NCBI RefSeq assembly: GCF_013315695.1
Contig: NZ_CP054353.1
Length of the DNA: 64,000 nucleotides
Direction: 5' to 3' (one strand)
DNA from: Escherichia coli
GTDB lineage: Bacteria > Pseudomonadota > Gammaproteobacteria > Enterobacterales > Enterobacteriaceae
Both the position numbers and the translations under genes were made by a program. Shown piece by piece: positions 1 through 64,000 of this stretch. Every line of letters begins with the position of its first letter. Within the stretch, counting starts at the first letter, position 1. The notes beneath the pieces were generated by a model. That model saw only the letters and a list, made by a program, of their open reading frames with translations, did not search any database and was not told the DNA's origin.

Positions 1-228
1 CGCATAAATCAAACGCAGTGCAACATCAATATCGTCAAGCGGGCCGCTTTGGGCGAGTAACGGCTTCACTGCATATTCGACGATCTCTTCATCGTTATCG
101 ACAAACAGCGACGGCAGAAACTGGCGTATCCCCTGGAGCAAAATAGAATGCGCAGTATTCATAAATGAAAATAAATTGTCCTGTGCATCCAGTTGCTCAA
201 GCACATCATCTTCTGTCAGCGTCGCCAT
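1..228 (-). CDS. yggD: YggD/FumE-like protein, N-terminal part only (gene runs off the window start)
   Basis: Minus-strand translation from ATG at 228 reads MATLTEDDVLEQLDAQDNLFSF..., matching my recollection of YggD; 3' end lies outside the window. Confidence 0.6.
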   Translation of the reverse strand, partial: MATLTEDDVLEQLDAQDNLFSFMNTAHSILLQGIRQFLPSLFVDNDEEIVEYAVKPLLAQSGPLDDIDVALRLIYA

Positions 229-249
229 TGGTCTTCCGATAGATCACCA

Positions 250-1215
250 TCAATGCAGGGAGTCTATTATATTACACGTTTGGTCCGCGCCGCCGATCAG
301 TAATGTCTGCGTCCGCACCCCATTCGCCGTCTGTTGGATACCGTTCACCAACTCGCCGCCCGTCACGCCCGTAGCGCTAAAGAGGATATCGTTCCCCCTC
401 ACCAGTTCATCGAGCGAGTACACACGGTTAACGTCAACGCCCATTGCCTTACAACGCTTGCGCTCCTGCTCTGCAATCTGCCGATTTTCCGTGTAATCCC
501 CTTTAGCCTGACAAAAGTCAATCAGCTGGGCCTGCATATCCCCGCCTAATGCTTTAACGGCACAGGCAGAAATCACGCCTTCTGGCGCACCGCCGATGGT
601 GTACATCACATCGTAAGGATTATCCTGCCAGCAGGTCAGCACGCTGGCGGCGACATCGCCATCCGGCAGAGCGAAAACCTTCACGCCCAGCTGTGTTGCT
701 TCTTCAATCGCGGCACTCAGGCGCGGTTTATCCAGCGTAACCATGCGCAGCTTGTCCAGCGGTTTGCCTAACGCTTTCGCCACGTTGCGCAGGTTGTCCA
801 CCAGGGGCAAAGACAGATCAATCGCGCCCGCCGCCAGCCGATTAACAACCAGTTTTTTCATATACATATCGGGAGCGTGTAGCAGGCTGCCTCGTGGGGC
901 GAAGGCCATGACTGCCAGCGCATTGCTCTGTCCCATCGCCACCATCCGCGTACCTTCAATGGGATCAACCGCGATATCGACTTCTGGCCCATCGCCTTTG
1001 CCCACCTCTTCGCCAATCCACAGCATCGGCGCATGGTCAATCTCTCCCTCGCCGATAACCACTCGCCCACGAAAAGCGACGTCGTTTAATGCCTGGCGCA
1101 TCGCGGTGACCGCCAGGCCATCAATTTTATTTTTGTCGCCACATCCGATTTGCGGCCAGGCAGCCAACGCTGCCTGTTCCGTAACGCGAAATAATGGCCA
1201 CGCCAGGGACATCAT
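250..1215 (-). CDS. yggF: Fructose-1,6-bisphosphatase class II-like (GlpX paralog)
   Basis: 321 aa ORF; GlpX/FBPase II family by sequence recall; position upstream of yggP-cmtA as in E. coli. Confidence 0.8.
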   Translation of the reverse strand: MMSLAWPLFRVTEQAALAAWPQIGCGDKNKIDGLAVTAMRQALNDVAFRGRVVIGEGEIDHAPMLWIGEEVGKGDGPEVDIAVDPIEGTRMVAMGQSNALAVMAFAPRGSLLHAPDMYMKKLVVNRLAAGAIDLSLPLVDNLRNVAKALGKPLDKLRMVTLDKPRLSAAIEEATQLGVKVFALPDGDVAASVLTCWQDNPYDVMYTIGGAPEGVISACAVKALGGDMQAQLIDFCQAKGDYTENRQIAEQERKRCKAMGVDVNRVYSLDELVRGNDILFSATGVTGGELVNGIQQTANGVRTQTLLIGGADQTCNIIDSLH

Positions 1216-2489
1216 TGCGCGGCCTCCCCGATATCAACGCCAAATTGCGCCAGCAGATATTTCTCGGCCTGCTCATTCCAGATGCCGTGCGTTTCCTCAA
1301 CCAGCCGCGCCAACTCTTTAAACAGCGGATCGGTTTTGCCTTTTTCGGCAAAATCGGCAATGGCAGTGAGCGGCATGGTCACGCCGTTATAAATGAGTTT
1401 TTTACCGCCTGGGATATCCGGCAGATTGAGCACGGTTTCTGGCACCGCATCAAGGCCACCAATATGGGTCACCATAAACGACGGCTGTAACTGTCCCGTG
1501 GCGCTAAGGGTAATCGCCTCTTTCATGTCGTCCGTTGAACCGCCGGATGTACCGACGACGTGCGTGCTGTTGTAATGGACGTTGTAGAAATTAAACGGCA
1601 CTTTGAAGTTTTTATCCGTCGGCCCGGCAAAGAAGTTCAGGCAGCCATCTTCCGCCAGTAATTCGTCAGCCATCTCAACGACAGCAGGCATCGCCGCATA
1701 AACAAAAATGTCATCGAACCCGGCATCTCCTGTCAGCGCCCGCAGCATCTGTACCGGATCGCTCATCCCTTTGGTATTCACATACACCAGCTCAATGCCT
1801 TTACTGGCCGCCAGTTCCACCGGCAGCAGCTTCTCTACCTGCGCCAGGCGTTTGTCGTCGATATCGACCACCACCACCCGCGACGGTTGTATGCCGCCGT
1901 TAATGGCGTAATCGATAGCGCCAATGCCCATTGGGCCAGCACACGCCAGCAGTGCAATATTGCCGCCAGGTTTGACGCCCATGCGATGCTCATAAACATA
2001 TTGCGTGGTGTGATAATTGGCATGATAAGCGCCAATAATGCAGCACATAGGCTCTGCCAGCGACGCCGCAGCAAAATAAGAGCCGTGATAGGGTAATACG
2101 CAGCTCAGGTTAATGGCGATCTCGGGAATAATCATATAGGTGGCGTTACCGCCAAAATATTCGTAGCTGTATCCCGCAGAATACCCGCTTGGTAGCCCCA
2201 TCGCCGGTTGCAATACAAAACGTTGGCCTTTTTTATATTTGTCGGTGAGATTTTTCCCCACTTCAACAATAATCCCGGCACATTCATGCCCGGTAATGAC
2301 CGGATGATTTTCTAAATCGTCGGGCACCCGTTTATGTTCGCTACCGAGTAACGCCGCTTTCCAGGTCGATAAACACACACTGTCAGAAATTACACTCACC
2401 AGCAGTTCATTATCGGTAATTTCTGGCAGTTCAAATTCGCGCAGACGGACATCCCGCTTGCCATAAATAGCAGCAACTTTGGTTTTCAT
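1212..2489 (-). CDS. yggP: Zinc-type alcohol/polyol-phosphate dehydrogenase-like protein
   Basis: 425 aa ORF with GHECAG zinc-ADH motif and Rossmann GxGxxG (AGPMGIGA). Confidence 0.75.
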   Translation of the reverse strand: MKTKVAAIYGKRDVRLREFELPEITDNELLVSVISDSVCLSTWKAALLGSEHKRVPDDLENHPVITGHECAGIIVEVGKNLTDKYKKGQRFVLQPAMGLPSGYSAGYSYEYFGGNATYMIIPEIAINLSCVLPYHGSYFAAASLAEPMCCIIGAYHANYHTTQYVYEHRMGVKPGGNIALLACAGPMGIGAIDYAINGGIQPSRVVVVDIDDKRLAQVEKLLPVELAASKGIELVYVNTKGMSDPVQMLRALTGDAGFDDIFVYAAMPAVVEMADELLAEDGCLNFFAGPTDKNFKVPFNFYNVHYNSTHVVGTSGGSTDDMKEAITLSATGQLQPSFMVTHIGGLDAVPETVLNLPDIPGGKKLIYNGVTMPLTAIADFAEKGKTDPLFKELARLVEETHGIWNEQAEKYLLAQFGVDIGEAAQ

Positions 2490-2503
2490 TTTTACCTCTG
2501 TAA

Positions 2504-3892
2504 TCAGTGTTTATGTTCGGCGGTTAATTGATTAAATAAAGTGTCGAGTTTTGGATCGCCAATATAGTTATTAATCAATATCAGTGATTTATCCGTCACA
2601 CGTTTCACGCGCCCTTCCAGACTGGCATGAGTAACGACGATATCCGCATCCGCAGGCACGTTTTCTATCGCGTAATGTTTTACTTCAATTGGCAGCCCCG
2701 CTTTTTCCAGACGTTTACGGAAGGTGGTTGCGCCCATCGCGCTGGAGCCCATCCCCGCATCGCAAACAAAGGCGATACGCTTAACCCGGCTTAACGAGAA
2801 TGCACCCTCTTGTTTCATCGCCTTAACCGCATTGGCTGACTGAGCAAACTCATCTTCGTTCTCCGTTTCCACCGTTTTTTCCATCTTCAGTATCAGCGAA
2901 GTGATAGCAAAGGACACCAGGGTACCTACCGTAACACCAGCAATTGTCGCCAGGAATGAGCCTTTCGGCGTCAGCGCCAGGTAAGCAAAGATAGACCCCG
3001 GACTTGGGCCAGCCACCAGACCACCGTCCAGTAAGTTAAACATCCAGGTGCCAGACATACCGCCCGCAATCATGGCAATAATGGTCAGCGGCTTCATCAG
3101 CACATATGGGAAATACAGTTCGTGGATCCCACCGAGGAAGTGAATAATCATCGCACCAGGTGCAGAGCGCTTACTCATCCCTTTACCAAACAGAGTGAAT
3201 GCCAGCAACAGTCCTAAGCCAGGCCCTGGATTGGATGCCACCATAAAGAAGATGGATTTGCCGTTAACTGATGCCTGTTGCATTCCCAGCGGATAATAGA
3301 CGCCCTGATCGATCGCATTATTAAGGAAAAGCACTTTCGCCGGTTCATTGATGACTGACAGCAGAGGCAGATAACCCGCATGTACCAGCGCCTCAATACA
3401 CTCTTTGACGAAAGTATTGGCAATTAACACCGCCGGGCCGATCACTTCAAAACCCAGCAGACAAAGGAGCATCCCCGCGATACCTAATGAGAAGTTATTG
3501 ATAACCATCTCAAAACCGGCAGGTATGCGTTTTTCCAGTGCCTTATCGACATATTTTATGACCAGCCCACCTAACGGTCCCATAATCATTGAACCAAGGA
3601 ACATCGGGATTTCTGCGCCGACGATTACACCAATTGACCCTATTCCGCCCATGACTGCGCCGCGTTTACCGCCGACTAAATGGCCACCGGTAGAACCAAT
3701 CATCACGGGCAATAAATAGGTAATCATCGGGCCGACAATTTTGGCGAAATGTTCGTTAGGCAGCCAACCGGTGGGAATAAATAACGCTGTAATAAAACCC
3801 CAGGCAATAAAAGCACCAATATTGGGGATGACCATTGCAGTCAAAAAGCCCCCAAAAGCCTGGACCTTTGCACGAGCAGACTTGTTTTCCAT
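2504..3892 (-). CDS. cmtA: PTS mannitol-type EIICB component (cryptic)
   Basis: 462 aa ORF, polytopic N-terminal EIIC plus C-terminal EIIB-like domain (FVCDAGMGSS). Confidence 0.8.
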   Translation of the reverse strand: MENKSARAKVQAFGGFLTAMVIPNIGAFIAWGFITALFIPTGWLPNEHFAKIVGPMITYLLPVMIGSTGGHLVGGKRGAVMGGIGSIGVIVGAEIPMFLGSMIMGPLGGLVIKYVDKALEKRIPAGFEMVINNFSLGIAGMLLCLLGFEVIGPAVLIANTFVKECIEALVHAGYLPLLSVINEPAKVLFLNNAIDQGVYYPLGMQQASVNGKSIFFMVASNPGPGLGLLLAFTLFGKGMSKRSAPGAMIIHFLGGIHELYFPYVLMKPLTIIAMIAGGMSGTWMFNLLDGGLVAGPSPGSIFAYLALTPKGSFLATIAGVTVGTLVSFAITSLILKMEKTVETENEDEFAQSANAVKAMKQEGAFSLSRVKRIAFVCDAGMGSSAMGATTFRKRLEKAGLPIEVKHYAIENVPADADIVVTHASLEGRVKRVTDKSLILINNYIGDPKLDTLFNQLTAEHKH

Positions 3893-4243
3893 AATATTAT
3901 CCTGTAGAGGAGAGAGTAATTATCCGCGGCTGATAATGTCCGCTAATTGTTTTTCTGATGATGCTGTTAAGAGTTGTTCGAGTATTTCTTCTTCGCACAG
4001 TAATTCACTTAACGCCTGAATAGCGCCAATGTGCGAATCGGCATCGGCAGCAGAGAGTCCGATGAGTAATTTAATTGGTTCGTCATTCCCCTGAAAATAA
4101 ACACCTTGTTCAAGTAATGTCAAAGACATCCCGGTTTTAAGCGCCCCACATTCCGGTCGCGCATGAGGCATTGCCACGCCTGGTGCGAGAATATAATAAG
4201 GGCCATTGTTAATGGTGGAATCTTTAATTGCCTGAATGTAATT

Positions 4244-4252
4244 CTCGCTGAT
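4244..4252. repeat. 9 bp target-site duplication CTCGCTGAT, left copy of the IS1 insertion
   Basis: Identical 9-mer directly abuts both IS1 ends (4244-4252 and 5021-5029). Confidence 0.9.
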
Positions 4253-4307
4253 GGTGATGCTGCCAACTTACTGATTTAGTGTATGATGGTGTTTTTGAGG
4301 TGCTCCA

Positions 4308-4583
4308 GTGGCTTCTGTTTCTATCAGCTGTCCCTCCTGTTCAGCTACTGACGGGGTGGTGCGTAACGGCAAAAGCACCGCCGGACATCAGCGCTATCTC
4401 TGCTCTCACTGCCGTAAAACATGGCAACTGCAGTTCACTTACACCGCTTCTCAACCCGGTACGCACCAGAAAATCATTGATATGGCCATGAATGGCGTTG
4501 GATGCCGGGCAACAGCCCGCATTATGGGCGTTGGCCTCAACACGATTTTACGTCACTTAAAAAACTCAGGCCGCAGTCGGTAA
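4308..4583 (+). CDS. insA: IS1 InsA
   Basis: 91 aa [45 protein letters not shown]..., zinc-finger InsA recognised by sequence. Confidence 0.9.
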
Positions 4584-5005
4584 CCTCGCGCATACAGCCG
4601 GGCAGTGACGTCATCGTCTGCGCGGAAATGGACGAACAGTGGGGCTATGTCGGGGCTAAATCGCGCCAGCGCTGGCTGTTTTACGCGTATGACAGGCTCC
4701 GGAAGACGGTTGTTGCGCACGTATTCGGTGAACGCACTATGGCGACGCTGGGGCGTCTTATGAGCCTGCTGTCACCCTTTGACGTGGTGATATGGATGAC
4801 GGATGGCTGGCCGCTGTATGAATCCCGCCTGAAGGGAAAGCTGCACGTAATCAGCAAGCGATATACGCAGCGAATTGAGCGGCATAACCTGAATCTGAGG
4901 CAGCACCTGGCACGGCTGGGACGGAAGTCGCTGTCGTTCTCAAAATCGGTGGAGCTGCATGACAAAGTCATCGGGCATTATCTGAACATAAAACACTATC
5001 AATAA
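4502..5005 (+). CDS. insB: IS1 InsB (expressed as InsAB' fusion by -1 frameshift)
   Basis: 167 aa ORF overlapping insA in the -1 frame; matches IS1 InsB by sequence recall. Confidence 0.9.
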
Positions 5006-5020
5006 GTTGGAGTCATTACC

Positions 5021-5029
5021 CTCGCTGAT
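5021..5029. repeat. 9 bp target-site duplication CTCGCTGAT, right copy of the IS1 insertion
   Basis: Identical to 4244-4252. Confidence 0.9.
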
Positions 5030-5517
5030 ATAGTTTTTATCCAGCAATGATACCATCGAGAAATCGATAGCTTCCTGCCAATCTTTTGCTGAATGTATAA
5101 CTGAGATTGATGATTTTGGAAAATAATCACTAAGCCGCATAAATTATCCTTATTTTATTTTTAGGGTACAGTCCGGCGGTAAAAATAAAATACTCGTGCG
5201 GTTTAATGAAAGCAATTGGGTACGCGAGAAGAAAAACCCCATGAACAAAAATAATAAAACCTTAAATAACAACAACATGAAATTGATATTTTTAAAGTCA
5301 ACTTTGTATTTGTTACGTTTATCACAAAATCAACATTTTGATTGTTGTTGTATTTGTGATGCATATCGCCATTTATTTATTGAATGTCCGAAAACATACT
5401 TTTTTAAAGCAATGTTTTTTCGCTATACCCCTTTATAGATTCTGAATTCTCACCTGTCGGCTGTTTTCTCCTCATCTCATGTGACATATTCCCACACTTT
5501 ACTCAAGGAAGATTGTC

Positions 5518-6426
5518 ATGAAAGCACCTGTTTCATTAACCTCATTTCGCCCACAAAAATCTCTTGCTATCGCCATTGGCGTGCTTGCCGTGGTTGTGCT
5601 GCCATTTCTCTCGTATTACACCGTTAATGAAGGTGAACGCGGCATTTTGCTGCGCTACGGAAAAATCGTAAAAGTTGCCGAGCCGGGTCTGGGTTTTAAG
5701 ATCCCGTTTATGGAAAGCGTGGAGAAAATTTCCACGCGTAATCAGGCTGTGGTCTATCAGGGATTACAGGCCTACAGCCGCGACCAGCAACCGGCACAAA
5801 TGACAGTATCAGTCAGCTTCCACATTAAACCTTCAGAAGCAGGCGCGGTTTATACCACCTACAACACCATTGAAGCATTAAAAGATCGTCTGATTGTCCG
5901 TCAGTTGCCAACTCAACTGGAGAACGTTTTCGGCCAATATACCGCCATCAGCGCTGTACAGGATCGTACAAAACTGGTTCAGGATCTGCAAAATGCCATG
6001 CGCAAAGCCGTTGTTGGGCCAGTGGTAATTGACGGGGTCCAGATTGAAAATATTGATTTTTCTGACGCTTATGAAAAGTCGATTGAAGACCGAATGAAAG
6101 CAGAAGTCGCCATTGCCACGCGTAAGCAAAATCTGGAAACAGAGAAAATCCAGGCGCAAATAGCGGTAACTCAGGCCCAGGCAGAAGCAGACAGTAAACT
6201 GGCGGCAGCTAAAGCAGAAGCGGAAACTATTCGCGTAAGAGGCGCGGCAGAGGCTGAAACTATTCGTTTAAAAAGTGCGGCTGAAGCAGAAGCGATCCGC
6301 CTGCGCGGTGAAGCTCTGCGGGATAATCCCGGACTTGTAGCCCTCACCACTGCCGAACGTTGGGACGGTAAACTGCCCGATACCATGATCCCCGGCAGCA
6401 CAGTTCCGTTTATCTCTACTAAGTAA
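5518..6426 (+). CDS. SPFH/band-7 (prohibitin/flotillin-like) membrane protein with C-terminal Ala/Glu-rich repeat region
   Basis: 302 aa ORF; N-terminal TM segment, SPFH-like core, repeated AEAETIR / AEAEAIR motifs; preceded by an AT-rich region 5150-5500. Confidence 0.65.
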   Translation: MKAPVSLTSFRPQKSLAIAIGVLAVVVLPFLSYYTVNEGERGILLRYGKIVKVAEPGLGFKIPFMESVEKISTRNQAVVYQGLQAYSRDQQPAQMTVSVSFHIKPSEAGAVYTTYNTIEALKDRLIVRQLPTQLENVFGQYTAISAVQDRTKLVQDLQNAMRKAVVGPVVIDGVQIENIDFSDAYEKSIEDRMKAEVAIATRKQNLETEKIQAQIAVTQAQAEADSKLAAAKAEAETIRVRGAAEAETIRLKSAAEAEAIRLRGEALRDNPGLVALTTAERWDGKLPDTMIPGSTVPFISTK

Positions 6427-6455
6427 AAAAAGGGCCGCTTTCGCGGCCCTTCTCA
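6425..6455. terminator. Bidirectional Rho-independent terminator between the SPFH gene and tktA
   Basis: GGGCCGC-TTTC-GCGGCCC hairpin flanked by an A-run on the plus strand (T-run for minus-strand tktA). Confidence 0.6.
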
Positions 6456-6471
6456 CAAAGCATCTTACCGA

Positions 6472-8463
6472 TTACAGCAGTTCTTTTGCTTTCGCAACAA
6501 CGTTGTCAACGGTGAAGCCGAACTCTTCAAACAGCAGCTCTGCCGGAGCAGATTCACCGAAGGTGGTCATGCCGACGATAGCACCGTTCAGGCCAACATA
6601 CTTGTACCAGTAGTCAGCAATACCCGCTTCTACCGCAACGCGTGCAGTAACCGCTTTCGGCAGGACGGATTCACGGTAAGCCGCATCCTGCTTGTCGAAT
6701 GCATCGGTAGACGGCATGGAAACCACGCGCGCCTTCACGCCTTCGGCAGTCAGTTTTTCGTAGGCAGCAACCGCCAGTTCAACTTCCGAACCGGTCGCGA
6801 TGAAGATCAGTTCCGGCTGACCGGCACAGTCTTTCAGCACATAACCACCGCGCGCGATGTTTGCCAGCTGCTCTTCAGTACGCTCCTGCTGCGCCAGGTT
6901 CTGACGGGAGAGGATAAGCGCAGTCGGGCCGTCCTGACGCTCAACACCGTATTTCCATGCCACTGCAGATTCAACCTGGTCACATGGACGCCATGTAGAC
7001 ATGTTCGGGGTCACGCGCAGAGAAGCAACCTGCTCTACCGGCTGGTGAGTCGGGCCATCTTCGCCCAGACCGATGGAGTCATGGGTGTAAACCATAACCT
7101 GACGCTGTTTCATCAGCGCAGCCATACGTACGGCGTTACGTGCGTATTCCACGAACATCAGGAAGGTGGAGGTGTACGGCAGGAAACCACCGTGCAAGGA
7201 GATACCGTTAGCAATCGCGGTCATACCGAACTCGCGAACACCGTAGTGGATGTAGTTACCCGCAGCATCTTCGTTGATTGCTTTAGAACCAGACCACAGG
7301 GTCAGGTTAGACGGTGCCAGGTCAGCAGAGCCGCCGAGGAATTCCGGCAACAGCGGGCCGAACGCTTCAATCGCATTCTGAGACGCTTTACGGCTGGCGA
7401 TTTTCGCCGGGTTAGCCTGCAGTTTAGCGATGAACTCTTTCGCTTTGGCGTCGAAGTCAGACGGCATTTCGCCTTTCATACGGCGGGTAAATTCAGCGGC
7501 TTCCTGCGGATAAGCTTTCGCGTAAGCAGCGAATTTCTCGTTCCATGCGGATTCTTTCGCCTGGCCTGCTTCTTTCGCATCCCACTGAGCATAGATTTCA
7601 GACGGGATTTCGAACGGTGCATATTTCCAGCCCAGCTGTTCGCGGGTCAGGGCAATTTCAGCGTCGCCCAGCGGCGCACCGTGGGAGTCGTGCGTACCGG
7701 CTTTGTTCGGGGAACCGAAACCGATGATGGTTTTGCACATCAGCAGGGACGGTTTGTCGGTCACTGCGCGCGCTTCTTCTACTGCGCGTTTGATGGATGC
7801 TGCGTCATGACCGTCGATGCCGCGAATAACGTGCCAGCCGTAAGCTTCGAAACGCATTGCGGTGTCGTCGGTGAACCAGCCTTCAACGTGACCATCGATA
7901 GAGATACCGTTGTCATCGTAGAACGCAATCAGTTTACCCAGCTTCAGCGTACCCGCCAGAGAACAAACTTCGTGGGAGATGCCTTCCATCATGCAGCCGT
8001 CGCCCATGAAGGCGTAGGTGTAGTGGTCGACGATGTCGTGGCCCGGACGGTTAAACTGCGCCGCCAGCGTTTTTTCTGCAATCGCCATACCGACTGCGTT
8101 GGCAATACCCTGACCCAGCGGACCTGTAGTGGTTTCCACGCCAGCGGTGTAACCCACTTCCGGGTGGCCCGGAGTTTTAGAGTGCAGCTGACGGAAGTTT
8201 TTCAGTTCTTCCATCGGCAGATCGTAACCGGTGAGGTGCAGCAGGCTGTAGATCAGCATGGAGCCGTGGCCGTTGGACAGCACGAAGCGGTCACGGTCAG
8301 CCCAGGACGGATTCTGCGGGTTGTGTTTCAGGAAATCACGCCACAGGACTTCGGCAATGTCAGCCATACCCATAGGGGCACCCGGGTGACCGGATTTGGC
8401 TTTCTGTACTGCGTCCATGCTCAGCGCACGAATAGCATTGGCAAGCTCTTTACGTGAGGACAT
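6472..8463 (-). CDS. tktA: Transketolase 1
   Basis: 663 aa from [14 protein letters not shown]...; transketolase TPP-binding motifs; the track ORF extends 10 codons further upstream. Confidence 0.95.
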
Positions 8464-8739
8464 TTTGACTCCAGATCGGATGATGAAGGGCACGCCCTTA
8501 ACGACTTGACGACAGCGCGTTTTGGGCTACGCCGGAAAATTTGCCAACAATTTACCGCAAGCCGCGCGTCATGTACATGGAACATCCTTTTGCCGCTTCA
8601 GAAATCTCTGGATCATGCTCGCATGTTGCGCAATCTGCTCGCCCGTCCGCTGCGCTTTTCCTTATACTGAGACTGAGCGTCGATTCACCTGCAAACGGCG
8701 CATTTTAGAATAATCCTGACCTTGTGCGGAAGAGAAAAC

Positions 8740-9498
8740 ATGAAAATTCGCGCCTTATTGGTAGCAATGAGCGTGGCAACGGTACTGACCGGTTGCCAGA
8801 ATATGGACTCCAACGGACTGCTCTCATCAGGAGCGGAAGCTTTTCAGGCTTACAGTTTGAGTGATGCGCAGGTGAAAACCCTGAGCGATCAGGCATGTCA
8901 GGAGATGGACAGCAAGGCGACGATTGCGCCAACCAATAGCGAATACGCTAAACGTCTGACAACTATTGCCAATGCGCTAGGCAACAATATCAACGGTCAG
9001 CCGGTGAATTACAAAGTGTATATGGCGAAGGATGTGAACGCCTTTGCAATGGCTAACGGCTGTATCCGCGTCTATAGCGGGCTGATGGATATGATGACAG
9101 ATAACGAAGTCGAAGCGGTGATCGGTCACGAGATGGGGCACGTAGCGTTAGGCCATGTGAAGAAAGGGATGCAGGTGGCACTTGGTACAAATGCCGTACG
9201 AGTAGCTGCGGCCTCTGCGGGCGGGATTGTCGGCAGTTTATCTCAATCACAACTCGGTGATCTGGGCGAGAAATTAGTTAATTCGCAATTCTCCCAGCGC
9301 CAGGAAGCAGAAGCCGATGATTATTCTTACGATCTTCTGCGCCAACGCGGCATCAGCCCGGCAGGTCTTGCCACCAGCTTTGAAAAACTGGCAAAACTGG
9401 AAGGAGGCCGTCAAAGCTCAATGTTTGACGACCATCCAGCATCCGCCGAACGCGCCCAGCATATTCGCGATCGTATGAGCGCGGATGGGATAAAGTAA
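8740..9498 (+). CDS. loiP: M48-family metalloprotease lipoprotein LoiP
   Basis: 252 aa from MKIRALLVAMSVATVLTGCQ (lipobox) with HEMGH zinc motif. Confidence 0.85.
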   Translation: MKIRALLVAMSVATVLTGCQNMDSNGLLSSGAEAFQAYSLSDAQVKTLSDQACQEMDSKATIAPTNSEYAKRLTTIANALGNNINGQPVNYKVYMAKDVNAFAMANGCIRVYSGLMDMMTDNEVEAVIGHEMGHVALGHVKKGMQVALGTNAVRVAAASAGGIVGSLSQSQLGDLGEKLVNSQFSQRQEAEADDYSYDLLRQRGISPAGLATSFEKLAKLEGGRQSSMFDDHPASAERAQHIRDRMSADGIK

Positions 9499-9553
9499 GT
9501 CAGACATACCGATCTACAACATAATTGTAGGTCGGTAACGCCTGAATCCCCGA

Positions 9554-10306
9554 TCAGAGTAGTGATTTCACTTTATTTAGCAAAACGGCTACATCATCCG
9601 GTCGGGTATATCCCGTATCAGGGTCTATAATCGAGCTGTAAACATGTGGCATAATGCGCGGCACCCCCGCCTCCAGACAAGTTTTCAGAATCACACTGAA
9701 GTTATCCAAATCAATCCCGCCAGTCGGCTCAATCAGCGTCATACCATTGCGCGCCGCCGTGGTCGCCAGCGCGTATAGCTCCGGAAGCGACCTCTCGCCG
9801 CCCATCGGAAAGAACTTCGCCGCGTGTGCGCCCATATCTAGCATCATTCGCACCGCCGTATCGCAGGAGACGCGGGCTGGCGTACCCTGGCTGCTGCTAA
9901 CGCCGGTGGAAATCAGCACTTCGCCCGGCGTCCCCGTCGGGCTAACCAGCGCGTTGACATGGGTCTGCTCACCGCCCGTAGCCGCAAGCGCGCCTGCCGC
10001 GAACCCACAACCGGTAAAGGTCTGGTTAACGTGTGCTGGATGAATCTGCGCCGCAATCATCGCAGCTTTGTAATACTGCGCCGGGTCACCCGCCCCCAGA
10101 CCTACTGAAATGGACGGTATTTCCGCCATCCAACGTTTAACTTCCTGGATCCCCTCATCCACCGAGGAGAACTGCGCGGAAAGCACGCCAATCACTGCGT
10201 GGCCTTCGGCGGCGTCAAAGATTTCACGGGCATTGGCGATATCTTTCGCCAGCACATTAATTGCCACACGATTACGATAGAAATTAATCTTTTGCATGAT
10301 CTGCAA
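9554..10306 (-). CDS. dgaF: KDPG-aldolase-like protein, last gene of a sigma-54-dependent PTS operon (DgaF-like)
   Basis: 250 aa ORF at the distal end of the operon; assignment rests on operon context and analogy to the Salmonella dga locus. Confidence 0.55.
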   Translation of the reverse strand: MQIMQKINFYRNRVAINVLAKDIANAREIFDAAEGHAVIGVLSAQFSSVDEGIQEVKRWMAEIPSISVGLGAGDPAQYYKAAMIAAQIHPAHVNQTFTGCGFAAGALAATGGEQTHVNALVSPTGTPGEVLISTGVSSSQGTPARVSCDTAVRMMLDMGAHAAKFFPMGGERSLPELYALATTAARNGMTLIEPTGGIDLDNFSVILKTCLEAGVPRIMPHVYSSIIDPDTGYTRPDDVAVLLNKVKSLL

Positions 10307-11393
10307 TCTCCTTCAGTCGCGCCACGATAAGTGCCATTTCCCCTTCCGCCACCGTACGCGGATCAAGGCTAAAAACGCCCTGGTGGAGGTTATACCGCCG
10401 TGCATAAATCGCGATATCGCCACCACGCAGTTGCGCTTCGACGACGCGAGCGTCAACTCCCAATTCCTGCGCATTTACTCGAATACGAATACGCCAGATT
10501 GCACGCCCGGCTTCATCCTGCTCAATATCAGCCGTTAACCCGTGAATCGCAGAAATCGCTTCAACCACTGGCTGGAGCTGTTCCGCGGTGATGACTGCCT
10601 GCCCCTGGTGATAATTCTCCAGCGCGTAAACCAGCCCAACCATGTTCTCCTTGCCGATTTTCATCGCCTTGGCAATGCCGTGATGCTGCGCTTTGCAGGC
10701 TGCAATCCAGATTTTTTTACCAGTGATAAACCCGGAGGTCGGCGCGTTAAAGGCTTTTGCGCCGCTGTAGACCACCATATCCGCTCCACTCACCACCCAG
10801 GCACGTAAATCCTCTTCGGCGGCGGCATCGACAATCAGCGGCAGGTTGTACATCTGCGCGACATGTGCGAAGTCCTCGATGTTCAACATTCCCTTCTGCA
10901 CGCAGTGATGCGACTTCACATACAGCAGCGCGGCGGTCGCGTCGGTAATGGCACTCTCCAGCTGCCAGAGAGCCGCCAGGTTACTTGAACCCACCTCCAC
11001 AACGCGCCCGCCACCTAAGCGGATCGCGCTGAGGATCGATGCGCCGTAATCGACGTTATGGCCGCGCAGCATCACCACTTCATTGGCCATGCCGGAGCTA
11101 TCCGGCATGAGCGCCACCCGGGCCTTGTCGCCGCGGGTAATGGCGGCGGCGACAGCGATGGCGATCCCTGCTGAGGCACAGGAGGTAACGTAGCTATCCT
11201 CCGCCCCGGTAAAGCGAGAGACCAGCTCGCCGGTTTTGTCCACCAGCTGGTCAATCTCCACGAAAGAGGATGCCGCGCGCGCGGTGGCCTGCATCACCTC
11301 CAGCGCGACGCTGGAGACGCCGAGAATCGTCATCTTGCCGCAGGCGTTAATCACCTGTTTCAGTCCCAGTTGTTGATAGATATTCTGCGTCAT
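10284..11393 (-). CDS. dgaE: SelA-like PLP-dependent enzyme (D-glucosaminate-6-phosphate ammonia-lyase-like, DgaE-like)
   Basis: 369 aa ORF in operon with mannose-family PTS genes; family assigned by recall. Confidence 0.55.
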   Translation of the reverse strand: MTQNIYQQLGLKQVINACGKMTILGVSSVALEVMQATARAASSFVEIDQLVDKTGELVSRFTGAEDSYVTSCASAGIAIAVAAAITRGDKARVALMPDSSGMANEVVMLRGHNVDYGASILSAIRLGGGRVVEVGSSNLAALWQLESAITDATAALLYVKSHHCVQKGMLNIEDFAHVAQMYNLPLIVDAAAEEDLRAWVVSGADMVVYSGAKAFNAPTSGFITGKKIWIAACKAQHHGIAKAMKIGKENMVGLVYALENYHQGQAVITAEQLQPVVEAISAIHGLTADIEQDEAGRAIWRIRIRVNAQELGVDARVVEAQLRGGDIAIYARRYNLHQGVFSLDPRTVAEGEMALIVARLKEIADHAKD

Positions 11394-11396
11394 GGC

Positions 11397-12254
11397 TTAC
11401 AGCACTCCCAGCAGCGAGCAGACCACGCTCAACGCCACAATCGACAGCAGAATCGTGGTGTAACGCGGACCCTTTTTCACCAAATAGAAGTAGATGGCGA
11501 ACACTGCCGCCAGCGGCAGCAGGCCGGGCGCGATGGAGTCCAGAATCTGCTGTACCACCACTTCAGAGCCTTTCAGTGCGCTAATTTTTAAAGGTGAGGT
11601 TATCTTGACAAAGCTCGCGGATAGCGCGCCCATCATGATAAGCCCCAGTACATTAGCGCCGTAGATAAGCTCCTTGATGCGCCCCCCCTGCAGCAGGCTG
11701 ATAATCGAATCGCGCCCCAGCGTATAGCCCTTGTGCACCATGCCGTAGCTGATTGCCAGCGTAATCGCCGGGTAGAGAATCAGCGGCAAAATACCGCCCA
11801 TCGCGCTGCCATTGGCGGCGAACGGGATAAAAATAGCAATCAACAGCGGCATCACGGCCGCCCAGATGATGGAGTCGCCCATTCCGGCCAGCGGCCCCAT
11901 CAGGCCGGTTTTAATCCCGGTGATAGAGGCATCGTTAATCGCCTCGCCGCGGGTCTTTTGCTCTTCCATGGCGATGGAGATCCCTTGGATCACCGCGCCA
12001 AACGTCTGCTCTGAGTTGAAGAAGTTCAGATGGCGTTTTAACGCCTCCACCTGCTCCTCCTTTTGCGGATAGAGCTTTTTAATAATCGGCGTCATCGAGG
12101 CGCAGAAAATCAGGCTCTGTAAACGCTCATATGAGCTGGAAACTTCCGCGCCAAGCCAGTAGATAAACCACGCTTTGGTGATATCCGCTTTGGTCAGCGC
12201 CCCGGACTCCCGCGCGCGCTCCACCAGTTCATGCTGCATTACGTCGCCGCTCAT
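11397..12254 (-). CDS. dgaD: PTS mannose-family EIID component
   Basis: 285 aa polytopic membrane protein following the EIIC gene. Confidence 0.7.
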   Translation of the reverse strand: MSGDVMQHELVERARESGALTKADITKAWFIYWLGAEVSSSYERLQSLIFCASMTPIIKKLYPQKEEQVEALKRHLNFFNSEQTFGAVIQGISIAMEEQKTRGEAINDASITGIKTGLMGPLAGMGDSIIWAAVMPLLIAIFIPFAANGSAMGGILPLILYPAITLAISYGMVHKGYTLGRDSIISLLQGGRIKELIYGANVLGLIMMGALSASFVKITSPLKISALKGSEVVVQQILDSIAPGLLPLAAVFAIYFYLVKKGPRYTTILLSIVALSVVCSLLGVL

Positions 12255-13003
12255 TATGCCGCTCCTTCATTTTTCGCCAGGCCTTTAATCAGGAAGGCCA
12301 CGCAGGTGCCGAAAATCGCCATCGCCATGATGTCCACCTTGAGGTACAGCACCGCGAAGAATCCGCCGATAAACCACGGCAGTAGGCTCTTTTTACCAAT
12401 CACCATAATGGTGATGGCGAAGCCCAGCGCCGGGAGAATCCCGCCCATGATTTCAAACGAGTGGGTCAGCCAGTGCGGCATCAGCTTGAGGAAACTTTCC
12501 ACTACGTTCTGGCCGAAGTAGTTGGCGGCGAACACCACTGGGAAACGTAGCACCAGCCCCAGCAGCGCCGGGTAGAGAAAGGCGCAGCGCATAATGGCTG
12601 ATATATTGGCCGTTTCCGCGTGTTTATCGGCCATATGCACCCAGGCCGCATTTAGCGTGCGACGCAACTGGTCGAGGAATACGCCGATAACGCCAAATGG
12701 AATCGCCAGTGCAATCGCCAGGTTCGGGTCCATATTGGCCTTAACGGCGATAGGAATGGCGATACAGGCCGCCAGCGCCGGGTCTGACGGCACATTGCCG
12801 CCTGGCGTTGAGGTCACACCCAGATATACCAACTGCATCCCCGCGCCGATAATCATCGCCGCAGGCATGTTGCCGAGCAGCAGGCCGACAAAGACTGCCA
12901 CCACCACTGGCTGTAACAGCATGGCGGAGAAGGTATAGCCAAGGCGCAACCGGGCAAACCAGTAATACAGCCCCATCAGGCTTGCAAAAAGTAAGGTATC
13001 CAT
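12254..13003 (-). CDS. dgaC: PTS mannose-family EIIC component
   Basis: 249 aa polytopic membrane protein. Confidence 0.7.
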   Translation of the reverse strand: MDTLLFASLMGLYYWFARLRLGYTFSAMLLQPVVVAVFVGLLLGNMPAAMIIGAGMQLVYLGVTSTPGGNVPSDPALAACIAIPIAVKANMDPNLAIALAIPFGVIGVFLDQLRRTLNAAWVHMADKHAETANISAIMRCAFLYPALLGLVLRFPVVFAANYFGQNVVESFLKLMPHWLTHSFEIMGGILPALGFAITIMVIGKKSLLPWFIGGFFAVLYLKVDIMAMAIFGTCVAFLIKGLAKNEGAA

Positions 13004-13028
13004 AATTTGTTATCCCATGTTCAGAGGG

Positions 13029-13514
13029 TCAGAATTTTTTCAGGATATCGTCCAGCGACTGCGGCTTATCTTCCGGGATGGTCTGGAAAACAGCCTTAAT
13101 GCCGCGACTTTTCAAATCGTTAAGAATGCCAACGTCTTTTTCATCCAGAGTTATGTTCTGGAACACCGCTTTACGGTTTGGCCCGCCGCCTAAGCCGCCA
13201 ACCTGAATATCAGCCACGTCAAAGCCCTGCTGCACCGCTTCCTGAATCGCCGCCAGCGACGGGAACAGCACCAGCACGTTGCCGTCGCCCAGCTGGTTCT
13301 CTTTCCACGCGGCCGCGAAGCTCTGGTTGCTGAAGCAGTCCACTTTGATATTCGGCGGCGCGGCCATCAGGTAGATATTTTTCATAAACGGATCGGCGTC
13401 CAGCTCGTCGCTGACCACCGCAATACGGTTGGCCTGGGATTGCCCCACCCACTTCGTCACCACCTGTCCGTGGATAAGACGGCTGTCAATGCGACATAAC
13501 ACGATGTTTGCCAT
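13029..13514 (-). CDS. dgaB: PTS mannose-family EIIB component
   Basis: 161 aa; N-terminal MANIVLCRIDSRLIHGQV is the EIIB-Man phosphorylation-site signature. Confidence 0.75.
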   Translation of the reverse strand: MANIVLCRIDSRLIHGQVVTKWVGQSQANRIAVVSDELDADPFMKNIYLMAAPPNIKVDCFSNQSFAAAWKENQLGDGNVLVLFPSLAAIQEAVQQGFDVADIQVGGLGGGPNRKAVFQNITLDEKDVGILNDLKSRGIKAVFQTIPEDKPQSLDDILKKF

Positions 13515-13524
13515 ACGATTTTCC

Positions 13525-13953
13525 TTACTGTTGTAATTGACGAATATGGGAGACGACGTCCAGGCAACTGTTGCGCCCAGCTTCCACCAGATCGGCCACG
13601 CAGGCGGTCAGTGGGCCATGTTCGCGCTTGTCCAGCGCCTCCAGCAGCAGCGAGGCATTAAGCCCGGAGATCACCGCCACCGGATAATCGGCGCTCAGCC
13701 GCGCCGCCACGTTAGAGGTGGTGCCGCCGATAAAATCGGTCACGATAAGAGAACCTTCTGGCATGGTTTTCACCACGGCTTCGACGCGCTGGTAAAACTC
13801 GCCCAGCGTATCGACAGGCATCAGCGCGATTTCCGTCACGCCTTCGATTTCGCCCATCACCATGCGCAGACTGTTGCAGAGCTGCAGCCCCCAGCCGCCG
13901 TGAGTTAGCAGCAGAATTTCAGGTAACGGATGAATAGGTACAGTTGTGGTCAA
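13525..13953 (-). CDS. dgaA: PTS mannose-family EIIA component
   Basis: 142 aa; apparent TTG start preceded by AGGAGG Shine-Dalgarno; first gene after the sigma-54 promoter. Confidence 0.7.
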   Translation of the reverse strand: MTTTVPIHPLPEILLLTHGGWGLQLCNSLRMVMGEIEGVTEIALMPVDTLGEFYQRVEAVVKTMPEGSLIVTDFIGGTTSNVAARLSADYPVAVISGLNASLLLEALDKREHGPLTACVADLVEAGRNSCLDVVSHIRQLQQ

Positions 13954-13991
13954 AATAGCCTCCTTTGCTCCAGTGTTTACATTTCATCAGG

Positions 13992-14007
13992 AGCAAAGGA
14001 CGTGCCA
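13992..14007 (-). promoter_or_regulatory. Sigma-54 (RpoN) -24/-12 promoter TGGCAC-N5-TTGCT driving the PTS operon
   Basis: Minus strand reads TGGCACGTCCTTTGCT, an exact match to the GG-N10-GC consensus, about 40 bp upstream of the dgaA start and just downstream of the sigma-54 activator gene. Confidence 0.8.
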
Positions 14008-14071
14008 GAATTTGTGTCACGCACAGAGGAAATGAGATTGGATGGGGCGTTAAGCCCCGTAAACCAGGGGA

Positions 14072-16912
14072 TCAGCTGTAGAGCAGTTCGTAGATATAAA
14101 AATATTCTGCGTCCGATAAACGGATAGCGTAAGCCTCTTCAATCGGCAAAAAGGAGGATTTGATGACGCTAAAGGCACGAGCGTCCAGATCAAGCCGGTT
14201 TTCTAGCGCCATCTGTAACGGTTTGCGGTTAATCACGATACGCTCGACCATGCAGCAGCAGTGGATCAGAAAACGTAGTGTCACCTGGCGGCTCGGTTTC
14301 AGGGAGAGCGTGTTGGTTAAGTGGTTCAGAACGTCCTCGATCTCTTTCAGAATTCGCTGCGGGTTGAGCACCGAAATATGGTTGATGATGCTCTCCATGG
14401 TCAGCGCGCTGATAAAACGCATGGCGCTGCGCTCCATCTCCAGTCGGCGCTCGCTGCTTGAGAGATCCGGCGTCAGCAGGCTGAGCACCAGCTCTGGCCC
14501 TTGCTCGGAAAACAGTTCCTCCAGCGAGATAAACGGTATATCCGGCAGTCCCGGCTGGAAGGTGCCGACGATCCCTGCCAGCCGTTCACTGGCATTAAGC
14601 GCCTGCTGAATACGCTCCAGGCTGCGCACCTCGTTATAGTCGAGAATCACCATACGCGTGTCCTGCGACATCAGCTCGCCAAAGCTCTCCTCCAGCACCT
14701 TTTTGATCTTTTCCGCCGTCCCCATTCCGGTTATACATGAGATAACCAGCACTTTGCCACCGCTCTCTTGCTGCGGCGTGCAGAGCCGACAAGGGATATT
14801 TTTACTCTGCATAAGCACAGCCAATTGCGATAGATCGCCAGTTTCGTAGCTTAAATCCAGCCCCACCTCCAGCAGGCTGGTCAGAGTGATATTTGGCAAC
14901 AACAGAACGTCAATCTGGAACAGCTTGCTGATGGTGCTGCCAAAATGGACCAGCGATCCGATATCCACCATCAGTATCAGCCGCTGCCAGCACCGGTCCT
15001 GAATCATCCGGGTCAGGGTTTCCAGGGTGTCATGCACCGACTGCTCAAATGGCATATCAATTGCGTAGAACAGATCGCGCTCCAGCACCCGATTCACATA
15101 TTGCGCCTGGCTCGTTGCGGTGGTCGCACCGTGAGCGATTAGAATCACGCCGCAATCCGGGCTGGTGTCGATGCGCTGGCGGTAGTGGCGACACTCTTTC
15201 AGGAACAGGCACAGCCAGACCACCTCCGTCGCCGGGCACTGAATATGCAACAACTCATTGATTTTGCGGCACAGAAGTGTCGCATTGTCATACTCATCTT
15301 TACAGCGATCCAGAATCAGGCTGGATGAATAGAGTTGAGGTATAAGCCCTCGCCGCACATAGCCAATCAGCGCAAGAAAGTGTTTACGTAACGGGTTCGC
15401 CAGGTTTTCTGGCAATGTAAATCCTAATACCTGCTCCACGTAACCGATCAGCAGCGTCACACGCTCCTCAATTTGATCGCCATAGCGCGGTGGATGCGCC
15501 GCACTATGGCGGCTATAAAGACCATATTCAAAAATCGAACTGAGTTTGTTTTTCAGGATAGCCAGCGTTTCTGCGGGCGGCACGTTACTGTTGCGCAGAT
15601 TGACATATTCACGAGTCAGGAAACTGTAAAACAGGTCGCTCTCTTCTATTTCCGCGCTGGTCGCCAACGAATTTTTTAACGCGGGCAACGTACGCGCATC
15701 CACGTTCAGACGATCTTTACCACCAAACAACGCATCGACCAGCAGACGCTGCTCTGGCGTGGTATTAAACGACATCTCCGCCAGTCGTTTATCTAACTCT
15801 AGCGTATCATTACGCTCGGTCATTCCCGACGCCCACGCCTGCGCGCACAAGAACTGAATATCACTTTTAAGCTGGCCGATATTGCCTTCCAGGGATTTAC
15901 TTAACAACCAATGCAAGAGCGTTTTATCAAGGCTTATGGTACGTTCAATTTTACGACTTTCACGCTGAAAGAAGCTTACAATCAATTCGAGCTGCTCCTC
16001 GACCGAACGCTGGCGAATACCCGGTAAGTCAATACATACCTGGATACGCCGCTGGAAGGTACGCAATAGTGCCGAGTTGACCGACTCTGTAGTGGCGCAA
16101 ATAAGGCGCACCGAAATTGAATATGTTGGCCCACTTGAACCAAGTGGGCGGTATTCACCTTTATCGAGAATAGAAAAGAGCTTCTCTTGTCCTTCGTACG
16201 GGAGGCGATGCACTTCATCCAGAAGTAAATAGCCTCCGTCAGCTTGCTCCACCAATCCCGTTTTATTCTCACTTGCCCCGGTAAATGCCCCCTTATGGTG
16301 ACCAAACAGATGTGAGGAAAGCAACTCCGGATTATGAGCATATTCGGCACAGTTAAAGTAAACCAACGGAGGTAGCGAACCTATGGTGTGCTTGCAAGCG
16401 AAGCAATGCATTAACTCAGCAAAGAATGTTTTGCCAACACCAGATGCCCCGGTTAACAGCACATGTAGTCCGTGGGGATAGAGCACCGCTGCGCGGCCTT
16501 TTTCTACCGCATCACGGAGACTACGGTCGTATCCGATAAGTCCGGAAAACGGATCATCATCTGTATATTTTTCTTTCTTTGGCAATAAACTAGCCACTGA
16601 ATGAACTATGCATTCGCAATCATCCAGTTTTCGATTAATGAGCAATTCTAGTGCGTGACGATGTAGAAAAAAAACAGGACGTCCCTGACTTTTTACCACC
16701 AGGCCTTCATTCCATAATTGATTAAGATCTTTACTAACCGAGTTGCGTGCCAGCCCAAGGTTAAAACCAATCGCCTCAGCAGTAAATGCTTTCTCCTTCG
16801 CTAAATCAGACAGTTCCAGCCCATACGTCAGCCGCTCCAGCTCCTTGTGAATAACATCAATCCGTCTCATTTCTTTACCGCTTAAAAAACAATAGTTGTT
16901 CAGAACATACAC
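14072..16912 (-). CDS. dgaR: Sigma-54-dependent transcriptional activator with PTS regulation domains (LevR/DgaR-like)
   Basis: 946 aa ORF; AAA+ sigma-54 interaction domain with Walker A (GASGVGKT) and GAFTGA motif; long C-terminal region consistent with PRD/EIIA-like domains. Confidence 0.8.
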   Translation of the reverse strand: MYVLNNYCFLSGKEMRRIDVIHKELERLTYGLELSDLAKEKAFTAEAIGFNLGLARNSVSKDLNQLWNEGLVVKSQGRPVFFLHRHALELLINRKLDDCECIVHSVASLLPKKEKYTDDDPFSGLIGYDRSLRDAVEKGRAAVLYPHGLHVLLTGASGVGKTFFAELMHCFACKHTIGSLPPLVYFNCAEYAHNPELLSSHLFGHHKGAFTGASENKTGLVEQADGGYLLLDEVHRLPYEGQEKLFSILDKGEYRPLGSSGPTYSISVRLICATTESVNSALLRTFQRRIQVCIDLPGIRQRSVEEQLELIVSFFQRESRKIERTISLDKTLLHWLLSKSLEGNIGQLKSDIQFLCAQAWASGMTERNDTLELDKRLAEMSFNTTPEQRLLVDALFGGKDRLNVDARTLPALKNSLATSAEIEESDLFYSFLTREYVNLRNSNVPPAETLAILKNKLSSIFEYGLYSRHSAAHPPRYGDQIEERVTLLIGYVEQVLGFTLPENLANPLRKHFLALIGYVRRGLIPQLYSSSLILDRCKDEYDNATLLCRKINELLHIQCPATEVVWLCLFLKECRHYRQRIDTSPDCGVILIAHGATTATSQAQYVNRVLERDLFYAIDMPFEQSVHDTLETLTRMIQDRCWQRLILMVDIGSLVHFGSTISKLFQIDVLLLPNITLTSLLEVGLDLSYETGDLSQLAVLMQSKNIPCRLCTPQQESGGKVLVISCITGMGTAEKIKKVLEESFGELMSQDTRMVILDYNEVRSLERIQQALNASERLAGIVGTFQPGLPDIPFISLEELFSEQGPELVLSLLTPDLSSSERRLEMERSAMRFISALTMESIINHISVLNPQRILKEIEDVLNHLTNTLSLKPSRQVTLRFLIHCCCMVERIVINRKPLQMALENRLDLDARAFSVIKSSFLPIEEAYAIRLSDAEYFYIYELLYS

Positions 16913-17127
16913 TATTTGTAAACGTAAGAATGAGAACTACCGGGAAGAATTAATGTTCCTTGTGGCAATCTGGTTTCTGAATATTCGTGTTTTAAATATT
17001 ACTTATGGTCTGAAACAACCAGGCAGGTGAACAGAGCTAAGAAAAAGTCGCGTAGAAATATAAAAACATATATCGCACTGATGAATGTTTCCCGGCATGA
17101 CATACACACCGGGAAATATTTAGTAAA

Positions 17128-18048
17128 TTACTCGCCCTTTTTCGCCGCCTGAATATACAGCATTTCCAGCGCCAGCGTCGCCGCAGCCAGAGCGGTGATT
17201 TCCGACTGATCGTATGCCGGAGCCACTTCCACTACGTCCATCCCAACAATGTTGAGATCTTTCAGGCCGCGTACCAGTTTAATAGCGCGATCGGAGGTCA
17301 GGCCGCCAATTACTGGCGTACCGGTTCCCGGCGCGAAAGCAGGATCCAGGCAGTCGATATCAAAGGTCAGGTAAACCGGCATATCACCTACAATCTGTTT
17401 CACCTGAGCGATAACGTCATCCACGCTGCGATCGTTCACCTGGCAGGCGTCCAGCACGGTAAAACCGTTGTCTTTATCAAACTCGGTACGAATACCAATC
17501 TGCACGGAATGATTCGGGTCGATCAGACCTTCTTTCGGCGCGGTATAGAACATGGTGCCGTGGTCAAATTCACAACCGTTCGCATAGGTGTCGGTGTGGG
17601 CGTCAAAGTGTACCAGCGCCATTTTGCCGAAATGCTTCGCATGAGCACGCAGCAGCGGCAGCGTAACAAAGTGGTCACCACCGAAGGAGAGCATACGCTT
17701 ACCGGCAGCCAGCAGCTTCTCGGCGTGCGCCTGCAGCTTCTCGCTCATCTCACGGGCATCGCCGAAGGCATATACCAGATCGCCGCAGTCCACGACGTTC
17801 AGGCGCTCACGCATGTCGAAATTCCACGGGAAGCGATTGTGTTCCCAGGCCAGATTCGTCGAAACCTGACGGATCGCTGCCGGACCGTGGCGACCACCCG
17901 CACGACCAGAAGTGGCCATATCGAACGGCACGCCAGTAATCACCCAGTCAGCATCGCTGTCATATGGCTGGAAGTTCATCGGCAGGCGTAAAAAACCAAA
18001 GGCGTTGGAAACCAGTGAGTTATCGTATTGATGACCTAAGGTGCTCAT
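17128..18048 (-). CDS. speB: Agmatinase
   Basis: 306 aa; ureohydrolase motifs (GGDH, DAHTD). Confidence 0.95.
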
Positions 18049-18183
18049 GGATGGACTCCTATTACAAAGTCGATATAAAAAAACCCTTCCGCGTCGTTAG
18101 GCCCGACGAGGAAGGGTTGGATTTGCGAAACACAAGTTTGCGCTAATTATCGCCTTAAATGGACGAGGCATCAAGCGAGGTTG

Positions 18184-18915
18184 CTATTTCCGACACGGTG
18201 GCGGCGCATAGCCATTGTTGTCCGCCGGAAAGGCTTGTCCAGAGCACGGCGGCAGCGCGTTTTGCGCCGGGCCTTGTAATTCAAAGGCGGCAAAGCCGAT
18301 TACACCGGTATTACGCACATCGCCTTGCGCCGAATTGGCTGCGTAGGAATCAGCAACGTTGGCGAACTGAAAAGCCGCTTCGGTATGTTTATCTTTGCGG
18401 AATCCTTTAATCGCTAACGAATCTCCGGCATTCACAATATAGCCGTTGTTATTCAGCGAACCTTGCTTGCCGTTCAGCACATCCAGGCCATCAACCGTAG
18501 CAACGATCTCGTAGTTGGTATTACGACTGTAATTGCGGACATATAATTGATAATTCATTCCTACTCTGGCATGGACAATATAGCGTGGTTCATTATTGGA
18601 TGAATCATAAACCCGCGTAATAGGTAGAGAATTAAAATTACCATCGCGAATAGCATATTCCAGTTCGTTAATACGAATGCTATAAACGCGGTCGTAGCCC
18701 GAAGGAACAGTAGTCGAATAACTAATAACGATCATCTCTGCCGGATCGCGCCAGGCTCGCTCAGCAGATACGCCCTGAACCGATGAGTGCACATCCCCAC
18801 CCCAGGCGGTGCCGACATTGCCCGATGTACTGCTATTATACTGCGCATTACTGGAACAACCGGCCAGCAGCACGGCTAATGCTATCAACGCGCTACGTAC
18901 TTTCCATTTTTTCAT
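18184..18915 (-). CDS. Predicted lipoprotein of unknown function
   Basis: 243 aa; signal peptide with lipobox LLAGC; RBS GAGGGA upstream; flanked by AT-rich sequence. Confidence 0.6.
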   Translation of the reverse strand: MKKWKVRSALIALAVLLAGCSSNAQYNSSTSGNVGTAWGGDVHSSVQGVSAERAWRDPAEMIVISYSTTVPSGYDRVYSIRINELEYAIRDGNFNSLPITRVYDSSNNEPRYIVHARVGMNYQLYVRNYSRNTNYEIVATVDGLDVLNGKQGSLNNNGYIVNAGDSLAIKGFRKDKHTEAAFQFANVADSYAANSAQGDVRNTGVIGFAAFELQGPAQNALPPCSGQAFPADNNGYAPPPCRK

Positions 18916-19060
18916 AACCGTTCCCTCTGCATTTAATTAATGCAGCGATTGTAGGGGGATTATTTAATAAGAAAAGCAGCTAAATTATTTTTAAGAATAT
19001 ATAAAAAGAAAGCGGGCCGATTTACGTAAATAAATCGACCCGCCAGCGGAATAATCTTAA

Positions 19061-21037
19061 TTATTCATCTTCAAGATAGGTATAACCGTACAAACCTGCC
19101 TCGAACTCTTCAAGGAACTGTTGTTGCAGTTCAGCATCAAGATCGGTTTTCTTCACTTGATCACGGAACTGGGTTAACAACGTTTTCGGATCGAGCTGTA
19201 CATATTGCAGCATATCCGCCACGGTATCGCCTTCGTCAGACAGTTCTACTTCTACGCTGCCGTCAGGGAAGACGAACACGTCAACCGCTTCGGTATCACC
19301 GAACAGGTTGTGCATGTTGCCGAGGATCTCCTGATATGCGCCGACCATGAAGAAACCGAGCATCGGCGGATTCTCTGGATCGTACTCCGGCATTGGCATT
19401 GTCGTGGCAATACCATCACCATCAATATAGTGATCAATAGCACCGTCAGAGTCACAGGTAATATCCAGCAGCACAGCGCGGCGTTCCGGCACTTGATCCA
19501 ACCCTTCCAGCGGCAGAACCGGGAACAACTGGTCGATCCCCCACGCATCCGGCATCGACTGGAACAGCGAGAAGTTGACGTACATTTTGTCCGCCATACG
19601 TTCCTGCAGCTCGTCGATAATCGGACGATGAGCACGGTTTTGCGGATCCAGCTGCTTTTGCACTTCATGGCACATGCTCAAATAAAGCTGCTCAGCCCAT
19701 GCGCGTTCTTGCAGGCTAAAGGTGCCGGAAGAGTAGCCGATATGAATATCGTGCAGATCCATCTGGCTGTCGTGTAACCATTCACGCAGAGAACGGCGAG
19801 TTCCCGGTTCGTGCATCTCCTGCCAGGTTTCCCACATGCTTTGCAGGGCGCGCGGTGCGTCTTCTGCAGGCGCGGTCGGCACCGTGTATTCGTTACGTTC
19901 CACGCCGATGATATTCGACACCAGCACGGTGTGATGCGCAGTCACCGCACGACCCGACTCGGTGATTACCGTCGGATGTGGCAGACCATTTTCTTCACAC
20001 GCATCACCAATCGCCCAGATGATGTTGTTGGCGTATTCATTGAGGCCGTAGTTCACCGAACAGTCGGACTGCGAACGGGTGCCTTCATAGTCCACGCCCA
20101 GACCGCCGCCGACGTCGAAGCACTGAATATTGACGCCCAGCTTGTGCAGCTCAACATAGAAACGCGCGGATTCACGAACGCCTGTCGCGATATCGCGAAT
20201 ATTCGCCATCTGCGAACCGAGGTGGAAGTGCAGCAGTTGCAGGCTGTCGAGACGCCCGGCTTCACGCAGCGTTTCAACCAGTTGCAGTACCTGAGTCGCC
20301 GCCAGGCCAAACTTCGATTTTTCCCCGCCGGAGGACTGCCATTTACCCGAGCCCTGCGAAGCCAGACGTGCACGCACGCCCAGACGAGGAACGACATTCA
20401 GACGTTCTGCTTCATCCAGCACAATGGCAATTTCTGACATCTTCTCAATGACCAGATAGACCTTGTGGCCCATCTTCTCGCCAATTAATGCCAGGCGGAT
20501 ATATTCGCGGTCCTTATAACCGTTGCAGACGATGACGCTACGGGTCATGCCAGCATGTGCCAGCACTGCCATCAACTCCGCTTTGGAACCGGCTTCCAGA
20601 CCCAGCGGTTCGCCCGAATGAATCAGGGACTCAATCACGCGACGGTGCTGGTTAACTTTGATCGGATAAACAAGGAAGTAATCGCCGTTATAGCCGTAGG
20701 ATTCCCGCGCACGTTTGAACGCGGCGTTAATGGAACGCAAACGGTGCTGCAGGATCTGTGGGAAACAGAACAGTGCAGGCAGACGCTGACCCTGTGCTTC
20801 GCGAGTTTTCACTAACTGCGCGAGATCGACGCGAGCTTCCGGGACGTCCGGGTCCGGGCACACGCTAATGTGGCCCAGCTCGTTAACGTCATAGTAGTTA
20901 TTGCCCCACCAGGCAATATTGTAAGTACGCAGCATCTTGCTGGCTTCCTGGGAGCTCATTGCAACCTCCTGCATGGAGCGTAGTACACCGTGTTCGCCCG
21001 CTGACGAAGGCAAACCCATAGACATGTCGTCAGACAT
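19061..21037 (-). CDS. speA: Biosynthetic arginine decarboxylase
   Basis: 658 aa from [12 protein letters not shown]...; PLP-dependent decarboxylase recognised by sequence. Confidence 0.95.
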
Positions 21038-21045
21038 AGCGAACC

Positions 21046-21177
21046 TCAAATTATTTTATTAAGTGTAAAACAGTTAACGACTATCGCAGCCTGGAACTGC
21101 GATAACAACCCATAAGCACATGGATTTTCCAGCAGTGAATGCTGACGCTCCAACTGCGCAACCGGTTTCTTTTTCAT
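21046..21177 (-). CDS. yqgB: Small protein YqgB (43 aa) immediately upstream of speA
   Basis: Minus-strand [46 protein letters not shown] reconstructed by hand; below the ORF-track length cut-off. Confidence 0.6.
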
Positions 21178-21312
21178 AACATTATTAAGCACATAACCGA
21201 ACGTAAGTGTGACAGTTCGGCGAAACCACGAGAAAACTCTTGTTTTTACAAGAGCGCCCTTGTTCAGTCCTCAGTAGCTGTAACCAGCTCTTGAATCCTG
21301 AGAAGCGCCGAG

Positions 21313-33882: not shown

Positions 33883-34869
33883 ATGAAAATGAGGTCATTT
33901 ACCCGCTCATTAGTCTGCGCATCCTTGCTGGCTCTGGTTAGCACTGGCGTAAACGCCGCAGAAAAAGTGACGTTAAAGTTAGCACACAACCTGGAAAGAA
34001 GTCATGTTGTACATCAGAGTTTTGAAGAGCTGGCGAAAGAAGTAAAACAGCTGTCAAAAGGTAATATGGTGATCCGTATTTACCCCAGCAGCCAGATGGG
34101 TAATGCGCGAGAAACTATGGAGTTGTTGCAAAATGGTGCACTGGATATGACCAAAGGTTCCGCCAGTGATCTGGAGTCTTTTGATAATATTTATGCTATC
34201 TATAATTTGCCGTTCTTATTTAAAGATCAGGCGCACTTCAACAAAGTGGTTTTTGGTGAAGTTGGTAAAGAAATTATGGATTCAACAAAAGATAAAGGCT
34301 TTTTTGCTTTATCAGCTTATGTAGCGGGTACACGCAGTTTCTATGCGAAAAAACCGATTACTAAGCCAGAAGATCTTAAAGGGCTGAAAATTCGTGTTCA
34401 GCCAAGCCCGACCACCATCAAAATGATTGAACTGATGGGTGGCTCACCCACTCCAATTTCATTTGGCGAAGTTTATACTGCGATGCAGCAAGGTGTAGTA
34501 GATGGCGCAGAAAATAACGTGCCTTCCTGGGTGCAGACTCGACATATCGAAATTGCCAAAGTCTTTTCTGAAGATGAACATGCCTCAATTCCTGACTTTT
34601 TGGTTATCTCCACCAAAACATGGAATAAATTAACCCCAGAACAGCAACAAATCCTCGAAACAGCGGCGAAGAAATCCGAAGCTTATCAACAAAAATTGTG
34701 GGAAAAAATTGACGCTGACACACGTGCTCAGGCGAAAGCTATGGGTGGTGAAATCGTTAAGGTTGATAAAGCCCCATTCCGTGCCGCAGTTCAACCTCTG
34801 TTTGACGACTTCAAAAAAGATCCAAAACAAGCTGCTTTGTTAGAGAAATTCGACAACGCTGCTCAATAA
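33883..34869 (+). CDS. TRAP transporter substrate-binding protein (DctP family)
   Basis: 328 aa with signal peptide; DctP-type periplasmic binding protein by sequence character; preceded by a 280 bp AT-rich region. Confidence 0.75.
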   Translation: MKMRSFTRSLVCASLLALVSTGVNAAEKVTLKLAHNLERSHVVHQSFEELAKEVKQLSKGNMVIRIYPSSQMGNARETMELLQNGALDMTKGSASDLESFDNIYAIYNLPFLFKDQAHFNKVVFGEVGKEIMDSTKDKGFFALSAYVAGTRSFYAKKPITKPEDLKGLKIRVQPSPTTIKMIELMGGSPTPISFGEVYTAMQQGVVDGAENNVPSWVQTRHIEIAKVFSEDEHASIPDFLVISTKTWNKLTPEQQQILETAAKKSEAYQQKLWEKIDADTRAQAKAMGGEIVKVDKAPFRAAVQPLFDDFKKDPKQAALLEKFDNAAQ

Positions 34870-34904
34870 TATTTCGGGCCAGTCTCTGGCCCTGATTTTC
34901 CAGG

Positions 34905-35417
34905 ATGCTTACAATGATATTTAACCGCCTGAAACTTGCGGTAGACCGCGTCATTGCCGCGTTTTCTGTCGCCGTAATGCTTGCTCTGGTTGTATGCGTA
35001 GTCTGGCAAGTATTTAGCCGCTACATACTTAACCAGCCAAGTACATTAACCGATGAGCTGGCACGCTTTTTGATGATCTGGGTAGGATTATTAGGTGCTG
35101 CATATACCGTCGGCGCGCAGAGACATCTCTCTATCGATTTATTTGCTCTCGCCCTGAATAAGCGCAAGCAATTACTTCTTAGTATAGTCATTAACATTCT
35201 CATTTTAGGTTTTGCCGGTTCGGTCATTGTGACTGGTGGCCTGAAATTAATTGATAAAACGCTGGCAACATCACAAGTATCTGCCGCGATGCAAATACCG
35301 ATGGGATACGTATATATCATTCTGCCATTAAGTGGAGTGGTGATGATGTTTTATGCCTTGTGTTTTATTAATCAAAGCATTCAACAACTGAAACAACCTG
35401 CGCAGGAGGCCAGTTAA
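34905..35417 (+). CDS. TRAP transporter small permease (DctQ family)
   Basis: 170 aa, four predicted TM helices, between the DctP- and DctM-like genes. Confidence 0.7.
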   Translation: MLTMIFNRLKLAVDRVIAAFSVAVMLALVVCVVWQVFSRYILNQPSTLTDELARFLMIWVGLLGAAYTVGAQRHLSIDLFALALNKRKQLLLSIVINILILGFAGSVIVTGGLKLIDKTLATSQVSAAMQIPMGYVYIILPLSGVVMMFYALCFINQSIQQLKQPAQEAS

Positions 35418-36718
35418 TGGATAGTTATATCGCGCTTACACTATTTGGCTGTTTTTTTGTGCTGGTCTTTATTGGTGTGCCCATTTCGTTCTCAATCGGT
35501 ATTGCCACTGTAGCTTCAATGCTGTTGATGTTTCCCTGGGATATCGCGGCAATCACTGTTTCGCAACGACTGGCTAATGGACTGGATAACTTTGCCCTGT
35601 TGGCAATCCCCTTTTTCATCTTTGCCGGAACGCTGATGAACAGCGGCGGTATTGCGATACGTTTGATTAACCTCGCCCAGGTAATGGTTGGCCGCGTTCC
35701 TGGTTCGCTTGGTCATGTGAACGTCCTGGCGAATATGATGTTTGGTTCCATTTCTGGTTCAGCCGTTGCGGCAGCTGCTGCCGTTGGTGGCACACTGAAT
35801 CCCATTCAGACCAAAGAAGGTTATGATCCGGCATTTTCTACCGCTGTAAACGTCTCATCTTGTATTACTGGATTACTGATACCGCCCTCAAACGTGTTAA
35901 TTGTGTTTTCCCTGACAGCTGGCGGCGTTTCTGTAGCATCGCTATTTATGGCGGGATATTTGCCAGGGATCTTAATGGGTCTTGCGGTAATGATAGTCTG
36001 CGGCATTATTGCTAAACGCCGTGGCTACCCACTTTCAGAAAGAGCAACCTTTGCTCAGGCCTGTAAAGCGTTTCTGGATGCCTTACCAAGTTTGCTTCTG
36101 GTGTTCATTGTAATGGGCGGCATTCTGGGCGGCATTTTTACCGCAACTGAAGCGTCAGCAATTGCCGTTGTCTACACATTTATTCTCTCGGTGCTGATTT
36201 ACCGGGAAGTAAAATGGCGCGATTTACCCAAACTGATTCTGGAATCGGTTGTTACCACTTCGATTGTATTACTGTTGATCGGTTTTTCCGTGGGCATGTC
36301 CTGGGCAATGACCAATGCTGATATTCCTTATATGATCAGCGACGCGTTGATGGGGATTTCTGATAACCCACTGATCATATTGCTGCTGATTAATATCGTC
36401 TTATTAATTGTCGGCATCTTTATGGACATGACACCGGCTGTACTAATCTTCACACCAATCTTCTTGCCGATTGTACAAGAGCTGGGAATGGATCCGGTAC
36501 ATTTCGGTATTATGATGGTGGCTAACCTTTGTATTGGGCTGTTAACACCGCCGGTGGGTAGTGCGCTATTTGTTGGTTGTTCTATTTCAGGTGTGAAGAT
36601 TCAACATTTGATCAAACCATTGCTGCCATTTTATGCCGTATTGTTAATCGCGTTGATGATGATCACTTACATCCCGCAAATATCCTTGTTCATTCCACAG
36701 CTACTAGGGCTAATGTAA
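35417..36718 (+). CDS. TRAP transporter large permease (DctM family)
   Basis: 433 aa polytopic membrane protein; start overlaps the dctQ-like stop. Confidence 0.8.
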   Translation: MDSYIALTLFGCFFVLVFIGVPISFSIGIATVASMLLMFPWDIAAITVSQRLANGLDNFALLAIPFFIFAGTLMNSGGIAIRLINLAQVMVGRVPGSLGHVNVLANMMFGSISGSAVAAAAAVGGTLNPIQTKEGYDPAFSTAVNVSSCITGLLIPPSNVLIVFSLTAGGVSVASLFMAGYLPGILMGLAVMIVCGIIAKRRGYPLSERATFAQACKAFLDALPSLLLVFIVMGGILGGIFTATEASAIAVVYTFILSVLIYREVKWRDLPKLILESVVTTSIVLLLIGFSVGMSWAMTNADIPYMISDALMGISDNPLIILLLINIVLLIVGIFMDMTPAVLIFTPIFLPIVQELGMDPVHFGIMMVANLCIGLLTPPVGSALFVGCSISGVKIQHLIKPLLPFYAVLLIALMMITYIPQISLFIPQLLGLM

Positions 36719-36725
36719 AAAATAA

Positions 36726-36760
36726 TTTGCCGGATAACTTTTTATATTATCCGGCAAAGG
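36726..36760. terminator. Bidirectional terminator between the TRAP operon and yggM
   Basis: TTTGCCGGATAA...TTATCCGGCAAA inverted repeat with T-rich loop. Confidence 0.6.
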
Positions 36761-36773
36761 TACTTAACATGAG

Positions 36774-37781
36774 TTACTTAATCACTCCATTGCGCCGCAG
36801 TTGTTCGGTATCTTTTTTCCAGCGTTCATTAGCCTGGTTGATATCATCAATTTTCATCAAAATAGCGACTTTTTTACTGTTTATTTCTGAAACTTTCATC
36901 GTTAACGGATATTGCCCTTTTTCGAGCGTTATCCAGTCATCCTGCAATTTACGGCTAAGTTTTTGTGATTGCAGAAAAGTCTGTCGCCGTTGTTCGTTGA
37001 TATCGAAATCTCGCTTCTGCTGAATCGGCACTTCATAACACTCTGCACTCTGTTTATGACATGCCGCAATCGCCGGTTGATAAACCTCTTTGTCATATTT
37101 AACCGCGAAAGCCTCGCTATCGTTCTGTTTATTAAACTCATCACGCTGTTGGTGAATTTTTTTAAAGGCGTCTTCGCGGGTCATTTGCTTACCGTTTGCA
37201 TCTTTTCCCCAATATGCATCCGCTGCTTTCTGCGCCGCCACCATTTGCTTATCAAGCGCTTTCACTTCCTTTTCCAGCGCAGGAATCGAGTTCTTCTGGT
37301 TATTCAACGCAGACTCAAGCTGACTAAAGCGATAATTGAAATCTTCGCTATTCACGATCAGATATTTATTATTCGTTTTGATATCGTCGACTACCCGCCC
37401 ACGATCGCTGGCTGCCGCCTGAAAAGAGTAAAAGTTCACCGACCAGCCAGACGCGGGCGTTCCTTTACTGGTTAACATCGCCGAGAATTTTACCGGTTTA
37501 TCTTTCGTCCAGGTCTGTTCGAGCAGTTCGTAATCTGCCAACTGACCGACCCAGGTATAGAGATCGTCACTGGAAGAGACATCGCCTTCCGCTGACCAGG
37601 TGGCCTGATTACCCTTAGCATCAAGATTTTTTAAGCTGATAGCATCAAGCTTGAGAATGCCGTGATACTGCTTTTTGAATTGATCTTTTAAGATATTTTC
37701 AGTTGGCGGTTCGCCATCTGCCCAGACATTACCAGTCATCAACATAAGCAGCGCCGTGCCAACAATCCATTGCTTTTTCAC
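36774..37781 (-). CDS. yggM: DUF1202-family periplasmic protein YggM
   Basis: 335 aa with signal peptide; located upstream of ansB as in E. coli. Confidence 0.75.
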   Translation of the reverse strand: MKKQWIVGTALLMLMTGNVWADGEPPTENILKDQFKKQYHGILKLDAISLKNLDAKGNQATWSAEGDVSSSDDLYTWVGQLADYELLEQTWTKDKPVKFSAMLTSKGTPASGWSVNFYSFQAAASDRGRVVDDIKTNNKYLIVNSEDFNYRFSQLESALNNQKNSIPALEKEVKALDKQMVAAQKAADAYWGKDANGKQMTREDAFKKIHQQRDEFNKQNDSEAFAVKYDKEVYQPAIAACHKQSAECYEVPIQQKRDFDINEQRRQTFLQSQKLSRKLQDDWITLEKGQYPLTMKVSEINSKKVAILMKIDDINQANERWKKDTEQLRRNGVIK

Positions 37782-37864
37782 CCGAAAACCCTCTCGCGGA
37801 ATAATTTATTCCAGTGATTATCATCAGGGTAATGAAAATTGGCAATGGACGTAAGTCTGAAGTG

Positions 37865-37893
37865 AAAAAGCCCCGGCACGTTACCGGGGCGAG
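37865..37893 (-). terminator. Rho-independent terminator downstream of ansB
   Basis: GCCCCGG-CACGTTAC-CGGGGC hairpin with T-run on the minus strand. Confidence 0.7.
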
Positions 37894-37897
37894 GTGA

Positions 37898-38944
37898 TTA
37901 GTACTGATTGAAGATCTGCTGGATCTGCTGCGGATCTTTGGTTTGCGTCAGAGCAAGCTGCAGCAGAACGCGCGCTTTTTGCGGGTTCAGCGTGCCAGAG
38001 GCGACGAAGCCGTATTTCGCATCATCCACTTCAGCATCCTGAGTGGTAGCGCCCGTCGGTACGCGGGAAGAACGCACGACTGCAGTGCCGTTTTTCGCGG
38101 CGGTCGCCAGAGTGTCAAATACGGTTTTATACAGGTTGCCGTTACCCACACCAGCGCTAACAATGCCATCATAGCCCGCATCTACCAGTGCTTTAGCCGG
38201 AAGATCGGATGCGTTAGCGTAGTTATAAACGATGCCGACTTTCGGCAGCTCATTCAGCTTAGAGACATCGAATGGCGTATCGCTGGTGTGCTTACGTGCC
38301 GGGGTACGTTGGTAGTCAATCTTACCGTTGTGAATGTATCCCAGAGGACCGTAGTTAACAGACTTGAAGGTCGCTACGTCGGTGGTGTTGGTTTTGGTGA
38401 CATCGCGACCGTCCAGTACGGTGTCGTTCATCACCACCAGCACGCCACGATTAGCGGAGGCTTTATCAGCTGCGGTCACTACCGCGTTATACAGGTTGAA
38501 TGGACCGTCTGCGCTCATGGACGTGGACGGGCGCATTGCGCCGACCATCACCACCGGTTTGTCGCATTTCACCGTCAGGTCGAGGAAGTAAGCGGTTTCT
38601 TCCATCGTGTCGGTACCGTGAGTAATGACGAAGCCGTCGGTTTTATCGCAGTCGGTGTTAATTTTTTTCGCCAGTGTCAGCCAGACATTATCGTTCATGT
38701 CCTGGGAGCCGATATTCACTACCTGCTCGCCTTTTACGTTCGCAATGTCCTTCAGTTGCGGCACCGCATTAACCAGATTTTCTACGCCAACTTTACCCGC
38801 TGTGTAGTTAGATTTGGTTGCGGAGTCACCACCACCGGCAATGGTCCCGCCGGTTGCTAAAATGGTGATATTGGGTAATGCCAATGCTGCACCACTAAAA
38901 CCCATAACCAGTGCGGCAAGTGCCGTCTTTTTGAAAAACTCCAT
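37898..38944 (-). CDS. ansB: Periplasmic L-asparaginase II
   Basis: 348 aa; signal peptide then TGGTIAG asparaginase signature. Confidence 0.95.
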   Translation of the reverse strand: MEFFKKTALAALVMGFSGAALALPNITILATGGTIAGGGDSATKSNYTAGKVGVENLVNAVPQLKDIANVKGEQVVNIGSQDMNDNVWLTLAKKINTDCDKTDGFVITHGTDTMEETAYFLDLTVKCDKPVVMVGAMRPSTSMSADGPFNLYNAVVTAADKASANRGVLVVMNDTVLDGRDVTKTNTTDVATFKSVNYGPLGYIHNGKIDYQRTPARKHTSDTPFDVSKLNELPKVGIVYNYANASDLPAKALVDAGYDGIVSAGVGNGNLYKTVFDTLATAAKNGTAVVRSSRVPTGATTQDAEVDDAKYGFVASGTLNPQKARVLLQLALTQTKDPQQIQQIFNQY

Positions 38945-39119
38945 TTCATTCCTCCAGTTACGTGAACGCTACGCATTATCCCTTAGCTTTGTATGGGAAA
39001 TTTGACGTTAAACAATTTACAACGTGAATATATTTTGGAGATCTACAAAGTTAGAGGCAGGTAACAAAACGAAGAATTAAACGGCATAAAAAAGTATTAT
39101 GCCGTCTTAAAATAGAGGA

Positions 39120-39839
39120 TTATTTTAAATTCCCGACCAGGGCTTTGCGGCTATCTTCCAGAGTCACAACGCGGCTACAAACATCTTTGCCAAACTGCTG
39201 GAAATCTTTTTCCTGCTTTTTCCATTCGGTTTGGATTGAGGATTGCAGACCGCCCAGGCTTCCCAGCACATTCTGTAATGGGTTACCGCCGCTTTTCAGC
39301 ACCGCTTTCGCGCCCATTTCATTAATGCTGTCCTGTAAAATTCCGCCCATTGCCTGATTCACTAATTGCTGGCCTTCGGCGCGAACCTGATCAATGGCTT
39401 TATAGTGAAACGTCAGGCCATCGCTGCGCGTTTCGATAATGCGGTTCATCTGCTCTTTCAGCTGCGCATCAAGTTTGGTCAGACGGCTGCGCATTTTGCT
39501 GCTTTCGCCCATCTCCTGAACGATAATTTTATCCAGCGCAATACGGGCTTTCTCGACGCGGCTTTTCGCGCCTTCATCAATCCACGGCAGCGTGTTACGT
39601 AGTTCAGCCTGATAATCCTTCGCCTGCTCGCGCTGGGCGGCATTCAGGGAATATTGCTTACCGTTATACATCACGTTGCCGTCTGGCGTGATCACCAGAT
39701 TGCCGTTTTCGCCCTTCACCTGCACGGTTTGCGGGCTGACAATCACATCGTCACGCGGCGTGACGCTGCACTGGTAGTCGGCGTGAGCGGTCATTGCCGT
39801 CACTGAAAGTGCTGCCGCCAGCAGCATTTTGCGCATCAT
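39120..39839 (-). CDS. yggN: DUF2884-family periplasmic protein YggN
   Basis: 239 aa with signal peptide. Confidence 0.75.
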   Translation of the reverse strand: MMRKMLLAAALSVTAMTAHADYQCSVTPRDDVIVSPQTVQVKGENGNLVITPDGNVMYNGKQYSLNAAQREQAKDYQAELRNTLPWIDEGAKSRVEKARIALDKIIVQEMGESSKMRSRLTKLDAQLKEQMNRIIETRSDGLTFHYKAIDQVRAEGQQLVNQAMGGILQDSINEMGAKAVLKSGGNPLQNVLGSLGGLQSSIQTEWKKQEKDFQQFGKDVCSRVVTLEDSRKALVGNLK

Positions 39840-39919
39840 AGTCTTCCCTCAAGAACAAATCAGGCCAGCATTTGCTGGCCCCAGATTGATAACAAACTGG
39901 CTTAAAAGTCAAAAGGGGC

Positions 39920-40035
39920 ACGGTTTTCCCCCTCGCCCTTTTAGGGAGAGGGTCGGGGTGAGGGTAAATAATCGCGCCAGTGCTGGTCTGTTCCCCTCAC
40001 CCTAACCCTCTCCCCGGAGGGGCGAGGGGACTATC
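39920..40035. repeat. Extragenic repeat with nested inverted repeats
   Basis: GGGAGAGGGT / ACCCTCTCCC and GGGGTGAGGG / CCCTCACCC arms between yggN and yggL. Confidence 0.6.
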
Positions 40036-40075
40036 CGAGCGCTTTTTTTAACTTTGTCATCGCCCGTATGTTTTC

Positions 40076-40402
40076 TTAGTCCCACCAAACGTCGAAAAGT
40101 TCGCTGGTGCGTACCTCGCCCAGTTTGCGCTCTTCCAGCCACTTACGCACAATCGCCTGATGTTCTTCGGTGCATTTGCCGATTTCCTGCATGCAGATCA
40201 GACCTTCCCAGGCCAGATAACCGCTGCCGTCAAAGGCCAGTTTGTTCGGTTCGATAACCTCGTTAATAAAGTCATCAACGGTTTTATCAATCTGTTCTTC
40301 CGATGTACCTTCCGGGAATCGCCATGCCACCGAAAATCCTAATTCCTGGAATTCGTCGATGTGCATTTTTTTACGCAGACGACGGCTACGGTTCTTTGCC
40401 AT
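40076..40402 (-). CDS. yggL: DUF469-family protein YggL
   Basis: 108 aa from [16 protein letters not shown]... Confidence 0.8.
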   Translation of the reverse strand: MAKNRSRRLRKKMHIDEFQELGFSVAWRFPEGTSEEQIDKTVDDFINEVIEPNKLAFDGSGYLAWEGLICMQEIGKCTEEHQAIVRKWLEERKLGEVRTSELFDVWWD

Positions 40403-41121
40403 TATTTCACCCTCTCGAACATTAAGTCCCATACTCCGTGACCAAGACGATGACCACGTTGTTCAAATTTCGTCACCGGACGTGATGCCGGACGCGGTAC
40501 GTAATCATTGCTCTCTGACAGGTTTTTATAACCGTCAATAGAAGACATCACTTCAAGCATATGTTCCGCATAAGGTTCCCAGTCGGTCGCCATATGGAAT
40601 ACGCCCCCCAGTTGCAGTTTGCTTTTTACCAGTTCGGCAAACGGCACCTGAACGATACGGCGTTTATTATGGCGCGCTTTGTGCCACGGGTCAGGGAAAA
40701 AGAGCTGCACCATGCGCAATGAATTGTCAGGAATCATTTTATGCAGCACTTCAACCGCATCGTGACACATCACGCGCAGGTTGCTTAAGCCCTCTTCATG
40801 CGCAGAAGCCAGGCACGCACCAACGCCCGGTGAATGCACTTCAATGCCGAGGAAGTCCTGCTCGGGGCGATCTTTAGCCATTGCCACCAGCGACGCCCCC
40901 ATGCCGAAACCAATCTCAAGCGTCACCGGCGCTTCACGGCCAAAAAGCGCAGGGAAATCCAGCATATCTTCGCTGAACTCAACGCCCATCACCGGCCAGT
41001 AGTTTTCCAGCGCATGTTCCTGGCCTTTGGTCAGTCGCCCCTGGCGGCGCACAAAACTACGGATACGGCGCAGTGGGCGGCCGTTTTCATCAAATTCCGG
41101 TGAGATGACGTCGTTTTTCAT
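40402..41121 (-). CDS. trmB: tRNA (guanine46-N7)-methyltransferase
   Basis: 239 aa; SAM-binding motif EIGFGMG. Confidence 0.9.
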
Positions 41122-41281
41122 AAAGATTTAGTCGCTTGTGAAAGTGTTCTGAAAACGGGCATTATCCAAAGTTAGTTGCCGGATGCAAGCATGATAAGGC
41201 CGTGGCTGCGGAAAGTTCCGGTTTACACCCTGCCGTCGCTGTGCTGCAATCTTGCCCCCAACAACAGTGAATTCGGTGACC

Positions 41282-42334
41282 ATGCAAGCGTCGCAATTTT
41301 CAGCCCAGGTTCTGGACTGGTACGATAAATACGGGCGGAAAACGCTGCCCTGGCAAATTGACAAGACGCCCTACAAAGTATGGCTCTCAGAAGTGATGTT
41401 GCAACAAACTCAGGTTGCGACCGTTATCCCCTATTTTGAACGCTTTATGGCGCGCTTCCCAACGGTGACCGATCTCGCCAATGCGCCGCTCGACGAAGTT
41501 CTCCACTTGTGGACCGGGCTTGGCTATTACGCCCGCGCGCGCAATCTGCATAAAGCGGCACAGCAAGTGGCGACCTTACACGGCGGTAAATTCCCGGAAA
41601 CCTTTGAGGAAGTTGCAGCACTGCCGGGCGTCGGGCGTTCCACCGCAGGCGCGATTCTCTCGCTTTCTCTGGGTAAGCACTTTCCGATTCTCGACGGTAA
41701 CGTCAAACGCGTGCTGGCGCGCTGCTATGCTGTAAGCGGCTGGCCTGGGAAAAAAGAGGTCGAGAATAAACTGTGGAGTTTGAGCGAGCAGGTGACGCCC
41801 GCGGTTGGCGTGGAACGGTTTAATCAGGCGATGATGGATTTGGGCGCGATGATTTGTACGCGCTCTAAGCCGAAATGTTCGCTCTGTCCGCTACAAAACG
41901 GATGTATTGCCGCCGCCAACAATAGCTGGTCGCTTTATCCGGGCAAAAAACCGAAACAGACGCTGCCAGAGCGCACCGGCTACTTTTTGCTGTTACAGCA
42001 CGAAGATGAAGTATTGCTGGCGCAGCGTCCGCCGAGCGGATTGTGGGGCGGTTTATACTGTTTCCCGCAGTTTGCCGATGAAGAAAGTTTGCGGCAGTGG
42101 CTGGCGCAACGACAGATTTCTGCCGATAACCTGACGCAGCTGACCGCGTTTCGGCATACCTTCAGCCATTTCCACTTAGATATTGTGCCTATGTGGCTTC
42201 CCGTGTCGTCATTCACCGGCTGCATGGATGAAGGCAATGCGCTCTGGTATAACTTAGCGCAACCGCCGTCAGTTGGCCTGGCGGCTCCCGTGGAGCGTTT
42301 GTTACAGCAGTTACGCACTGGCGCGCCGGTTTAG
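41282..42334 (+). CDS. mutY: Adenine DNA glycosylase
   Basis: 350 aa from [25 protein letters not shown]; 4Fe-4S Cys cluster (CxxxxxxCxxCxxxxxC). Confidence 0.95.
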
Positions 42335-42358
42335 CGCGTGAGTCGATAAAGAGGATGA

Positions 42359-42637
<279 letters not shown>

Positions 42638-42674
42638 AAACAGTGCCGGAGGTCGCCTCCGGCAACTTGCATAA

Positions 42675-43781
<1,107 letters not shown>

Positions 43782-43982
43782 TTCCACTAACCGCCCCTGA
43801 CGATGCTCAGGGGCAAAAATGTTATCCACATCACAATTTCGTTTTGCAAATTGGGAATGTTTGCAATTATTTGCCACAGGTAACAAAAAACCAGTCCGGG
43901 AAGTTGATAGAATCCCATCATCTCGCACGGTCAAATGTGCTTTTTCAAACACTCATCCGCATCACGATGTGAGGAAATTAAC

Positions 43983-45239
43983 ATGAATCTTAAGCTGCAG
44001 CTGAAAATCCTCTCTTTTCTGCAGTTCTGTCTGTGGGGAAGTTGGCTGACGACCCTCGGCTCCTATATGTTTGTTACCCTGAAGTTTGACGGTGCTTCTA
44101 TTGGCGCAGTTTATAGTTCACTGGGTATCGCCGCGGTCTTTATGCCTGCGCTGCTGGGGATTGTGGCCGACAAATGGTTAAGTGCGAAATGGGTATATGC
44201 CATTTGCCACACCATTGGCGCTATCACGCTGTTCATGGCGGCACAGGTCACGACGCCGGAAGCGATGTTCCTTGTGATATTGATTAACTCGTTTGCTTAT
44301 ATGCCAACGCTTGGGTTAATCAACACCATCTCTTACTATCGCCTGCAAAATGCCGGGATGGATATCGTTACTGACTTCCCGCCAATCCGTATCTGGGGCA
44401 CCATCGGCTTTATCATGGCAATGTGGGTGGTGAGCCTGTCTGGCTTCGAATTAAGCCACATGCAGCTGTATATTGGCGCAGCACTTTCCGCCATTCTGGT
44501 TCTGTTTACCCTGACTCTGCCGCATATTCCGGTTGCTAAACAGCAAGCGAATCAGAGCTGGACAACCCTGCTGGGCCTCGATGCATTCGCGCTGTTTAAA
44601 AACAAGCGTATGGCAATCTTCTTCATCTTCTCAATGCTGCTTGGCGCGGAACTGCAGATTACCAACATGTTCGGTAACACCTTCCTGCACAGCTTCGACA
44701 AAGATCCGATGTTTGCCAGCAGCTTCATCGTGCAGCATGCGTCAATCATCATGTCAATTTCGCAGATCTCTGAAACCCTGTTCATTCTGACCATCCCGTT
44801 CTTCTTAAGCCGCTACGGTATTAAGAACGTAATGATGATCAGTATTGTGGCGTGGATCCTGCGTTTTGCGCTGTTTGCTTACGGCGACCCGACTCCGTTC
44901 GGTACCGTGCTGCTGGTACTGTCGATGATCGTTTACGGTTGCGCATTCGACTTCTTCAACATCTCTGGTTCGGTGTTTGTCGAAAAAGAAGTTAGCCCGG
45001 CAATTCGCGCCAGTGCGCAGGGGATGTTCCTGATGATGACTAACGGCTTCGGCTGTATCCTTGGCGGCATCGTGAGCGGTAAAGTTGTTGAGATGTACAC
45101 CCAAAACGGCATTACCGACTGGCAGACCGTATGGTTGATTTTCGCTGGTTACTCCGTGGTTCTGGCCTTCGCGTTCATGGCGATGTTCAAATATAAACAC
45201 GTTCGTGTCCCGACAGGTACACAGACGGTGAGCCACTAA
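43983..45239 (+). CDS. nupG: Nucleoside:H+ symporter
   Basis: 418 aa from MNLKLQLKILSFLQF... Confidence 0.92.
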   Translation: MNLKLQLKILSFLQFCLWGSWLTTLGSYMFVTLKFDGASIGAVYSSLGIAAVFMPALLGIVADKWLSAKWVYAICHTIGAITLFMAAQVTTPEAMFLVILINSFAYMPTLGLINTISYYRLQNAGMDIVTDFPPIRIWGTIGFIMAMWVVSLSGFELSHMQLYIGAALSAILVLFTLTLPHIPVAKQQANQSWTTLLGLDAFALFKNKRMAIFFIFSMLLGAELQITNMFGNTFLHSFDKDPMFASSFIVQHASIIMSISQISETLFILTIPFFLSRYGIKNVMMISIVAWILRFALFAYGDPTPFGTVLLVLSMIVYGCAFDFFNISGSVFVEKEVSPAIRASAQGMFLMMTNGFGCILGGIVSGKVVEMYTQNGITDWQTVWLIFAGYSVVLAFAFMAMFKYKHVRVPTGTQTVSH

Positions 45240-45247
45240 TTACGCAA

Positions 45248-45284
45248 AGAAAAACGGGTCGCCAGAAGGTGACCCGTTTTTTTC
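45248..45284. terminator. Bidirectional Rho-independent terminator between convergent nupG and speC
   Basis: AAACGGGTC-GCCAGAAGGT-GACCCGTTT hairpin flanked by A-run and T-run. Confidence 0.8.

Positions 45285-64000: not shown

Follow-up and report, generated by a model that had tools for sequence, protein, structure and literature searches.

In the window, the 64,000-nucleotide stretch of Escherichia coli chromosome that was analysed here, with tkt, cmtBA and yggP, cmtB is a pseudogene, split at codons 38-40 by an IS1 element. The best explanation, which we hold with very little doubt, is a single simple transposition of IS1 into cmtB that was passed on within one E. coli clone. The cmtB::IS1 allele is an ordinary lineage-specific knockout, and it departs nowhere from textbook IS1 behaviour.

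Structure of the IS1 insertion

An IS1A-type element of 768 bp occupies positions 4253-5020, on the plus strand, its transposase genes being opposite in strand to cmtB. The left terminal inverted repeat (IRL, 4253-4275, plus strand) matched GGTGATGCTGCCAACTTACTGAT exactly, and the right one (IRR, 4998-5020) matched GGTAATGACTCCAACTTATTGAT exactly on the minus strand. The two arms are identical at 18 of 23 positions, and both are canonical IS1 ends. The insA gene (4308-4583, plus strand) encodes 91 aa with a zinc ribbon and an HTH (PF03811, 76 bits; PF12759, 107 bits), and a motif scan placed the A6C signal (AAAAAAC) for the programmed -1 frameshift from insA to insB' at 4559-4565, on the same strand. 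After the frameshift, the InsAB' transposase (4308-5005, plus strand) has 232 aa and no internal stop. It covers the NF033558 transpos_IS1 profile from 1 to 199 out of 199 (245 bits for a cutoff of 100), and scored 261 bits against the Pfam domain PF03400, DDE_Tnp_IS1. No other IS1 copy is present in the 64-kb window. The element is 100% identical to IS1 copies of other E. coli genomes; by its sequence it is intact, and apparently functional.

As the sequence-only reading had it, this 768 bp element lies between identical 9-mers. The sequence CTCGCTGAT directly abuts IS1 on the left (4244-4252) and on the right (5021-5029), and these are its only two occurrences in the whole 64 kb. Read on the minus strand, the duplicated bases are codons 38-40 of cmtB (Ile-Ser-Glu). 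The probability that two given 9-mers agree by chance is 4^-9 (about 4e-6). Target-site duplications (TSDs) of IS1 are 9 bp long in 78% of the events and 8 bp long in 22%, and the element prefers AT-rich DNA as a target (PMC10359306). The GC content around the insertion site is 31%, and a 9-bp duplication in such AT-rich surroundings is typical IS1 behaviour.

Identity of cmtB and fate of its two pieces

The interrupted gene was reconstituted in silico by deleting positions 4253-5029 and joining 3920-4252 to 5030-5140, on the minus strand. The outcome agrees with the earlier claim that excision restores an EIIA-type frame of 147 aa: a 444-nt ORF was obtained, made of 147 codons and a stop. The 3920-5140 interval first assigned to the insertion runs exactly from the stop codon to the start codon of the cmtB gene that IS1 interrupts. 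The restored product matched Pfam PTS_EIIA_2 and the NCBIfam CmtB equivalog NF007358 (323.3 bits for a cutoff of 192, positions 1-147 of 147). Its residues 1-147 aligned from end to end with residues 4-150 of the K-12 CmtB structure, PDB 2OQ3, with 145 identities out of 147 (K9E and Q90P being the differences). The title of 2OQ3 is 'Mannitol-specific cryptic phosphotransferase enzyme IIA component', and the label 'cryptic' for the Cmt system is taken from such database and PDB names. Alignment with an uninterrupted allele, which had been proposed as a check, left the identification unchanged: CmtB of strain VR50 is one residue apart from the restored protein (M63 in VR50, V63 here), and V63 is present in other alleles. 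At the nucleotide level, codon 63 (4175-4177) is GTG (Val) in the window and in most alleles, and ATG (Met) in VR50 and DLI.6n.

In its present state the gene consists of two pieces, both on the minus strand. The 5' piece (5021-5140), delimited by the excision and by comparison with the empty site, contains codons 1-40, one TSD copy included. It is continued into IS1 as a chimeric ORF of 66 aa (4940-5140), in which CmtB residues 1-40 are followed by 26 residues from the right end of the element and a stop, without the His67 region. The 3' piece (3920-4252), from codon 38 to codon 147 and the stop, the other TSD copy included, keeps the conserved AMPHARPE region with His67, and is now devoid of promoter and start codon. 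In the annotations of AF3 and MSB1_4I, two genomes described below, it is a cmtB pseudogene 'missing N-terminus'. Reduced to a 40-codon stub and a 3' fragment that lacks a promoter, the gene can no longer yield a functional EIIA(Cmt). A mechanical ORF of 85 aa (3920-4177) begins at codon 63 and includes the His67 region; it is a putative ORF only.

Distribution of the allele

Identical cmtB::IS1 junctions were searched for in 5,426 complete RefSeq E. coli genomes and found in only two of them, AF3 (NZ_OZ547117.1, from a blood culture in the UK) and MSB1_4I (NZ_LR898874.1, from a rectal swab in Australia). Site, orientation and TSD are the same as in the window. RefSeq annotates the element in both genomes as 'IS1-like element IS1A family transposase', with a CDS joined by 'programmed frameshift' and cmtB pseudogene fragments on either side, so that the exact allele is already known, public and annotated.

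Across 3,501 nt of the locus, AF3 and MSB1_4I are each 1 nt away from the window. This single difference is a private SNP inside IS1, a T at window position 4929 in AF3 and a T at 4496 in MSB1_4I. Two other differences distinguish the isolates. In AF3, another IS1 lies right at the 3' end of cmtA (window position ~2504; 2036-2803 of the AF3 locus), with ATCAGTGTT as TSD. MSB1_4I has a nonsense codon at position 32 of fumE/yggD (G135A; window 133-135, 434-436 of its locus), where the window encodes Gln. The possibility that the window comes from the same genome as AF3 or MSB1_4I is ruled out by the extra IS1 of the former, the fumE stop of the latter and the IS1 SNPs. Likewise, the fumE pseudogene that could be suspected in the window from the MSB1_4I annotation was dismissed, the nonsense codon not being present there. 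The additional private cluster lesions of AF3 and MSB1_4I could reflect relaxed selection or coincidence.

Over 49,919 bp the window differs from MSB1_4I by 8 dispersed SNPs, and the last 15.4 kb are identical. Judged on these comparisons, the window strain is a third member of the AF3/MSB1_4I clone. The insertion had been described as recent. This holds in evolutionary terms, since it is undecayed and restricted to one lineage, but it had happened before at least three isolates diverged. Junctions common to at least three distinguishable isolates, with 8 SNPs per ~50 kb between the window and MSB1_4I, therefore designate an inherited clone marker and not a brand-new event.

Two other regions of the window were noted. 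An integrase-bearing genomic island (48632-64000) lies downstream of tRNA-Phe (48632-48707). It contains a phosphoethanolamine-transferase gene interrupted by an ISEc22 element (IS66 family), degraded fragments of IS3 and other transposases, and fragments of PapG-domain genes, and is 100% identical to its MSB1_4I counterpart. According to the MSB1_4I annotation, the loiP-speB interval contains a D-glucosaminate utilisation cluster (~9550-16870), with dagR, a mannose-family PTS IIABCD, dgaE and dagF.

A simple transposition event

The mode of insertion was deduced from the empty site in VR50, a strain whose displayed identity to the window next to the locus is 100.0% over 24 kb. There cmtB is intact, as it is in the close relatives with a displayed identity of 100.0% over 24 kb, and a single CTCGCTGAT stands at the corresponding position. 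Both flanks of the insertion are colinear with this one uninterrupted gene: the left one has 2 mismatches over 1,253 nt, and the right one matches throughout its 1,480 nt. This empty site and its colinear flanks therefore exclude a rearrangement mediated by IS1 and show that the element simply transposed, duplicating 9 bp. In this scheme, one intact IS1A-type element transposed once into codons 38-40 of cmtB, with the usual duplication of 9 bp of target.

Two other origins were weighed against this scheme. IS1 can mark a rearrangement, either recombination between two copies or the remnant of a composite transposon, in which case the cmtB pieces would originally not have been adjacent. The lineage is rich in IS1, with at least 40 IS1 places in each of AF3 and MSB1_4I, and non-matching flanks are found at some IS1 copies of other genomes (table in PMC6963479). 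Here, however, the flanking 9-mers are identical, the excised ORF is full length, and the empty-site alignment refutes this origin, to which we give hardly any credence. An assembly artefact, the repeat having been misplaced into cmtB by the assembler, appears just as improbable: misassembly classically arises at IS elements, but the same junctions and the same TSD are present in two independent complete genomes, which come from different countries and each have their own SNP inside IS1 relative to the window. A single transposition followed by clonal inheritance thus remains by far the best reading.

Gene context and expected effect on the cmt cluster

The cryptic mannitol-like PTS cluster is ordered cmtB-cmtA-yggP-glpX/yggF, with cmtB, near tkt, as the gene that is transcribed first. 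Directly downstream of it, cmtA (2504-3892, minus strand), encoding an EIICB of 462 aa, is intact (NF011663, 591.8 bits; TIGR00851, 478.7 bits). It begins 27 nt past cmtB in the same transcriptional direction, and is followed by yggP and by the glpX paralogue. Whichever way it is oriented, an inserted IS1 exerts strong polarity, and transcription from the cmtB promoter would have to traverse 768 bp of IS1 in antisense. Given this classical polarity, the cmtB promoter probably no longer drives cmtA and the genes that follow it.

For a cryptic or dispensable system such as cmt, the loss of cmtB itself is probably near-neutral. A search of the literature on Cmt function returned no open-access paper. 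In EHEC O157:H7, growth in bovine digestive contents was reported to raise cmtB expression (PMC6199705), so that the Cmt system is perhaps not completely silent in nature.

Upstream of cmtB, between this gene and tkt, the lineage of the window has a gene of the prohibitin/SPFH (Band 7) family (5518-6426). It is missing from other compared genomes (for instance ZF34 and G5), in which tkt lies ~310 bp after cmtB. The region upstream of cmtB is therefore polymorphic.

Recurrent IS1 insertions in cmtB

The search for the window's junctions had also brought up IS1 copies elsewhere in the locus, and insertions in the opposite orientation were sought with a query carrying IS1 reversed. In total, 28 loci were mapped, the position of each insertion being given as the last base of its TSD, in nt of cmtB. 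Inside the 444-bp gene, IS1 has inserted independently at least 14 times, in both orientations and in at least 17 genomes, and all mapped copies are bordered by perfect TSDs of 8 or 9 bp. With the orientation in brackets, they are found at nt 33 in TUM9975 (-), 84 in MS 21-1 (+), 98 in isolate 131 (+), 100 in ZF34/ZF31 (+), 104 in LF3-1 (-), 120 in the clone of the window strain, AF3 and MSB1_4I (+), 138 in N54 (-), 146 in TUM1586 (-), 146 in RM14721 (-), 147 in 2017.17.01CC (+), 295 in SWYHX138 (-), 306 in HCP6S3_I2 (-), 319 in FXCREC043 (+) and 330 in 28Eco12 (+). The insertions form two clusters, at nt 76-147 and nt 287-330, and nt 146/147 was struck in three separate genomes by differing IS1 variants. 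Beyond the gene, IS1 was also found inserted in the region upstream of it, in cmtA and in yggP.

This recurrence raises the possibility that the insertion of the window is one case of a repeated inactivation of cmtB, either selected (adaptive loss) or targeted to the site (IS1 hot spot). At least 14 independent events fell within 444 bp, 10 of them at nt 76-147. Under a uniform model with roughly 64,000 chromosomal IS1 places, 5.7 genomes were expected for cmtB and 0.9 for nt 76-147, versus 17 and 11 observed, although the nt 76-147 interval was picked after the data were seen. The further lesions of the sister genomes, the IS1 at the 3' end of cmtA in AF3 and the fumE nonsense codon in MSB1_4I, go in the same direction. 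On the other side, control queries of the same design (553 nt, IS1, 480 nt) were run on two other genes. The yggM query (AT-rich, dispensable, 44% GC) matched 18 genomes at a coverage of at least 80%, plus many partially, against 20 genomes per orientation for the cmt query (39% GC in the flanks, 42% in the gene), and only 2 were matched by nupG, a GC-average functional gene (50% GC). No IHF consensus (WATCAANNNNTTR or WATCARNNNNTTR) was found in cmtB. A special hot-spot mechanism was therefore rejected: the enrichment over the uniform model is real, but it is matched by yggM, and a contrast exists only with nupG. Since yggM behaves like cmt and insertions in nupG are rare, the recurrence is accounted for by the known regional preference of IS1 for AT-rich DNA and by tolerance in dispensable DNA. 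Selected or targeted inactivation is thus an unlikely origin for the insertion studied here. The more general proposition, that the 5' third of cmtB (nt ~76-147) is a genuine regional hot spot for IS1 or that cmt loss is repeatedly selected in E. coli, is doubtful as well, if perhaps slightly less so; were it true, the insertion would be a convergent inactivation and not an accident. Less probable still, to the point of being very unlikely, is a regulatory role, by which an outward promoter, borne by IS1 or hybrid, would turn on cmtA and the genes downstream. Hybrid promoters can arise from IS elements, and one promoter-like match, within the cmtB 3' fragment on the minus strand (4123-4094), lies upstream of cmtA. 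This match is, however, native cmtB sequence and not IS1, and a consensus scan for promoters and terminators over 3800-5520 gave counts at the shuffle expectation (3 promoter-like sites found for a mean of 3.3). In addition, IS1 is classically polar, and an EIICB without EIIA(Cmt) would have no dedicated phosphoryl donor. The preferred reading remains that of one ordinary transposition event.

The yggM gene (36774-37781, DUF1202), which is a target of IS1 at least as often as cmtB, is intact in the window. In the closest relatives of the window strain (VR50, DLI.6n, N25 and others), an IS1 abuts yggM and the left flank is missing.

Discussion

The insertion shows that IS1 continues to turn genes of a dispensable PTS cluster into pseudogenes. 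Its junction provides a clean marker specific for the clone of the window strain, AF3 and MSB1_4I, of little value beyond strain typing. The many independent IS1 hits in cmtB and yggM, with almost none in nupG, illustrate known preferences of IS1 and reveal nothing new.

The situation resembles that of the classical polar IS1 insertions in gal and lac, in that IS1 sits in a promoter-proximal gene of an operon, and that loss of this gene and lower distal expression, in either orientation, are expected. Unlike gal and lac, the target is here a cryptic or dispensable PTS cluster, and no obvious phenotype is expected.

A closer precedent is the cmtB insertion of 28Eco12 (IS1R), already tabulated among IS1 copies (PMC6963479), which was the only entry found in the literature on cmtB and IS1. 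As in the window, IS1 transposed once into cmtB and left a perfect 9-bp TSD. The 28Eco12 insertion differs by its site, the TSD ending at ~nt 330 of cmtB (GCCAATTCG/CGAATTGGC), by its IS1B/IS1R variant and by the strain background.

With IS1 of the IS1A/IS1R type, as known from E. coli and Shigella, the copy in the window shares the length of 768 bp, the imperfect repeats of 23 bp, insA, the A6C -1 frameshift, InsAB' with its DDE_Tnp_IS1 domain, and the 9-bp TSD within AT-rich DNA (PMC10359306). The only difference is its new chromosomal position.

Follow-up and report, generated by a model that had tools for sequence, protein, structure and literature searches.

D-Glucosaminate is an oxidation product of glucosamine. 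A PTS permease and catabolic enzymes for this compound were reportedly described in Salmonella by Miller et al. in 2013. Throughout this work, the Salmonella dga system, its pathway, and its regulation are taken as summarized in PMC4987338 and PMC9529869.

We analyzed a 64-kb stretch of Escherichia coli DNA (the window) and found that a block of seven genes is very probably the Escherichia orthologue of dgaR-dgaABCDEF, the D-glucosaminate utilization locus of Salmonella, a reading to which we give a probability of about 0.9 from comparison of the sequences. The E. coli locus is real, intact, and ordinary, and it belongs to a system that was already named and was first worked out in Salmonella. 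In RefSeq, three of the genes bear the names dagR, dgaE, and dagF and the other four are annotated as Man-family EII subunits; dga had also been listed for E. coli in a KEGG-based survey of 2015 (PMC4603813). Thus, the locus was already known and is no discovery.

Gene content and orthology of the dga locus

The original prediction placed seven co-directional genes with the architecture of Salmonella dga between loiP and speB. Both the open reading frames and the RefSeq annotation agree with this: with RefSeq/PGAP starts, the seven genes span 9554-16870 on the minus strand, with dgaR first and dgaABCDEF following in the same orientation. The predicted outer end, 16912, did not hold. It corresponds to the GTG of the longest open reading frame, whereas the annotated ATG lies at 16870 and gives a protein of 932 amino acids, the length of the Salmonella protein; the gene itself stands. 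As a reference, we used a Salmonella locus that was found through the exact DgaE sequence of PDB 7LC0 and that encodes exactly the crystallized enzyme. All seven proteins are 85 to 97% identical over their full length to those of Salmonella (DgaR, 88%; DgaA, 85%; DgaB, 92%; DgaC, 96%; DgaD, 97%; DgaE, 86%; DgaF, 85%). The gene order is the same in this Salmonella locus and in about 35 other enterobacterial loci, and the seven-gene module keeps its order in Citrobacter, Klebsiella, Cedecea, Pantoea, Erwinia, Hafnia, Serratia, and others.

In a profile comparison, DgaR, DgaE, and DgaF exceeded their NCBIfam equivalog cut-offs. NCBIfam has no equivalogs for the four EII subunits, and they fell below the cut-offs for the Man, Aga, and galactosamine systems (ManXYZ, AgaBCD/F, and AgaVWE). 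No other PTS family gave a better match, which disposes of a closer relationship to another PTS family as an objection to the original prediction.

Permease subunits and catabolic enzymes

The mannose-family EII subunits are encoded by four separate genes, and the EIIA and EIIB carry phospho-acceptor histidines. All of the genes below are on the minus strand. dgaA (13525..13953) has a TTG start behind an AGGAGG and encodes a mannose-family EIIA of 142 amino acids. It matches TIGR00824 (EIIA-man), under the Man and Aga equivalog cut-offs, and a motif search found its phospho-acceptor motif, LLTH18GG. dgaB (13029..13514) encodes the EIIB (161 amino acids; TIGR00854 match), in which the same search found RIDSRLIH15GQ. 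The membrane subunits are the EIIC encoded by dgaC (12254..13003; 249 amino acids), which matches the EII-Sor/AgaW families, every one under its equivalog cut-off, and the EIID encoded by dgaD (11397..12257; 286 amino acids from the PGAP start), which matches TIGR00828 (EIID-AGA). The last 4 nt of dgaC are shared with dgaD.

dgaE (10284..11393) encodes a predicted pyridoxal phosphate (PLP) enzyme that scores 686 bits against the NF047797 equivalog (cut-off, 600). It is 86.2% identical, without gaps, to the crystallized Salmonella enzyme (PDB 7LC0/7LCE). We tested the active-site residues named in PMC9529869 and found that H162, H163, K213 (in SGAK), R301, R332, and R346 are invariant among 84 homologues, as expected of a DgaE orthologue. 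PMC9529869 gives the active-site lysine as Lys-217. Both proteins, however, have Ala at position 217 and carry the SGAK lysine at 213 (K213); our numbering follows the sequence. We also considered the change of DgaE Arg-226 to Lys as a sign of altered specificity and rejected it: family members vary at this position and have Lys there more often than any other residue. dgaF (RefSeq dagF; 9554..10297), which shares 14 nt with the end of dgaE, encodes a protein of 247 amino acids that scores 350.6 bits against NF047796 (cut-off, 300). It thus has the sequence features of a DgaF orthologue, a predicted 2-dehydro-3-deoxy-6-phosphogluconate (KDPG) aldolase of the PF07071/EF_0839 type.

The activator DgaR and the sigma-54 promoter

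dgaR (RefSeq dagR; 14072..16870, minus strand) encodes a LevR-type sigma-54 enhancer-binding activator of 932 amino acids, which scores 1523 bits against the NF047795 DagR equivalog (cut-off, 1400). Its domains are an N-terminal HTH, an AAA+ domain, PRD1, an EIIA-Man-like domain with His-580 (VILIAHG), and PRD2 with His-870. The N-terminal DNA-binding region is 70% identical to that of the Salmonella protein. Pfam Sigma54_activat (PF00158) matches residues 112-270 (E = 3.7e-40), and the GAFTGA loop of the AAA+ sigma-54 interaction domain is present at residue 194. The PRDs match Pfam weakly at 475-558 (E = 0.005) and clearly at 846-930 (E = 4e-8), and the EIIA-like domain has no Pfam match. 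Both histidines, in VILIAH580G and LIH870CCC, are invariant in 23 of 23 DgaR orthologues. The C-terminal module therefore appears to comprise two PRDs and an EIIA-Man-like domain with histidines that are predicted to be phosphorylatable.

A perfect TGGCAC-N5-TTGCT promoter had been predicted between the activator and EIIA genes. We located it at 13992-14007 on the minus strand (TGGCACGTCCTTTGCT), 65 nt past the dgaR stop and 39 nt ahead of the dgaA TTG start. Its -24 GG and -12 GC are correctly spaced upstream of the first structural gene. This is the single exact match in the window, where 0.05 would be expected by chance, and one match appeared in 5 of 100 shuffles. In 40 of 40 enterobacterial loci, the promoter follows the final codon of dgaR at a nearly fixed distance of 62 to 79 nt (mostly 67). 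The orthologous Salmonella dgaA promoter, TGGCACAACCTTTGCT, was shown to bind and respond to E-sigma54 (PMC3844500).

A conserved GTGACACAAA box (14011..14020, minus strand) ends 3 nt upstream of the -24 element. Of 24 enterobacterial loci that were aligned, at least 90% conserve this box, and the spacer around it is variable. Reading the sequence just past the dgaR stop, we noticed a short GC-rich hairpin, GGGGC-TTAAC-GCCCC (14041..14062, minus strand), that is probably a dgaR terminator or insulator; in the 24 loci its position is kept and its sequence varies. A simple terminator scan missed this hairpin because it has no T-run. At the other end of the operon, loiP and dgaF converge on a gap of 55 bp that holds an inverted repeat, CCGATCTACAA-CATAA-TTGTAGGTCGG (9509..9535), which is probably a bidirectional terminator. 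Scans for sigma-70 promoters and terminators gave fewer matches than shuffled sequence and were uninformative, and a search for structured RNAs gave zero Rfam matches at the gathering threshold.

A candidate DgaR enhancer within dgaR

The binding site of DgaR is given as not known, Salmonella included (PMC4987338). We compared synonymous codons among 23 enterobacterial orthologues and found that the conservation peak of the whole 932-codon gene lies at 14150..14287 (minus strand), within the final ~70 dgaR codons and 143 to 280 nt upstream of the -24 element (permutation p of 0.0002 to 0.008, by window size). The conserved codons are those at -71 to -26 from the end, and among them ACA and TTA, which are rare codons, show 100% conservation. 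The conserved DNA blocks in this 3' end are CAGGTGACACT, CTGATCCACTG, GAGCGTATCGT, and AAACCGTTACAGAT. A conserved GTGACAC lies within the region at 14278-14284. In most loci, GTGACAC, the core of the GTGACACAAA box, is found again at -277 and, in inverted form, at -162. In this strain, one of the three GTGACAC-type motifs is changed: the -162 motif reads GCGTCAT rather than GTGTCAT.

The synonymous-site conservation peak and the repeated GTGACAC together make this region a candidate upstream activating sequence. Thus, we tentatively suggest that the DgaR enhancer lies inside the 3' coding end of its own gene, with GTGACAC-type motifs at -277, at -162 (inverted), and at -13 (abutting the promoter), a proposal about which we are more doubtful than confident. 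If it is true, the last ~70 dgaR codons, which also encode the inhibitory PRD2 His-870, would carry a dual protein and DNA code that is kept throughout Enterobacterales. This is a small new lead, in that it gives a testable place for the DgaR enhancer.

Proposed pathway and control

By analogy with the Salmonella system, DgaABCD would form a four-subunit mannose-family PTS permease that takes up D-glucosaminate (2-amino-2-deoxy-D-gluconate) and delivers D-glucosaminate-6-phosphate, with phosphoryl groups that come from PEP through EI and HPr. The PLP enzyme DgaE would then remove water and ammonia to give 2-keto-3-deoxy-6-phosphogluconate, which DgaF would cleave to pyruvate and glyceraldehyde-3-phosphate. 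Because ammonia and these two products would be released, D-glucosaminate would serve as both a carbon and a nitrogen source.

We infer a dependence on rpoN and DgaR in E. coli in the same way. Transcription of dgaABCDEF would start at the -24/-12 promoter through sigma-54 RNA polymerase and would require DgaR, possibly bound 143 to 280 nt upstream of the promoter in the dgaR 3' end. DgaR activity would be governed by PTS phosphorylation. HPr~P may phosphorylate the EIIA-like His-580 and so activate DgaR, which would tie the operon to catabolite control. When no substrate is transported, DgaB~P may phosphorylate His-870 in PRD2 and so inhibit it.

Chromosomal site, distribution, and origin

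The whole strain-variable block runs from the loiP stop codon to the speB stop codon (9499..17127; 7,629 bp). In K-12 MG1655, loiP (b2936) is adjacent to speB (b2937) with a 205-bp spacer of REP elements. The two genes adjoin in K-12, as the original prediction had it, and this site lacks the operon there. By BLAST against a K-12-like strain, homology stops at 9498 and restarts at 17128, exactly at both stop codons. Looking for island remnants in the K-12 spacer, and the reverse, we found only chance-level matches of 13 to 16 nt. Among 5,426 complete E. coli genomes, 562 (~10%) carry the block, always at this site, in single copy and on the chromosome. The carriers include many cattle-associated STEC serotypes, such as O26, O111, O91:H21, and O178:H19.

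We asked whether the locus is a recent, horizontally acquired island, truly inserted into an ancestrally empty loiP-speB spacer. About 90% of complete E. coli genomes lack it, K-12 and the type strain among them. Where present, it is at least 99% identical in 560 of the 562 genomes, whereas the flanks are ~2% off K-12, a pattern that fits spread by recombination. The GC3 of dgaA-E (0.67 to 0.74) is somewhat over that of the neighbors (0.54 to 0.63), and Salmonella and Citrobacter have the operon elsewhere, between yicS and an EamA-family gene. However, the block has no annotated integrase, transposase or IS element, or tRNA, and a search for repeats at its boundaries found none. Salmonella, Citrobacter, Klebsiella, and Cedecea are about equally distant from it (about 78 to 89% nucleotide identity per gene), and therefore a recent outside donor is not evident. 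Every other genus stands about equally far from the block, at ~80 to 87% nucleotide identity. The same loiP-speB site is also filled in a cryptic or separate Escherichia species, whose island is 97 to 98% and whose flanks are 94.6 to 96.3% identical in nucleotide sequence, and in Cedecea neteri. The REP elements of the K-12 spacer could equally be a deletion scar. We consider recent insertion possible but lean against it; the data are at least equally well explained by an old Escherichia locus that most lineages have lost. Thus, of the predicted insertion between loiP and speB, the location stands and the direction of change is not established: loiP-speB is a site of presence/absence polymorphism for the locus, which is not demonstrably a recent insertion.

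Substrate and functional state

In the searchable literature, we found no E. coli experiments on dga, and only the KEGG-based listing. The sole phenotype datum that we found is in published Biolog data, in which D-glucosaminic acid was positive in type strain ATCC 11775 and negative in K-12. The loiP-speB site of ATCC 11775 is empty and, by genome-count logic, the strain has no dga island anywhere. The phenotype thus fails to track the locus, through either another route or an assay that is not specific. We treat these data as a caveat that speaks neither for nor against dga function.

The same machinery could act on another physiological substrate in E. coli, such as another 2-amino-2-deoxy-aldonate or amino-sugar acid, in which case the Salmonella name would be misleading. 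D-Glucosaminate is assigned through orthology only, the permease subunits lack NCBIfam equivalogs, and ~14 to 15% of the residues of DgaA, DgaE, and DgaF differ from Salmonella. However, DgaC and DgaD, the membrane subunits that determine specificity, are 96 to 97% identical to those of Salmonella, and every named active-site and phosphate-binding residue of DgaE is kept. The overall divergence is about that of the neighboring core genes compared with Cedecea (loiP, 82%; speA, 93%; speB, 97% amino acid identity), which is the pattern expected of orthologues with unchanged function. We therefore regard a different substrate as very improbable. That the locus is silent or decaying, no longer expressed or used, is just as hard to credit: most E. 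coli do without it, one genome in the sample (H90) has a deletion inside the activator gene, and the -162 motif is changed in this strain, but all seven open reading frames are full length compared with Salmonella, the promoter is perfect, the catalytic and regulatory residues are intact, and identity at full coverage reaches at least 99% in 560 of the 562 copies.

If the locus is, as we conclude, an intact dga orthologue, about 1 in 10 E. coli strains would have a predicted extra carbon and nitrogen source in D-glucosaminate, and the sigma-54 regulon would gain one more predicted member without a K-12 counterpart. This is of use for strain-level metabolic models and niche studies. It changes no concepts, since the pathway, enzymes, regulator type, and promoter are established from work in Salmonella and RefSeq has names for the E. 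coli genes. The added value is modest: a defined polymorphic site, evidence that points to an old Escherichia locus more than to a recent arrival, and a candidate place for the enhancer.

Comparison with known systems

The closest system is dgaR-dgaABCDEF of Salmonella enterica serovar Typhimurium (STM3773-STM3766), which matches the E. coli locus in all seven genes and in their order and orientation. The two loci also share an orthologous -24/-12 promoter, the flanking GTGACACAAATTC box, and conserved active-site and regulatory residues. The two differ in chromosomal site, which is loiP-speB in E. coli and yicS/EamA-family gene beside mgtCB in Salmonella. Two stretches of the Salmonella locus have no counterpart in E. 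coli: REP-like sequence of ~100 nt that separates the promoter from dgaA, and ~120 nt that lie between dgaB and dgaC. The locus is strain variable in E. coli.

The same control logic is found in Bacillus subtilis LevR with levDEFG-sacC and in other LevR-type sigma-54 PTS regulons. These share with dga a sigma-54 activator, with C-terminal PRDs and an EIIA-Man-like domain, beside a four-subunit mannose-family PTS target, but they differ in substrate and in downstream enzymes. We take His-580 and His-870 of DgaR to correspond to His-585 and His-869 of LevR, by position and motif only. Salmonella gfrR-gfrABCDEF (fructoselysine/glucoselysine) and E. coli aga/man have the mannose-family EIIA/B/C/D architecture in common with dga, and gfr, like dga, has a LevR-like sigma-54 activator. 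dga differs in its EII subunits, which fall under the ManXYZ, AgaBCD/F, and AgaVWE equivalog cut-offs, and in its enzymes DgaE and DgaF, which are specific to its pathway.

Identity of the operon between loiP and speB

The original prediction described seven co-directional genes at this site, and we found the seven co-directional open reading frames (ORFs) on the minus strand at 9554 to 16912. With their annotated starts, these minus-strand genes are dgaR (14072 to 16870), dgaA (13525 to 13953), dgaB (13029 to 13514), dgaC (12254 to 13003), dgaD (11397 to 12257), dgaE (10284 to 11393), and dgaF (9554 to 10297). The outer coordinate of the prediction, 16912, is the GTG of the longest ORF; the dgaR ATG at 16870 gives a protein of 932 amino acids, and the Salmonella protein is equally long. 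When the region was run by megablast on complete E. coli genomes (n = 5,426), strain MSB1_4I matched it at 100%. Its RefSeq annotation lists, in order of transcription, dagR, the mannose-family PTS IIA, IIB, IIC, and IID genes, dgaE, and dagF, with speB upstream and loiP downstream. The operon was predicted to be missing from this site in K-12, and in K-12 MG1655 loiP and speB are indeed neighbors, with a spacer of 205 bp. The E. coli dga locus is already known: RefSeq has given its genes names, and a D-glucosaminate PTS was listed for E. coli in 2015 on the basis of KEGG (PMC4603813). The pathway is used by related enterobacteria (PMC9529869).

The NCBIfam equivalog cutoffs are surpassed by DagR (1523 bits versus 1400), DgaE (686.5 bits versus 600), and DagF (350.6 bits versus 300). 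The four EII subunits match general NCBIfam mannose-family models only, and none of them reaches the Man, Aga, or galactosamine equivalog cutoffs. DgaE aligns without gaps to the crystallized Salmonella DgaE (PDB 7LC0) at 86.2% identity. Through an exact-sequence look-up of the 7LC0 chain, we located the Salmonella locus, which adjoins mgtCB and contains the identical seven-gene set. The predicted match to Salmonella dga holds for all seven full-length proteins, at 85 to 97% identity: DgaR, 88%; DgaA, 85%; DgaB, 92%; DgaC, 96%; DgaD, 97%; DgaE, 86%; and DgaF, 85%. This spread is similar to that of the core neighbors compared with Cedecea (LoiP, 82%; SpeA, 93%; SpeB, 97% amino acid identity), and orthologues of E. 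coli and Salmonella are usually about 90% identical. The N-terminal DNA-binding region of DgaR (codons 1 to 100; 16571 to 16870) is 70% identical to that of Salmonella, and the other domains are 86 to 96% identical.

Functional residues are also retained. The DgaE residues H162 and H163 and the phosphate cluster R301/R332/R346, named in PMC9529869, are invariant among 84 DgaE homologues, the present one included, as is the SGAK lysine K213. Position 226, which varies within the family with Lys commonest, is Lys here and Arg in Salmonella. Phospho-acceptor motifs of the mannose family are present in DgaA (LLTH18GG) and DgaB (RLIH15GQ). DgaR combines a sigma-54 AAA+ domain (Pfam E = 3.7e-40), whose GAFTGA is at residue 194, with two PRDs. 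Two of its histidines are invariant in 23/23 orthologues: His-580, part of a VILIAHG motif of the EIIA-Man type, and His-870, part of PRD2. These data establish the anatomy and orthology of the E. coli locus, which belongs to the dga family by all sequence-level criteria that we tried.

Beyond the enterobacteria, DgaE/DgaF pairs with 42 to 51% identity are widespread among Firmicutes and Actinobacteria of the gut (loci L039 to L082), namely Clostridia, Erysipelotrichaceae, Collinsella, and Olsenella. Some of these gut pairs lie beside DgaABCD-like PTS genes (DgaC and DgaD, 57 to 65% identity), and many are without an adjacent homologous PTS. We detected no DgaR homologue in these gut genomes at the thresholds applied.

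Distribution and origin of the dga block

The block at 9499 to 17127 (7,629 bp) stands in place of the entire K-12 spacer, and homology to the K-12 type ends precisely at the loiP and speB stop codons. The K-12 spacer, which is composed of REP elements, contains no remnant of the island, and the island contains no remnant of the K-12 spacer. The block occurs in 562 of these 5,426 E. coli genomes, each of which has a single, chromosomal copy. It was contiguous with its flanks in 562 genomes; because the two counts are equal, the block is always at the loiP-speB site. The copies show 99% identity or more in 560/562 genomes, and two alleles predominate: one is 99.8 to 100% identical to the window, and the other, at 99.3%, is found in many O26, O111, O91:H21, and O178:H19 strains. 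Other strains have a DUF1266 gene at this spot, and thus the spacer is a variable site. Between the convergent loiP gene and speB, E. coli strains have either REP elements alone (about 205 bp, as in K-12; locus L002, 1501 to 1705), a 1.56-kb DUF1266 gene (spacer at 1501 to 3297 of locus L003), or the 7.6-kb dga block, with further matched-span size classes of about 2,020, 2,062, and 2,401 bp.

A second presence/absence polymorphism adjoins the block. Between speB and speA, a minus-strand gene (18184 to 18915) encodes a predicted lipoprotein of 243 amino acids with a lipobox (N terminus, MKKWKVRSALIALAVLLAGC). It matched no Pfam family and gave only weak signal-peptide matches in NCBIfam. MSB1_4I, the type strain ATCC 11775, and Escherichia sp. 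MOD1-EC7003 carry the gene; K-12 MG1655 is missing it and has a speB-speA gap of 137 bp.

The original prediction interpreted the locus as a dga-like operon inserted between loiP and speB. The dga assignment is supported; insertion is not established. The data agree no less well with an old Escherichia locus that was lost in most lineages, or recombined through its flanks within the genus. Salmonella, Citrobacter, Klebsiella, and Cedecea all stand at about the same distance from the block (roughly 78 to 89% nucleotide identity per gene), and the flanking core genes show similar divergence from Cedecea (loiP, 75%; speA, 85%; speB, 86%). The dga genes are also at loiP-speB in another Escherichia species and in Cedecea neteri. 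In Salmonella and Citrobacter, however, they lie not there but between yicS and an EamA-family gene. As for insertion, the block contains no integrase, IS element, tRNA, or boundary repeat, and no recent foreign donor is evident.

Proposed pathway and reported phenotype

We infer the substrate, rpoN dependence, and phosphocontrol of the E. coli operon by analogy with the Salmonella system, as summarized in PMC4987338 and PMC9529869. D-Glucosaminate would be imported and phosphorylated by DgaABCD, DgaE would convert D-glucosaminate-6-phosphate to 2-keto-3-deoxy-6-phosphogluconate and ammonia, and DgaF would cleave the former to pyruvate and glyceraldehyde-3-phosphate. Expression would require DgaR and the sigma-54 holoenzyme; HPr~P would activate DgaR, and EII would inhibit it when substrate is not flowing.

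On Biolog PM1 D-glucosaminic acid, the E. coli type strain was reported positive and K-12 negative (PMC4334874). However, the loiP-speB site of ATCC 11775 is empty (NZ_CP033092.2, 900378 to 902260; 15378 to 17260 of our type-strain region, L088). The set of genomes with a contiguous match (at least 80% coverage) necessarily lies inside the island-bearing set, and each numbers 562. Thus, the sets are identical, and since the type strain is outside them, megablast detects no dga island in it. This strain is Biolog positive without the island, and we do not count the phenotype report as support; its result hints at another route or a nonspecific assay.

Promoter and candidate DgaR enhancer

A perfect sigma-54 promoter was predicted between dgaR and dgaA. 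The sequence TGGCACGTCCTTTGCT (14007 to 13992, minus strand) is an exact match to TGGCAC-N5-TTGCT and the sole one in the 64-kb window, where 0.05 would be expected; the observation behind the original prediction is confirmed in every part. The promoter lies 65 nt past the dgaR stop and 39 nt ahead of the dgaA TTG start, which AGGAGG precedes. In 40/40 enterobacterial loci, the -24/-12 element is 62 to 79 nt (mostly 67) past the last dgaR codon. Upstream of dgaR, a simple scan of the spacer at 16871 to 17127, of a kind uninformative overall for promoters and terminators, found no sigma-70-like promoter. The dgaR 5' end and this spacer are AT rich (GC, 0.40 in 16500 to 16999). An Rfam search returned zero matches.

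The DgaR binding site is given as unknown in PMC4987338. In an alignment of 24 loci, a GTGACACAAA box ending 3 nt ahead of TGGCAC is strongly conserved. The interval from the dgaR stop to the promoter also contains a hairpin that keeps its position but not its sequence, and a C/T-rich spacer that is variable. In most loci, the GTGACAC core of the box (14014 to 14020) occurs again within dgaR, once at -277 (14278 to 14284) and once in inverted orientation at -162 (about 14163 to 14169), where the present strain has GCGTCAT. In a codon alignment of 23 orthologues, synonymous-codon conservation reaches its maximum for the gene at codons -71 to -26, counted back from the last codon (about 14150 to 14287), which is 143 to 280 nt upstream of the -24 element. 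The rare codons ACA and TTA in this stretch show 100% conservation. Permutation gave P values of 0.0002 to 0.008 by window size, and the last 75 codons differ from the rest (Mann-Whitney P = 0.002). This pattern would match a DgaR enhancer embedded in the dgaR coding sequence, a possibility that we put forward tentatively. RNA-level or other constraints could also produce the synonymous conservation.

Comparison with the Salmonella dga operon

Experiments support the Salmonella dgaA promoter, TGGCACAACCTTTGCT, as an E-sigma54 site, and a promiscuous activator upregulated its operon 39-fold (PMC3844500). By position, the E. coli promoter is orthologous to it. The two loci differ in their intergenic regions. 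Salmonella has about 120 nt more between dgaB and dgaC (8246 to 8390 of its locus, L083) than E. coli (13004 to 13028). It also has a REP-like insert of about 95 to 100 nt between the promoter and dgaA (L083, 7125 to 7323), which is absent at 13954 to 13991. Extra sequences like those of Salmonella are also present in Citrobacter youngae, C. amalonaticus, and a few others. The E. coli leader from promoter to dgaA is just 39 nt.

Follow-up and report, generated by a model that had tools for sequence, protein, structure and literature searches.

The window, by which we mean the whole 64-kb stretch of Escherichia coli DNA that was analysed, carries a dga island (dagR through dagF) at 9554-18048, between speB and loiP/tkt. 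The dga locus is accessory. It was found in 562 of 5426 complete E. coli genomes (~10%), was chromosomal in every case, and its copies in these genomes are nearly all at least 99% identical; the tested stretch of the window is 100% identical to the chromosome of E. coli strain LD67-1. On the minus strand, dagR/dgaR is followed, after an intergenic gap of 118 nt, by the D-glucosaminate PTS operon dgaABCDEF, in which the IIA gene (dgaA) precedes those for IIB, IIC, IID, DgaE and DagF. The NCBIfam equivalogs for DagR, DgaE and DagF were all matched. Since dgaR lies directly upstream of dgaA in the same orientation, no other source of read-through RNA is evident. An inverted repeat spans this junction on the minus strand. 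The features of the junction are collected in Table 1.

Table 1. Features at the dgaR-dgaA junction, in window coordinates.
Feature	Position	Strand	Basis or remark
dgaR/dagR, LevR-type sigma-54 enhancer-binding protein	14072..16870	-	NCBIfam equivalog NF047795, 1523 bits
Weak 5-bp hairpin GGGGC-UUAAC-GCCCC	14044..14058	-	After dgaR stop
Sigma-54 (-24/-12) promoter TGGCACGTCCTTTGCT of dgaABCDEF	13992..14007	-	Consensus match
5' arm TCCTTTGCTCC	13990..14000	-	Promoter -19 to -9: spacer, -12 TTGCT, CC
Predicted sigma-54 transcription start	13981 (+/- 2 nt)	-	12 nt downstream of -12 C
3' arm GGAGCAAAGGA	13961..13971	-	Overlaps Shine-Dalgarno AAGGAGG (13965-13959)
Full predicted RNA hairpin	13956..14007	-	16 pairs, -22.5 kcal/mol, RNAfold
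dgaA start codon TTG	13951..13953	-	Same start in PGAP annotation
dgaA, mannose-family PTS IIA, operon gene 1	13525..13953	-	Annotation/profile match

The promoter TGGCACGTCCTTTGCT is the sole match to the sigma-54 consensus (TGGCAC-N5-TTGCW) in the window, with its GG at 14006/14005 and its GC at 13994/13993. The exact consensus, together with the adjacent dgaR gene, places it among the sigma-54 promoters that have an enhancer-binding protein encoded next to them. In Salmonella Typhimurium, dgaABCDEF is sigma-54- and DgaR-dependent (Miller 2013, via review PMC4987338), and in LT2 a ChIP-chip study detected sigma-54 at the orthologous promoter, TGGCACAACCTTTGCTCT (Samuels 2013, PMC3844500). 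The DgaR binding site is given as unknown in the review (PMC4987338). A motif, (C)GTGACAC(A/G)AA, lies at 14020-14011 on the minus strand and ends 3 nt upstream of the -24 TGGCA, with its GTGACA core 6 nt upstream of that element. It is kept in nearly all dga-family loci (L002-L081), including those of Neisseriales and several Firmicutes, where it precedes the -24 element as, for example, ATGACACAAATT-TGGCAT or ACGACAGATTAT-TGGCAC. With the DgaR site left undefined in PMC4987338, this conserved motif could be a promoter-proximal element. On the other side of the promoter, AAGGAGG is separated by 5 nt from the TTG start of dgaA, and the TTG start and a near-perfect AGGAGG Shine-Dalgarno sequence (SD) are found throughout Enterobacterales.

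An earlier note on this DNA had described an 11-bp inverted repeat at the junction, with the -12 TTGCT element in one arm and AGGAGG overlapped by the other. Our repeat search recovered both the repeat and this anatomy: the two 11-nt arms are 100% complementary and are separated by an 18-nt spacer. RNAfold extended the helix outwards through a C14002-G13960 pair and through pairing of UGGC (14007-14004) with GCUA (13959-13956), which includes one G.U pair, and left an 18-nt loop (13989-13972). The predicted helix joins the whole sigma-54 promoter (-26 to -9) to the SD region of dgaA, and the hairpin is present in both the minimum-free-energy and the centroid structures of the 146-nt junction RNA. 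As in a fold-back structure, the helix covers 13971-13956 and stops 2 nt short of the TTG at 13953. Searches with Rfam covariance models gave no match at E<=1 in 13800-14200. Elsewhere in the window, short-looped perfect inverted repeats with arms of 11 bp or more were seen at 5151-5192, 33573-33598, 36726-36758, 45250-45281, 60279-60303 and 62448-62476; that at 36726-36758 is a REP-like TTGCCGGATAA pair, and the AAAAACGGGTC/GACCCGTTTTT repeat at 45250-45281 resembles a bidirectional terminator.

The main rival to any functional reading is that the repeat is a neutral, lineage-specific quasipalindrome, made up of a working promoter and a working ribosome-binding site (RBS) and without effect on expression. 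We consider this quite possible, though short of an even chance. In its favour, a bare 11-bp repeat somewhere in the 64 kb is at chance level: Markov shuffles, in which perfect 11-mer inverted repeats with loops of 3-40 nt were counted, gave 0.65 per window and P(>=1)=0.43. At its given position and geometry, however, the repeat moderately exceeds chance, with p of about 0.001-0.003. Of the same-geometry positions in the window, 0.12% can form a duplex of this strength (-24.6 kcal/mol). Shuffling the promoter positions outside the sigma-54 consensus gave p=0.003, and shuffling the RBS positions outside the SD and start codon gave p=0.002. When the energy of opening the SD was compared with full partition-function shuffles at 8 loci, p was about 0.02 for E. 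coli and 0.07-0.85 for the Citrobacter types.

The earlier note had also suggested that the repeat could be a coincidence of the two signals. Pairing with other promoters of the same class does not support this suggestion. The cognate promoter 18-mer paired with the dgaA RBS at -23.2 kcal/mol and ranked 1/29, whereas the 28 real heterologous sigma-54 promoters of Table 3 of Samuels et al. 2013 (PMC3844500) paired far more weakly with the same RBS (mean -9.6, best -17.2 kcal/mol). The part of the SD inside the 3' arm is AAGGA only, and its partner is the unconstrained promoter spacer. Because AAGGA pairs with this unconstrained spacer, and because heterologous promoters pair weakly, the two signals alone do not yield the repeat.

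The -24/-12 geometry places the predicted sigma-54 transcription start mid-loop, 9 nt downstream of the 5' arm, so that the sigma-54-initiated mRNA would have a 28-nt leader without the 5' arm. With the predicted start between the arms, both arms would be carried only by read-through RNA from dgaR. This position of the start, a point absent from the earlier note, makes a role for the repeat at the RNA level plausible. The computed cost of opening the SD and start codon was 13.5 kcal/mol in the read-through RNA versus 4.3 kcal/mol in the sigma-54-initiated RNA. A scan for terminators and sigma-70 promoters found no such site between dgaR and dgaA, and the weak hairpin after the dgaR stop is the degenerate form of a hairpin that orthologues keep as a GC-rich stem of 9-10 bp. 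Together, the empty scan and the degenerate dgaR-terminal hairpin make read-through plausible in E. coli.

The best reading of these data, which we hold tentatively and at a little under even confidence, is that an RNA hairpin of the IS10/IS50 fold-back type occludes the RBS specifically in read-through transcripts. The repeat would act as RNA, and solely on transcripts that enter from dgaR. In such read-through RNA, the transcribed sigma-54 promoter (-26 to -9) would form an anti-Shine-Dalgarno arm and pair with the dgaA RBS, from GGAGCAAAGGAGGCUA to 2 nt before the TTG, thereby blocking the 30S subunit. The untranslated dgaA RNA may also be open to Rho-dependent polarity. Transcripts initiated by sigma-54 holoenzyme and DgaR would begin in the loop, at about 13981, and, lacking the 5' arm, would keep the RBS open. 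Expression of dgaABCDEF would in this way depend on its sigma-54 promoter alone, and the operon would be shielded from transcription of dgaR.

Alternatively, the hairpin could be a terminator or a 3'-end protective stem-loop of the dgaR transcript, with a role on the upstream RNA only, an explanation that we regard as improbable. It would account for the extended stem ending at GCUA (13956) with UUUUG directly after it, for the occurrence of GGCCAUUUUG at the same place in most Enterobacterales, and for the absence from E. coli of the strong dgaR-terminal hairpin of orthologues. However, a scan of both strands from 13700 to 14400 found no terminator site. The loop of 18 nt, which reaches about 110 nt where a REP element is inserted, lies outside the 3-8 nt of an intrinsic terminator, and the U-tract has 4 U only, within a start-codon context (tail UUUUGACC). 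Moreover, the strongest-pairing lineages, L027 with GGCCAAAUUG and L082 with GGCUUACUUG, have no U-tract at this place. A canonical intrinsic terminator was rejected on account of the empty scan, the long loop and the short U-tract.

The hairpin that follows dgaR in the orthologues bears on the fold-back reading in two ways. It lies about 10-40 nt after the dgaR stop (L003-L042, L082), and its sequence differs by genus; in Firmicutes, a canonical terminator (hairpin and U-run) follows dgaR. In most orthologues this strong hairpin may already stop read-through, which counts against the fold-back reading. The two lineages with the strongest fold-back pairing, E. coli and Pantoea sp. 1.19, have a degenerate, 5-bp form of this hairpin. 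This fits the idea that a strong fold-back compensates for a decayed dgaR-terminal hairpin, a fit that comes from two cases. Across the orthologues, a weak dgaR-terminal hairpin was not associated with a strong fold-back (Spearman 0.08), and only the two extremes fit.

Orthologues were collected by a scan of one genome per species, which gave 80 loci; the divergent Salmonella-type L082 was added to them. Forty-five of the loci have a sigma-54 promoter upstream of the IIA start, at a distance of 16 to about 130 nt. Conservation of the palindrome in related loci had been put forward in the earlier note as a check on its meaning, and the answer differs for the exact repeat and for the complementarity. 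The exact 11-bp helix was found only in Escherichia (the window, L002 and L084), which agrees with a neutral origin; complementarity between promoter and RBS recurs elsewhere in other registers and with other sequences. In the divergent E. coli strain L084, 7/7 substitutions over 146 nt fall outside the arms. Arms free of substitutions would arise by chance with P of about 0.16, and they are expected since the arms are promoter and SD.

Most Enterobacterales have GAGCCAGGAGGCCAUUUUG at the RBS instead of the E. coli arm. Their predicted promoter/RBS folds combine TGGC/GCCA with CC(U)/(A)GG and GCUC/GAGC, or else use (U)CUGGC(AC)/(GU)GCCAG(G). RNAalifold on 19 Enterobacterales gave a consensus helix, UCUGGC(-24)/GCCAGG, which abuts the SD and is paired in 16-19 of the 19. 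When the E. coli helix was projected onto the orthologues, 68% of cells paired; the inner half was lost and the register was not conserved. The predicted promoter-RBS pairing that orthologues retain is weaker. Several lineages pair strongly through sequences of their own. Pantoea sp. 1.19 (L027) has CUUGCUCUCUU/AAGAGAGUGAG (-23.6 kcal/mol), the divergent Salmonella-type L082 has GCCUCUUG/CAGGAGGC plus GUAACUAAAG/CUUUAGAUUGC (-21.1 kcal/mol), and Jeongeupia L037 has CCUUAUCGG/CCGAUAAGG; L029, Enterobacillus, Gilliamella L039 and Oceanobacillus also pair strongly, each with its own sequences. The apex of the fold coincides with the predicted start site in all of these lineages. Promoter-RBS pairing was at null level in L007, L010, L015, L021, L024, L042, the Rahnella type and several Firmicutes. 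An inner-stem test (-11 to -1 against the leader upstream of the SD) found nothing in E. coli or most Citrobacter and was significant in L016, L036, L082, L013, L014, L025 and L042, so that an inner stem is not uniform across the family.

Other features of these loci were observed in the course of the comparison. A REP/BIME-like element of about 95 nt (GCCGGATGGCGGC...GCCTTATCCGGCCTAC...) lies between the promoter and the dgaA RBS in six species of Citrobacter, Enterobacter and Superficieibacter (L003, L007, L010, L015, L020, L026), where it stretches the 5' UTR to about 120-128 nt. The metagenome contigs L082 and L083 represent a second, divergent type of dga-like locus in Salmonella, whose protein is named Salmonella Choleraesuis at NCBI. 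Its DgaA is 74% identical, its promoter TGGCATGCCTCTTGCG is distinct from the LT2 dgaA promoter, and a near full-length imperfect inverted repeat (-26 kcal/mol) runs from -30 to the start codon. In Enterobacterales, the SD flanks GCC...GGCC(A) are conserved beyond the needs of the SD. They could form a GCC/GGC mini-hairpin with AGGA in its loop. A CsrA-type GGA hairpin (GCC-AGGA-GGC) was considered as the reason for these flanks and set aside, its stem being 3 bp long. The Rahnella type, ACC-AGGA-GGU, shows one possible compensatory change in this 3-bp SD mini-hairpin.

The earlier note had further proposed that the repeat could be a protein-binding palindrome, which we took as a DNA palindrome over the -12 element and leader bound by a dimeric regulator. 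The perfect symmetry in E. coli and the overlap with the promoter would suit such a site. However, 29 bp separate the centres of the half-sites, and there is no evident candidate binding protein. Neither the arm sequence nor the spacing is conserved: in orthologues the arms are between about 8 and about 110 nt apart, the larger distance where a REP element is inserted, and such insertions part the arms in six species. The orthologous pairings also need bulges and G.U wobbles. Several of the orthologue pairs are G.U, which would turn into A.C mismatches in the opposite strand or in double-stranded DNA; with their G.U pairs and bulges, these structures fit sense-strand RNA better than duplex DNA. 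A protein-binding palindrome was thus not borne out, the half-sites and spacing being unconserved and the G.U pairs being possible in RNA only, and we consider it very improbable.

The complementarity between promoter and RBS was also evaluated at the level of the family. Over 22 dga lineages it lay above the shuffle null (Fisher 9e-7) and differed from that of control loci (Mann-Whitney 3e-4), although these combined p-values overstate independence because the lineages are related by descent. The control, 48 unrelated sigma-54 promoter/RBS pairs drawn from a metagenome scan, gave uniform p-values (Fisher 0.48), with none below 0.01. The absence of the excess from this control argues against a neutral quasipalindrome, as do the lineages that independently reach strong pairing via different sequences and the GCCAGG and GCCA that flank the SD and are conserved beyond its requirement. 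Compensatory covariation, assessed by RNAalifold and pair counting, was not found: two-sided changes were seen in 0/6 consensus and 1/16 projected pairs, and the shuffle and slide controls were not exceeded. Promoter or SD function already dictates the bases of the conserved pairs, which accounts for this lack of covariation. The related Salmonella gfrA promoter (L133, metagenome) gave p=0.8 and rank 17/29 despite its similar topology. Both the lack of covariation and the null-level pairing of gfrA and of many orthologues are in line with neutrality. Collectively, the comparative evidence is mixed.

A neutral repeat could have arisen by drift in Escherichia, or by a one-step hairpin-templated (template-switch) mutation that perfected a pre-existing imperfect repeat. 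At the place of the E. coli 3' arm GGAGCAAAGGA, Cedecea and Citrobacter carry GAGCC-AGGA, with the left arm almost unchanged, and this clustered change is exactly the product expected of a template switch. On the neutral reading, the repeat is no more than a quasipalindrome that one lineage has perfected.

The fold-back reading would make the repeat a known kind of mechanism in a new context, for which the support is suggestive but not decisive. If the hairpin works in this way, it explains how a tight sigma-54 operon could avoid leaky expression when the co-oriented regulator gene that ends 118 nt upstream is transcribed constitutively. The IIA and IIB proteins, which LevR-type regulators induce, in turn control these regulators by phosphorylation. 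As a consequence of this control, the basal level of IIA and IIB sets the switch. One short DNA segment would then serve as promoter in DNA and as anti-SD in RNA, and the logic of fold-back inhibition would extend from insertion sequences to ordinary catabolic operons. A broader proposition is that, where an activator gene and a sigma-54 operon of the dga family stand in tandem, the sigma-54 promoter core doubles as an anti-SD, with the pairing re-invented through different sequences in different lineages and stronger where the activator gene's terminator hairpin has decayed (E. coli and Pantoea sp. 1.19). We regard this as rather unlikely; if it were true, only sigma-54-started RNA would be translatable, and leakage from the activator gene would be silenced.

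The closest known systems are the fold-back structures of insertion sequences. In IS10, the 3' arm reportedly lies over the RBS and the 5' arm upstream of the element's own start. Only transcripts that enter IS10 or IS50 from outside fold and stay translationally silent, the native transcript being open, and an equivalent fold-back structure forms in IS50 read-through transcripts. The dga repeat has a similar layout, with the RBS under its 3' arm and its 5' arm ahead of the operon's own predicted start. Unlike IS10 and IS50, dga is a chromosomal catabolic operon beside an activator gene rather than a transposon, the core of a sigma-54 promoter forms its 5' arm, and translational silencing is here a prediction. 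Fold-back inhibition of the IS10 (Tn10) transposase is credited to Davis, Simons & Kleckner 1985 in a passage of PMC13181058. The nearest relative by gene content, dgaABCDEF of Salmonella Typhimurium, belongs to the same operon family; as in E. coli, the operon follows the regulator gene and has a promoter of the same type. Its LT2 promoter is, however, of the Citrobacter type and, unlike that of E. coli, lacks a perfect 11-bp complement; RNA structure at the dga promoter or RBS is not mentioned in PMC4987338 or PMC3844500. The IS200 tnpA leader combines an SD-sequestering stem-loop with a left-end terminator against impinging transcription (PMC4513863). A strong SD buried in a stem and protection from outside transcription, the latter proposed for dga, are common to both. 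In contrast, the SD hairpin of IS200 lies inside the native 5' UTR and represses all transcripts, whereas the native dga transcript is predicted to escape.

Follow-up and report, generated by a model that had tools for sequence, protein, structure and literature searches.

A conserved lipoprotein gene between speA and speB in most Escherichia coli genomes but not in K-12

Introduction

Co-transcription of speA and speB in Escherichia coli K-12 is textbook knowledge, and the induction of speB by agmatine has long been known and is unexplained. Szumanski and Boyle reportedly found in 1990 that K-12 speB is transcribed from a promoter of its own and also, by read-through, together with speA. A first-pass annotation of the DNA described here described the two genes as closely spaced in K-12, and the K-12 spacer (strain BW25113) is indeed only 137 bp long. 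In the present sequence, a 64,000-nucleotide stretch of the E. coli chromosome (hereafter the window), the corresponding spacer spans exactly 1,012 bp (18049–19060) and contains an additional gene for a predicted lipoprotein.

This gene is already known as an annotated gene in thousands of genomes, where it carries the RefSeq labels 'lipoprotein', 'membrane protein' or 'hypothetical protein'. In the literature searched, whether by locus tag, by accession or by topic, no paper, experiment, transcript map or proteomic evidence concerning it was found. The explanation that we consider probable as a whole is that the gene belongs to an ancient, self-contained cassette encoding a putative Lol-sorted lipoprotein, that speB is served by its own promoter, and that the K-12 allele is a diverged replacement.

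Results and Discussion

Organization of the spacer

The spacer is bounded by speA, which encodes biosynthetic arginine decarboxylase (19061–21037, 658 aa from the annotated ATG), and by speB, which encodes agmatinase (17128–18048, 306 aa). With the last nucleotide of speA at 19061 and the first of speB at 18048, the interval that had been flagged is the whole spacer. Both genes, the lipoprotein gene between them and the other elements of the spacer described below are all on the minus strand. The annotation of speA is identical in the RefSeq loci of K-12 and O157:H7 (L001 and L002, respectively), and speA of the window differs from that of K-12 at 46 of 1,977 nt.

The GC content of the spacer is uneven. 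The portion upstream of the lipoprotein gene, including the speA terminator described below (18916–19060), contains 34.5% GC, as compared to 50% for the whole window, and the portion downstream contains 47%. Therefore, only the upstream flank is really AT-rich, and the first-pass description of AT-rich flanks applies to that side and not to the other. The lipoprotein gene itself has a GC content of 49%, near that of the window.

On the other side of speB, a 7.4-kb block that the K-12 and O157:H7 loci do not have separates speB from loiP (9554–16912, minus strand). The products of this block are a 946-aa sigma-54 activator that contains a PRD domain, mannose-family PTS components IIA, IIB, IIC and IID, a SelA-like enzyme and a KDGP aldolase, and the block is presumably the counterpart of the D-glucosaminate (dga) operon of Salmonella.

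The lipoprotein gene and its conservation

The single long open reading frame of the spacer (18184–18915, read from 18915 to 18184) encodes 243 residues with the N-terminus MKKWKVRSALIALAVLLAGC. It is preceded by a Shine-Dalgarno sequence, GAGGG (18923–18927), located 7 nt before the ATG, in agreement with the ribosome-binding site attributed to the gene in the first pass. Read directly from the sequence, the N-terminal segment MKKWKVRSALIALAVLL consists of a basic n-region followed by a hydrophobic h-region, as in a signal peptide, and residues 4–18 were modelled as a helix by AlphaFold2. The segment ends in a lipobox (LLAGC) in which L-A-G-C20 matches the pattern [LVI][ASTVI][GAS]C, and the cysteine is invariant in all 67 aligned family members. 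Serine occupies both the +2 and the +3 positions after this cysteine, so that no aspartate is found at +2.

A word-indexed search identified 290 homologues, with identities of 75% for Salmonella, 62–73% for Citrobacter and Klebsiella, and about 40% for Variovorax, Paracoccus and others. An exhaustive profile search extended the family to 4,185 clusters at 50% identity, 3,248 of which were matched with E ≤ 1e-10. The alignment of 67 sequences has an invariant core motif, YE[IV]VATVDGLDV...GS...GY...GFRK...AAF, and a conserved C-terminal tail, AFP...YAPPP.

The alleles used to assess selection, all of them intact, came from E. coli, from three more species of Escherichia and from a divergent genome that bears the label E. 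coli. The differences among these Escherichia alleles are mainly synonymous, with dN/dS values of 0.04–0.18; the value against the Salmonella allele is 0.07, at saturated dS. Nine alleles were inspected across Escherichia, Salmonella, Citrobacter and Klebsiella; each is intact and encodes a protein of 242–244 residues. These sequence comparisons argue that the open reading frame is a real gene, rather than a chance one, and that it is under strong purifying selection. The lipobox, the homologues and the substitution pattern thus bear out the earlier assignment of a 243-residue lipoprotein gene to the position between speB and speA. Its loss from one third of E. coli genomes, together with an IS1 element in strain MS 21-1 and a split match in strain 23CRST038 (see below), could be taken to mean that the frame is a decaying or non-functional remnant; however, the dN/dS range, the nine intact alleles and the retention of the family motifs as far as the Beta- and Alphaproteobacteria leave that reading with almost no weight.

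Terminator of speA and leader of the lipoprotein gene

A terminator scan located a hairpin 17 nt past the speA stop codon (19011–19044, read from 19044 to 19011), with a stem of 15 bp, seven of which are G-C, a 4-nt loop and a T-run that extends to about 19001. Its folding energy is −26.9 kcal/mol, with a z-score of −5.1 relative to shuffled sequences. The hairpin recurs in the equivalent place in Salmonella, Citrobacter, Klebsiella, Kluyvera georgiana and Intestinirhabdus, with compensatory changes in its stem; in six genera, stems of different sequence occupy this one position. The stem-loop, U-tract, stability and compensatory changes identify the predicted 3' end of speA as an intrinsic terminator, as the first pass had read it. 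This speA-proximal terminator is absent from K-12.

The terminator is followed by the 95-bp, AT-rich 5' region of the lipoprotein gene (18916–19010). Because a consensus promoter scan gave no full sigma-70 match there, the gene's own promoter is a putative one, represented by the −10-like hexamer TACAAT (18948–18953, read from 18953 to 18948). The hexamers TACAAT, TACACT and TACTAT occur at the equivalent place in Salmonella, Klebsiella and Citrobacter. Immediately before the Shine-Dalgarno sequence is the palindrome CTGCATTAATTAAATGCAG (18927–18945), with the arms CTGCAT...ATGCAG; the corresponding site in Salmonella (L004, about 4975–4997) has the arms CCCCCT...AGGGGG. The different arms at the same site hint that a 5'-UTR hairpin abutting the ribosome-binding site may be conserved.

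Promoter and leader hairpin of speB

A sigma-70-like promoter of speB, TTGATG-17-GATAAT (18146–18174), was found by a promoter scan and begins 9 nt past the lipoprotein stop codon, such that speB would keep a promoter of its own in the presence of the additional gene. The corresponding K-12 promoter is TTGAAT-17-GATAAT (L001, about 3230–3260). The motif CTTGAA-N17-(GGC)GATAAT, that is, CTTGAA-N17-GGCGATAAT, is found in Enterobacteriaceae both with and without the lipoprotein gene and also in Pantoea, and is absent from the three Erwinia spacers that were read. In C. freundii (L005, 5736–6011), an insert of about 125 bp, by eye resembling an ERIC (enterobacterial repetitive intergenic consensus) element, separates the speB promoter from the hairpin described next.

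Folding of the region downstream of the promoter gave a small hairpin, followed by a larger, terminator-like hairpin (18077–18118) with 9 + 5 bp, a 7-nt loop and a subsequent run of seven T residues, located 29 nt upstream of the speB ATG. The Shine-Dalgarno sequence of speB, AGGAG (18056–18060), lies between this hairpin and the start codon. The 20-nt core of the hairpin, CTCGTCGGGCCTAACGACGC, which includes the 7-nt loop, has a single exact occurrence in the genome of each of 77 species, which range from Escherichia to Pantoea and Erwinia; these species, one genome each, were found by exact match to the core, and the invariance of the core follows from the way in which they were selected, but the breadth of its distribution does not. 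The core is always located just upstream of speB, at 41–195 nt from the start codon across the 77 species, and hairpin and T-run are present in all of them, including the Erwiniaceae. Two pairs of the outer stem covary, and 98.9% of cells in the stem are paired, as compared to 39–60% when the partners are slid. An Rfam search of the interval gave only chance-level matches, leaving the speB-leader hairpin without an Rfam family, and the literature searched contained no paper on it. As the conserved promoter lies upstream of it, the hairpin looks like a leader attenuator or the end of a small RNA, rather than an ordinary terminator, to judge from its sequence and position. In our view, this near-invariant element is more intriguing than the lipoprotein gene itself.

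Since the promoter motif and the hairpin are shared by short alleles, a terminator-like element lies between speA and speB regardless of the lipoprotein gene, and these predicted signals would part the two genes in both the long and the short form. The proposal that the gene separates speA from speB transcriptionally is therefore not upheld. The cassette adds a second strong predicted terminator right after speA, together with 0.9 kb of distance, and read-through from speA to speB is probably lower in strains with the long allele than in K-12. No terminator belonging to the lipoprotein gene itself was found in the interval; its transcripts would therefore end at, or pass through, the speB-leader hairpin. 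That conserved hairpin would then act as the 3' end signal of the lipoprotein gene and, at the same time, as the leader of speB.

Distribution in Escherichia coli and related species

Among 5,426 complete E. coli genomes, 3,541 (65%) have the interval in full, and the rest match its flanks only. The junction seen in K-12 occurs in 1,865 complete E. coli genomes, nearly all of them identical to K-12 at this site. In K-12 BW25113, only the flanks of the query match; the K-12 spacer thus has no such gene, and K-12 does not contradict the first-pass observation on this point. At the sensitivity of the search, the gene was not detected elsewhere in that genome either. All other species of Escherichia that were sampled have the gene, and E. 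fergusonii contributes a member to the 90% cluster of the lipoprotein. In Salmonella, it lies directly after speA and is followed by another gene block that displaces speB. The arrangement of the window, with speA on one side of the gene and speB on the other, recurs in C. freundii and in a Klebsiella lineage.

Two strains show irregular intervals. In MS 21-1, whose flanks are 100% identical to those of the window, an IS1 element interrupts the interval, and in 23CRST038 the match to the interval is split into two places; such disruption of the gene or spacer is secondary and occasional.

The spacing of speA and speB was compared in the 77 species with an exact match to the hairpin core, which are not an unbiased sample of Enterobacterales. 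Ten of them have the lipoprotein gene in this spacer: E. albertii, E. whittamii, E. sp. E1V33, E. sp. MOD1-EC7003, a divergent 'E. coli' representative, C. gillenii, C. portucalensis, Kluyvera georgiana, Intestinirhabdus alba and K. spallanzanii. No match to the lipoprotein was found in the other 67. For 49 of these 67, among them K. pneumoniae, K. oxytoca, Raoultella, Pluralibacter, the C. amalonaticus group, Trabulsiella, Pantoea and Erwinia, the spacer was fully captured and measures 139–292 bp, except in Yokenella (2,031 bp).

Species without the lipoprotein gene can have other sequences in the spacer. In Yokenella regensburgei (L077, 801–2498), it holds a 130-aa HTH-like and a 433-aa open reading frame, by eye a HipB/HipA-like pair. 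Many short spacers contain REP/BIME-like palindromes (GCCCGGTGGCGCTGCGCTTACCGGGCC, GCCGGATAAGGCG and others) between the speA stop codon and the speB promoter, among them L022, L057, L058, L062, L065, L068, L040 and L078, and CCCTCTCCC...GGGAGAGGG hairpins likewise fill short spacers. This variety suggests that the speA-speB spacer, next to the speB promoter on its upstream side, takes different cargo by lineage: the lipoprotein gene, a HipBA-like pair, or REP or ERIC elements. One contig labelled Chryseobacterium sp. 18061 (L050) has speA and speB with 96% protein identity to E. coli and the enterobacterial hairpin, and this assembly is probably mislabelled or contaminated.

Origin of the cassette

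The proposed cassette consists of the strong speA terminator, the AT-rich 5' region and the lipoprotein gene, inserted between the speA stop codon and the speB promoter. Its left junction, TAATTAAGAGTATTCCGCT, right after the speA stop codon and joined to the terminator, is homologous in all long alleles. Because this junction and the position of the terminator are common to all of them, the cassette has one origin. Within the core-matched sample, the short spacer is both the majority state and the state of the Erwiniaceae, and the cassette is thus most simply read, from these sequences, as an old insertion within the Enterobacteriaceae. The patchy presence of the gene in Klebsiella, Kluyvera and Citrobacter fits either many losses or recombinational transfer; after the insertion, the cassette was either lost repeatedly or passed on by recombination via its highly conserved flanks in speA and speB.

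The first-pass annotation had suggested an insertion that splits a compact operon. A recent horizontal insertion in this strain or its lineage would agree with the lack of the gene and the 137-bp spacer in K-12, with the AT-rich upstream flank and with the short spacer of most Enterobacterales. However, the gene is carried by 65% of E. coli and by all other Escherichia species sampled, its dS of about 0.3 is what vertical descent predicts, and homologous junctions exist in other genera, so that a recent arrival is highly improbable. Neither convincing flanking repeats nor an open reading frame with a mobility function, an integrase or an IS element was found in the interval or at its borders; with a gene GC content of 49% and homologous junctions, insertion as a mobile element or genomic island was rejected as well. 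The idea of an insertion thus survives at the old, order-wide scale and not within the strain or within E. coli.

The K-12 short allele

Within Escherichia, the long form is ancestral and the short form of K-12 is derived. The proposed cassette would accordingly be ancient in the Enterobacteriaceae and ancestral for Escherichia, with about one third of E. coli, including K-12, carrying the short allele.

In K-12, the piece between the speA stop codon and the hairpin is 60 bp long, GTCCTGTGTTACTTGAATCCGCTTAATTTAGCGGTGATAATCCGCCACAATTTATTGTGACAAATCC. Aligned to the piece of the long allele between the lipoprotein stop codon and the hairpin, it scores 16, versus 7.3 ± 1.4 for the null (0 of 1,000 shuffles as good), with an identity of only about 65% to this promoter piece of the long allele. 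The similarity to the region upstream of the lipoprotein gene is not significant, as 106 of 1,000 shuffles performed as well. By comparison, speA and speB differ by 1.5–3% among the window, K-12 and O157:H7. The final 19 nt of speA contain two further K-12-specific changes.

If the cassette had simply been deleted within E. coli, this would explain the collinear flanks, the identical hairpin and speB side, and the complete lack of the gene in K-12, and the near invariance of the short allele across 1,865 genomes suggests a single origin. Such a deletion would, however, have left about 98% identity in the 60-bp segment, given flanks that differ by about 2%, and the two additional changes at the end of speA also stand against it; we consider it unlikely. 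The best reading of these comparisons is that the K-12 short allele is a diverged replacement acquired by recombination from another lineage, rather than a clean deletion. Such an exchange would have had its crossovers within the 3' end of speA on one side and within or past the invariant hairpin on the other. None of the 77 species yielded a donor of the K-12 allele; the closest similarity was 86% over 35 nt, in Pluralibacter.

Family, predicted structure and proposed role

The lipoprotein was compared with the named lipoprotein families of NCBIfam and Pfam, namely ActS, LptM, Lpp and the RpoE-regulated lipoprotein. No Pfam family was assigned, the best E-value for any of the 67 family members being 0.016, and no named NCBIfam family matched at its threshold, the best being ActS at 16.9 bits against a cut-off of 375, with a match to the signal peptide only. 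PADLOC returned zero matches, and PHROG gave only matches with E-values of 0.011 or worse, partly on the signal peptide; an anti-phage defence gene or a phage-derived gene was accordingly rejected as an identity for the lipoprotein. A profile search of the PDB with the lipoprotein gave one chance match (E = 0.96), and no PDB relative was found by sequence or by fold.

An AlphaFold2 model built from the family alignment (pLDDT 85.5, pTM 0.76) has an all-beta body, joined to the N-terminus by a disordered linker (residues 21–30, pLDDT below 50).

According to the +2 rule, the residue after the lipobox cysteine determines Lol sorting, and a residue other than aspartate directs the protein to the outer membrane. 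In the proposed mechanism, the lipoprotein would be made with its signal peptide, cleaved and lipidated at Cys20 and, because a serine follows the cysteine, would be carried by the Lol pathway to the inner leaflet of the outer membrane. There, the disordered linker of about 12 residues would tether a compact, sandwich-like all-beta domain in the periplasm, most likely a non-enzymatic binding or scaffolding module of the envelope. Given the lipobox, the serine at +2 and the lack of a catalytic-looking motif, our best guess from the model is a Lol-sorted outer-membrane protein whose beta-sandwich domain binds something periplasmic.

The genomic contexts of the family vary. No recurrent neighbour of the homologues was found outside the Enterobacteriaceae, and distant homologues lie inside a his operon, beside recO, beside an aldehyde dehydrogenase gene and beside a BrkB-like gene. 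On a metagenomic contig, a family member (L011 and L012, 6001–6813) is located within the histidine operon between hisD and hisC, along with a 115-aa open reading frame without a Pfam match. In Trabulsiella guamensis (L013, 6001–6759), a 44%-identical paralogue is flanked by a DUF1161 gene and a UPF0257 gene, and a GNAT acetyltransferase gene is located two genes away. We take this block to be that of ynfD-ynfC-speG-ynfB in K-12, where speG is located; if so, the paralogue may have a second polyamine-gene neighbourhood, although a coincidence is possible.

The lasting proximity of the gene to speA could mean that the lipoprotein is tied to polyamine or agmatine metabolism, for example through binding or sensing in the periplasm: the gene follows speA directly in all Enterobacteriaceae that have it, even in Salmonella with its displaced speB, and the Trabulsiella paralogue near a GNAT acetyltransferase gene, at a presumed speG-like site, points the same way. 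On the other hand, a strong terminator insulates the gene from speA, one third of E. coli and most of the sampled Enterobacterales lack it, and the distant homologues occupy the unrelated his, recO and aldehyde dehydrogenase contexts. We consider a polyamine role unlikely, and a binding or scaffolding module of the envelope is preferred.

Implications

The lipoprotein gene is an ordinary strain difference between K-12 and most E. coli, not a fresh insertion, and its absence is one of many such differences between K-12 and other E. coli. Work on speA-speB transcription in K-12 may nevertheless not transfer to most E. coli, in which a strong terminator and an extra gene lie between the two. With no Pfam model, no solved structure and no assigned function, the family, which comprises about 4,200 clusters at 50% identity, would reasonably repay both curation as a family and structure determination.

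A more far-reaching joint reading, to which we give little credence, is that the long/short polymorphism rewires putrescine synthesis, that co-transcription in K-12 is a derived peculiarity of an imported allele, that the speB hairpin is an attenuator, and that the lipoprotein founds a family with a new fold. If all of this were true, most E. coli would feed speB only from its own promoter through the leader hairpin, the attenuator could serve, for example, the induction of speB by agmatine, and the new fold would be a beta-sandwich shared by a large family of envelope proteins for which no model exists.

Comparison with known systems

The closest annotated relatives of the gene are its orthologues. 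That of O157:H7 is the RefSeq entry WP_000758914.1, 'lipoprotein', with 97.6% nucleotide identity over the interval, and the Salmonella 'outer membrane lipoprotein' entries (UniRef A0A701H2Z8) are orthologues with 75% protein identity. Length, lipobox and place after speA are the same in all of them; these entries, like the many labelled 'hypothetical protein' or 'membrane protein', are annotation only, and the literature searched gave neither function nor structure for them.

The best structural matches to the model are MATH/TRAF-like and Ig-like beta-sandwiches, including the MATH domain of SPOP, the TRAF-like domain of USP7 and designed Ig domains. The feature in common between the lipoprotein model and these domains is an antiparallel beta-sandwich.

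Both hairpins of the interval share a GC-rich stem and a T-run with intrinsic terminators and leader attenuators. In contrast to ordinary terminators, the speB-leader hairpin is far more conserved, including its loop, and sits downstream of a promoter.

The K-12 arrangement shares with the window speA, speB, the hairpin and its T-run, the Shine-Dalgarno sequence of speB and the −35/−10 geometry of the speB promoter. It differs by having neither the speA-proximal terminator nor the lipoprotein gene, and by a promoter piece that is about 35% diverged.
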